DNA from: Eledone cirrhosa
Taxonomy: Eukaryota
Reading direction: 5' to 3'
Assembly (NCBI GenBank): GCA_964016885.1
Contig: OZ024749.1
Location: 48,360,001 to 48,424,000, forward strand
Length of the DNA stretch: 64,000 nucleotides
The translations under genes were made by a program, and so were the position numbers. Every line of letters starts with the position of its first letter. Position 1 is the stretch's first letter. The notes beneath the pieces were generated by a model. That model did not search any database and was not told the origin of the DNA. It saw nothing but the letters and a program-made list of their open reading frames with translations. Below are positions 1-64,000 of the stretch, one piece after another.

Positions 1-2
1 GG

Positions 3-108
3 GAGTGCATTGCATCGAAACCTATAGATGTCGAAGCTATCAGCGAAGTTGTTATTAAGACAGGAAGTTTGAACGAAACTCTTGGTTATGCCAGAATTAC
101 TCGGATGA
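3..108 (+). CDS. Candidate coding exon (5' end outside window), product unknown
   Basis: Frame 3 is open (ECIASKPIDVEAISEVVIKTGSLNETLGYARITRM) with non-repetitive composition and ends at a consensus donor GTAAGT at 109 (phase 1). No homology recognised. Confidence 0.4.
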
Positions 109-151
109 GTAAGTGTATATTTTGGGTTCATGGATTATTTTATGTCCCACT

Positions 152-202
152 AAATTTCAATATGTAAAATTTCAATATGTAAAATTTCAATATGTAAAAT
201 TT
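152..202. repeat. 15-bp tandem repeat (AAATTTCAATATGTA) x ~3.4
   Basis: Directly visible. Confidence 0.9.
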
Positions 203-774
203 ACATCAGTATTTCATGTGTAATTCATTCATCATATATCTAAACCTACCGCAATGTGCCTACTGCGTTTCAAGTGTTGTAATTATGTTCTATAATCATG
301 TTGATGTATCATTCTGTAAAATAAGGTGATTGCATGAATTCACAATATATTACAGGATAGATGATTTGGTATATTTATATAACCAACTGCATGTGTTATT
401 CCTCATGTTCAAGTGTGACTCAAGGGATGAATTTATTGTGCTCAGATATTTGGAGAAAGATGATACACAGAAAACAGAGTATATATTCACGTTCACGTTA
501 TTTCTAGCTTAATCTTAGGATTACAGTATTCAATTCATGTTTTCAACCACCCTCATATCACGCAGAGAAAGTACTGAAATATTGCCGCTCTTTAGTGTAT
601 TTTATTGCCACTCATCCAAAACGAAATCGATATGAATAAATGTTAACATAGCAAATATTAGAACGTTCCTGCTTCCATACCTTAGAAATTATATTGTTAA
701 TTCGACGAGGAAAGTATGTTCTCTGGCTAACCCCTGTGAATCGATAACTAATTTCCTTCTCCTGTACTTTGTAG

Positions 775-860
775 TTAATATCCTACAGGAAGGCAACTAT
801 TTATTGAAGCCAAAAAGCAATATACCTGATGAAAAAGGCGACCATTTATACAAGGATTGT
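775..860 (+). CDS. Candidate second exon
   Basis: Pyrimidine tract + TAG acceptor at 772-774 and GTATGT donor at 861. Phase-compatible with the 3-108 exon; reads (I)NILQEGNYLLKPKSNIPDEKGDHLYKDC. Confidence 0.3.
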
Positions 861-1021
861 GTATGTTTACAAAGCTTCACGTTGTTAATTATATATACGT
901 ATGTATGTTTATCGATGTATGTATATAAGCGTACACGTAACTATGAGCTCGTTTCTGTCTGCGTGTCTATATGAGCGTTCAGATGTATATAAGTATTTAA
1001 GATAACCACGTTTATGCGAAC

Positions 1022-1022
<1 letters not shown>

Positions 1023-1109
<87 letters not shown>
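1023..1109. repeat. (TA)n microsatellite
   Basis: Directly visible. Confidence 0.98.
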
Positions 1110-1111
<2 letters not shown>

Positions 1112-1490
1112 TCATCTACCCGGGTGTGCAAGCCGCTATATGTGTGTGGGTAGAAGTAATAGAGATAGCTGATATTTACTTGCATGAATGATATATACTT
1201 ATGTAAATCACAAACACACACACACAAACATACCCCACCTCCTTATATATATATTCATCTCATATTCCAAGTAATTGCGCTATCATTATATTTTCAAAGA
1301 ACGAACTAAGCATTTTTTTTAATGTGCAACTCTTTGACAGACTATACTTGATTTCGTCTTACATTTGGAGAACCTTGTTTTATATGCCCTCCATCTTATA
1401 ACTCGTAATGGATAGCCTTGTATTTTTATTTTTATTCTTTAGGTTATGTGAAAATTGCTTCTTTCCTCCTTCAATTATCTAACTTTATAG

Positions 1491-1550
1491 GATGAAGGAA
1501 TTGTAGCCCGAGTAGAAATCTTTTCGCTTTCCTTCCTAATGCTAATGTAA
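1491..1550 (+). CDS. Candidate terminal exon
   Basis: TTTATAG acceptor, phase 0, DEGIVARVEIFSLSFLMLM*, AATAAA at 1556-1561. Could be chance. Confidence 0.2.
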   Translation, partial: DEGIVARVEIFSLSFLMLM

Positions 1551-2917
1551 CCTGAAATAAAGCTATTTTGTTGAGGGGGATTTTACGACCTGTGATCAGA
1601 TAAGTGTGGTTTAAAGCTCAATTTCCGAGACATACTGCTTGTAGTGCTTGTTCCCACTGTGCATGCTTTGCTCTAATCTCCCTTGCATTTTCTAGTGTCT
1701 ATATGCACAAGGCTAGCCTTATATGACTTAACATTTTTGAGCGATTAGGAAGACGAATCGATGCCAAATAGAGAGCAGAAGCCCTGAAACTTTACATCAG
1801 GTGATCGTCTGAAATTCAGAAGGGAGACATAGGCTAACAATTTTCAATTGATCACACTGCTTTGTAGACTAAGGCTGTGGCATTTACTAGAACAAAGAAT
1901 TTGGTTTACCACCCAAGTAGTAATGACTTATGTCTGTCTGAATTCATCACCTATTTTCCTTCTCTTTAGTTACTCCTGTCGCGTCAGCTCCTACATCTGG
2001 TTCACAGATAATATGTATCTATCCCACCATCATATAAGTTATTTTTATTTCTCCATATTTAAATTCTCATTTTATATGTTGGCAAATGCTGCAACGGGAG
2101 ATCATTCAACAATAAATAAAACCATGATATTTCAACGCCGTGTCGTCGTTTTAGTGCCAAAAACGCTAAATATGTTGATAAAAACCATTTTGTTGCTACA
2201 TCATGTTTCTTCAACTGATAATAGCAAAGTCTATTGAAATAAGCATGTTTACACATATCCCTAATTACATACAGCGTTCATGTCAACAAATTGCCCCAGA
2301 TCGTTCAGAGAATACTATGTTGGTGGTTATATTAAGAAGAGCACATTGAATAAATATAAAAATACATAAAGAAATGAAATAAAAACCTCTTCAAAAACAA
2401 AACATACTATACATGATATACAATGTTATCAAACGTGTAAGCCTATTATATATAACATGATTTTAAATCATCATCATCATCATCAATAAAAGCACACACA
2501 CTCACACAAACATGTTTATATATATATATATATATAAATATACACGTATCCATACACATATGTTTGCATGTATATATATATATATATATATATGTATGAG
2601 TGGTTGGATGTTTATACTATGTGGGTGATCGATCATGCGATATATTGTAATGTGCAAAATGTGAGACATCGAAGTATTAGCATGAAGGAAAGTGTTACGC
2701 CTATATGATTAAATACACGTACGTGTTTAGACAAGTATGCCACCGTCATCTTTCTGCAATCATACGCACAACACACACAGGCAGAGACATACAGATCAGC
2801 TTTTATATATATATATCTATATATATATATATTTACATGTATGTTTAAGCTGTTTAGTACACACAGGCAGACACATACATACACACATACACACAGACAT
2901 ACACACACACACATACG

Positions 2918-2962
<45 letters not shown>

Positions 2963-3430
2963 ATATATATATACAGATAGATAGATATATAGATATACAT
3001 ATGAAAATATATGACTATATACACATACTTATAAACTATTATTATATTATTATATAAGCTTTTAATTTTCTTGGTTTGTTACATTTGGTTTCATATTGTT
3101 TTGTGTTTTTGACACAAAGTACTTTAGTGTGATGAAAGCATTAGTTTCTCGCATTACTTAAGAATTACAGTAACTAAGTATAATGTTTTCTTGCTTTGAT
3201 TTTACTTGATGTTTGAATTCAGAATAGCAAGATGTATTTTTCTATAATTTCAAATACATTATTTTCCTTTCTATCATTTTTTTTTTTGAATAATCTCTGT
3301 TTCCATCTCAAGAAATATTGCTAGATTTCTTACTTGCATCAACGAATTTAAGTCGGTTTACCAAGTCAACTATGCTTCCACTAATTTTGAACCTATAGTA
3401 GCACTTATGCACATCGTATATATATATAAA

Positions 3431-3492
<62 letters not shown>

Positions 3493-3497
<5 letters not shown>

Positions 3498-3684
3498 AAC
3501 CAGTAAAACCCCGACGGCTGAGCTCAAGCCGTTTCGACGGCTAATTCTGTCCAGAATTAGCCGTCGAAACGGCTTGAGCTCAGCCGTCGGGGTCTTACTG
3601 GTTCCTATTACCCACTCTACTACCCCAAGTATTGAGTACTTTGGTGCGTTATGGTCCACCTGGTTCCTTACCACATTTCCTTTG

Positions 3685-3686
<2 letters not shown>
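3493..3686 (+). mobile_element. Fold-back element family 1, copy 1 (Penelope-like non-autonomous; 3' half of a hammerhead)
   Basis: 57-bp inverted arms 3493-3549/3552-3608 (1 mismatch) plus a one-sided tail to 3686, with (TA)n on both sides. Contains GAAA-CGGCT-TGAGCTC-AGCCG-TC|GGGG (3566-3592). Confidence 0.75.
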
Positions 3687-3733
<47 letters not shown>

Positions 3734-3740
3734 CACATAT

Positions 3741-3832
<92 letters not shown>

Positions 3833-3852
3833 ATATATATATATATATATAA

Positions 3853-3922
<70 letters not shown>

Positions 3923-3952
3923 TTATATATATATGTTTGTATATATATATAT
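3687..3952. repeat. (TA)n/(CA)n compound microsatellite
   Basis: Directly visible. Confidence 0.97.
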
Positions 3953-4334
3953 ACAAGATTATATACGCCCACATGTATATACATACATACTATTGTAAGT
4001 ACAACATATCATAAACTAAAATGACTTCCATAATGGTTCCTAATGTAATTACACCTATAGTGATATTAACATTTTATGTTTGCAATAAAAAAATAAAAAA
4101 ATTGTCGTTATTTGCATTTATATTGAGATGGTAAAAGGAAATCATATAAAATCATATAAAAATGGTAATGTTATTGTTTTAAGCATAATGTAGGTGATAT
4201 TATAATTTTAGATTTGTGAATTAAATCTAAGTTATTGAAATGATGAGATATTAATGAAATAATAAGTACGGCTAATCTGTGGTGCAATCTAATTATACGA
4301 ATGTAGGTTCAAAATATATGTGCTCAAGAGAGAG

Positions 4335-4716
<382 letters not shown>

Positions 4717-4984
4717 TGTAAGAAATGAAACGAAATTTCATTTCTCACTCACTCTTAGTACTGCTGTTACTTAAATACAGGTATATATACCTACATACAT
4801 ATATGTATACATACGTACAGTAGTGTGTATATATATACATACATGCACACATATATATATATGTACGTATGGATTTACCGAACATTTATCATAATGCTCG
4901 GTTTGTTAGTAAACAAACATCCCGAATTAAGCCGTACAATGTTTAGAAACCATCGTTTCCCTTTTGTTCAACACTGGCAAATGA

Positions 4985-5027
4985 ACGGTGTACTAGTTTC
5001 AAGCTTATTAACTATCTTCAACACCGT
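4985..5027 (-). ncRNA. Minimal type-I hammerhead ribozyme motif (C3U variant)
   Basis: Minus strand reads ACGGTG-TTGAAGA-T-AGTT-AATA-AGCT-T-GAAA-CTAGT-A|CACCGT: 6-bp stem I, palindromic ACTAGT stem III, GUA triplet. Confidence 0.7.
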
Positions 5028-5150
5028 ATGCCTTCCTGCCAGCAGATTGAACGTCTGAAAGTATATACTTTCTAACACTGTACGGCTTAATTGGGGATGT
5101 TTGTTTACAAACAAACAGAGCATTATAATAACTGTTCTGTAAATCCATAC

Positions 5151-5221
<71 letters not shown>

Positions 5222-5474
5222 TCTATGTATATAATATACATACTACTGTACATCTGTATACATATATGTATGTACGTATACATACTAATATTTAAGTAAC
5301 AGCCGTACTAAGAGTGAGTGAGAAATGAAATGTCGTTTCATTTTTTCCATCTATCGTTTTCGGTGCGCTCGACCGATTAACTCACCCGATATGCAAATTA
5401 GGCTGCTCAACCGTTAATATGCATAAGGAAAATATATACTTTTCAGACGTTCAATCATCTGACGGGAAGGTATA

Positions 5475-5515
5475 CGGTGCTGACGATAGCTAATAAGCTT
5501 GAAACTAGTACATCA
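5475..5515 (+). ncRNA. Minimal type-I hammerhead ribozyme motif
   Basis: CGGTG-CTGACGA-T-AGCT-AATA-AGCT-T-GAAA-CTAGT-A|CATC: canonical CUGANGA and GAAA cores, stem II, palindromic stem III. Predicted cleavage after 5510. Confidence 0.8.
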
Positions 5516-5761
5516 TTCCTTTGCCAGTGTTGAACAAAAGTGCAACGATGGTTGCTAAACACTGTACGGCTTAATTCGGGATGTTTGTTTACAATCAAAC
5601 CGAGCATTATAATAACTGTTCTGTAAATCCATACGTACATATATATATATAAATGTTGTGTAAATCTATACGTACATATATATATGTGTGCATGTATGTA
5701 TATAAATACATACTACTATACACTATACGCATGTATACATATATGTATGTACGTATACATA

Positions 5762-6001
<240 letters not shown>

Positions 6002-6399
6002 ATTAAGTTTAATATCTATCTCTATATGTATATTTATATTTAAAATGTGTATGCATATAAACATTTGTGAGAGTGTGTGTATTATATTATCCCAGTTCAG
6101 GCAGTATTAAAACATCGTAAGTATGCAGCTAGATATAGATGCAAAAGATTTGATGAAGAATGTTAAATTTATTTTCATTTACACTAGATTCAGGTGTGGT
6201 AAGTACATTATTTTCCGAAATTTAATGTTAAACCATTACAAAGTACGCATTTCCTGCTGCTTCATAAATACAAACAAAACATCAAATTAGTGCATATATA
6301 CGCGGAAGTGATATAGTAAGAATATAAATTATTAAAATGTTCGCCTGCAGGACATAATAGACGGTCTGACTTTTAGTTATAATGCAGTACGTAGCTGTT

Positions 6400-6431
<32 letters not shown>

Positions 6432-6468
6432 TAAATAAATACACACACACACACATACACATGCACAT

Positions 6469-6513
<45 letters not shown>

Positions 6514-7314
6514 CTGCTGCAATTAATTTATATAATTTTAGTTGAGTTGAGTTGTGGGCCTAACGAGCTGCTAATTTTAACATTTTTCTTTGGCCCAACA
6601 TTTGATTGCATGGCTCAAGGCTGAGGGATGTTTCATGAGATGTTGTCTACTAAGGACGAACCTAACAACTTGATGATGGCTTTCATCGCATAATGGAAAT
6701 CTCTATCATTTAATATTCGACTCGAAACTGAATCAGTGTGCGCCTTAACTCAGTTATATCTGATGTCTCTCAGAACATCACTTGTATTTTTTGCATATCA
6801 TTTGAGAGGAACCAGATTGTTTTTATTACAACTGTTCAAATGAAATTTGAATAGGACGGTCAATGCTTCATCTTTTTCGTGCTTAATAATTTACAGTATG
6901 ACCACTCTCAGGCATTTATTACGGTAACTTCACAACGACACATATCTCTCTGAGACCAATTTGAGACACATTATATGTTAAACGTAACATTCCTGCTAAA
7001 TTGCAGGCATCTGAATTGCAACATATAAGTATTTATTACTTCTGAAACTTTTGAAAACAATGCAGTGAATTAGCTATCCATATGTCGATATAGCGATGAT
7101 CAAAGTTAATATTAGTCGTTGAGAGAAGTTAATAGAATCGACCCTCCATGGCTCTAAATCAATGACTCTTTCATTTGTTTTCATGTATCGGTTGTGCGGT
7201 CTTTTCATATAAAACACATTCCATTGCAACCATTGTTCTTTACGCTACCTAAAAAAATATTCATCAGAAAATGAGTTGCCAGTGTCTATCTTAGGTTGTC
7301 GTACAATTACGGTT

Positions 7315-7364
<50 letters not shown>

Positions 7365-10051
7365 GTGTGTGTATATATATGTGTGTGTGTATATGTATGT
7401 GTATATATATATATATTATAGAGACAATTATATATACACATATTAGAGACAATATTGATAATTAAAATTAGAATTAAAATGTATAAAATGTACCGATACA
7501 GGAGTTGTTCCCCCTGAATAACAAAAGCTCCAAATTATTATCACATTATGATTAATCCCCTTGCACTTGACGAGATCTCATGTAAATAATGTCCGCCATA
7601 TTAGTATTGCTTGAAACATACGCAATATAAGCGATTATACCGTCTGCAAGACTTATGCTGGACCAGTCTTTGAAACCTTAGTTATCATACTTATAATTCG
7701 TTTTTATACTATATAACTTTATATATAATGCCCCTCCCAATTCATATATATAACAACACTTATCGAATCCCTTCTTGACACTTTTCCTTTTTATACATTA
7801 CTAATCTCTATTTCTCTCCATATATGTAGTCATCTATCTCTCAACTTTCCTTTCCCTCTCTACCTCTCTGTTTCTGTATATATACATATGCTTGTGTATG
7901 TGTATAATCATTACTACGTTTTTGCTAAATTTAACTCAGTCAGTAGGTTCTAAAATATTTAAGTGATTTAATAACAATCCGATAAACATTACGTACTTAT
8001 GTATACCTATTGAGCTACTCTCAATATTACTGTAATTATTATACTTATTGAGGAGACATCCAAATAATCCTTATACATATTGATTTAGCTATACGTGATT
8101 GTTTGTGTTAATTTGTTGCTTAGTTCAAGATTAATCCGCTTTGCTCAAGCATGAGGTTTTGCAAAGGAGACGGCCTTGTTCTGGTTGTTTTTTCTCATGT
8201 TTTAGACATAGATGTTGATGATCTTGATGTTGTATGTTTATATAAAGAAACAAGAATGTGACCTTGTATTCGCAGTCTCTCCGAAAATCTTTCGTTAAAA
8301 GTTGTAATTAGTACTTCTCAATAAGTTCATGTTGGCCCCCCGATCTCCCCCAATTAAACAGAACTATGATCAAATGCATTACAACCATGAATCTTTTATT
8401 CATTGAATGACTAACCGAGATGATACTAAATTGTATATTTCTCTAAGAGGGCTGGATCTTCCATGAGATTGATATTCTGGTTATTTTAGAAGGTAAATCA
8501 AAGATGAGAAGGTATATATTTTTTATAATTTATGTCGTAGTTTATCTACTAGGAAATATCGATTTTGGGCCAAATTATCTGCTGTTTTTATCAAGTACAG
8601 CGGCTTCCCACATACATTCTCTAAACTTTCCAACAACATTTCATCGCATCTACTTCAATCAAAATAACATTCGTTTGGTAAAACATTATACAAATGCATT
8701 ATTTTCCAACCAATAGATACTACAGTCTCTCAGCTATTACCGAGTTATTCACAATATTTTCGTTACGATCAATTGATTCCCGTAGCCGTGATTTTCACTG
8801 AAATCGTATACTCTTCATTATGAGAGGGAATTGTGATATTTAGTTGTTTGATTGTTGATGGCAGCATATTCATTCTTTGGGCGCAATGGAGAACTCATCT
8901 TGGATTTAATGGTTTATAATTGAAACGTTGTTTATCTCTGAGTATTTTGTTGGTGCTGTGATGCAAAGAAAATTATATGCTTCTTCATATTAACAAAGGC
9001 TTTCAGCATAAAATATTGTTGATATGTTAATCTCATGGAAAATTATCTCTTAAACATTCCTGCAAATTTTAGAAAGGGATCATTCCATATTCTCGCAGAC
9101 CGTACACGTTCTAAAGTCCAAACGAATTGCATTGAATACTCTAATGTATTGCATTATGTAGATTTGTCAATCACACATTATTTTATGGCGACCGCTTACT
9201 GTTTACTAATGGAATAACCTATCCGGCTATGTACATATGTTGGTCTCCTTCGTGGTTTGAATTACGATACAGACGCAATATTTAAACTCCCATTGTTATC
9301 AGTTGTTGAGGATCCGCCTTCCTGTATATGAAATTGGTTCCCTGACCGGGTAGATAAGAGCATAGAAGCTAAACATGAAATGGGGTCGAATCATTGCTAC
9401 ATATAGCGATGAAACCATCGTTTGGATTATCAAATTGCTTGAAACATCAGTTATACTTACGACTAAACGATAATATAATGACTAACCAGCATGTTCTTTC
9501 AGCAGCATTAATAATATATAATTGAAAATGTTCATTCACGTAACCTCGTTAGTATTTTACATTTGTGCACCGCTGTTGTTCTTTATATAATAATGGCAAC
9601 AATTTGAGATGTAAACACTAAAAACAAAACAGTAAAATATAAACAGAGTTGATTTCGCAGCTCTTTTCATCTATGTCATCCTGGTGTAAAGCAATTAATT
9701 CTCCTTAGAGAATAGCATAAAATTGATATACTATGTTCGTTTGCTTTTAATGAAAATAGCATCTTCTGAAATTCTTCCTTGAACATTAAATATCAAAAGT
9801 ATCAAACGAACCTATAATTTTGTTCCTCAGTAAATTACAATCCGTTATTTCCAAATAACGGATCTCACGCAAGATATTTGTTCTATCATTATTTCATTGT
9901 TTCTGGCATTGAAGGGCAACCGCCATGAAAATGCATAACCGCAGCTTATTAAATTGAGCATAACGATTTCAGCACTTATTTTAATCTGGCATCTGTTTTA
10001 TTGATTTTCCTACGCCGAAACTGGACATAGTAGTAGTTCTAAAGCGGCACA

Positions 10052-10094
<43 letters not shown>

Positions 10095-10252
10095 TTCAAA
10101 TGGTGTAGAAACTATTTCTATATTGAATAATTATATATACACTCTACTTATATAGTGAGTACATTTTCGACTGTGGCTACCTCCGAATTCTTTCGATATC
10201 TACATATTATATATATATATAATATAGAATCATATTATACACACACACACAC

Positions 10253-10304
<52 letters not shown>

Positions 10305-12136
10305 GTGTAAGTATATCTATTTGTATGTAAACAACGTGCATATGAACAGGATGTCATGAATAAAATATGTATGATATTTGTCGTATTTCTAATGAATATT
10401 TTAGCTTCAGCATAGTATAATTCTACAAAATTTAGTACCGAGGGCGTTTCAGTCGTGACTACAACATTTATAATTAGTATGTGTCTATTGTCACATTATG
10501 CAATACTTGCATTCGTTATGGGTTTGGAGTGTTTCGGTAAGATTTGAGAGATATTTTCTATGAGAAATGTCACATAGAGTTTATGTCGTAAATGGATGAT
10601 TTGACATTAGTTATTATTCAACAATTTTGTTGCATCAGCATTAAAACTGTTTCTATATGATATAAAACTAGCGTATTCATGAACTTAGATAATATAACGT
10701 GTCCATGAATGGTGGCAAGGTTCACAAGTGTGTATATGTAACATGATTCAGTACATAGTTTTCAAAACCTTGATACATGATGCTACGGTTTTCGTGGGCT
10801 TAACTCCAATATCTACATACTTCACAGATGTAAATCTGACAATGAGACACAGACATAACAAAGCAAATCACGATCACACTCTCGTTATACATATATATTA
10901 GTAAGAGAGTTAAGTCATAAAAATCTAACTCATGTATATATATATTCAACTTTTATAGAATAGCCTTAACTAACATATGGGAGATGCGATAGAAGACAGT
11001 AGAAGCTAATACGAAGGAGAATGTTTTCAAAGCATATTTCACAATCATATATTCAATGTGTTAACCTATTTGCTACACAAGAGACTTGTATGTCTTTTGT
11101 TATTGCTTTATTGCCGAATATACAAATTATATTTTAGCAAATAATGTATCAAACAACTTGATGTGATGAAATATACATTTGAAACCTACTTAATCTTATA
11201 TAACAATGTCCTTGCATTATATACTTGATTGATTTTCAGGTCGAAATAAAATGTATCCCTATATACTCATAATTGAAGTTGTCTAAATGCAATATGTTAA
11301 TGTTGCATTATATCTAAATGAGAGAAAAAGCAATTTTAGTTTTCCCAAAAGCAAAAAGCTTCTCAGTTATTTTAACGAAGTGCATAAATTTAAAAGTTTT
11401 AATAAAACATGTAGAAAAGAATGTCTCTTTCTGTTTTATTGAAGCAATATTAAAGGAGCATAAATAAATATGTCAAATCAATACATGAGCAAATATATTC
11501 CCTGTATATATTTGATTTGCTTCAGTCGTAACTTTATGAGAGAAATAATTGTATTTTAAGTTACGCAAACTTATATTATTTTCAATAAACCTAGAGCAAA
11601 TTCAACAAAGAGTGTTGTTGTCTATTATATATTATGTATAATTCATTATACTTCTAGAATATATGGTATGATTATAAATCAACACTAGTAGTTGAGTAAG
11701 AAATATATTATTGTCAGTTGAGGAAAATTGAGATCTATTTCTAGCATTTTAAATGAAATTAGGTTGGTGCACTGTTGGATGCTTGCTAACACTGTTAATC
11801 ATATTTACGAGGACGACACAACAAAAGAAAGTAGATGAAGTGAAGGCGATTCAACGACATATTGTGTATTAACTAGGGAAGTATAGTCTTCAAATTCAGT
11901 CAGGTTTTCAAGTGTAGTTCCGATGGTAAAAACTCTTAGTCAAATATTCAAAAAGATTATAAAAGATATATTTCAAAAATATATTTTTAGTTATTGAAGT
12001 CGAAACAATACATATTAAGGAGCGTATGGGTATAAAACATGTAAACACAATAGGATATGAGATTGTGGCATGCTGGATGTGCTATGTACAATACGATAAT
12101 TAGTCCATTGTGATGATATGTCCGCAACATTCCATG

Positions 12137-12290
<154 letters not shown>

Positions 12291-12880
12291 AGATCAAGCG
12301 AGGATTTATGATGTGCCTCTCATATACTTATTCGATCTCATAGTCCATAGTTATTAGTCCTTGTTATTCAATCTCCATCATTTTTGTATGAATAATCTCA
12401 ATTAAATGGAGAACATATATTTTTACTAATATTCTTGAAAAACATATTATTTGTATGGGGCGCAAAACAAATTGCACATTATTCTAACTACGCAGCAACA
12501 AAAGAGATATACATTCATGATTTCACTAGTTCATGTAAATATAATAATTGATAGGGTGGAATACTTAATATGTTTTATGACATTTATATGTAACGTACAT
12601 GTATTAAAGGACGTCATTTATGAAATGAACTTGTTTTGACTACACTGCAATAAATGGCGCCGCATTTAGTTGTATGACACCTTCAATTTTAATTTCTTTA
12701 ATAACCCACACATAAATTAGATTTAATAGGGTTTGCAAGAGCGGAAACGGCATAGTCATTCAATGGATATATAAAGGTCGTTTATAGCAGAGGTAAAGGA
12801 AGTTGTATTCAATTCTGAATTTGAAACTTATTACTTTATCTACATTGTCGAATTTGAAACAGGAAAACAAGAGATGAGAG

Positions 12881-12953
<73 letters not shown>

Positions 12954-13131
12954 TAGATAGAGAGGTAGACTGAGAGAGGAAGAGAGTTTGTGTGTGTGAG
13001 AATTTTGTAAATGTAGAAGAGGCATTTTTTCTTTAAAATAAGAAGAAGACGAAGAACAAATGATACTAATGATAAACCGATTCTTTTATTTCTTTTGCCA
13101 TTAAATTACCGACGCACTGCGACACAAGTCC

Positions 13132-13175
<44 letters not shown>

Positions 13176-13181
13176 TAATAC

Positions 13182-13214
<33 letters not shown>

Positions 13215-13228
13215 TAATAATGATAATG
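13132..13228. repeat. (AAT)n microsatellite
   Basis: Directly visible. Confidence 0.95.
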
Positions 13229-16199
13229 AAAGGGTATGATAAAGAGAATGTCAGCGACGACAAATAATACTGCGTTGATGCTGCTGAAGAGAAGATGATG
13301 CCGATAATGAAAAGGCATTATCGTATCATAATCAAAAGATTTCACCTTTACAGAATTGGGTTCTATTAATGATTTCCTTGAATTTCTGTTTCTTTCCTTC
13401 CTTCTAAATGCTTTAAACGTTTTCTCCAATGAAACTGAAATATTTTTTTTTTCAAAACTTCCTTCTTTTAAATTCTTAAGAAACATTTTTGGGGACGAGT
13501 TTAATGAATAGTTTAGAATCTGTCAAAACATTTCCGGTAATCTTTCACTGAAGAAAAGGGACTGCTCAATTAATTGAGAAATTACTTTTACGTTGAAAGT
13601 CACACACGAATGTTCTGCTGCTGCCATAATGTTGTATTTGTTGTTGTTCTTTGTCTCACTCGATTTATATTCTATTTTGTACGGTAGCGTTAATGCTAGA
13701 TGAATAATTATACATTTGATTACATTACGCATTCTCTCATTCCTTAAATTTTAATTCATTGCTGAATGCAGGTATTGTGTTGATTAATGCTATCGAGAAT
13801 ATTTCTCCACTTTTAATTTGAGCAAAAAACGAATTTCAGAACAATTGTAGAGAAAACCTTAACACGCATAGAATACAGAAATCAGAAATTATAAGGGTAA
13901 ATATACAGGGATTGGTAGGAGTCATATATTTGACATATGTTCTGCTTAGTAACAGAATTAAAATAACCATCGCACATAATGATACTCATGGTCGTATGTT
14001 TCTGTTTATTAAAATTCTGAATTGACTTACGCAGATGTGACATCAGTTCATTAAGCCTGGCAATTATAAACAGTTCTATTGAATACAGAAAAGGAATGGT
14101 TCATTTTAATTCATATTCATCTGTTTTGTATGACATAATCTGGTACTTGTTTGTTGACGATTATGTTTGTATCATTATTAAATTCTTGTTAATGTTGTCG
14201 CTCATAATTTCGTTCGAATTATTTTGCTCTGGTTTAATTGCCTTTGAACAAGATTATAATCAACGGTATTTTGTTGAATATTGCTTCATTTTCTAATAAT
14301 TATTTCCTATTTCTATGATTGTATCGTTTTATCTGAAGGAGATTTGCTTGCTACATCTAGTTTCCCACACAACCACTTAAATGTCATGTCCACATATATG
14401 TCGCCATATATGCATCAGATGTGGTGGTTTGATAGATTTGTGCATATTAATGGCAACACCGGGGAAAAAGCCTTTATAGATTAAGTTACGTCTCGTTAGG
14501 TCCTGAGTGTAAATATCACTAAACACAAGTGAGGCCAAGTCATGAGCATAAAATATCCCCAACTTTCATATATTAGTGCCCAAATACTGTAGCATATATA
14601 CATGCATTAAATGCTTCATATTTCAGCAAATATTAGTCATAATGATATTTCATACTATCACATGTTTTAAATAAATCATGACATTTTTTAGTATAGTTAA
14701 TTGAAATATTTACTTTTTATTTATTACTAAACTAAATCATATGCTTCTATTTTTACAGCCCCCAATGCATTCTGTTAAATTTGAGTCATCACAAAGATTT
14801 ATTCATCAAATATATTTTTATGTATGTGAATTCGTCCAGATGCATATTACCTGAATATCTATTCCAAAACTCATGTCATTGTGTGTTGAGGTTGTTTTGC
14901 TAGATTTTATTAGATACAGTGATCTATGTTTATTACTGTAATACCTATATTTCTAGGCCAGTTTGTGAAACATTCCCTAAACTTTATTTTTCTATGTGCA
15001 TTCATCTTAGATTGCTCTCCTTATACGCATTATGTACCTTATTCCCCTTTTATCAGATTGGAAATTGGCATACAAATATTGTCTTACGTAATCCGATGAT
15101 TTTTTGTTTATTTGTATCAATCGTATGTATACCCTGCTAAAAGTTTATTAATATAGTTAACATGTAACTTAATATTCTTTCGTTGACATGTAACTTAAAT
15201 TTCCTTCGTTATATATATATATATATAATACTCTAGTTTGTTTATTTGGATGAATATTGCATAGTCTTGACATTTCGACCTTCAATCCTGTTATATTCTC
15301 TCATTTTGTTATCCATGTTCTCCCTTTCACTCCTGCCCTCTGCGCATGTTTCAGTGTATTCAATTGATTATTCCATATTCTACCTGCTTGTCATTTTCTG
15401 TGGTGAAAAAAATATTCACACAGTCTGCAGTAGAAATGAAATCTTGGCGCATTGCTCACTATAGAACTTTGTGAGATATATTCTATATTATCTAGATTTT
15501 TGGGATTGTATATACAATTATAGATAATAGGACTCTTACCACTGAAATGAAATGTGTATCCCGGATTTCAGACATAGCATAGTTAAAAGAAATATCATCT
15601 ATTCTGGCGTCTCAACTTTGTTGATTAAACCCTAATAAATCTTTAATAAATTGATTACAGATTTGATCGTAACTTCTTGGTGTGTTTTACCGAATATATT
15701 TTTCGTATTTCTTTTTCAACATTATCGAAATTCGTGTGTGATTACAATAAGATATATACATTAGCTCAAACCACCAGTCCAATCCTCATTTTTTGGTTAA
15801 TGGTTTCGTTTCAATTTATATCCGATCAAATGAAGAAGTGCATCATTTAATTCCCATCTCCCTATGCTATGTGTTTCATATGATAATTGGGACGTTAGCA
15901 TTCTGATCGGGATTCAATTATTTTAGCAATTTAAAAAAGAAACACACATATTTAGCAGTTAATATTTCAATTTCTTTAACATTCACGTATATAACTCTTT
16001 TATCTCAAGCGTACATCTAACATTTAGGACATTCATTTTAAACAATTGAAATTCATTAGTTGTTAAGTTCACTTAGAATTCGATAAATAATACAGCCTAC
16101 AGCAGCACATCTGTGGTAACCATTAAATTACTGTAATTGAAAGACAGCCATAGCATTTCTGGAAGTTTATCTGACTTGGGGGTAGATATTACATTTCCA

Positions 16200-16612
16200 A
16201 AAAGCACCGCATGTTCCTATCATCTAAGGAAAGTTTGTTTTAATGACAAGTTAACAAGAATTTCCATTGACAAATCATTCGAATGTGGAGTTATAACCAT
16301 TAAGAGCTTTCCAAATTATTCCTTCAGTGGCTCATAATTCTCCATCTATTGATGCTCTTTACCTTTCACCCTGCATTATCATGGGACTGATATAACTATT
16401 ATTTGGACCTGTATTAGTTATTCTTGTTCACAGGTACACTGCCTGGCCTAATTGCTTCGACCTTTGTATCACATAGAATGGTGAAGTCCCAATAAAATTT
16501 AAATTCGTCATTATCTACCACACCATCTAATCTCTGCTCATACTCTTCGTTTGCTCTCACAAACACACACTCCTCAGATATCATGAAACACATATATCTG
16601 GCAACACTTTAA
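16200..16612 (-). mobile_element. Degraded R4/Dong-like LINE fragment (restriction-like endonuclease region)
   Basis: Minus strand reads ...GVVDNDEFKFYWDFTILCDTKVEAIRP..., matching the ILWNFSIQKDRTIDANRPD segment of the 18.3-18.8 kb copy. Boundaries are approximate. Confidence 0.6.
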
Positions 16613-16627
16613 TTATTTTTATCTGTG

Positions 16628-16832
16628 GGCGGTGGATTGGCAGTATCGGACGCCATACTTTGCAGCATAGTGTTACGGCCCTTTATGATCTGATTTCAAA
16701 TCCGGCCGAGGTTAACTTTGCCTTTGATCCTTACGGAGTCGGTAAAATAATGTATCAGTCACGCACTGTGGTCGACTTAAACGACTTTCCCTTTCCCCCA
16801 AAAGTGCTGGCCTTATGCCTATATAAGAAACC
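16628..16832 (+). mobile_element. tRNA-derived SINE
   Basis: A-box-like TGGCAGTATCGG and a decayed B box, followed by the core GAGGTTAACTTTGCCTTT.ATCCTTACGG.GTCG.TAAAATAA shared with about nine other copies in the window. Confidence 0.85.
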
Positions 16833-16859
16833 ATTACTATTATTGTCTGCATTAGTATT

Positions 16860-16889
16860 CGTAGTAGTACGAGTAGTAGCAGCAGCAGC

Positions 16890-16944
<55 letters not shown>

Positions 16945-16988
16945 TAAGTTGTTGTTGTTATTGCAGTAGCAGTAGTAATAGCAGCAGC

Positions 16989-17060
<72 letters not shown>

Positions 17061-17085
17061 TACAGCATCAGCATCAGCATTAGCA
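16860..17085. repeat. (TAG)n/(CAG)n microsatellite
   Basis: Directly visible. Confidence 0.95.
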
Positions 17086-17199
17086 TACTGATTTAATGGC
17101 AATACACAATGCAGTAATGTACCTAAATGCAGTTACACATTTTTTTGTTTGTTCGTTTTGTTTTCTCTTCCCATTGTATTTAATATATTCCACATATTA

Positions 17200-17690
17200 G
17201 ACGCTTAGAGCCTAGTATCGTTTCTATTTTGTCTATGCTGTGTGTATTCGTAATTCCTGATGTTTCGGTATATATTTATCTGCATATTTCTTTTTAATCA
17301 TTCCCCAGACACTTATTGTTTTATGGATTGTTTTTGTCTTGAATCAATATAATCTGCCTATCTCTATTTCTACATGTTCATATTTGAACAATTTATTTAT
17401 TTATTTTAGAGATGTATTTTCGTTTGTTGGAACTAATGCATCGATTAGTTAGTAGATCATTTCCCTGGGAGTCCTTGACAACGATATCCAGTCAATTCCA
17501 ACATAGCAGATTATGGAGGTTTTCTCATTTTATTTTTATTTTTACTTCACGTTTGTTTATTTCTTGCGTAGTTATGGTGGCAAGGGCTCTCTCAATAACG
17601 TTGTACAGAAGAGCCTACGCGATTGGGGATTGTACAGAGTGCTTGCACTCGGGTATTTAGTCTGAATAATTGCAATTTTCTTGCAGTTGC
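17200..17690 (-). mobile_element. Degraded R4/Dong-like LINE fragment
   Basis: Frameshifted minus-strand pieces DIVVKD, KLFKYEHVEIEIGRL, KTKTI and GMIKK are colinear with the 18266-18712 protein. Confidence 0.6.
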
Positions 17691-17748
17691 ATCATTATTA
17701 TTATTATTATTAAAAGATGCATGTGTGTGTATATATGTTTTATTATCA

Positions 17749-17798
<50 letters not shown>

Positions 17799-17800
<2 letters not shown>

Positions 17801-18100
17801 AGTTGCATTTATCTTGCTTTATGTTCATACGAGTTATCACCAAGTCACAACCAGTGACCTCAAGAGACAACAAGGTCCGCCATGTTCAAGAAAGAACATA
17901 CATACTCACACATGCATCTTTAGTGTTTAGACTTGTGATGTACTTATATTGACAGAATCTTCCTTAGTATATGGGCAGTTCCCATTAGTACTATCTTTTG
18001 TATTTCACCTATACGCGGGTTTCCTGAGATTTTCGATAAGTAATCATTAGACCCCTTAGGTATCATTCCTAGAGCGCCTACAACCACTGGTATTGTTTTA
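17799..18100 (-). mobile_element. R4/Dong-like LINE 3' end (last ~50 codons + 3'UTR)
   Basis: Near-identical to 18120-18422; encodes KTIPVVVGALGMIPKG...GTAHILRKILSI*. Bounded by (TTA)n on both sides. Confidence 0.9.
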
Positions 18101-18119
18101 TTATTATTATTATTCTTAT

Positions 18120-18788
18120 TACAGTTGCTTTTATCTTGCTTTATGTTCATACGAGTTATCACCAAGTCACAACCAGTGACCTCAAGAGACAACACGGTCC
18201 GCCATGTTCAAAAAAGAACATACATACTCACACATGCATCTTTAGTGTTTAGACTTGTGATGTACTTATATTGACAGAATCTTCCTACGTATATGGGCAG
18301 TTCCCATTAGTACTATCTTTTGTATTTCTCCTATACGCGGGTTTCCTGGGATTTGCGATAAGTAATCATTAAACCCCTTAGGTATCATTCCCAGAGCGCC
18401 TATAACCACTGGTATTGTTTTAGTTCTGAATTTCCACATTTTTCCAATTTCTATCTCCAGGTCCTTATACTTGCTCAATTTTTCAAATGTTTTTATAGAT
18501 ACATTCTTGTCTATTGGAACAGACATATCAATTAGCAGGCATACCCTCTTTTTAAAGTCCTTCAATATTATATCAGGTCTATTTGCATCTATTGTTCGGT
18601 CTTTTTGGATGCTAAAGTTCCACAAGATTGAGATGTGATCTTTTTCAAGTATGGGAGGTGGTTGATGCTCCCACCAATTCTTTTGATGGGGCATGTCAAA
18701 ATGCTTACACATTATCCAATGTATGTATTGTGCAGCTCTATCATGCCTGTTTAGGTATTCGGTTGGAGCTATAGGACTTCACAATGAA
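18120..18788 (-). mobile_element. R4/Dong-like LINE, 5'-truncated
   Basis: Restriction-like endonuclease ORF plus about 145 bp of 3'UTR. Both ends abut (TAA)n, the established target of Dong elements. Confidence 0.9.
18266..18775 (-). pseudogene. C-terminal restriction-like endonuclease (PD-(D/E)xK-type) domain of a non-LTR retrotransposon
   Basis: EYLNRHD...IHW...ILWNF.IQ.D..I.ANRPDII......CLLIDMSVP...EKLSKYKDL...PVVIGALG: the RHD, PD..D and K..KY motifs of R4/NeSL-type elements. Confidence 0.88.
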
Positions 18789-19000
<212 letters not shown>

Positions 19001-19069
19001 AGGCTAGGGTATTAGTACATACAGAATCATCTGTAATAAAGCCCTCACATCCAATTACTTGTTTCCATT

Positions 19070-19230
19070 TAAATTCAAATTTAAAATCCCAGCGGGCTTG
19101 ACTTTACCTTTTGTCCATCGGGAATCCATAAAACTAATACCATTGAAGTATCGATGTCGATTAAATAGGAACACCCTATACCACACTCCCACTTTAAATT
19201 ATTTGGTATTGTGCCAAAGTTTGAAAACAT
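19070..19230 (+). mobile_element. Diverged SINE copy
   Basis: GACTTTACCTTTTGTCC...GGGAATCCATAAAA...TGGTATTGTGCCAAA resembles the SINE core and tail. Confidence 0.55.
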
Positions 19231-19609
19231 TAGTATTATTTTCAACCAATTGCGTATCGTTTTTCATAACACATTACACAATTTTCTTCTTTCTGCTTAC
19301 AGAAAAAAAAACAAAACTGTTTCTAGTTTCACGTTTAAGTATCTACATGACTGTGCAAACTATTCGAAAGAGCTACACAATATCATTCTGGTACCGACAT
19401 TAATTTTGACACAATGAAGGGTAGGATAATATGGTGCTAGAATCCTATACAAAATACCTATTTTATTATAGGTTTGCTCAATTATGTTCACAACTGGAAT
19501 AAACAATCAGGGCAACAATATTAACACCACCAGCAATAACATATCCTTTCAATATTCTGGCGTGTGATTTATATTTGAGAATGTGTGGCTCTCCTCTCTG
19601 AAACTCTCG

Positions 19610-20457
<848 letters not shown>

Positions 20458-21415
20458 TAGATAGATATATATATAGAAAGAGAGAGTGAGACAGATTTCT
20501 ATATCTCAGACACATTCATACGCCACGTGCTCTATCGCTATTTCTCTATATCTCTCTTTTTCTTTCGACTTATCTCTTTCTCCCGCCTACTCTGTAGTCT
20601 GTAGACTTTTATACGTTGGTTTTGTAGTTGTTTCTTCCATTTCAATGAGCAATATTACGTGGTTAATTCTCGCTTGCCTCTTCAACTGATATACATTACC
20701 TCATATCTACTTTGCAGATATTCGGCTAGGTTTTATGAACTATTGCTCCTTATGCTCAATTTAATATGTCCGCGAATCCTCTGCTGTTTAATTCTGTCCG
20801 AAAACATCAGCCGAACTTTCCTATAATTAGTCTATTTAATAGCTTCCGTTTCGTTGCTGCCTGCTTTTATTAGATTTTTCCCCTTAGCTGCCACTGTTAA
20901 CATAATCGATCCGTGCAGCTCATTCGAGTGGGATATGCCGTAAAATGTCAATGGATTTCTTGTTTTTCAAACCAAATCACTTCTTCAGATTTACAATTCA
21001 ATATCACAGATCCATTACTTCCCTGTGAATAGCGTAAGATATTGAATCATTGCACTAGTTTGGGTCTATTGAATAATTGCACTAGTTTGGTTCTGATATT
21101 TTTTTCAGAGACGGTATGCCATCCTAAGAAACATTTTTTTGTCAGGACTATTTCGATCCTAATGTTCTAAACCTATCGACATATACTCTGCCTTTCATCT
21201 TTCCACGGTCGTAAAGTAAAATCTTTGATAGCGAAGAATAAATCTGTGGTATTGCAATTTATATTCACTTCGTTCAACTATAGAGTCCGTAATTATATAT
21301 TGTGTATATATATATCGCGGCCTGGATCATATATGTAATGTAAGTATGCATGTATGTATACATGTATGTGTGTATGTATTTATGCATCTATATATATATA
21401 TATATATATACATAA

Positions 21416-21610
21416 AACAAAAGACGTGTGGTTGGAAACCAGATGGGCCATAACGGACCAGAGTAGTCAATACTTAATGTAGTAGAGTGGGTAATAGGAA
21501 AAAAGTTTAACCCCGGCGGCCAAGCTCAAATCCAGAAATAGCCGTCGAGACGGCTTGAGCTCTGCCGTCGAACGGCTTGAGCTCTGCCGTCGGGGTTAAA
21601 CACTGTCCTA
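21416..21610 (-). mobile_element. Fold-back element family 1, copy 2
   Basis: Reverse-oriented tail homologous to 3609-3686. The inverted arm starts at TCCAGAAATAGCCGTCG (21531) and the stem-III unit is duplicated. (TA)n on both sides. Confidence 0.75.
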
Positions 21611-21807
21611 TATATATATATATACATGGGGAGCGCGTTTGTGTATAGGAATTTGCCAGTTTAAATTAGTAAGATAATTATTCAGCAGTGTACAATATAT
21701 CATCATCATCATCATCATCATCAGGTTTAGCGTCCGTGTTCCACGCTTGCATGGGTTTGGACGGGGGTTTTCCCACTTGAGGCAAGAGTGGTTGTCTTGC
21801 TCGCATA

Positions 21808-22038
21808 GGACTGTCTGGCGGGTTTTCTACAGTTGGATGCCCTTCCTAACACCAACCACATTTACAGTGTGGGGCTGGGAGGTTTTTACCGTGTTGCCTA
21901 CACGGCCACATTACAGCGTGGACTGTCTGGCGGGTTTTCTACAGCTGGATGCCCTTCCTAACACCAACCACATTTACAGTGTGGGGCTGGGAGGTTTTGA
22001 CCGTGTTGCCTACACGGCCACATTTACAGCGTGGACTG
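21808..22038. repeat. ~112-bp tandem duplication in the RTE 3'UTR
   Basis: GGACTGTCTGGCGGGTTTTCTACAG... starts at 21808 and again at 21920; a third start at about 22033. Confidence 0.9.
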
Positions 22039-22217
22039 TGTGTTTTTTTGTCGTGACACCTACACGATCTCATTTGTTTCGGCCTGGATGTTGTGGGACC
22101 AACATAACTTTACATTGAAAGGGGCGGTGTGGATGGGGTGGAGGTGGTCGGACGGGGGGGGGGGGGGGGGGGGTTGATAGAGATGCCTACTGACTATAGT
22201 AGGTTTTTACTTTGTAT

Positions 22218-24185
22218 TTAGGTAAGGCGGGTCTTCTCTATTACTGAGTACCGCCAAAGGTCTCGGTCCAGTGACATTGTCTTGGAGAGGTGTAAGCGTG
22301 TGAGGTCGGAATTTATCAGCTCGTCCCATGTTTTTCTGGGTCTGCCTACTCCGTGGCTACCGTCTATCTTTGTTGCCCTGCACTTTGTTATACAGCTGTC
22401 GTCTTTCATGTGCATCACGTGACCATACCAACGTAGCCTTCTCTCGAGTAAACAACATCTGATCCCTCTTATTTCTAATTTTGTCCTTAGTTCGTTTATG
22501 CTTTGCCGTTCACGTATATTACTATTGCACATCCAGCGGAGCATGCAAGCTTCGTTCCTCTCTAGTCTGCGTATATCCTCTGCACACAATGCCCAGGTCT
22601 CACTGCCATGCAGCATTGCTGTTCGTATGCAGGCATCGTATAACCTGCCTTTCATTTTTAGGGAGAACCCTCTAGCGGCTAATAGTGGTATAAGCTCTCT
22701 GAACTTTTTCCATCCAGTTCTGACTCTAGCTACTGTACTTTCAGAGCACCCTCCCCCACTGCTGATTTTGTCACCCAGGTAACGGAAGCTGTCCACTATT
22801 TCTATAGAACCCTCTGCGCAGTTGAAGGAGCTAGTATTTTGTGGGCACTTGCTGCTACTTATTGCACCAGAGCACCGGCCACATGTAAAATCTATGTTCT
22901 TAGTTAGCTTACCTGTGATCCCACTACATCTTTTATGCACCCATACTTTGCATTTGGGACATAAAATGGAGTTTCTACCTACGCCTTTCCTACACACTGA
23001 GCATGGCCATTTCCCAGATGGGACTGCCGCCTTATTTTCTTTCCTACAAACTAGAACTTTAGTCTTAGCCAGGTTAATTTTAAGGACTTTTGATTCTAGG
23101 CCGTGCTTCCATGTTTGGAATTTCTTCTCTAGTTCGGTCATTGATTCAGCTATGAGCGTTAGATCATCTGCGTATAGGAGTTCCCATGGGCAGCCGGTCT
23201 TGAACTCCTCTGTTATAGCCTGAAGGGCAATAATAAATAGTAGAGTGCTAAGAACAGAGCCCTGATGGACACCAACTTTTACGCTAAACTCTTCACTATA
23301 TTCGTTGTTAATTCTAACCTTACTGACTGTTTCTTTATACATGGCTTGTATAGCTCTCACAAGCCATTCGTCAACACCTAGTTTTCTAAGAGACCACCAG
23401 ATAATGGAACGGGGGACTATGTCGAAGGATTTCTCCAAGTCGACGAAAGCTAAGTATAGGGGTTTACTTTTAGCTAGGTACTTCTCCTGTAGTTGTCGTA
23501 CGATGAAAAGAGCGTCTGTGGTACTTTTGCCTGACACAAATCCGAACTGCATTTCATCTAGATCAATTCTCTCTCTGTTTAGTTGCGCTATTACTTTTTC
23601 CGTGACCTTCATGACCTGGTCGATTAATTTAATGCCTCTATAGTTACTCCTATCTAGGGCATCTCCTTTTCCCTTATAGCAGTTAACGATGATGCTGCTA
23701 CGCCAGCCCTTCGGAACAACCCCATTCTGTACGACTTGGTTAACTATCCGGGTGACCATGGTGTGTCCCACCGAACCAGATGCCTTCAGCATCTCAGCAA
23801 CTATTTCCGAAGGACCAGCCGCCTTACCCGTCTTCATATCTTTGATTGCCTTGCTTATTGCACTACCCTGGACTAACACTGCTGGTCCCTCTATTGGGTC
23901 GATGTGGGGGAGAGTGTCTTTCTCCCATTTGTTCTCCTCATTTAGAAGCCTTTCGTAGTGACACTTCCAAGCTACCTTCTTATCAGCGTCGGTGATGGCA
24001 AGTATGCCATCATCGTTAAGTACACACTTCTCCCCGACAATATCACGGTTTTCCTTGACACATTGCCTGGCAATCCTGAACACCTCACGTTTTTGGTCCT
24101 CACGTTGTAGAACATGCTTGAACTTTCTTTCCTCTGCTTCCCTTCTTGCGAAGTACACTTGTCTCCTAGCTTCCCTCCTGGCCAC
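22218..24185 (-). CDS. RTE-type reverse transcriptase with embedded PHD-like zinc finger (partial)
   Basis: NYRGIKL, QFGF, FVDLEKSFD, GVHQGSVLS, LLYADD, FRYLG, LRWYGHV, GRPRKTW; CSVC...C..C..WVH..C...CGRC. The frame continues upstream past one TGA (24204-24206) to about 24552 (QHRLIISD...WWWN). Confidence 0.93.
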   Translation of the reverse strand: MARREARRQVYFARREAEERKFKHVLQREDQKREVFRIARQCVKENRDIVGEKCVLNDDGILAITDADKKVAWKCHYERLLNEENKWEKDTLPHIDPIEGPAVLVQGSAISKAIKDMKTGKAAGPSEIVAEMLKASGSVGHTMVTRIVNQVVQNGVVPKGWRSSIIVNCYKGKGDALDRSNYRGIKLIDQVMKVTEKVIAQLNRERIDLDEMQFGFVSGKSTTDALFIVRQLQEKYLAKSKPLYLAFVDLEKSFDIVPRSIIWWSLRKLGVDEWLVRAIQAMYKETVSKVRINNEYSEEFSVKVGVHQGSVLSTLLFIIALQAITEEFKTGCPWELLYADDLTLIAESMTELEKKFQTWKHGLESKVLKINLAKTKVLVCRKENKAAVPSGKWPCSVCRKGVGRNSILCPKCKVWVHKRCSGITGKLTKNIDFTCGRCSGAISSSKCPQNTSSFNCAEGSIEIVDSFRYLGDKISSGGGCSESTVARVRTGWKKFRELIPLLAARGFSLKMKGRLYDACIRTAMLHGSETWALCAEDIRRLERNEACMLRWMCNSNIRERQSINELRTKLEIRGIRCCLLERRLRWYGHVMHMKDDSCITKCRATKIDGSHGVGRPRKTWDELINSDLTRLHLSKTMSLDRDLWRYSVIEKTRLT

Positions 24186-24551
24186 TTGATAGTCTTCTCT
24201 ACTTCACCCATCCCGCCATGCTTTCCAAGCCTGCTTTTTGGCCTTAATTGACTCCTCCACCTTACTGTTCCACCACCATGTTACTCTCCTCCTACCTACA
24301 GGCCTGCTCCAGCCACAGACTTCGTCTGCCGCCGTCAGCAGGTTTGCTCTCAGGAATTCCCACTGTTCCTCTATATTATACGACTCTAATTGCTCTTCCT
24401 TACTGTCGAAAGCGTCAAGTAATATGCTTTGAAATTTATTTCTGGCTATGGGGTCCTTTAGCTTCCATATTTTTCTCCTGAGGATAGTCCTCTTCCGCTG
24501 TCTAGTACGTCTCGTCCTGACTATGAGGTCGCTAATTATCAGTCTATGTTG

Positions 24552-24588
<37 letters not shown>

Positions 24589-27500
24589 CCGCTAGCTTCA
24601 CTTGGTATTCATTTTAAATGTTATCTCAATAACTTAATCTTACGACCTACAACACTGCAAAAGAGTGAGGAGTGGTAGGAATATATATACTGTATATATA
24701 TATATATATATGTATTTATAACATCTTGTTTTATATATACAGATATATCGTGTGTACAATGATGGTGTTTGTGTATATCGTTATATAAAGTGCGTCTTTT
24801 AGATTTAAAGTTCGGTACACTATAGCATTAAAACTAAATACATATAACATACTAATAATTTGTGAATTTAACATACTTCCAAATATGTGCTATACATGCA
24901 AATCGGTACTTCCGAGTTACTCTGACACACAAAGCTTTTGTTTGTTGACCCTGAAATATGTACATAAACACTGATAACATCTGAGTAGTTCTTTCTGCGA
25001 AGTTACCTATTCCTATATATATGTGGTTCCGAAGAGGTGCATGTGAAACAAGTGGTACTAGAAACATAATATACTACTTAAATTTGGTGTAGTTAGTAGC
25101 TACGAGAGGTTTATTCTTTAGTAAATATTTAATATAATTCTGTTTTTAACTTAAGTACATATTGATATTGTTTTATACCTGTACATATGAACACTTGATG
25201 ACAATTGTAATTAGGCGTAGAATACGGTGAGAGTGTTAAAGGAATTGAATGCTATATTATACAAAACAAAAAATAAAGTAGAATTTCTGGTGAAATGCCA
25301 TGAATGTTGTTTAATAATTTGCATCACAATCATCATTCATTATTTCGATCACAATACGTGATATTTTGGGCCGATGTCATTTGCCATAGGCTTGGGCCCT
25401 TACAAATATTGTGAGGGAAATTGTGATGGTGGAAATGTTTTGGATAGCAATCAGATGCATTTTCCGGATTATTCTAATTGTTAATCTTATAACATTCTTT
25501 ATCATGCTAGATCATGCCGTTAAATGTATCTGTGATTGTAGAATACCCAGTCACATACTTGTTACATTGAAGAACAAGCTGTACATTGATCAAAGAAATT
25601 TGAAAAATTATCGGTGTTCTATATGCGTGTGAGTGTGTGTGTTTCCGTGTTCGAGTACGTGAGTGAGTGTGTATATTTTAATAATTCAAATGGTGAAATA
25701 TATTTGAAATTAATGATTGGGAGGTGGGATTGGTTTCCATGGAAATCTGCTAAAATTCGCTAATGCTTTAATTCGTTTTCGTGAAGTATTTTCCTCTTGA
25801 TATAAAGAAAACTTAATCTCGTTATGATTGGAAAACACGTAGGTCCCAGTCACAAATTATACTGCATATCAATTATTACAGAACTATGATTATTACAAAG
25901 GTTACAACATTGCATTTATAACGTAATTTGATTTATGTAGGTATGTACATTTTTCTTCCCGGACGAATATATGTGCGTGCACGCGCATGTGTGTGCTGCA
26001 TTGTTATCAGATTTCATTATTTTATTTAGTTTCATATGAGAAAGAGTTTATATTTTTTTGCGGCATTTTTTTTTCAATGATTTCTCCTATACAACCGAAT
26101 AGAAAAATCTTAAATAAAATCGAATATATAATGCAATACTGTTTTATAGATTTATTTATTTCTTTTTCTATAGAAATCCGAATACCGGAAAATGCATTTA
26201 TTCCTGCTCTGAGTGCGCATACCCAAATGGTATAAATTTTACTATTCTATCACAGCTTGTATCATTGTGCATTAATAATACACTATTCTTTAGGAAGTTG
26301 GGGTGCAGAAAGCTGTTTGAATGAAATAATTCATTGATGCTATGCAAGGAATATAACAATCTGTTATCAACAACTAAAAGGGAAAGTAATAAAAGGCGGT
26401 ATGAAAAGGAATTCGTTTGCTTGTATCAAAAAGGGTGAGAAATATAGCGTCATGGCAGTGTTTAACAATATAACGAACTGTATATATTTGTGAATATTAA
26501 GTTCGATATTTACCTGTACATGTAAGTTATAAGGTTTATTAAGTTACTTCATGACGAATGGTATGATTTAATTACAAATTCTGTTACATTTGCATCGTTG
26601 TATTATAAACGAAAAATAAAATAAAAACGAAACAAATAAAACTCATGTTTGTACGCCTTTTTCATATTACTGAATGAAATGTCCTAGGTAAGAAGCCTTA
26701 CATTTCGTCCTTTAAATGCATTTAAAGAAATGCTTGGGTATATCGTATTGTCGATATTAGGATAGGTTTCTAATATGAAACTAGCAAAACAGAATAGACG
26801 TAGTAGAAGAAAATATTGTAAGCATCAAAATGTTCATAAGTACCAAACAAATTAATTAGATATATTGAGAGAATTACAGTTACACCCACTTAAGAAGAAG
26901 GAGTTAAGTATTTTCACAAATTACAGATGAAGAATATTTGCTCGAAATGTCATATGTTTCTATTTTATGAAATTTACTCGAATTTTACAGGCCAAATTTA
27001 ACTACTTGCATTTTAATGTGAATTGATAGATGATATTTACCTAAGATGTAGATCAATTATACTATTAAAGGAATGTCGACGTATCAAGAGCAAATATAAA
27101 TTACCAATGGCCAGTAGTCTTATAATCATGCTTATAGATACCACTCTGAGGGTCCATCACAATAAAAACCTCTCAAGAAACAAACGAATTCCCAATATGA
27201 GATATAGCCCCCTCACCGATCAAATGTATTTCGTTCTTGGTGAATATGAAAACATCAACTTAGATTCATCAAGGCCTATTGTATGCCCAAATCAGGAAAC
27301 TATTCATCAACATAAAAGAGATCGCGAACTAAGACCATTCAGTAAGAGATGGCTCAAGTTAAATAGTTCAATGTTTGCTGCTTAGAATTCCACGGTCGTC
27401 CACATGAAATTTGCCATATTATTTTGTTTTCGTTTATTTCGTACGCGTATTGTGTATTATATCAAGAGATTTCGTCGAATTCAACATCTGATTACTGAGA

Positions 27501-27788
27501 GAATACAAGCAGACCATGAAATTATTTCAATAGAATTGTATCATAGAACATGTCACACAAGTGCAACCAATATAGTTGACGTGACAGAATGTACAACTAA
27601 GAAAAAAATCACGAAGGGAATATAAGTGTCATGCAAATGATCTACATACTTTTCTAGCAAACTACAGTTTACAATCTGAATTTATGCATGCCCCCGCTCC
27701 CTTGTGTGACAAAGACTATATGCTGTAAACAACTGTTTTAACATTATATACTACACACACAGATATATATATACCCCCCCCCCACCAC

Positions 27789-27815
<27 letters not shown>

Positions 27816-27819
<4 letters not shown>

Positions 27820-28440
27820 TATTAAAATAACAGATTAAAGTTTAAGCAAAAAATAGCTGCTTTCACCCTTAACGGGATCTACTGAAACTAAAAATATCAA
27901 TCTGTGAACGCAGAAGTAAATATTTCGAAAAACGTTGCAACCGAAGGAAGACGGGCAGACGATACTTTGGTTCGTGGAAACGTTCCCTGGCAAAGAACGG
28001 AACAAAATGAAGATAATACGTCATAATTAGGACCGGTGAAAGCAATTACACGCAAAGACAAAACCACGTTTATGGTATAAATGAAGTCGCAGGCAAAAAA
28101 TTCTACTAGGTGTATCGTGGAGGCGCTCCTAATTATAACGTATCCTCTTCGCTTGTTTTCGTCCTTTGCCAGGGAACGTTTCCACGAACCAAAGTACATC
28201 CTCCTGTCTTCCTTCGGTTGCAACGTTTTTCGAAATATTTACATTTGCGTGCACAGATTGATATTTTTGGTTTCAGAAGATCCCCTAAAGGGGGGGGGGT
28301 GAAAGCAGCGATTATTTGCTTAAACTTTAATCTGTTAGTTTAATAAATATTTGCTCTACGGTTCTTATATATTTGAAATATATTTATCTTTATCGAGCCC
28401 TCTTTGGATTTTAGTCTTCTAATTTATTATTATTACTATG
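27816..28440 (+). mobile_element. Fold-back element family 4, copy 1
   Basis: Inverted arms ~27816-28035/~28125-28349 plus a tail to ~28440. Homologous to 59205-60180 and 62311-62534. Microsatellites on both sides. Confidence 0.8.
28270..28325 (+). ncRNA. Hammerhead-like motif with CAGAAGA core
   Basis: GTTT-CAGAAGA-T-CCCC..GGGG-T-GAAA-GCA-loop-TGC-T-T|AAAC; all three stems form. Confidence 0.5.
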
Positions 28441-28476
28441 TCTCTCTCTCTCTCTCTCGTTCTCTCTCTCTCTCTC

Positions 28477-28575
<99 letters not shown>

Positions 28576-28832
28576 CTAAAGGGAGGGAATGAGAAGAAAC
28601 TGATAGAAAGTCAGTGATAAAGATTGATAAATAGATGGATAGATACATAACGATAGTATATACGAGCATGAGAAATTATATGCATAATATATAGGTTTGC
28701 ATCTCAGTGTATTTTGTACTCAGATATGTTCTTGTCCTGACGTCAAAATCTATTTCGATGCGACTTCACTAACCATGATTTAAAATACTTCAACTATGCC
28801 AGCGTCACTTATTATATATTCTACAACTACAA

Positions 28833-28863
<31 letters not shown>

Positions 28864-29959
28864 AACGTGCGCACATACGCGAACACACAGTTACACACAC
28901 TTACTTGGATATATGCATGTATATATATATGGATCGCATTTATATATATGTGTGTGTGTATGCGTCTTTGCGTGTGCGTATATGGATGTGTAAGTTTTTG
29001 CGTTTGTGTGTTTTTGCGCATGTGTGTATCTCTCATTCATTTCTTCCCAATACAAGGCATTAGCCATATATAATTCTACCTTTCCACAACTTTCACTTCT
29101 CTACATGTTCTTCTATTTCTTCTTCTCTTCTCTAATTCTTTCCTCCTTATGACTATTTGCTTCCTCTTTCTCTCTTTCTCCTCGACATTTCTCAAACATG
29201 ACTCTACTATTTATATGCATTTATATGGGTACTTTTCATTTATACATATTTAGAGGTGTATTTTTATCTGCAAGTATTTTCCGTATTTTATCTATTTATC
29301 TATATTTTTTTTGTAAGTGGATGCAAGTATGTTTGTATGCACATTTAAATTGGACGTGCTTGCTTATACATTCGAGCAAGTAGACGCAAGGAAAGTACTT
29401 ATGTGAATGAACGTTTGTGTATTGCTGTGTGTATGTGGGTGCTGTTGTATGTGCGTGTGTTTGTGTCTGTAATTATGTATGCGCACTTGAATGTGCATAT
29501 ATACGTGTGTGAATGCACGTATGTGACTGTGTTCCTACATGGAGGTACGAAGTGAATAAATCGAGTGATATAAATGCATCTCACTTTTTTTTAATCCAGC
29601 TTGTAATATGATTTAGCAAAGAAAGCTTAAATTAAACTTAACATTTACAATAATTACGTTAAAAGGATTATGTTGGCTATTTATTTTAGTGAATGCACAT
29701 GTTACAAGATATTGCAAACATAGTATGGTGTCTTTTGGGAATATGCAAAACTACTTTATCTAATACGCATTTCCAGTGTTCATGATATTAGGTCGTAATT
29801 TGTTGCAGATTTGACTGCTCAATTACATATTCCAACGTTATGGTATGTGGTTCTTCGATGGCTTGCTAGTTAGTATTGTATGTTTACAACGAGGTGGTTC
29901 TAGGCTCTATATAAATGAGTAGCTCCTTCTATATTTTCACTGGTTGATTACTACAATAT

Positions 29960-30320
29960 GGATGTAATTTGGCAGACAGGCAAACGAGAGGTGAATCGAA
30001 ATAGAGCATCGGACCTGAACACTGTCTGACAGAGTTAGTTCCCTTGAGGTCAAAGTAACGGTGCTTAAGATATATGTATATACAATAAACAAAATACAAA
30101 ACATTACTATTGGGGAAATGCTTGCATTTAATCCAGCCTCCTGCATTGCCTAACTCGTGAACAGGACCCTGAGTTACTTGAACTTCTTCACTTGCTTCAG
30201 CGGAACTCCATTAACATGCAGAGTGCACCGCGAAGGAGCACTGTGCATCAAATTTATCCAGAGCAAGTCGGAGATCCTCTTCTCTCGAATTAAGTAGTAC
30301 CATGTCTGCAATCTCCAGCC
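29960..30320 (-). mobile_element. Degraded RTE-like RT fragment
   Basis: Minus strand CTLHVNGVPLKQVKKFK*LRVLFTS matches the QV..FKYLG thumb region. Confidence 0.6.
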
Positions 30321-30810
30321 TACGGATTTTACAAAAATCAGTCGAGTTCTTTTTTATTTCAAATCTCAATTTATTTGTTTATTATCGTCACCATTTTCTC
30401 ACTTTAATGTGATTTGTCGTAACAACTATTGTTTCTAAAATATTGAACAAACATTAACGGTGGCCTTGCAACAGTGTAGACTTGACAAATATTTCCAAAG
30501 GTGAACGTGTATATTATGTTATCGTTTAATTTTATTTCAAATGAAAGTTAGAATTAACAAACCCAATATAACACTCTGTGTCATGACCCATTGGAAGACC
30601 CTGCCATACTTACTGCAAGAAACTATCAAGTTACATTGTTAGATTGGGAAGCATGGAATCTGACGATTATTTTATCTTATTTAATCACGCAATCACTGAA
30701 CATATATTTATATATAAATGTTGTATTCGTCTCCCATTAAATTCCCTCTGTAATGTGTGTGTACCTTCCCTTTAACATCTAATCTTGCATTCCCGCTTTC
30801 CCACACTACT

Positions 30811-30852
<42 letters not shown>

Positions 30853-33800
30853 TTCTGATTCTATTTACGTTTCAGTTCTACTAAGAAATAAAATGGGAAT
30901 ACTAAACAGTGCCAATTGCTAAGAGCATAGTCAATTACTAGTGAATGGAACAACACTCAGCAATTTATAGATTATAAACCCAGCGTTTGTCTGGACAAAT
31001 TGTACAACGTTTTAATGATAGAGTGTCGAAAATTCGGCTGCTGACCATCTGCATATAAGCAGTAAATCTCACAGCAGAATAATGCTCCCACACTTGAGAC
31101 AGTGTACTGGTTTTGCTGCTAGACATACAAAACATTCTAGAATAAGAATCCACTCGACTGCCACATCTACTGTTTGTCAAACACACACCAATAAACCAAA
31201 ACCTATATCATTACTAAAATACTGGTAGCAACCCCCATCGGCACAATATCATTGCTTTAACGATTATGCGAGCCAATGCTCTCTTAATAAAAGGGACACT
31301 TTTTTTATTAGCTTGAGAAAACCACAGACACACACACACATACATTCACATATATAAGCACAGACACACAGCCACACGTACATACACACACTCACACACG
31401 CACATAATTATATATACATATATATATAGCTTAGAGTGCAAACACAACAGTTAATAATTGTATAAATACTGAAGACATACCAGATTAAATAAATGAACTG
31501 AATAAATATGTAACTTCTCTAAACAGAATTAGAAAATCTAATATTTGTGATTTTGGACTTCATTCAATAATATCCTGTATAAGCAATTCTCCCTTCGATT
31601 AACGGAACAACAATTTAGTAACTCAGCAAGCAATTATGTTATTAATAACCAGCTGAGAGTTTCATTAACAAGGGCGAGTGGAATGTCAGTGTTGATAGAG
31701 TGGAGATGAAAATTACTTGCGGTATTTAGATAAGCCAATATATGTCCTGGTAATATCTTGAGAAACTATAAATCTGTGTTTTAGAGTTCTGCTTCATATC
31801 CACGGATCTTTATGTTCGATCTAATGCCCATAAAATATTGTGTATATGTATTATACGTGTGCTTCAAATAGATCAAACCATAGCAGTTGAAATCTCTCAA
31901 TAAAAATCTATGTAAAGACTAGTCCGATGAAGCGTTCCTCATGTGTCACCTTCAGGTTTATCACCAGAATTTCAGTATGGAATATTCAATCCGATTGCCC
32001 GCAAACTTGAGTACGGGTTTTTTTATTACAATCTCCTGGCCAACGAATCATTGAGCCTAGAAGTTCGTGGTGTGCGACATTATTTGTATAAAGAAATTCA
32101 TATTTGTTCACCTAGGGTTTACAATACAGCATCTAGCATATCGGGGAGACATATTTAGCGAATCTCCGTATCTGAAATATTCCGGGATAGATCTCCAGTC
32201 TGAGAATAATCGTGTATACCTCGTCACAATTTCACGGATCAAATAAATCTAGTTAACCCTCCACCTAAATATTGTTGCATTGCTATCGACAATCAAACTA
32301 TTAAAAATCTTGAGGATTCGATATATTAGAATGGGAAATAATATGCATTGTCTTAATTACTTACATACATCATTGTTTCCGTAAGTTTTATGCAAAAGTT
32401 CCTTTTGGAGATCTAGAACAGTGTTTTTACAGTTCATTAGTCATGCCTTATTATGCGATTTGATGTTTTGTATCTGACATAGCATTAATATTTCATCTCT
32501 GTTCAGTACTGATTGTGAGTAAGGAGAGTTCTCTGTTTATTTTGTTGAGTGTTGAATAACTACTACGTAATTTTGAGTGTTCAGTGTAATAGTTTGCTCA
32601 AAATGAATACGTGCGAATTTGGTTATGCTAGTTCCCCTATCCTCTATTATTCGTGACTATTCTGTAGAATGTGTTTGAATTTTACGTTCTGAGCGAGATA
32701 CGATATATTTTCGGATGGCAATAAATGCAAGTGAATGTGTTGTCTTATTTTATTGGGTGTTTATTCTGTAGAATTTGTATTGTATGAGATTTATTTTATT
32801 ATGTACAGAATATCTGTAGTGTATGTTGTGTATGCCTTGAATAGGATGATGATTACGCTTGGCAAAGCTATGATTTGGACTGTGTGTGTGCTTGTGGGTT
32901 CTGGAATAGCTTCAAATATTATTATGTTTATGATACACTAAAGCTGACACTGCCTTTTATACGTCACTGATCTAGAAAAAATGTGCAAATAAAATAGTAA
33001 GGTTTAAATTTATTTTATCATATATAATTTATCTTGATATTTTCGTATATAATTTATCATGATATTTTCCGAGCTGATGATTATTTCATCTTATATTCAC
33101 TAGATATTTCTCCGCAAATATTATACACAATATCCCAGGAGAATTTATTTTATGACACATTTAATATACTTCGCTTATCAGAACAAAATAATCCTAGTTC
33201 ACAGATCAAATATTCTGTATATTTTGTATTTGCTAAAGGAATAATGAGAAACCAAAATATGAAAAGCGTCAAACTAAAAGAAAAATTACGCATATAACAT
33301 CACCTTATGAATCGTCGTATCGCAATGAAAAGCTTTGATTTTTCATATTTTGTGTCGATAATAAATCAGAATCGTGGAAATATTTTCTTTGTAGGCAAGA
33401 GGGGAAACCTAGATAGATGGAGTAGGTTAATTTGAAAGAGATCAAACGGAAATTAAACATTCATCGCATACACATATAAAACCACTGCATTAGGTATTAT
33501 TCATAGTCACAAAATACAAATGCTTCCTGTGCATGTCGTGAACTCGAACAAAAGAAAGAAAAAAATACGATAGAGTATTAAAGAAAAATATACATTTTTC
33601 TGATGAAATGGCAGCAATGATTCGAATCTATTTATCTCACAGACCTGCTGGACAGTCGTATAATATCCAGTGAAGCACACACTAATAAAGGCATGCAAAC
33701 AAACACGTGCACATACACACACACACATAGATTGTGTCGGTGTGGCGGTGTGTATGATTGTACGAAAGGATTATGTATGCATTGTTTGTATTATTATGTA

Positions 33801-34132
33801 TCTGCGGGTGTATAGAGAGAGAGCGAAAGAGATATTGAGAAGGAGACTAAAGGAGAGAGATCAATTCTCGTAACTAGTGGTGCTATAATTCCTCAATATC
33901 CGAATGATGAAAAGTAACGTTCTTTGCAGCCTTATTTGAAATCAGAACGTAAAGAGTAATCAGATGCCGCAAATCATTTGTATCATTCTCCACATATTCA
34001 ATCAAGCCTCAAGTTGTAAGGGAGATAATACCACACTTTCCTCAATGCTGGTCGTTGCTTTATTGCTTCTATTATTTTTAGGCCAACAAGCCAGGGATGC
34101 TTCATTTGCTATATATAATAGTTTCTGATTGA

Positions 34133-34270
34133 AGCACAAGGCCAGCAATCAAGAGAGAGAAGTCAATTTATTAAATCCACTCACTTGCGTGATCGGTTCT
34201 TTATTGTATCGACCCCGTAAGGATGAAAACAAAGATAACATCGACGGGATTTTGAACTCACAACGTAACG
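34133..34270 (-). mobile_element. SINE copy
   Basis: ATCGACCCCGTAAGGATGAAA...CGGGATTTTGAACTCA is the reverse complement of the core and B box. Confidence 0.8.
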
Positions 34271-35599
34271 GATCATAATCTTCTTTCGCAAAGCAGTCCA
34301 CCGTCTGTTGCTTGCTATAAATAACGACAGATCGTCTAAACTAAGATCCTCAATGTTGTAATATAGACATCTATAAAGGAGGCTATGTATGCACAATCAC
34401 AGCTGAATAGCGTCTTAACATTATCATCCTTCTCAGATATTTATCCACAGTATCCTCACTATCATAAGCATCATCGTGATCATAATCTGAAAAAGGTATT
34501 AGTGAATAACACTTCAAGGTAAATTACTTGATAATTTCTGGAAATGTCACGTCGACCCCAGTCGCATTTGAACTATCAGAGTATACACATGTAACTAATT
34601 ACAGCGAAGTTATAACCAATTTAAATTATCATACCGTCAGTCTAATTTACTATGTTGCTTACACATCCTTCAGCCACGTTTTGCACTAAATATTTTCGTT
34701 GCAGCCTGGCAATGTGTTCAGATAAATTCCTGTTTCTATGCCATTAATTCTATCTTGAACAAGTATATAAATAATGTTATCGATTTAATTATAGGTACTT
34801 TCTTTAAATTGTACTATGTATTACATAAACGTAAATATCTTACACAATCTAAATTTCTATAGTTCATATTAGAGTAGCGTCACTATTTAGGTAAGATTGG
34901 AATATTTGAAAACATGATTAAGCTCGCTATATAATCCTGGCACTCACCGATCTCTTTAAATACATTTCAACTCAACGTCTGATTATGTAAATCTAGCATT
35001 TTCTAGCAATGATAAAGAAACAACACCAAACCTCCTATATAAAGCAGCATATTAGCGCATATGGACCAATTCATGATGCATTCATTTAGTTGAATATATT
35101 TCACATATTTTAGTTATACAGTTAATGAATCTGTAATTAGTAGTTGACCACAACTCAGTGTATGAACACAATAGTTACAATGTCGATGTGTATCAAATCA
35201 TATATTTTACTCACTGTTGCGCTCACACCGACACGTATTTCAAAGATGTACAGTAGTTGTATAACATCTGCCCTACGTGTTCTCTACAGGCAAATATGCA
35301 CACGAGATGTAAATATCCATCGATATGTTACCAGTCATACGAGTTATTCCCTTCGCCGACCAGTAAGTGCATATATACACATATCTGACTTTCTGCCTGT
35401 CTGTCTATTTCTCACATTCTCTCAAAAAGTTTGTGAGTGTGAGAGAGCGTATGAGAGTGTGTGTTGTAAAATGTTTACACATTTTAAATAGCGAATTTCT
35501 ATATCTCTCCCTCGTTGTCTTATATATTTCTATAATGTTTCATCGCAGAGTGACTCATATATTCCGCCCGTCATCTTTCTAAACTTACCACTTGCAGCT

Positions 35600-36020
35600 T
35601 TGTCAAAGATGCTCGTGTAGTTATAGACTCTACCATCCTTCTCCTGTCGTGTTCTTCCCTTTCTGTATATGTATTCTCAGAAGGCCACTTATACCCTTCT
35701 TATCCCTGAACAATTTTCTAACCAAGCGCAATCGTATTAACTTCGCTAGAATTTCTTTCTCTCCTTTCCAGGTCAACATGACCAAGATTATTCTACTTTC
35801 TGGGTTTTCCCTTCTTCAAATATGTAAATATCATTTTTACAAGCGAAAGTATCCATTTGTTTGTTCAGATTTATCTTTTTTGCAGAAGACTTCTCTTTGT
35901 TACAGATAATGTTGGTGCGTACCTCGTCTTCTTCATACTAATGCTGCATTTAGCGGAAGCTCTGTCTTCTGATATAACTATTCCCTAGATTTGTCATTTC
36001 GGTAGTAATGGGAACCATAC
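35600..36020 (-). mobile_element. Possible heavily degraded LINE RT C-terminus
   Basis: Minus-strand remnants LGIVISED and LRLVRKLFR...GKNTTG loosely resemble the YLG and LRWFGHV..GRP regions. Confidence 0.3.
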
Positions 36021-36287
36021 TAGCTACTGATGCAGGTGTAGTACCCGTTCAACTGTTACATATCTAAATCAAGTATCACGTAACATATAGCAACGTGCGT
36101 ACATAACATCGTGTCGGAGGCTGAAGACGTGTGCATTGCTGTCCTTTTGTTCTAGTCTCTAATGTGTTATTATACCCATGGCACATATTTAGCTATCTTC
36201 CCTTGGTTGAAAACACTCGGATTATCTGCTTTTCTTACCCTCTCTTTTTCGCTCTGTCTGTGTCTCTATCTATATCTATCTCTCTGT

Positions 36288-36964
<677 letters not shown>

Positions 36965-37389
36965 GTATATCCATTTATTCCCGACACTCGTATATGAATG
37001 TGTGTTTATATGTACGGATATATATATGTATATATATGAGGATGGCAATGTGTATTTCTATACGTATGTAACCTTAGTTGTGTTACTATAGTTCTCCGTT
37101 TTTAGCATCGTAAACAGAACAGAGACGCATTGCCAGTATGATTAATGTGTTTAGCCTCCTTTATCACGTCACTCCTCAATAAATCATGGAAGTTGAAATA
37201 GAATTATGACTAAATTCCTCTTTTAGCAAGAAATGAAAGCTCTCCGAAAGAGATTAAAAATCAATATCTCTTGCGTTATCTTCAATCGATCGATTGATAC
37301 TGAATAAGGCAAGCAGTCGTGGCAAAATAAATAAAAAATAAAATGATAATAAAAAAAGAATTAATGATTTCTAAAGAGTAGAAATTTTG

Positions 37390-37745
37390 AAATGTAGTTG
37401 TTCGAATGTTGAAGTCTCATTTCGGTTTTTCTGCATGGCTAGACATTTAGCTGTTCAACAGAGGCGATGTTGGCTTTAGAGCTATGGACTTCTTTCCTCT
37501 CACACTTCTCTCTTTTACTTTATTGTTTCAACCACAAATAAATATATGCTGCAATTTCAAATAATCGACAACAAGCAGCTACCATCGTAACTCTGTTGCC
37601 ATCCTTCAAAGTGTCCATTCCTTTGAATAACTGTCCGTGGATTCCTTTTATCGTTTCATCAAAGTCTTTGTCATTGTTTATTTTTATTTGTAATATCGTT
37701 ATCGGATATAGGACGGAGTTCTTTCTGAAGGCTAATAACACACGC
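37390..37745 (-). mobile_element. Degraded R4/Dong-like fragment (linker/zinc-knuckle region)
   Basis: KGIHGQLFK resembles the K.LHGQF motif, followed by a decayed C..C...ET-like segment. Confidence 0.4.
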
Positions 37746-39923
37746 CCTCATCTCTCTTATTGATTTTTGTGAGATGATTTATAAATGCATTATATAAATG
37801 TATTAATATTAGTGCGGATATGCAATGACAAAATAACATCGAAATGAAACTTTCAATTCTTTTCCTAATCAATAGATTTCCTTATTTCCTTAATTCTTCT
37901 GTGAGAGTTCGTCGTTTTATATGACAAATTATGCAAAAGGTTTCAAGGAAACTAGGGGGACAATTGGAAATGCATTAAAATCTTTTGGAACATTTTTTTT
38001 CTTTGGCTAGAATGACTTCCCCTATAATTCGAATATATCAATAACTTAAATTCGATATGCGCATATTCTGTGCATGTTACGCTTGAAACGTTTTCCCGCA
38101 TGAATCATTAATCTAAAACTCTTTCAAATGCAGTAAAAGATCCCTCCGTTTTATTTGGATTCGGCAGAAGCAGGCTCTATTTAACAAATTTACTCGGTAG
38201 TGAAATGCTAAGTTTCGCAAACTTTCCAAAAGCAATGTTAGACTAATAGAAACCCACTACGTTCGAACGGAATTATAATTTTCTTTTAGGTTCTGCAGAT
38301 ATGAATCTCAGTTTTCTTAATGTTCTAGATCCCTCGACAATACGCAGAAAATATGATGAATATTAGCCAACGGCTAAGCTTAGAGAAATGCTATGAGTCA
38401 CGCCTTTCAATACGTATAAATGTGATAACTTCAATCTCTATTTATATTTCGTTTAATCGTTCATAATCCTGAATCTATTCACGGTTAGCTTGTATCACAC
38501 ATTTACATAAAATGTACACCTAATATAATTCTCATCTAAATACTTTAAATTATATATAGTGCTGAATGCTGGAACACTTTAAGCAAACATATATTGTTGA
38601 TTTGCGTTTCTCTGTAAACCTCCACTCAAATTAAAGTATACGACTAACATTAAAAAAAGTATGCATGCTTTATACCTGACATGCGGCTGATCTGTTTGAT
38701 GTAATGTGTTACCCAATTTCGTAGCTCTACCAGGAACATTTACCGACGTTTTACCATTACAGAGTCATTCACTCTTTCATGAATAACTATAAATATCTCA
38801 CCCCGTCTTACCAATCATAGGCGCTACATTTCGTCTCGTTGTATCACTAGGTGATTGTGAAAAAAGGGAGTCTCAAACATTCTCTGTATTTAAATATCAT
38901 ATTCTGCTTTCATACATAGTTGAAGAACAAAAAGACAAAAACAATATAAAAATGGAAAACAAAATAAAAAGGGAAACTAACATATTTATGGGAATCACGT
39001 GTCTGGTATATGAATAAATAAAATATTTCTGTTGGTTCAAGAAAAGAACATATGTATATAAGTTCTACATGAAATCAATTTCCATTGACACACAAAATAT
39101 ATTTTTTCACATTTAATGGATATTTAAAAAGATTTCTAGCCTATAACATTGCGTTTAACTCACTGTATGTATTTACGTTTCATCGTTACCATATGTTCTT
39201 TCTCTTACATTTCAGAACAGAAGAATTTATAGGATAAAGTGATTATTTTGCATCTACACCCGTGCTATCACAACCTTTTCATGTGTTCTTATCGTACACA
39301 GACATTTATTTAATTCCGGTCTTTTAGTTCAACTCATGCAAAAATATTTATGGTACTTCATATCATTCTTCACTTTCAATGGTAAATATATTCTGGCCCC
39401 AATCCACAATCGTTATGTATTTTAGGTGTTTTTATTTATCGCTTCTATCTATTCTTTTTTCTGATATGTTCCTACCATTTTTCACTTCAGTTTTCTTTTT
39501 TTCCTCTTTTATTCTTCTGTGTTTCTCGACATCAAGTCCGACGGCACATTTTCACAGTTAGCGAGAAATGAACAAAGCTTACGCACATCTCTCGATTAGA
39601 GAATATTGTGGTAATTTGTTTTAGCGGAACGGAATATTAAATGTCGAATATTAAACATTTCAGAAAGCCAAATATAGTAGTTACGCCCCATCAGTCTCTC
39701 TCTCTGTCCGTCTCTCTCTCTTTCTCTTTCACCCGCCTCTCTCTATATTGCTCTCTTGCTCATTCTGACTTTGAATTACACAACATCCCAAACTTTCCAC
39801 TCGTACATACGTACACAGGAAGACATCCACATCCATACACACAGAGGCATATACACACATACAGACATTCAGCGAGACACACACACACATATATTTATAT
39901 AAACATGTTTATTTTTCAATTAC

Positions 39924-40426
<503 letters not shown>

Positions 40427-40662
40427 GCAAGCCTACTTTCATAAACACACATATATTTATGTACACATATAGGTGAATAAGTACGTAAATACATATGAAC
40501 ATACAAGCTCACATACATACATATAATTGTTTGATTATGTGTGTTCTGATGTCCATACAACCTGTCAAACTTATTTAGTCAACAGCTACAACTTAAAACA
40601 AAGGATGTGAGGCACAATCATATACTTATCTCGACACACCACCATAGATTAAACATGGTTAT

Positions 40663-40736
40663 CACTACTGCTAATACTGCTGTTGCTGCTGTTGTTACTA
40701 CCACTGCTACTCTTACTACTACTACTACTACCACTG

Positions 40737-40794
<58 letters not shown>

Positions 40795-40797
40795 CAG

Positions 40798-40863
<66 letters not shown>

Positions 40864-40892
40864 CACTGCTACTATTACTACTACTACTGCTG

Positions 40893-40968
<76 letters not shown>
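40663..40968. repeat. (ACT)n microsatellite
   Basis: Directly visible. Confidence 0.97.
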
Positions 40969-40970
<2 letters not shown>

Positions 40971-42626
40971 CCCGCACCAACACCAGCAGCAATATTGCCA
41001 CCACCGCTAAAACTGTCACCACTATTATCCACTGTTGCATTCATATTTCACACTTTTATATAACATATGATTTAGTTGCTATTTTTAGCTTCTAAAACGA
41101 GTAGATAGACATTTATTTGAGATGTTTAGTGTTGATTCAGCTTTTACATGTCTTCTTACTTCTTACATGAAAATGTGTAATGCTCTCCAAAGCTTGTAAT
41201 GGATATTCTCAAAAGATGATTTCCAAGAATTTTCCTGTTTGACAGGATATGTTTAACAGGACATGTAATGGAGAAAATGAGAAGTTTCAAATAAACTGCG
41301 CATAGAAAAAACATTTATGGAAACAATCATAGTAAACCAGATATGGAAACTAGATTTCACTTCGTCTCCCATTTTCAACCGAAGGTCTGAGCGAATCCGA
41401 TTGTGCGTTCAATAATCATTTCTTCCTTCTTCTACATCATAATAATTTTAGAATATATATAGTAGAGTCTAAAGAACAGACACACATCCAAAATTGATTC
41501 TCTAATTTCATCTACAAACTATTACAACACAGATATAATTTCTAATTTAACCAGTAATGCTTGAACTTTCCTCGAACGAAGTTAAATTATTTTTCCTAAA
41601 ACCAAATGCAAAATTGTGTTCTCTCTTTTTATAGCACCCCCACTTGCTATATACACCTACGCGATGAATTAAATTTACATTTCCTCATATATACAGGAGC
41701 ATCCAAACCCACACAATACTCGTAAACTCCACATGAATTCAAAACACCTAATTTAGTATAAGCATTCATGAAACATATCAACATATTCAAATACATTCAC
41801 ATGTACATGTAGCACCCATTAACATGGAAAAAAGTTCTTCCGAATCTCCTACTATTCACCTGATATAGATATGGGTATATAAATTATTCAAGACTTCGAC
41901 GGGAAAGTGCCAGTTTCAGCGACTGAGCTGACACTTCGAGGTCACTCCTCTTTTGCTACGTAGAACATAAATACACGCGAAAATTTCATACACACAAACC
42001 ATCATGCACCTACATATATGCGTTTAAATATATCAGAATGGACTCAGTTTGAAACTGGTTAACTCATTACTCAACAAAGTACAAGGATCTTTGTGTGGAA
42101 GTGTATGGTTAAAATATAAAGAGTCGGTATCACAGTAGCTTAATTTTTACAGTTTCAACTGCGAATTTCATATGTATGTATATACACATACAAACATGCA
42201 TACACAGATACATACATAAGTACATACAAAAATACATACATACATACATACATACATGCATACATACATACATTCATACATGCATGCATACATACATATA
42301 TGCATACATATATACATACGTACGTACGTACATGTTGTCGAATATCATTGTTTAAAATTGTTCATAGATTTTAGTATTCATATTTCGATTATATATTTTC
42401 TATGATCTAAGTAATATGCGTTATCGACTTTGGGTCACACACTAAGCTGATGCACGCTATAAATTATAATTCCACATTAAAGAAAGATGTTTCTCATTGT
42501 GTGGGTGTATGGTGTACATCAGCAAAATAGGAACTCATATATATGTAATAATCAATTTCATCAAAAGATACGTAAGATATACAAGTTATGAATTCAGTGA
42601 TTATCACTATGTATATATAAAAATCC

Positions 42627-43045
<419 letters not shown>

Positions 43046-43456
43046 TGTACGTGTATGTGTGTAAACACGATCCTCGTTTTATATAATCTATTTGCCGGGA
43101 AGGATGCGGTGAAAAAATCGAAGAAAAAGAGAATCAAATGTTCTTCTATTTTAGATATTTTATTTTTCATATTCCTTACCAATTCTTCATTAAAAGATAT
43201 TGTGTAACGTATTGATTTCTTACATATTCCACCTTCTGAGATATATTTCTCAGTAATGCTAATAGAATGATATTTTTTTTTTCTGACCATTTCAGAGTTC
43301 AGAAACGGAAAGTAAATATTCTATAGAACATTGGGTGTATGTAATCCAGAGGCATGTAGGAGTAATCTCGTTATGAAATAATATATTTTTTGTAAGTTAC
43401 ACAGTACCCAAATAACAGCTACAAATATAACTATCTATCTATCAATCAATCTATGT

Positions 43457-43457
43457 T

Positions 43458-43543
<86 letters not shown>

Positions 43544-43570
43544 TCTCTCTCCCTCTCTCTCTCTCTCTCC

Positions 43571-43622
<52 letters not shown>

Positions 43623-43643
43623 ATCTCTCTCTCTATCTATCTA

Positions 43644-43674
<31 letters not shown>
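43457..43674. repeat. (CT)n microsatellite
   Basis: Directly visible. Confidence 0.97.
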
Positions 43675-44108
43675 GTATATACACATATATATATATATAT
43701 ATATAAGATCAAAAGATGGTTAAATGAGTTCCATGTATTTTATTATGCGCATTTCAAAAACAAATATCATCATGCAATAACATTTGTGTTTTCATCAGAT
43801 AAAATAGGAAGACATGATTTGAAGGTTAAAAACACTTGTGGATAGTGCAGTTTTAAATCAACATATGAAAAGTAGTTTTAGATTGATGTGTGATATTGGG
43901 GAAACATTTTTTTGAGGAGGGGGGGGGGGGGTGAAAAAGAGGAGGAGAGATGGGTGGTAGAGAGAGAGAGATAGATTTAATAACTGAGAAAAATATATTG
44001 TTTTACATAGAGAGGTTAAAAAACCGTTGGAAGATAATGTATAAATTTAAAGAATTTGAAAATTAACGAAGAGAAAAATATTGTAAAGTTAAGGTTTGTA
44101 TATTGAAA

Positions 44109-44213
44109 GGTTTAATAATATGTGCGATGAAAAGAAATTGTTAATATGTATTAAGAATAATATTTAAGGGTTTAATAATATGTGCGATGGAAAGAAAATG
44201 TGGATATGTATTA
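44109..44213. repeat. ~45-bp direct repeat, 60-bp period
   Basis: GGTTTAATAATATGTGCGATG.AAAGAAA.TGT..ATATGTATTA occurs twice. Confidence 0.85.
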
Positions 44214-44593
44214 TTAAAAAAACAAAAGTAATGTAAGTAAGGATATATTGTGAGATGAGCATGAATAAGTTAGATGAAAGTGAGAAAAAAATAATGAATA
44301 GAGGATGAATAATATAACGTCAACAAAAATGTTTATGTTTACGAAGGATTTTTTCAAGGTGATATAAAATAAGAATATATTGTATTGTGTAATAATTGTT
44401 TCTATGTTAGGCACAGTGAGAAAAGGTACAGATTAGGGGTTAGAAATTAAAAGAAAAAGAAAAGAAAAGGAAATATATATATATAATACAGCAGGGTGTG
44501 TAACGCGGAGTTAAGTAGGTTCACCCAGGTAAGCACTCGATGCGCAGGTTCACGTGAGTATCGAGGTGTACAGCTAAACAGAGTGTAATATAA

Positions 44594-44738
44594 TAATTGT
44601 TTCCTATTTTGGCACAAGGCCAGCGATCACTGGTATTTATTTTATCGACCCCATAAGGATGAAAGGCAAAGTTAACCTCGACGGGATTTGAACTCAGAAC
44701 GTAATATGTCGTAACGATACTAGAAAGCATGGCATACG
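44594..44738 (-). mobile_element. SINE copy
   Basis: TATCGACCCCATAAGGATGAAAGGCAAAGTTAACCTCG.CGGGATTTGAACTCAG. Confidence 0.88.
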
Positions 44739-44790
44739 AATGGTTACTCCTTCATCACGTTTATTGTTTGGTAACGCGCATACTGCTGCA

Positions 44791-44880
44791 GAGGTCCGAT
44801 GAGCTTTTGATTCCAGAGTCGGGCCAGATCGATACAGATCAAATCTTGAGCTGATCAGTAGCGAAACGCGCGTCACCATC
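44791..44880 (+). ncRNA. Type-I hammerhead motif with extended stem II (family 5; U4C in this copy)
   Basis: GGT-CCGATGA-GCTTTTGAT...ATCAGTAGC-GAAA-CGCGCG-TC|ACC: palindromic ACGCGCGT stem III and GUC triplet, with AATAAA at 44881. Confidence 0.7.
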
Positions 44881-44913
44881 AATAAACATAATGAATGAGT
44901 AACCATACGTCGT

Positions 44914-45097
44914 TGTTGGCAGTACCGGTAGAGAGTCGGACGCCATGCTTTGACGAATTGAGTTACGGCCCGTGCAATTCTGAGTTCAAATCCCGCCGAG
45001 GTTAACTTTGCATTTCATCCTTACGGGGTCGATAAAATAAAGTACCAGTAATACACTGGGGGTAATAGCTGGCCGTGTTCCAAAAGTAGAAACATTT
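44914..45097 (+). mobile_element. SINE copy
   Basis: TGGCAGTACCGG A box, GAGTTCAAATCC B box, and the conserved core. Confidence 0.9.
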
Positions 45098-45110
45098 ATT
45101 ATATATATTG

Positions 45111-45243
45111 TCCAGAAATAGTCGTCGAAACGGTTCGAGCTCTGTCGCCGGATTTAAACATTTTCCTGTTACCCACGCTACTACTCTACGTATTGAGTAC
45201 TCTGGTGCGTTATGGTCCATGTAGTTCCTTACCACACCTCCTT

Positions 45244-45247
<4 letters not shown>
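45111..45247 (+). mobile_element. Family 1, copy 3 (single arm + tail)
   Basis: Starts at TCCAGAAATAG.CGTCGAAACGG. The tail is homologous to 3609-3686 and ends in (TA)n. Confidence 0.75.
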
Positions 45248-45298
<51 letters not shown>

Positions 45299-45619
45299 TA
45301 TATACATGTGTGTGTGTGTTTGTGTGTGTGTATATGTCATTGTTTGTGTATATTTGTGTTTCTAGAATACACATTCACATAAGGTCTACAAAATATAGGA
45401 CAATATAAATACCTAACTATATTGCTTCACAAGTTGTCAATTTTAGTTTTATATATCATTGTATTGGTCACGCTCACTTAAATTTAAAATAATATAGCCG
45501 AAATATAATTTGTCAATATTTATATGGAAAATATAAGTTTCTATATTGTTTACTTGGCTTAAATGATATTTTTAATTGTATAAGTAGAGTGTCAAATATA
45601 TTGTAAGATGGTGATATGA

Positions 45620-45760
45620 TATCATCAGCATCATATATCATCATCATCATCATCATCCTTCTCCTCCTCCACCTCATCATCATCATCATCATTATCGTCG
45701 TCGTCGTCGTCATATTCACCATCATCATCACCACCACCGCCACCATCATTATCCTCACCA
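45620..45760. repeat. (CAT)n-type low-complexity tract
   Basis: Directly visible. Confidence 0.85.
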
Positions 45761-46159
45761 GTATTATGATCATCTTACATAATTATCCTTATCATTCTAG
45801 TCATCATTATCTTCATGATCACGCTCTTTATCATCATAATATTTCTTGAGTGTCAAGAAGAAAAAGTGCAAAGGTGATATCGCAGATGATGTGTTATTCG
45901 TTGTGGAGTGCGAAGTGTTATATTGTAGTCGTTGTGGAGCATTAAGTGTCCTATTCTTCACCATTATATAAATGTAGGTCCAAGGGAATTAGTAGAAATA
46001 ATGTTACGTATACTCTAGGGAATTTCATATTTAGCTACGTCAAATTGACAGTCAATCGTTTGATTTGTATTCATGTATATTTATAATTAGATCAAATATA
46101 ACTAAAACAAAGCACACATCCCGAGAGCAGTTTGAAGATAGGCAAATACCTCCCCCCCC

Positions 46160-46195
<36 letters not shown>

Positions 46196-48751
46196 CAAGA
46201 AATAAATATGTGGATAACATCGTTTTTCATAAGTGCATAGAATATGTAAAATATTCTATAGGAAAGGTAGGATCAAACTGTACTTGACATACATGGATGT
46301 AAAATTAAGAAGGGCGATGACTTGATTGGCAAGTAGTTTAAGATCAATCATCTTACGTAGAATCATGTTAGTATTAGATTAAATATTTTTGTTTTACTAT
46401 AAAACTATCATTTTTAACGATGACTATACTAAGATTTAGTAGAAATATGTCACGAATACTCAATGAAACTGATATTGAGGAAACATTAATGAAATCTCCT
46501 ATGTACCATCATACGTCTATACGCTTTACTACCTAAGTGATATGCCCAATGACATTGAGCGATCCCCTTTTCCGCTAGAACGAGAACCTGGAACATCTAA
46601 TGAAAAGTATGTTGCTTAATTTATTTATCGTTCCGTATTATTTATCTTATCATGTCCTTGATTCAAATTTATGGGAAGTCATCAAATAACATAAAAGAGA
46701 ACGTTAACAAAATATGTTTCAAAATATTTTCTTAAATATATTTTACTAAAACAAGAAAACAAAAGATTATTTATGTCTAAATGATAATTGGGTAACTTAA
46801 GTGACTTTCGCTTTACACTCAAATGGCCTTAAATTGTAAAAAGAAATATTGCCTTTCCTTAGTAGCAATACCACTTGAATGAATCAATATTTCTTGATTT
46901 GATTTTGAATTTCAAAGAAAGAAAAATAAGAATAAATTCTACCAAACGAAAATCAAACATATTTATGCTTTATAGCTATATTTTCCTTTCGATTCTTTTG
47001 AATATTTTCATTTATATTCATTCAACTAAGATATACCAAATTGAATATTTTTTGGTGATTTTAAAATAAAAGCGACTTTTATGTACATATATGTTTAAAA
47101 CAGGTTTTTAAAAAAATATGTTTGCAGTAGGCAAATGTGAATGTTATGTGACTGGTGAAGAGCATTCAGCCGAAAACATTACTTTTTATTGCAATATTAT
47201 AGGAAAAAATAATATTTCTAATGATATATTGCAAACAACATTTCAATGAGATTAAAATAATGCAAAATATTATTTTTCATTCCATGTTGTTGAAAGAATA
47301 AAAATAGATATATGATTGACCAGATTCATTCATAATATCCATTAATGTGGCATTTCTTTTCAATACAAACAGATTCTATCATAAAGTATATAACGTTCCT
47401 TTTCGATAAAACATTGCTGAGAATTGCAATTGAAATAAAAGTTTAAAGTAGTTTACCTACAAACATTATACAAATCTATGTAGGTAAGTGTGTAGCTATG
47501 TTTTGGGGTATGTTTGTATGGACAAATTCACCTGTGCGTAATGATATACATATATGTAAATTTATTTTCTTTATGTTTAATAGAAACCCCTTTAATATGT
47601 AGGTTTAGTTAGTAAAATACAAAAACATGACCACACATAGAATTCCACACACACATATACATACACATATAACTTCATACATCAATACAAACATACAGAA
47701 ATATTCATACATGGTACATGGCAACGATATTTTTTCACATATGTGAGTAAAAGTAATTTTATTGTTTTTCAATATTTTCTTTGAATATAATATATATAGA
47801 TATTTTATAACAAATACAGAGGTGATTATGATCTACTGACAAAACAGTAAATATTTGAATATTAATAGGAAGTTAGGTTGCAGATTCAATTGAGCGCAGC
47901 AGAATAAGTCTCGATTAATTTTGCTTCTCTTTCGTATATGTTTCAAGTTGTGTTACAAATGATTGTTAGCAGTGCTCAAAAAAATCCAAGTTATCTGAAT
48001 TCATACATTAAGGAATTGTTTGAATGTTTGTTTTACTCCAGTTGAAACAGGGATATATGTGAAAATACATATGACTTTCATAACAACATATTCAAACCAA
48101 CATTTATTTTGAAAGTTAGAAAATGCATTAATACAATTCTAATTTCATAAGCTCCTATCATCAATCAAATATATAAAATATTAATATGATTGCAAAATAA
48201 TATTATATTATATACGAATTTAATTAACGGATTAATTGCCCATTAAATGGAAATATTAATTAATAATAAACGTCAACATAATAATTTCAATATGAATCAT
48301 TATTTTAACTAATTACGGTATTCATTTCAGCAGGTTTATTAAATAATTACTCTTTTTCTTCTTACTAAATATAATCTAGTAAAATGCATATTTATTATTA
48401 TTGATTTATCTCGAAATATCGAAAAGCAAGGAAAATCCCCACCTAAATATTTGAAACTTAATTTCGACAGTAGATATTTAATATTAAAAAATTCAACATA
48501 TTCTTTCACCTCACTTCTCGTTGCATTATTTAATTCAATGCATAAAGGAAATATTAATAACAGAGATGGTATCTCGAGTGTAATAATCACACAAAAAGAG
48601 AAATCTGGATTTTTCAAAGGAAAATTATGATGCATTTACTAAATGTATTTCTGGAGCATGGAATCCCTCTGGCAAGGCTTTTAAATTTACATAACACAAT
48701 TAAGTCATGTTGATATTAATTCTATGAACCTATTATATACTTCTTAATATG

Positions 48752-48806
<55 letters not shown>

Positions 48807-48811
<5 letters not shown>

Positions 48812-48891
48812 AACAAGTATGACCCCGACGGCAGAGCTCAAGACGTTCCTGGACTCCAGAAATAGCCGTTCTTTACCACAATTCCTTTGTT
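48807..48891 (+). mobile_element. Family 1, copy 4 (internally deleted)
   Basis: Same left end (ATAGGAAC), centre CTGGACTCCAGAAATAGCCGT and right end TTCCTTTGTT as copy 1. (TA)n on both sides. Confidence 0.75.
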
Positions 48892-49516
48892 ATATATATA
48901 TATATATGTAATTGTGTGTGTGTGTGTGTGTGTGTATTGTATGTATGTGTGTTTTTTGGAAATATGCGCGTGTATTGTACTATGTGTGAGTATGTTTGTC
49001 TATGTGCCTGTGCGTGTGTCTGTATCATATAGTTTGCTCGATTATGTATTACACTGTATACCTAAAATATCTGAGCCATGAATTAAACTGTGTATTGCCA
49101 TGATTCTCATTGCGTTAGTAGCTACAATCTTCGAAATTAATTTATTCATTCATAAACAAGAGAAATATTTGTCAACTAAAGTAACGGATTATTTCTCTGA
49201 TTAGAATATACAATATTTTAATAAATTATTTTCGACATATGTTGAGGATGAGACTGGAATTACTTTCAACGTATGTTTAATACGAGATTCAGAGATCAGT
49301 GTTTGCTAAAATTCAATGCCAATGCGAATGGATTTACTACTTTAAATGTTTTCAATGGAATTTACTCAATTATCATTATTTTCAAAATCCGACTTTAGTG
49401 TAAGTTAACATTACATGTAGAATAATCTAAACATCATTAGCAACAGTTCATTTGCAGCATGCATACAACACACATACACACACACACACAAGCACACACA
49501 CACACACACACACAGT

Positions 49517-49582
<66 letters not shown>

Positions 49583-50932
49583 GTTTCGTTTTGGTAATTC
49601 AAAAAGTTCCTTATAACTGTATACAGTTATACAAACTCTCTTCAATGAGTACATAATAATTTATTTCTCTACCCAACTGCATAATTAATTAAGCTAGATA
49701 TGTTAAGTCATGTATTTTCCCATATCGCAAATACGTTAACTTATCATGCATAAAAGGGAATATGAACATAGTAATTAAATCAAACGTTTGGTCGTTTATT
49801 ATACTATCTTCCGACACACTCGTTATTGTAGCAGGTACGAAGTGATAAGCTGAAAATGGCCAGTGGAGAAAATGGCCAGTGATTGTTCCAACGTTGCTGC
49901 CCTGCATACGAAAGTGTGTAACGGTCAATGGGCGAAAGAAAGAATGGACTTTAGAAGTTGTTTAAGGATATCAACTCCAAGTGACCAAAGAATCAATGTG
50001 GAGAAACTTCTCAGATTTAATTATATCTATTAAGTACTTATGAAAATGAATTGTATAGGAGTCATGCTGAACACTGAATTTAAGAAAACATTGAACCTCC
50101 TACCTATAAATATTCATTAGCAAAATGCAACTCACAGGTCTTTCTTCATTTTTTTTTTACACGATTGACAGAATATGATGTAATATATTTCAACTTACCT
50201 AAAATAAACAGAAAAAATGGGAAAACAATAATTAGAAGTTATATATAATTATATAAAAATGAATGTATTCAAAATTATTACTAAGAAACAAAAAATAAAA
50301 TACAAAAATGTGAAGCTCAAATACATCCAAACACACACGTCAAAGAATATAAATATATATGTATATATATATATATATATATTTAAAAAAAATAGTGGTG
50401 CGAAACACGAGTTGTAATGTATTAGCAAAAAGGAAAAGAAAATGGTGACAAATTTTTCCCAGTGAAAAATTGTTTAATTAGGAATAAGAATATATTAGTA
50501 ATAAGTATTAGTTAGAATTCAGTTTTAGTTTTAAGTTTTTACCCGGTGCACATTTCTTATGCTTTTCAAAAATAATTTTGAGATAGTGTGCCCATGATTT
50601 TTGGAAAACACGAGGAAGTTTTGGTGCGTACAATCTGCCTATGCATAGAGTGTTTCACTGAACAACCTACACTATATATATATATAATTGGTTTTGGATG
50701 CTTAACGCGTCCGTATGCCGTACGCCATTTGAACACTCGATTCGAAAATCTGCTTCGTAGAATCAAGACGTATCTGAGGACCTTGCGATTTTCAGAGTCA
50801 ATTTCGATCTTTACATCGATCGTGCCTCGAGCTGGTAGCCAGAGAAACGATGTAATATGTCCAATAATTTACATTCATCGCAACACTGATTCTCTTTTTT
50901 TCTGTGATATATATAAATCTATATATATATAT

Positions 50933-50977
50933 GTGTCTGTGTGTGTGTGTGTGTATATGTGTGTGTGTTTGTGTGGA

Positions 50978-51028
<51 letters not shown>

Positions 51029-51078
51029 GCGTGTGTGTGTGTGTGTATGTGTGTGTGTGTGTGTGTGCGCATGCGTGT
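50933..51078. repeat. (TG)n microsatellite
   Basis: Directly visible. Confidence 0.95.
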
Positions 51079-52016
51079 GATCTGTATTAGCATTAGTCAC
51101 ACGATATTTCAAATTCTATTCTTTTCAGTACTGCAATATTCCGTTACCACCTTAGACAATCGACCATAGAAAAGATATACCAGACAAGATTTCTGACCTA
51201 TTTTATCTCCAAGGATATATATGCATATATAGTTAAATCCATCTCTTTATCAACCTATCCACGCTCTCTCTCACTCGATATATCTCACTTTCTCTGTCTC
51301 TCTATATATTATATATATAGCGATAGAAACCCTGAGAGAAGTAGTGAAATGTGAGTAATATATAAATATACACGCAGAAGTCTTGCAGTCGCTCGTGTGC
51401 GTGTGGTGTTTTCTAGGAATAACAAAATTGACGGAACAAAACAATGTATAATTGCTATGAGATAATGAAACACTTTCACCGCCGAGGGTGAGTAATGTTA
51501 AATTATACGTTTAGGTGATTTAAAGCATCTGTGTATGTCTGTTTGATGAAGTCTCTTTAAATAATGTGTATGTGTGTCGGTATGGTTGTATGCCGGCATG
51601 CGTACTTATGTGTGCTTGTATGTATGCGTGTAGTTTTGAACGTGTGTATGTATATGTTTTAAATCACGCAGCTTCTATTTATCAACCACACATTCCCCTC
51701 GTTTGACAGTGAAAAGAAAATTGCCCAAAACAGGCTCCTGCATTACGCATTCCATATGCGCGGTGGTAATCAAAGTAGAAGTTAACATTTGTATTTTTTT
51801 TTTCATTTATAGTAATTGTCGTATGAATTGAAATGCGAAAGAAATGTTCCCGTGACGTGAATGTTGTATGAGTAGTGATATAAAAACAAAACACTACATA
51901 AGGAGAACGATTATTATATATACAGTACGTCTGAGGAATTAACCTGTGGCAATTAGTTTGTTTGGTGTTCGAATTCCCAGGGTGGTAATCTACATTTATT
52001 ATTACTTAGTTACATA

Positions 52017-52208
52017 GGCGGTGGATTGGCAGTATCGGTGGATGGTCGGACACCTTGATTTGCAGCATAGAGTTACGACCCTTTACGGTTTGAGTTCAAG
52101 TCTCTTTGAGGTTAACGTTACTTTTTATCCTTACATGGTCGATAAAATAACATACCAGTAATGCACTGGGATGATTGGTTACTTTGTCCCAAAACTAAAA
52201 ACAATTAT
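52017..52208 (+). mobile_element. SINE copy
   Basis: GGCGGTGGATTGGCAGTATCGG head, GAGTTCAAG B box, and core. Confidence 0.85.
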
Positions 52209-53289
52209 TACTTAGTTACATTCAAATGAATCTTATAAACCGAAGGAAATAATGTTATCATATTTAGACAGAGGGCCAGCACTTTTGATATGAGCGTGTA
52301 AATCGGTTATATCGAAGCCATGACATGACCCCAGAAGGACGAAAATCAGAGTTGACCTCAGAATGCATAGTACCGGAATGAATGCTGTAGAGCATAATAA
52401 AAAAAGGAATCCTTCTATTTTGGTAAATGATTTAAACCCTATATCATTATCAAGTCTGTTATAGTCATCCTTAAATATATCACGATGTCCTGGGCAATCC
52501 CATCTAAATGCGTGAAACACAAAGAGCCGCGTATATGATACGTCTCAAGATCCTGCCAGAAATGTTAGTACGTAAACTCAGAAGTCTCACTGTTAGAACA
52601 AATACGACACAACCTTCAGCATAGAAACTTCAGCAAACTTCGAGCTAAAAGCGCACAGAGGAATTTAATCTGACGGTTAATTGAATCAACTATTCAGCAG
52701 CTCAAAAGTGAGAAGTGTTTTGAATGTAGACTGTAGCGTATGTATTAGAAGAATAAGAAGCGCGGGAATTATACGGATCGCTATATACTCTATATATGGA
52801 TTTCAACACAACGATGTGGTATGATCAAATTAGGGAAGGTCCGTACAGCAGTAGTTAATGTATATATTACTACTTAGATAAACCTCATAACGCATGTTGA
52901 AACGCGTTCTAGGCGCGCACATGACATTATTATTTTCTATATACTTCTCCTTTTGTACTTACTCCCTTTTTAGAGGATTTTAAGTATTTAAAATGGAATT
53001 AAGTTGTTGCTGTAATTCCTTATCCTCGTATCGATTGCCCAATATATATTTTCGAAAATAAATATAAGGAAAATATAATGTTGAAATAACGGAAAGAAGG
53101 CGTCTCCGATTAATGTAAAATATTACAGTTACGATGTCGCCACCATTCACAATCATTACATAGAAAATGAATATAGAATCACGTTTGACGCTTATGTTGA
53201 AATGATTTTAGTTTTCATTAGTATTGACATGAAATACATCGTATCTTATGTGAAATGACAGGTGTTCAAAGCGAATTCATAAAAGTGTT

Positions 53290-53363
<74 letters not shown>

Positions 53364-53660
53364 TATTAATGTATGTACTGTGTATATATATACATATATA
53401 TATATGTATATATACTATACGTTGAGATGTCATTTCTAGGAATAAAAGAAAATAACACTTCATATATTGCGGTAGAAGGAAAACATTGGTAATGCTGACT
53501 TCGTGAAAACGTGTTGTTTGTTCGTGAACATATACTATATATAATGTTTTATACGTATTGATTTCTAAAAATATATAAATATACTACACACACACACACT
53601 CTCTCAATCGCACACACACACGCGCACACGCACAGATATGCATAAACATATACATACATA

Positions 53661-53696
<36 letters not shown>

Positions 53697-53716
53697 TTAA
53701 AAACAACGTACAGATG

Positions 53717-53783
<67 letters not shown>

Positions 53784-53879
53784 GTTGTTTTTAATCCATC
53801 AGGTCATTACATTATCTAAAAAAAAATTATCATATTTTTTAAAGTTACATTTCATGTGATTCAACATATGTCATTTCGC

Positions 53880-53913
<34 letters not shown>

Positions 53914-54609
53914 GTATGTATGTATACATATATATATAATACATTCCTATACATGTACTTAACTGGGTATATACTTACATATATGCTACGATATGTGTGC
54001 ACACTTACCTATATATGTATATACATTATTTTGTACATTCATATATTCATACATACAAATATACACACACATAACATATGCATACATATATACATAAATT
54101 GATGCATACATAAGATCCTACATGTATGAATTCAAGCTACATACATACGTGGCCTATTTCAACCGCAGACACACTCAGCCATACAAGCCTTCCATAAGAT
54201 TTATATGTATGTAGTACCCTATTTCCCTTTCTCTCTCTCTTTATATATATATAGCCTGTGAAATCGTCATAACTTATGTTTACCGAATTCGCAGACCAGA
54301 CCCCTTCTTCCTCCCGTTAGACCTATGCGAAATTCCTTCCTTGCTCACATTTCAACCAGGTTTGATGGTCTTTATTCTCTCGTTCACGATTTCACCGAAC
54401 TTAAATTCATAGAAATCTGGGACTTGTTTCCTCCTTCCTCACTTTCTGTTGCCTCACCATTTTGTTTGTTTACCCTCGCGTCCCCTTTATTTACGTCTCC
54501 CAACGACTTTTTTTAGCCGTTGCTCGCACCAACCGCAAGTATATGGTCTTTAAAGCGATGAAATACCTATGATAGTTGGAAGATCACTGATGAAGGACAA
54601 ACTTTTTTC

Positions 54610-54661
<52 letters not shown>

Positions 54662-54719
54662 GAGTACACAGAAGCAAAAAACAGAAAAAGACGCAGAGGC
54701 AGTACACATGTTATTGTTG

Positions 54720-55043
54720 TGGTTGGGCAGTGCCGGTAGAGAGTCGGAAAACAGGTTTGTAGCACAGAGTTACGCCCCTTTCTGATCTGAGTTCAAATCC
54801 TGCCGAGGTTAACTTTGTTTTTCATCCTTACAGGGTCGATTAAATAAAGTACCAGTAATGCACTGAGATAATTACTGTCCTTTTGCCAAAAGTAGAAACA
54901 ATTATTATTAGTTTCACGCATGAGAGTGGGAGGCGTATCCCGCCGAGGTTAACTTTGCCTTTCATCCTTACGGGGTCGATAAAATAAAGTACCAGTAATG
55001 TACTGCTTAATTGCTGGCCTCGTGCCTAAACTAAAAACAATTA
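54720..55043 (+). mobile_element. Two tandem SINE copies (second, from ~54938, lacks the head)
   Basis: The core occurs at about 54800-54860 and about 54940-55000. Confidence 0.88.
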
Positions 55044-55072
55044 TATATATATATGTATATATATATATATAC

Positions 55073-55134
55073 AGAGAGAGATAGAGGCAGAGAAAGAAGG
55101 AGAGAGATAAGAGAGGGAGAGAGAGAGAGAGAGC

Positions 55135-55224
<90 letters not shown>

Positions 55225-55234
55225 CAGAGAGAGA
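55073..55234. repeat. (GA)n microsatellite
   Basis: Directly visible. Confidence 0.96.
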
Positions 55235-55502
55235 GGTTCGTTGTTTTGATAAAATTTCAGCTGATACATAACTCTTTAGTCAACTGATAACGAAATAATA
55301 TTTTGTGTCTGCATTACATCTGAACAACATGCAGTAGACTTTATAGAATATAGTATATAAATGCAGTCGTGTGTTTAATGTAAGTGAAACAATTTTGGTT
55401 TAAACCTAGCAACTCACCATAGTATCTTCTGTTTTTTTGTTTCATTTTATCCATAATGCTTTCCTCTATTTATATAAACATATCTGTCTGGCATTATCCT
55501 TG

Positions 55503-55690
55503 GTTTGCAGTATCGGTATAGCGAGGATATAGAGTTACATCCCTTTACGTCCTGTTTTCGAATACCGCCTAGGTTAGCTTTGCCTTTCAGCCTTATGTGG
55601 TTGATAATATAATGTACCAGCCATACACTGGTGTCGATTAAATTGACTTACCCCTCCCTCAATTTACTGATATTTTGGCTAAATTGAAAC
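55503..55690 (+). mobile_element. Diverged SINE copy
   Basis: GCAGTATCGG head and AGGTTAGCTTTGCCTTTCAGCCTTA core. Confidence 0.75.
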
Positions 55691-55757
55691 TTTATCTAAC
55701 TATCTCCTCCTCAACGCACACACACACATACACACATATGCATATATATATATATAT

Positions 55758-56031
55758 GAAAAAGAACACAAGAGCGTCTACAACATCAAAAGAGTTTTAT
55801 TGGCTAAAAATGTTTCTTCCTTACGTGTAACCGTAGGATTCATCAGAGCTATAAAAGGGGTTTGATTGGTGTTATGGACTCTACCAACCAAACACCCAAG
55901 AACAAAGAGTAAAGAGAGTAAAGAGCAAAAGTAGGGGACGATAAGTCTAATTTTGGTGCGGGAGGGTGGGGTGTTGGTCCTTGTTTACTAGCTGCGGTCA
56001 TATTCATTCCCGGGGGTAGGGTGGTTAGCTG
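55758..56031 (-). mobile_element. Family 6 fragment with hammerhead motif (55803-55850)
   Basis: Minus strand: GCT-CTGATGA-A-TCCTACG-GTTACA-CGTA(A)GGA-A-GAAA-CATTTTT-AGC-C-AATAAA, then a short tail into (TA)n. Stem III is decayed. Confidence 0.6.
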
Positions 56032-56186
56032 ATATATATATATATTGTTATACTTTGGGAGGGTCATGTTGCCAATAAGAAACACACGCACCAGTTGCTT
56101 CACTTCAATTTATTATAATAAATTTATAAATTTATAAATTTCTGGTTGGTTGGTTGGTTCCACAACCAGATAGTTGTTTATATATT

Positions 56187-56229
56187 GTCATAGTTCTTTC
56201 GTCACACACTATGTGACCTCTTCAGTGAC
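56187..56229 (-). ncRNA. Minimal type-I hammerhead ribozyme motif
   Basis: Minus strand: GTCA-CTGAAGA-G-GTCACA-TAGTG-TGTGAC-GAAA-GAACT-A|TGAC. Confidence 0.82.
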
Positions 56230-56356
56230 TGGGGATTCCTTTCTTTGTTTTTGTGCCTCTCCTTTGTTCTGTCCTACGCTATTTTCTGGCGTAGGACAGA
56301 ACAAAGGAGAGGCACAAAAACAAAACAAAACAAACAAACAAAGAAAATAATCCCCA

Positions 56357-56399
56357 GTCACTGAAGAGGTCACAGAGTGTGTGACGAAAGAACTATGAC
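56357..56399 (+). ncRNA. Minimal type-I hammerhead ribozyme motif
   Basis: GTCA-CTGAAGA-G-GTCACA-GAGTG-TGTGAC-GAAA-GAACT-A|TGAC: canonical core, 4-bp stem I, 6-bp stem II, 2-bp stem III. Predicted cleavage after 56395 (CUA). Confidence 0.82.
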
Positions 56400-57262
56400 A
56401 GTATATAAACAACTATCTAGTTGTGGAACCAACCAACCAACCATAAATTTATAAATTTATACATTTATTATAATAAATTGAAGTGAAAGCAATTGGTGCG
56501 TGTGTTTCTTATTGGCAACATGACCCTCCCAAAGTATAACAATATCGGTTTCAACACACGATTTCAGATAAACAATCTTGCTAAACAAATTCAGAAACGA
56601 AATTTATATATATATATATATAGTGTGTGTGTGTGTTTGAATATATTAATATAATGTGTACGTACACATATAAGCATGTGTACGTGTGTTTGTGGGAATG
56701 TGTTTCTGCTTATGTATTTGTATATTGTGTGTTTATTTGTGGAATGTGAGTATACGGTTCAAAGTCCCCTTAATGAAGGGTATTCCATATGTTCATCTCT
56801 CTTTCTAAATTCACTTCTATGGACATTACTCCATATATATTGGTTTAATGTAACATGCATTAATATACTCAAATAAATTAGTGACGCCCCTAATGAGGAA
56901 GATACTGATAGCTAATCAGTAAAACCACAACCACAAGTTATCGTTAAACAACGGTGCCAGATTTAGCGTCTGTGTTTTACTTAATATATAATTTATTACT
57001 TTTTGCGGTATGAGAAATGGATTCTACCAGGTCTGACTACTATTAGAAATGTTCAATGAAGTGTTATCTTGCAGTGTTTTAGCTTCCACCCTTATTTCTA
57101 GTCGCCCAGAGAAAATCATTATAAAAAACAGTTAACCAGTGCATGTGTGTACAATTAGAGAAAACATTGATACATATATAACACATAAATATGAAATAAG
57201 TATTGTTCAATGACTCACATCTGCTCAATTCTATATATACACACCAGTAGGAACTTCCATGC

Positions 57263-57304
<42 letters not shown>

Positions 57305-58467
57305 TTGCTGGTGCATTTTTAGATCAAATATCTATTTTACAGGCTATATAACTAAAATAGAAATGATTACACATCATTCGTATGAGAAAGCTCTCATATA
57401 GCTGACGCGATTATAATTCTACTCGGTGTGTCATAGTATATATTTCCAGAACACAGAAATGATATTACACAGAAGAATGTACACTATTTAGATCAAATTA
57501 GTGTTTGTAACGTTGTCCACATCAAATCTAATGTCAATCTTTCGAAAATCTGAAATAACGATCTTAAAGAATCTCATAAAATATCACTATGTTAAGTTGT
57601 ATATTACATCATAATATTCACCACACACTCGTCCACAAGTTAAAGATGATTTCTCACCGTATTACATGGTTTGACGTGTTTCGTTTATTGTCGGATGGTT
57701 CAACATTTTGTCAGCACAGAATGATTGGGACTCAAGGTTATTATTAGCGCAGTTCTTGTGAATAAATACATGAACATGTTAGTCCTGTTCTGTCATACTA
57801 TTCAACAAACAAGCTTTATTTCGCTACAGTTCCATCTTAACATAGGATAGGATCTGTGATTCAGACAATGAATTGCGTCATATGAAAGGTCTTTCATTCT
57901 GATTCTGTTCAGTCATAGGTCACTCAAACATTAAGCATATAGGGTTAACTATACAATGGAAAATGAAGTCCTTGACTACCAAAAAATCTAATTGTTTACA
58001 GCTGACATGTGTGATCAATATAGTCGCTCAGTTTGGAAATGAATGTAAACAACAAAACATTAATTATTTTAACAAACGTCACAGACACCAAACTTGAATA
58101 GGAAAAATAAATCATCATCTGAGAGATTGAAAAAAATCATATATGAACATTACGATATTGGTGAGTTTCGAGCATGATTCATTAATTAAATCCCCAGGCG
58201 GGTCGTGTTTATCCGCAGAGGGAAAATTGATTGCCAATCGGAGACAATTTCTTGTAAGAAGGCGCACGTGCACACACACGGAGACACAGACACAGTCAAA
58301 CAAACATACACACCTATATTTATCTCACTCGCTCTCTCTCTATATATATACTTCACATAATCTATATTTGTCTTTTGATTTCATAGTTCATTCTGGTAGT
58401 ATTTATAAATACATTTCCTATCAGATGTCTCTTTTTGTCGGTGGTACTCTCTTCGTTATATTATTAA

Positions 58468-58628
58468 TCGGACGCCATGCTTTCCAGCATAGTTACGTCC
58501 CTTTACGATCCGAGTTCAAATCCCGCCGAGCTTGACTTTGCCTTTCATCCTTACAGGGTCGATAAAATAAAGTACCAGTAATGCACTGGTTAATTGCTTG
58601 CCTTGTGCCTAAAATAGAAACAATTATT
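58468..58628 (+). mobile_element. SINE copy
   Basis: GAGTTCAAATCCCGCCGAG.TTGACTTTGCCTTTCATCCTTACAGGGTCGATAAAATAAAGTACCAG. Confidence 0.9.
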
Positions 58629-58890
58629 AACTGTAGCGGTCCATCCTTCTCATTCTCCAAATCCTGACATATCCCCGATGAAGGACTAAAAACCAATACG
58701 TTAAATTATCATTTTCCTTTTTTCAAATCATCTAGAGAGGTTTTAAACTTTTTGTGAAGAACATATATATACATACCCGTATAAGTGAGCGAAGGCACAT
58801 ATCTAAATCACACTTATACACAGACATACACATACATATATACACACACAGAGACACCCACTCACCCACACGCAAACACAAACTCATAAA

Positions 58891-58972
<82 letters not shown>

Positions 58973-59125
58973 AATATGAGTTTATGTATGTTTATAGGTG
59001 TGTTCCTATCTATATGAATTGAAATTTCTTACTTGAAGTATTAAGAGAACATGCTTAATGTGCACTTAAATGTGGTGTGTCTACAAAGAATATTTTTTCA
59101 CCGGGGGTTCTTTCTGAATTTAATG

Positions 59126-59211
<86 letters not shown>

Positions 59212-59227
59212 TAAAATAACAGATTAC

Positions 59228-59278
59228 AGTTTAAGCAAAGAATCGCTGCTTTCACCCTTAACGGGATCTTCTGAAACT
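59228..59278 (-). ncRNA. Hammerhead-like motif with CAGAAGA core
   Basis: Minus strand: AGTTT-CAGAAGA-T-CCC-GTTAA-GGG-T-GAAA-GCA-GCGATTCTT-TGC-T-T|AAACT. Confidence 0.55.
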
Positions 59279-60020
59279 AACAAAGTCAATATGTAAACGC
59301 AGAAGTGGATATTTCAAAAAACGTTGCAACCGGAGGAAGACAGGAAGACGATTCTTTGCTTCGTGGAAACGTTCCCTTGCAGCGAACGGGAAAAAACGAA
59401 TATAATACGTCATTAATAGGAGCGGTGAAAAACAATTACGCGCAAAGACAGAACCACGTTTATGGTATAAAAGAGGTCGTAGACTAATGTTCTCTTAGGT
59501 GGTTCATAGAGACGTTATCTGGCAATGAACGAAAAAAACGAAGATAATGCGTCATATGTGGGGCGTGGAGCACAATTGCACGCAAAGACAAAACCACGTA
59601 AATGGTAAAGCAGAAGTCGTACACTAAAATTCTAACTAGGAGACCGAATGAACCCCCGCTTCAGAGTTAAGAATAAAGAAAATAAATACAATACAAAAGT
59701 AATAGAAATTAAATAAATACATACACGCATACAAAACGTATATGACGTATTATCTTCGTTTTTTTTTCGTTCATTGCCAGAGAACGTCTCTATGAACCAC
59801 CTAAGAGAACATTAGTCTACGACTTCTTTTATACCATAAACGTTGTTCTGACTTTGCGCGTAATTGTGTTTCACCGCTCCTGTTAATGACGTATTATATT
59901 CGTTTTTTCCCGTTCTTTGCCAGGGAAAGTTTCCACGAACCAAAGTATCGTCTTCCTGTCTTCATGTCTTCCTGTCTTCCTCCTGTTGCAACGTTTTTTT
60001 GAAATATCCACTTCTTGTTA

Positions 60021-60070
60021 ATTTCAGAAGATCCCGTTAAGGGTGAAAGCAGCGATTCTTTGCTTAAACT
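60021..60070 (+). ncRNA. Hammerhead-like motif with CAGAAGA core
   Basis: Same motif on the right arm of the element. Confidence 0.5.
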
Positions 60071-60177
60071 TTAATCTGTTATTTTAATAAATATTTGCTC
60101 TACGGTTCTTATATATTTGATATATATTTATCCTTATCGAGCCCTCTTTGGATTTTAGTCTTCAAATTTATTATTAT

Positions 60178-60237
<60 letters not shown>

Positions 60238-62192
60238 GCGTGTGTGTATGTGTGTGTGACTTTATTTGTTTGTTTGTGCATGTGTGTGCATGCGTGAGTA
60301 TTAGTGAGCTGGTGTGTAGCAGTATCAGACTTATTTAGAACTATATCAAGAAAAAAAATATTTATAACTTATCGAAAATATAATTTACCAAATCAATGTG
60401 AATGAAACTAAATGGTATATTATTCTGGAAGTTACTAAGGCGACAACACATATATTTTTCATTCAGACCTCCTTTGTTATCCGATAAGTGCATAGCGATT
60501 GAAATAGATTACGTCTATTGAATTATGGCCGTATTGAAATTTATATGATGCCAGTTTACTATAGATGTGAATTATTTCTTAAATAATGCTTCAAAAGTCT
60601 CTAGTACATGCTTGATATAAAATACTCATCGGCTACTAGGTCTTCCTTTATGTTTCTGCTCCACTTTATCTTCCGCGCTTCTCTCTCTCTCCTCATCAAC
60701 TAAATTCAAATAAATCTGTACATCACATTCCTCTTCAAATTCTTCTTATTTTCTTTCTCCCTCTCCTTTCTATTGCTTGCTCTCACAGCAATACTGAGCA
60801 GAGACCTTTATGCCCTTGGTGGATACAATGACTATTTATATACCCATCAATATATATTTTTCTCTCTCTACCAATCCCAATATAAGTGCAAAAAAATGAC
60901 CTGAGCACATCGCATAAAGAAAAATTGACATAGACAAACAACTTATGTATATCTCATCGGATATAATAGAGTGAACAACTTCACCCAGGTTTCATTTCTA
61001 ATCGGATTAATTATCAGATAACTTAATTCGCCTCTTAGTCTACACAGAAATGTGTAATACATATTGTTTTTTTTAGATCACTATATGTGGTAGTATCGTG
61101 AAATCGGACATTTGAATTTGCGCTAGTGGTTAATCAATGAAATCTTAAATAGTACCCTAAGAAGTTTGGATATACGATACATATATAAACATAGAGAATT
61201 AGCAAATTTCAGCCGACTGATTCTATACCTGCGTGTCGTGATACCACATCCACCTATTTGCACATGTGAATCCAGTTCATGAAAATATCATTTATTAACA
61301 TTTTCATGGGAATAATCATTTATATAAATGTTCGTATCTTTATATTTAACAGACGGTAACTTCTCTTTCAGTATATCTCGAGATTCAGTCAATGAAGTGA
61401 CATTTATTTTCACTGTTACAATAGTCTAAATTCTGAGACTTGAATAAACATAGATTCATCAATATATATTTAATCCTAGTCATCTTCGAAATAATTGCAA
61501 AAATGCAACAATTCATTGTCCCATTGTAAAAGTATTTATGAACTAGCGTTAATGATATTGCATTATGGCTCAGCCAAAAATGGTATATCAATAAGTGGCA
61601 TGATATTTTAAAACTAATGTTAGTTAAAGAATACAACCAAATGCATCAACTATATTGGAAAAAATAAAGATTCTTTCTGTTCACGCACTTTTAATGACAT
61701 TATATATAGTTTTCACTGTATATGATTTAGAATTGATTAGTTAATAGATGGGATAAAACGATATTTGTATCATTACAACGAATAGTATATATAGGATTGA
61801 AAAGAAATGTCACTTCTTTAGCTGTGATATATTTCTTTATCAGTGAAATTTCCGTTCGGAATATGAATGCCGGAAAGATTTATTTGTTAGTCATATGAAA
61901 GGATGTGATTTCTTCACAGCAGGGTTAATAGGTTCGACCATTCTTTGAATATGTTCGTTTAATAGTTTCGCTATTAATTATTTTTACAGAATTCAATTAT
62001 TTCCTTAAGATGTTATTAATGAAATTAACAAAATTGACAAAGTTAATGATAAAACAATTGTTTTAAATTTGTATCAGTGGAAGGCCTTTGGAAAATCTAC
62101 CAGTTAAAGGGTGCTTTGTATTTAATGAACTATGGCAATACTTGTGTCACAGAACATACTCTAATATAAATATATGTATATATATATATGTG

Positions 62193-62534
<342 letters not shown>

Positions 62535-63181
62535 ATATATATATATATATATATTTGTCAAGGCAGAACTCTAGGAGAAGGAAAACTCTGATATAACACC
62601 TGCAACCCTGATGGTATCGGATGTTGTTGACTTGTTCTTCTTTTTCGTAAATATCATCTTGGTTAAGAGAGTGGGACTGGCTTGTGCAGTGCCTTTGCTC
62701 ACTATAAAAGCTTCACGGCACAGTCATTGCTTTATATCTGCTGATCTCTCTGCACTTGTCATCACATTATGCCATTGGCCCAGCACTATGTGTCAGTAAT
62801 TGTTACAAGTGTAGCGTTTGTACCAGAGTTTTCAAGTCGCTGGCTGGACTAAAAAGTCACACTCGATGAGCGCATCTATATATATATATTACTAATCATA
62901 ATAATCATCATCCTTGTGTTATGGATTAGAATCTAGGTTTAATTAGGTTAAACCATTGTGACAGGTAAACGAACGACGATAAAAGGAAATTGTTGAATCA
63001 ATAGCTGAACCAGGAACAGTTTGTGTTTTATCTGCACTTCCCGGATGTATTTAAATAACAATGGAAATGTAATAAAAAATGCGCGCAAATGATATTACTT
63101 TGATTTTTTAAAATTTCAAATTTATATCCCAAGCTTTTATAGGTGTACACGCACAACTAATATTGCATATATACGAACACT

Positions 63182-63234
<53 letters not shown>

Positions 63235-63651
63235 TATAGGGAGAATAAATATAGCAAACGTGAAGTAATAAATAGATGCTGAAGTACGGAAAAAAAGGCA
63301 TTCACATTTCAAGTAGCGTGGAATAAAAGTTATTAAGAAAAAAAGTTAAGCAATATCAAAGCTATGATAATAAATATTTGAAAATATTGAAATTAGCTGT
63401 TAACATATATCTAGTTTTAAGATCAAAAGGAAAGAGCAAGAGATGTATGGGGATTTTTTACATATATTTCTCGGGAATTATTTACAAACGATACTCATGT
63501 ACATGTTATCAATCTAATTATTTGCTTTTGTTGTAATTACATTTGTTTCGTTTATTTCTTAGCGAACAGATTTCTCATATGCAACAAAAGGTGAACAACA
63601 GTGCTTGCAAAAGGTTAGCGATAACGAATGAATTAGAAAATCGATAAATGC

Positions 63652-63656
<5 letters not shown>

Positions 63657-63698
<42 letters not shown>

Positions 63699-63755
63699 TA
63701 TATATATATAAGTGTATATATATATATACACATATATATGTATATAATTATATAT

Positions 63756-63788
<33 letters not shown>

Positions 63789-63826
63789 ATTACATATATA
63801 TATATATACATATAATTATATATATA

Positions 63827-63865
<39 letters not shown>

Positions 63866-63990
63866 ATATATATATATATATACATATTTATATATATATA
63901 TACATAAATATATATATATATATATATTTATACATAAAAATGATATAAATATGTCTATATAAATAAATAAATATATATATATATATGTGT
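63657..63990. repeat. (TA)n-rich block
   Basis: Directly visible. Confidence 0.95.
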
Positions 63991-64000
63991 GTGTATGTGG

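What the first reader, a model, noticed from the sequence alone, without database searches (positions are those of the whole stretch)
3541..3592. Family 1 folds back or truncates at the hammerhead's own stem II loop
Seen: the copy retains the 3' half of a hammerhead (GAAAC-GGCT-TGAGCTC-AGCC-GTC|GGGG, palindromic GAGCTC loop, GUC triplet) but lacks CUGANGA. The symmetry axis is the hairpin immediately 5' of GAAA, the position of stem II. All four copies break or invert at the same TCCAGAA(A/T)TAG site (3550, 21531, 45111, 48855). Inference: the ribozyme's long stem II stalls reverse transcription or lets the cDNA self-prime or anneal. The RNA structure would then dictate the inverted DNA architecture and delete the catalytic 5' strand.
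Basis: partly seen in the sequence, partly recalled or inferred. Interest (0 to 1): 0.75.

Follow-up and report, generated by a model that had tools for sequence, protein, structure and literature searches.

The report
Penelope hairpins stop inside ribozyme arm
This small DNA hairpin is a short two-armed copy of a Penelope-type jumping gene, and most sampled copies in this genome stop within 11 bases inside the gene's predicted self-cutting RNA, likely because the copied RNA begins there rather than because the RNA's fold stalls the copying enzyme.

Summary
The hairpin is real. It is a short head-to-head insertion of a Hydra-clade Penelope-like retroelement in (TA)n; the tail 22-mer has 42,257 exact hits. 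Longer copies carry the missing 5' half of a type I hammerhead, with a U3-A8 core instead of CUGANGA and a long two-part stem II. Breakpoints are strongly clustered. Of 118 sampled copies that reach stem II, 95 end in 11 bases (-45..-35 from the GUC cut site) and 15 run far past it. Junctions differ copy to copy. Stalling or self-priming on stem II fits poorly. The stronger helices are crossed freely, the loop is not reached, either arm can be the longer, and 20 of 21 ORF-bearing copies cross the identical upstream stem II. The modal end is an initiator-like A, preceded genome-wide by G six times more often than by A, which resembles a copied cap. Best reading (about 0.6): both cDNAs run off a template RNA that starts inside stem II. 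No RNA data were available. Inverted pLTRs, tails and PLE hammerheads are published; the scan reached the same reading earlier on other DNA (e1-9525717).

The parts
3430..3495 (.). (TA)n target, left flank
   Evidence: 30 of 30 closest copies sit in (TA)n on both sides
3493..3549 (-). Inverted tail-less arm: element positions about +20 down to -37 (numbered from the GUC cut site)
   Evidence: blastn to long copy L216, 98% over 57 nt; outer end at +20/+21 in 104 of 118 inverted arms
3549..3551 (.). Junction and symmetry axis; one G shared by both arms
3549..3565 (+). 3' strand of hammerhead stem II (distal remnant -40..-35, proximal helix -34..-24); its 5' strand and loop are absent here
   Evidence: alignment to long copies; fold of L052
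3566..3588 (+). Hammerhead GAAA box, stem III with palindromic loop, GUC triplet (predicted cut after 3588)
3589..3608 (+). Stem I 3' strand and the first insertion end (about +20), an inferred RT start
3609..3691 (+). One-sided tail of about 83 nt up to the second insertion end (+103), an inferred RT start; in full-length copies it continues into the 5' UTR and ORF
3692..3730 (.). (TA)n target, right flank
21412..21607 (-). Second family copy: inverted arm to -39 with an internal duplication, tail arm from about -15
45110..45252 (+). Third copy: tail arm only, from -40, 81% identical
48807..48895 (+). Fourth copy: both outer ends, junction near -39/-41, two internal deletions

Best explanation
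The hairpin is a short two-armed insertion of a Hydra-clade Penelope-like retroelement, and its arms likely end where they do because the template RNA begins there, at a probable transcription start inside hammerhead stem II. Shown: the parent element (RT-endonuclease ORF, partial-tandem pLTR, complete hammerhead fold), two fixed outer ends (+20, +103), (TA)n targets, the pile-up of inner ends at -45..-35, varied junctions, and matching subfamily variants in the two arms. Inferred: the enzyme nicks both strands of (TA)n and primes two cDNAs at the two internal start sites on one RNA (or two sister RNAs). On a capped transcript these sites lie only about 60 and 145 nt from the 5' end, so both cDNAs run off at -41 (minor start -45), sometimes copying the cap as an extra G. 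They are then trimmed a few bases and joined by blunt, microhomology or insertion-type end joining. Long copies would come from templates with no end at that point (tandem read-through or circular RNA). Loss of the catalytic 5' strand is then a by-product of where the RNA starts.
For: Parent: the L082 ORF (710 aa, frameshifted at its start) folds with pLDDT 92.8 and its best Foldseek hits are telomerase RTs; Hydra motifs are present. Tail joins the ORF 5' region in 24 of 30 ORF-bearing loci. Wall: 95 of 118 tail arms reaching -35 end in -45..-35, mode -41 (19 copies); 78 of 118 unambiguous inverted arms end in the same window. Two template classes: 15 of 118 pass the first ribozyme against 20 of 21 that pass the upstream copy in ORF-bearing loci (Fisher p=8e-14), and long arms pair with long arms (50 of 100). 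Both arms share the subfamily block in 31 of 56 scored pairs (6 more unaligned, dropped) against 8.2 in shuffles, maximum 17 of 2000. Cap-like G: base 5' of the -41 A is G in 5,781 arms and A in 959. Only 439 of the G arms continue with the parental three bases, and long copies have G there in 1 of 54. Expected G:A from the partner arm alone is 0.9 (blunt) to 4.0 (extreme overlap) against 5.6-6.0 observed. The -41 and -45 A's follow pyrimidines, as in an initiator (sequence; consensus recalled). Precedent: internal RT starts at the tail ends with both strands extended (PMC11167929), pLTR promoter in D. virilis (PMC2377424), cap-derived G in L1/SVA (PMC4859970).
Against: No RNA evidence for a start site was obtained. 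A start in the upstream pLTR predicts that full-length copies end at -41, but only 1 of 21 does (L234, -39), so a second template class has to be assumed. The G excess has no matched control at other positions. In the sample it is modest (G 8, A 4, T 4, C 3 at -41) and G is also common at -38 and -37; microhomology could inflate it. The TATA-like word 26-30 nt upstream is not kept in all subfamilies, and I saw no DPE-like word by eye. Eight of 118 tail arms end between -73 and -46, upstream of the proposed start. 25 of 56 arm pairs differ in the subfamily block (later mutation or two templates). The sample comes from the first 65 Mb of one contig and from copies with an exact 22-mer.
Confidence: 0.6

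Rival explanations
1. One reading: the long stem II (alone, or locked by tertiary contacts or bound protein) stalls the RT or lets the cDNA fold back and self-prime, creating the hairpin and deleting the catalytic strand.
For: The ends do fall inside stem II, at the 3' strand of the distal helix. Self-priming was proposed for head-to-head PLE palindromes (PMC3846280). A second family in the window with a short 5-bp stem II has 0 of 20 resolved ends inside its ribozyme (20 of 30 loci resolved, 4 of them near-identical neighbours), so a long stem could matter. A molecule-wide folded versus unfolded state could also correlate the arms.
Against: The RT crosses stem III (-3.9 to -7.1 kcal/mol) and the proximal stem II duplex (-7.8 to -12.6) at low end rates, yet stops in the weakest helix (-0.7 to -5.0; 6 copies folded). 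The identical upstream stem II is crossed by 20 of 21. Fold-back from the tail-bearing cDNA needs the tail arm to be the longer; the inverted arm is longer in 32 of 82, the tail arm in 39, equal in 11. The apical loop is kept in only about 5 of the short tail arms.
Confidence: 0.13
2. The template has an uncapped 5' end at -45..-41 made by processing: a host or element nuclease cutting stem II, or exonuclease trimming that halts at the folded or protein-bound ribozyme half.
For: Explains the sharp upstream edge, both arms ending together and the two template classes as well as a start site does. It needs no promoter, and the TATA-like word varies. RTs can add untemplated bases at any run-off end (recalled).
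Against: The excess base is specifically G and the ends centre on pyrimidine-A steps. The distal helix varies among subfamilies while the wall does not move. The ribozyme's own cut site shows no clear peak (7 of 184 at -3..+2).
Confidence: 0.17
3. A pre-formed hairpin is itself the mobile unit (MITE- or Helentron-like DNA element, or re-retrotransposed short copies), or long palindromes were trimmed at their centre after insertion.
For: The 40 best hits to the window copy are full-length and 97-99% identical; the 30 inspected share its junction in all but a base or two. The window lies among many other palindromic repeats.
Against: 68 distinct junction types among 82, the commonest seen 3 times. 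The window's junction occurs on several subfamily backgrounds. The sequence is the pLTR of an RT-encoding element. Long palindromic pairs persist untrimmed. No reason for DNA trimming to stop at -41.
Confidence: 0.07

Closest known systems
Hydra clade of C-terminal EN+ Penelope-like elements (Craig et al. 2021, PMC8557442; introduction, section 11, passages and supplement hits read), e.g. Hydra-1_Obim
   Same: RT then endonuclease, DKT motif, CxCx5C linker, no CCHH, CxxC and CxH around the E and N residues, (TA)n targets, hammerhead near the 3' end, tandem and inverted 5'-truncated copies with a one-sided tail.
   Different: U3-A8 core and a two-part stem II of about 55 nt, whereas Hydra-1_Obim has a canonical core and 7-bp stem II. 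RWR for RWK. Tail about 83 nt rather than 30-40. 3' UTR over 1 kb. Pile-up of ends inside stem II not mentioned in the passages read.
Poseidon element of Anolis carolinensis (Frangieh et al. 2024, PMC11167929; parts 1-2 of 4 read)
   Same: Two internal RT start sites that bound the tail, just downstream of the hammerhead; both target strands cut and extended; AT-rich targets; cleavage not needed for insertion.
   Different: Different clade. There the ORF starts in stem II, here about 200 nt after the cut site. Here both outer ends share a few T/A bases with the target. No genomic 5'-end wall was reported in the parts read.
PLE minimal hammerheads (Cervera and de la Pena 2014, PMC4209133; parts 1-2 of 4 read) and natural U3-A8 cores (Perreault et al. 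2011, PMC3088659; section 8 and passages read)
   Same: Type I topology in pLTRs, short stem I, palindromic loop III, U3-A8 covariation (seen in S. mansoni Cercyon), opposite-strand pairs 100-700 bp apart.
   Different: Stable 5-7 bp stem III and very long stem II. No bulge between positions 9 and 10.1 in the register used here. A common C3-A8 mismatch subfamily (13 of 54).
Adineta vaga Penelope inverted pLTR palindromes (Arkhipova et al. 2013, PMC3846280; passages read)
   Same: Head-to-head inverted pLTRs with palindromic junctions, optional tail, promoter-like motifs in the pLTR.
   Different: They favour self-priming on an antisense template. The arm-length symmetry here favours two separately primed cDNAs.
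L1 twin priming and cap-derived G (Hancks and Kazazian 2016, PMC4859970; passages read)
   Same: Two primers give an inversion with small indels at the junction; an untemplated G marks a capped 5' end.
   Different: Here both arms copy the same RNA stretch, whereas L1 twin-primed arms copy separate stretches (recalled).

Membership tests
EN+ Penelope-like element | Telomerase-like RT | tested here: met
   Model of the L082 ORF: top Foldseek hits TERT, E 2e-8; invariant YRDDG and other RT residues in 108 homologues. Pfam and PDB sequence searches found nothing.
EN+ Penelope-like element | C-terminal GIY-YIG endonuclease | tested here: inconclusive
   Conserved Y585, Y598-G600, R609, H613, E668, N681 fit the GIY-YIG pattern, but no profile or fold hit for this domain was obtained.
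EN+ Penelope-like element | Partial-tandem pLTR, inverted 5'-truncated copy, one-sided tail | tested here: met
Hydra clade | DKT motif, CxCx5C linker, no CCHH, CxxC and CxH motifs, (TA)n target | tested here: met
   Read from the ORF and conserved columns against section 11
Hydra clade | RWK motif | tested here: inconclusive
   RWR in L082 and L216; Hydra-1_Obim has RWK
Hydra clade | Monophyly with Hydra RTs in a tree | not tested
   No tree built; likeness to the Hydra alignment in the supplement judged by eye only
Neptune/Nematis clades | CX2-5CxxC linker and CCHH in the endonuclease | tested here: not met
   Linker is CxCx5Cx5C and no cysteine pair is conserved between the GIY and YIG positions
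Type I hammerhead ribozyme (long copies) | Core with paired positions 3 and 8, GAAA box, NUH triplet | tested here: met
   U3-A8 in 41 of 54, C3-A8 mismatch in 13 of 54; position 7 free (T 22, G 28, A 3, C 1), position 8 A in 54 of 54. The filter itself required U4-G5-A6 and A9-G10.1.
Type I hammerhead ribozyme (long copies) | Three-way junction of stems I-III | tested here: inconclusive
   Minimum-energy fold is the junction for L052 (z -2.4) but an alternative fold for L216 and L219; 1 of 6. No Rfam hammerhead match. Covariation not shown.
Type I hammerhead ribozyme (long copies) | Self-cleavage after GUC | not testable with these tools
   No clear genomic peak at the cut site in short copies (7 of 184); 2 of 23 upstream pLTRs end there
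Type I hammerhead ribozyme (window copy) | 5' catalytic strand present | tested here: not met
   Absent; the RNA would fold as one long hairpin, -105.8 kcal/mol
Non-LTR retrozyme | Non-coding tandem units each with a complete hammerhead | tested here: not met
   Short copies are head-to-head with half a ribozyme; complete ribozymes flank an RT ORF (definition)

The most novel reading that the evidence does not exclude
The element starts its RNA inside hammerhead stem II on purpose. The 5' end carries only the substrate half, and the long stem II lets it reassemble with the catalytic half from the 3' end of the same transcript: a split ribozyme that cuts both ends only when the RNA is full length and yields the circle from which long and tandem copies are made. 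Capped, unprocessed RNA is instead copied from two starts near its cap into dead hairpins, so tens of thousands of genomic junctions record the start site and cap at base resolution.
Probability: 0.22. Interest if true: 0.78.

Novelty: new variant of a known kind. Interest (0 to 1): 0.52.

Why it matters
How Penelope-like elements, the closest retroelement relatives of telomerase, make their tandem and inverted insertions, and what their hammerheads do, is stated as unresolved in PMC8557442 and PMC11167929. This family gives a large, countable in vivo record: two fixed starts, two cDNAs from the same RNA stretch, and two template classes, one ending inside the ribozyme and one running through it. 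That turns three vague models (stall or self-priming, run-off at the RNA end, circular template) into tests with a defined base. It also warns annotators that such hairpins look like MITEs but are retroelement ends. The parts themselves are known, and the cause of the wall is inferred.

Tried and rejected
Rfam on the window and on a long copy: no hammerhead. The repeat finder was swamped by (TA)n. The CUGANGA prediction gave 40 hits; the 20 inspected were unrelated flanks, other elements or junction sequences. Pfam and PDB sequence searches on the ORF: nothing. Sequencing runs: no RNA holder listed, no reads laid; this is no evidence either way. Rejected: Helentron/HINE or MITE identity (parent encodes an RT); Neptune clade, my first guess (linker and CCHH do not fit); a deleted-N7 register for the core (position 7 varies, 8 does not); a splice acceptor as the wall (no upstream exon at junctions, many arms pass -40); a shared motif at the axis of family 2 (the likeness is junction sequence); a peak at the ribozyme cut site (not clear). 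Left open: a position-by-position control for the extra G, and the contexts of the G-preceded loci L361-L402, which were fetched but not examined. Paper searches listed nothing on truncation inside stem II; most listed papers were seen as listings only, subscription papers are not covered, and Lunse et al. 2017 on PLE hammerhead variants is recalled, not read. The PMC8557442 supplement was searched only for octopus terms; supplements of the bioRxiv preprint were not seen and may bear on pLTR truncation.

Full report
Observation. The window holds a 190-nt element between (TA)n runs: an inverted arm (3493-3549), a forward arm and an unpaired tail to 3691. The forward arm carries the GAAA box, stem III, GUC and a G run, but no catalytic 5' strand. 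Rfam finds no hammerhead. Three more copies lie in the window. Positions below are counted from the predicted cut after GUC.

Family size. The genome is 3.0 Gb; I did not determine the organism. Exact 22-mers give 42,257 hits for the tail and 38,537 for the stem II 3' strand, both arms counted. A 23-mer across the 5' half gives 1,708; it omits the subfamilies with U or C at position 7, so it undercounts. The 40 best matches to the window copy are full length at 97-99%, which first suggested a pre-formed mobile hairpin. Position-ordered samples show otherwise: 68 junction types among 82 two-armed copies, the commonest seen 3 times.

Parent. Longer copies continue upstream through a complete ribozyme into a 3' UTR and an ORF. 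The 710-aa frame in L082 has 402 homologues at E below 1e-20 among 7,996 candidates scored. It folds confidently and matches telomerase RTs best. It has the DKT, CxCx5C, CxxC and CxH features and lacks the CCHH motif, as described for the Hydra clade. In 24 of 30 loci holding the ORF start, pLTR tail sequence runs straight into the 5' UTR, the partial-tandem PLE layout. Long arms often form head-to-head pairs, 50 of the first 100 hits, 177-5,445 nt apart.

Ribozyme. In 54 long copies the core reads U3 (41) or C3 (13), U4-G5-A6, a free position 7 and an invariant A8 (the filter fixed 4-6 and 9-10.1). U3-A8 is a known active covariation (PMC3088659) already seen in PLE hammerheads (PMC4209133). 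Stem II has a proximal helix of 5-9 bp, an internal loop, a weak distal helix and a loop at -49..-46. The three-way junction is the minimum-energy fold in L052 but not in L216 or L219. Cleavage is untested.

Breakpoints. I anchored on the tail so that 5' ends were not pre-selected: 184 distinct copies from the first 65 Mb of contig C1. Tail-arm ends: 15 at or beyond -140, 1 in -139..-64, 7 in -63..-46, 95 in -45..-35, 16 in -34..-24 and 50 further downstream. Six of the eleven calls at -45 are palindromic over-extensions whose true ends lie at about -40 or -35, still in the window. Inverted arms (118 unambiguous of 133) show the same wall, 78 in -45..-35, and their outer ends are fixed at +20/+21 in 104. 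Junctions are microhomology (31), blunt (18) or with inserted bases (33) among 82.

Against stalling or self-priming. The RT crosses stem III and the proximal helix at about one twelfth the end rate seen in the distal strand, although those helices are the more stable. Only 15 of 118 copies pass the first ribozyme, but 20 of 21 ORF-bearing copies that reach the identical upstream ribozyme pass it. Fold-back from the tail cDNA requires the tail arm to be longer, yet the inverted arm is longer in 32 of 82, and in L081 by about a kilobase. The loop is rarely kept. The two arms share subfamily variants far more than chance, 31 of 56 against 8.2. Together this points to two separately primed cDNAs on the same RNA stretch, as the Poseidon biochemistry allows (PMC11167929), and to two kinds of template.

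What sets the wall. The modal end is the A at -41, with a smaller group at the A at -45; both follow pyrimidines like initiator starts (consensus recalled). Genome-wide the base before the -41 A is G in 5,781 arms and A in 959. Only 439 of the G arms look parental, and the partner arm alone would give a ratio of 0.9 to 4.0. Two one-armed copies show (TA)n, then G, then the -41 A, and L117 shows the extra base on both arms. An untemplated G marks capped 5' ends in L1 and SVA (PMC4859970), and D. virilis Penelope has its promoter and start in the pLTR (PMC2377424). The evidence is suggestive only: there is no matched control at other positions, the sample-level excess is small, upstream promoter words vary, and only 1 of 21 full-length copies ends at the wall. 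That last point forces a second template class, tandem read-through or the circle proposed in PMC4209133. An uncapped processed end remains a fair rival.

Control family. The 56042-56545 palindrome belongs to another hammerhead family (9,051 hits) with a canonical core and short stem II. Of 20 resolved tail-anchored loci (30 fetched), none ends inside its ribozyme, 3 end 62-84 nt upstream, 7 run further and 10 end downstream. So a wall in stem II is not a general hammerhead property.

Prior knowledge. Inverted 5'-truncated pLTRs, tails, (TA)n targets and pLTR hammerheads are published. Six paper searches listed nothing on ends piling up inside stem II, within the limits of that library. PMC13282606 (passages read) does not mention hammerheads. 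After I had stated the start-site reading, the scan's notes returned the same reading from other DNA of this genome (e1-9525717), and other notes gave the Hydra lead, which I then checked. These are unchecked AI notes, not independent support.

Verdict. A real, strongly non-random feature of a known kind of element. Interest 0.52.

Noticed in passing
window 56042-56545 plus tail to 56602: Two-armed copy of a second hammerhead family with a canonical core and 5-bp stem II; 9,051 exact hits. A few short copies end 62-85 nt upstream of the core, and two junctions (window, L338/L339) carry an extra base like the cap signature.
   Followed up: partly
window 44588-45104: Diverged inverted pair (65%) that includes a SINE-like repeat on each side and a minimal hammerhead-like motif near 44860-44886.
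   Followed up: no
window 27818-28436, 59208-60180, 62311-62533: Another head-to-head family in (TA)n with a hammerhead-like motif that seems to have A at core position 4 (near 60020-60060).
   Followed up: no
window 4716-5762 and 19657-20278: Further large palindromic or nested inverted repeats next to (TA)n; 19657-20278 is 94% symmetric over 620 nt.
   Followed up: no
window 22218-24608 (-) and 18266-18778 (-): 661-aa RT-like frame with upstream endonuclease-side fragments, and a separate retroelement C-terminal fragment; LINE-like by eye.
   Followed up: no
L126, L127, L136, L138, L141, L142, L146, L147, L150, L314: A common subfamily has C3 opposite A8 in the core, predicted to impair cleavage, yet it has spread widely (about 4 in 10 of the first 100 hits).
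   Followed up: partly
L222, L236 (also L199, L098): A few copies begin at or within one base of the predicted cut site, a possible trace of self-cleaved templates; not above background in short copies.
   Followed up: partly
L234: An ORF-bearing copy capped at its 5' end by the same short hairpin as the window copy (arms to -38 and -39), as expected for run-off of a whole transcript.
   Followed up: partly
L008, L022, L024, L029, L075-L077: Copies insert into the (TA)n flanks of earlier copies and build clusters.
   Followed up: no
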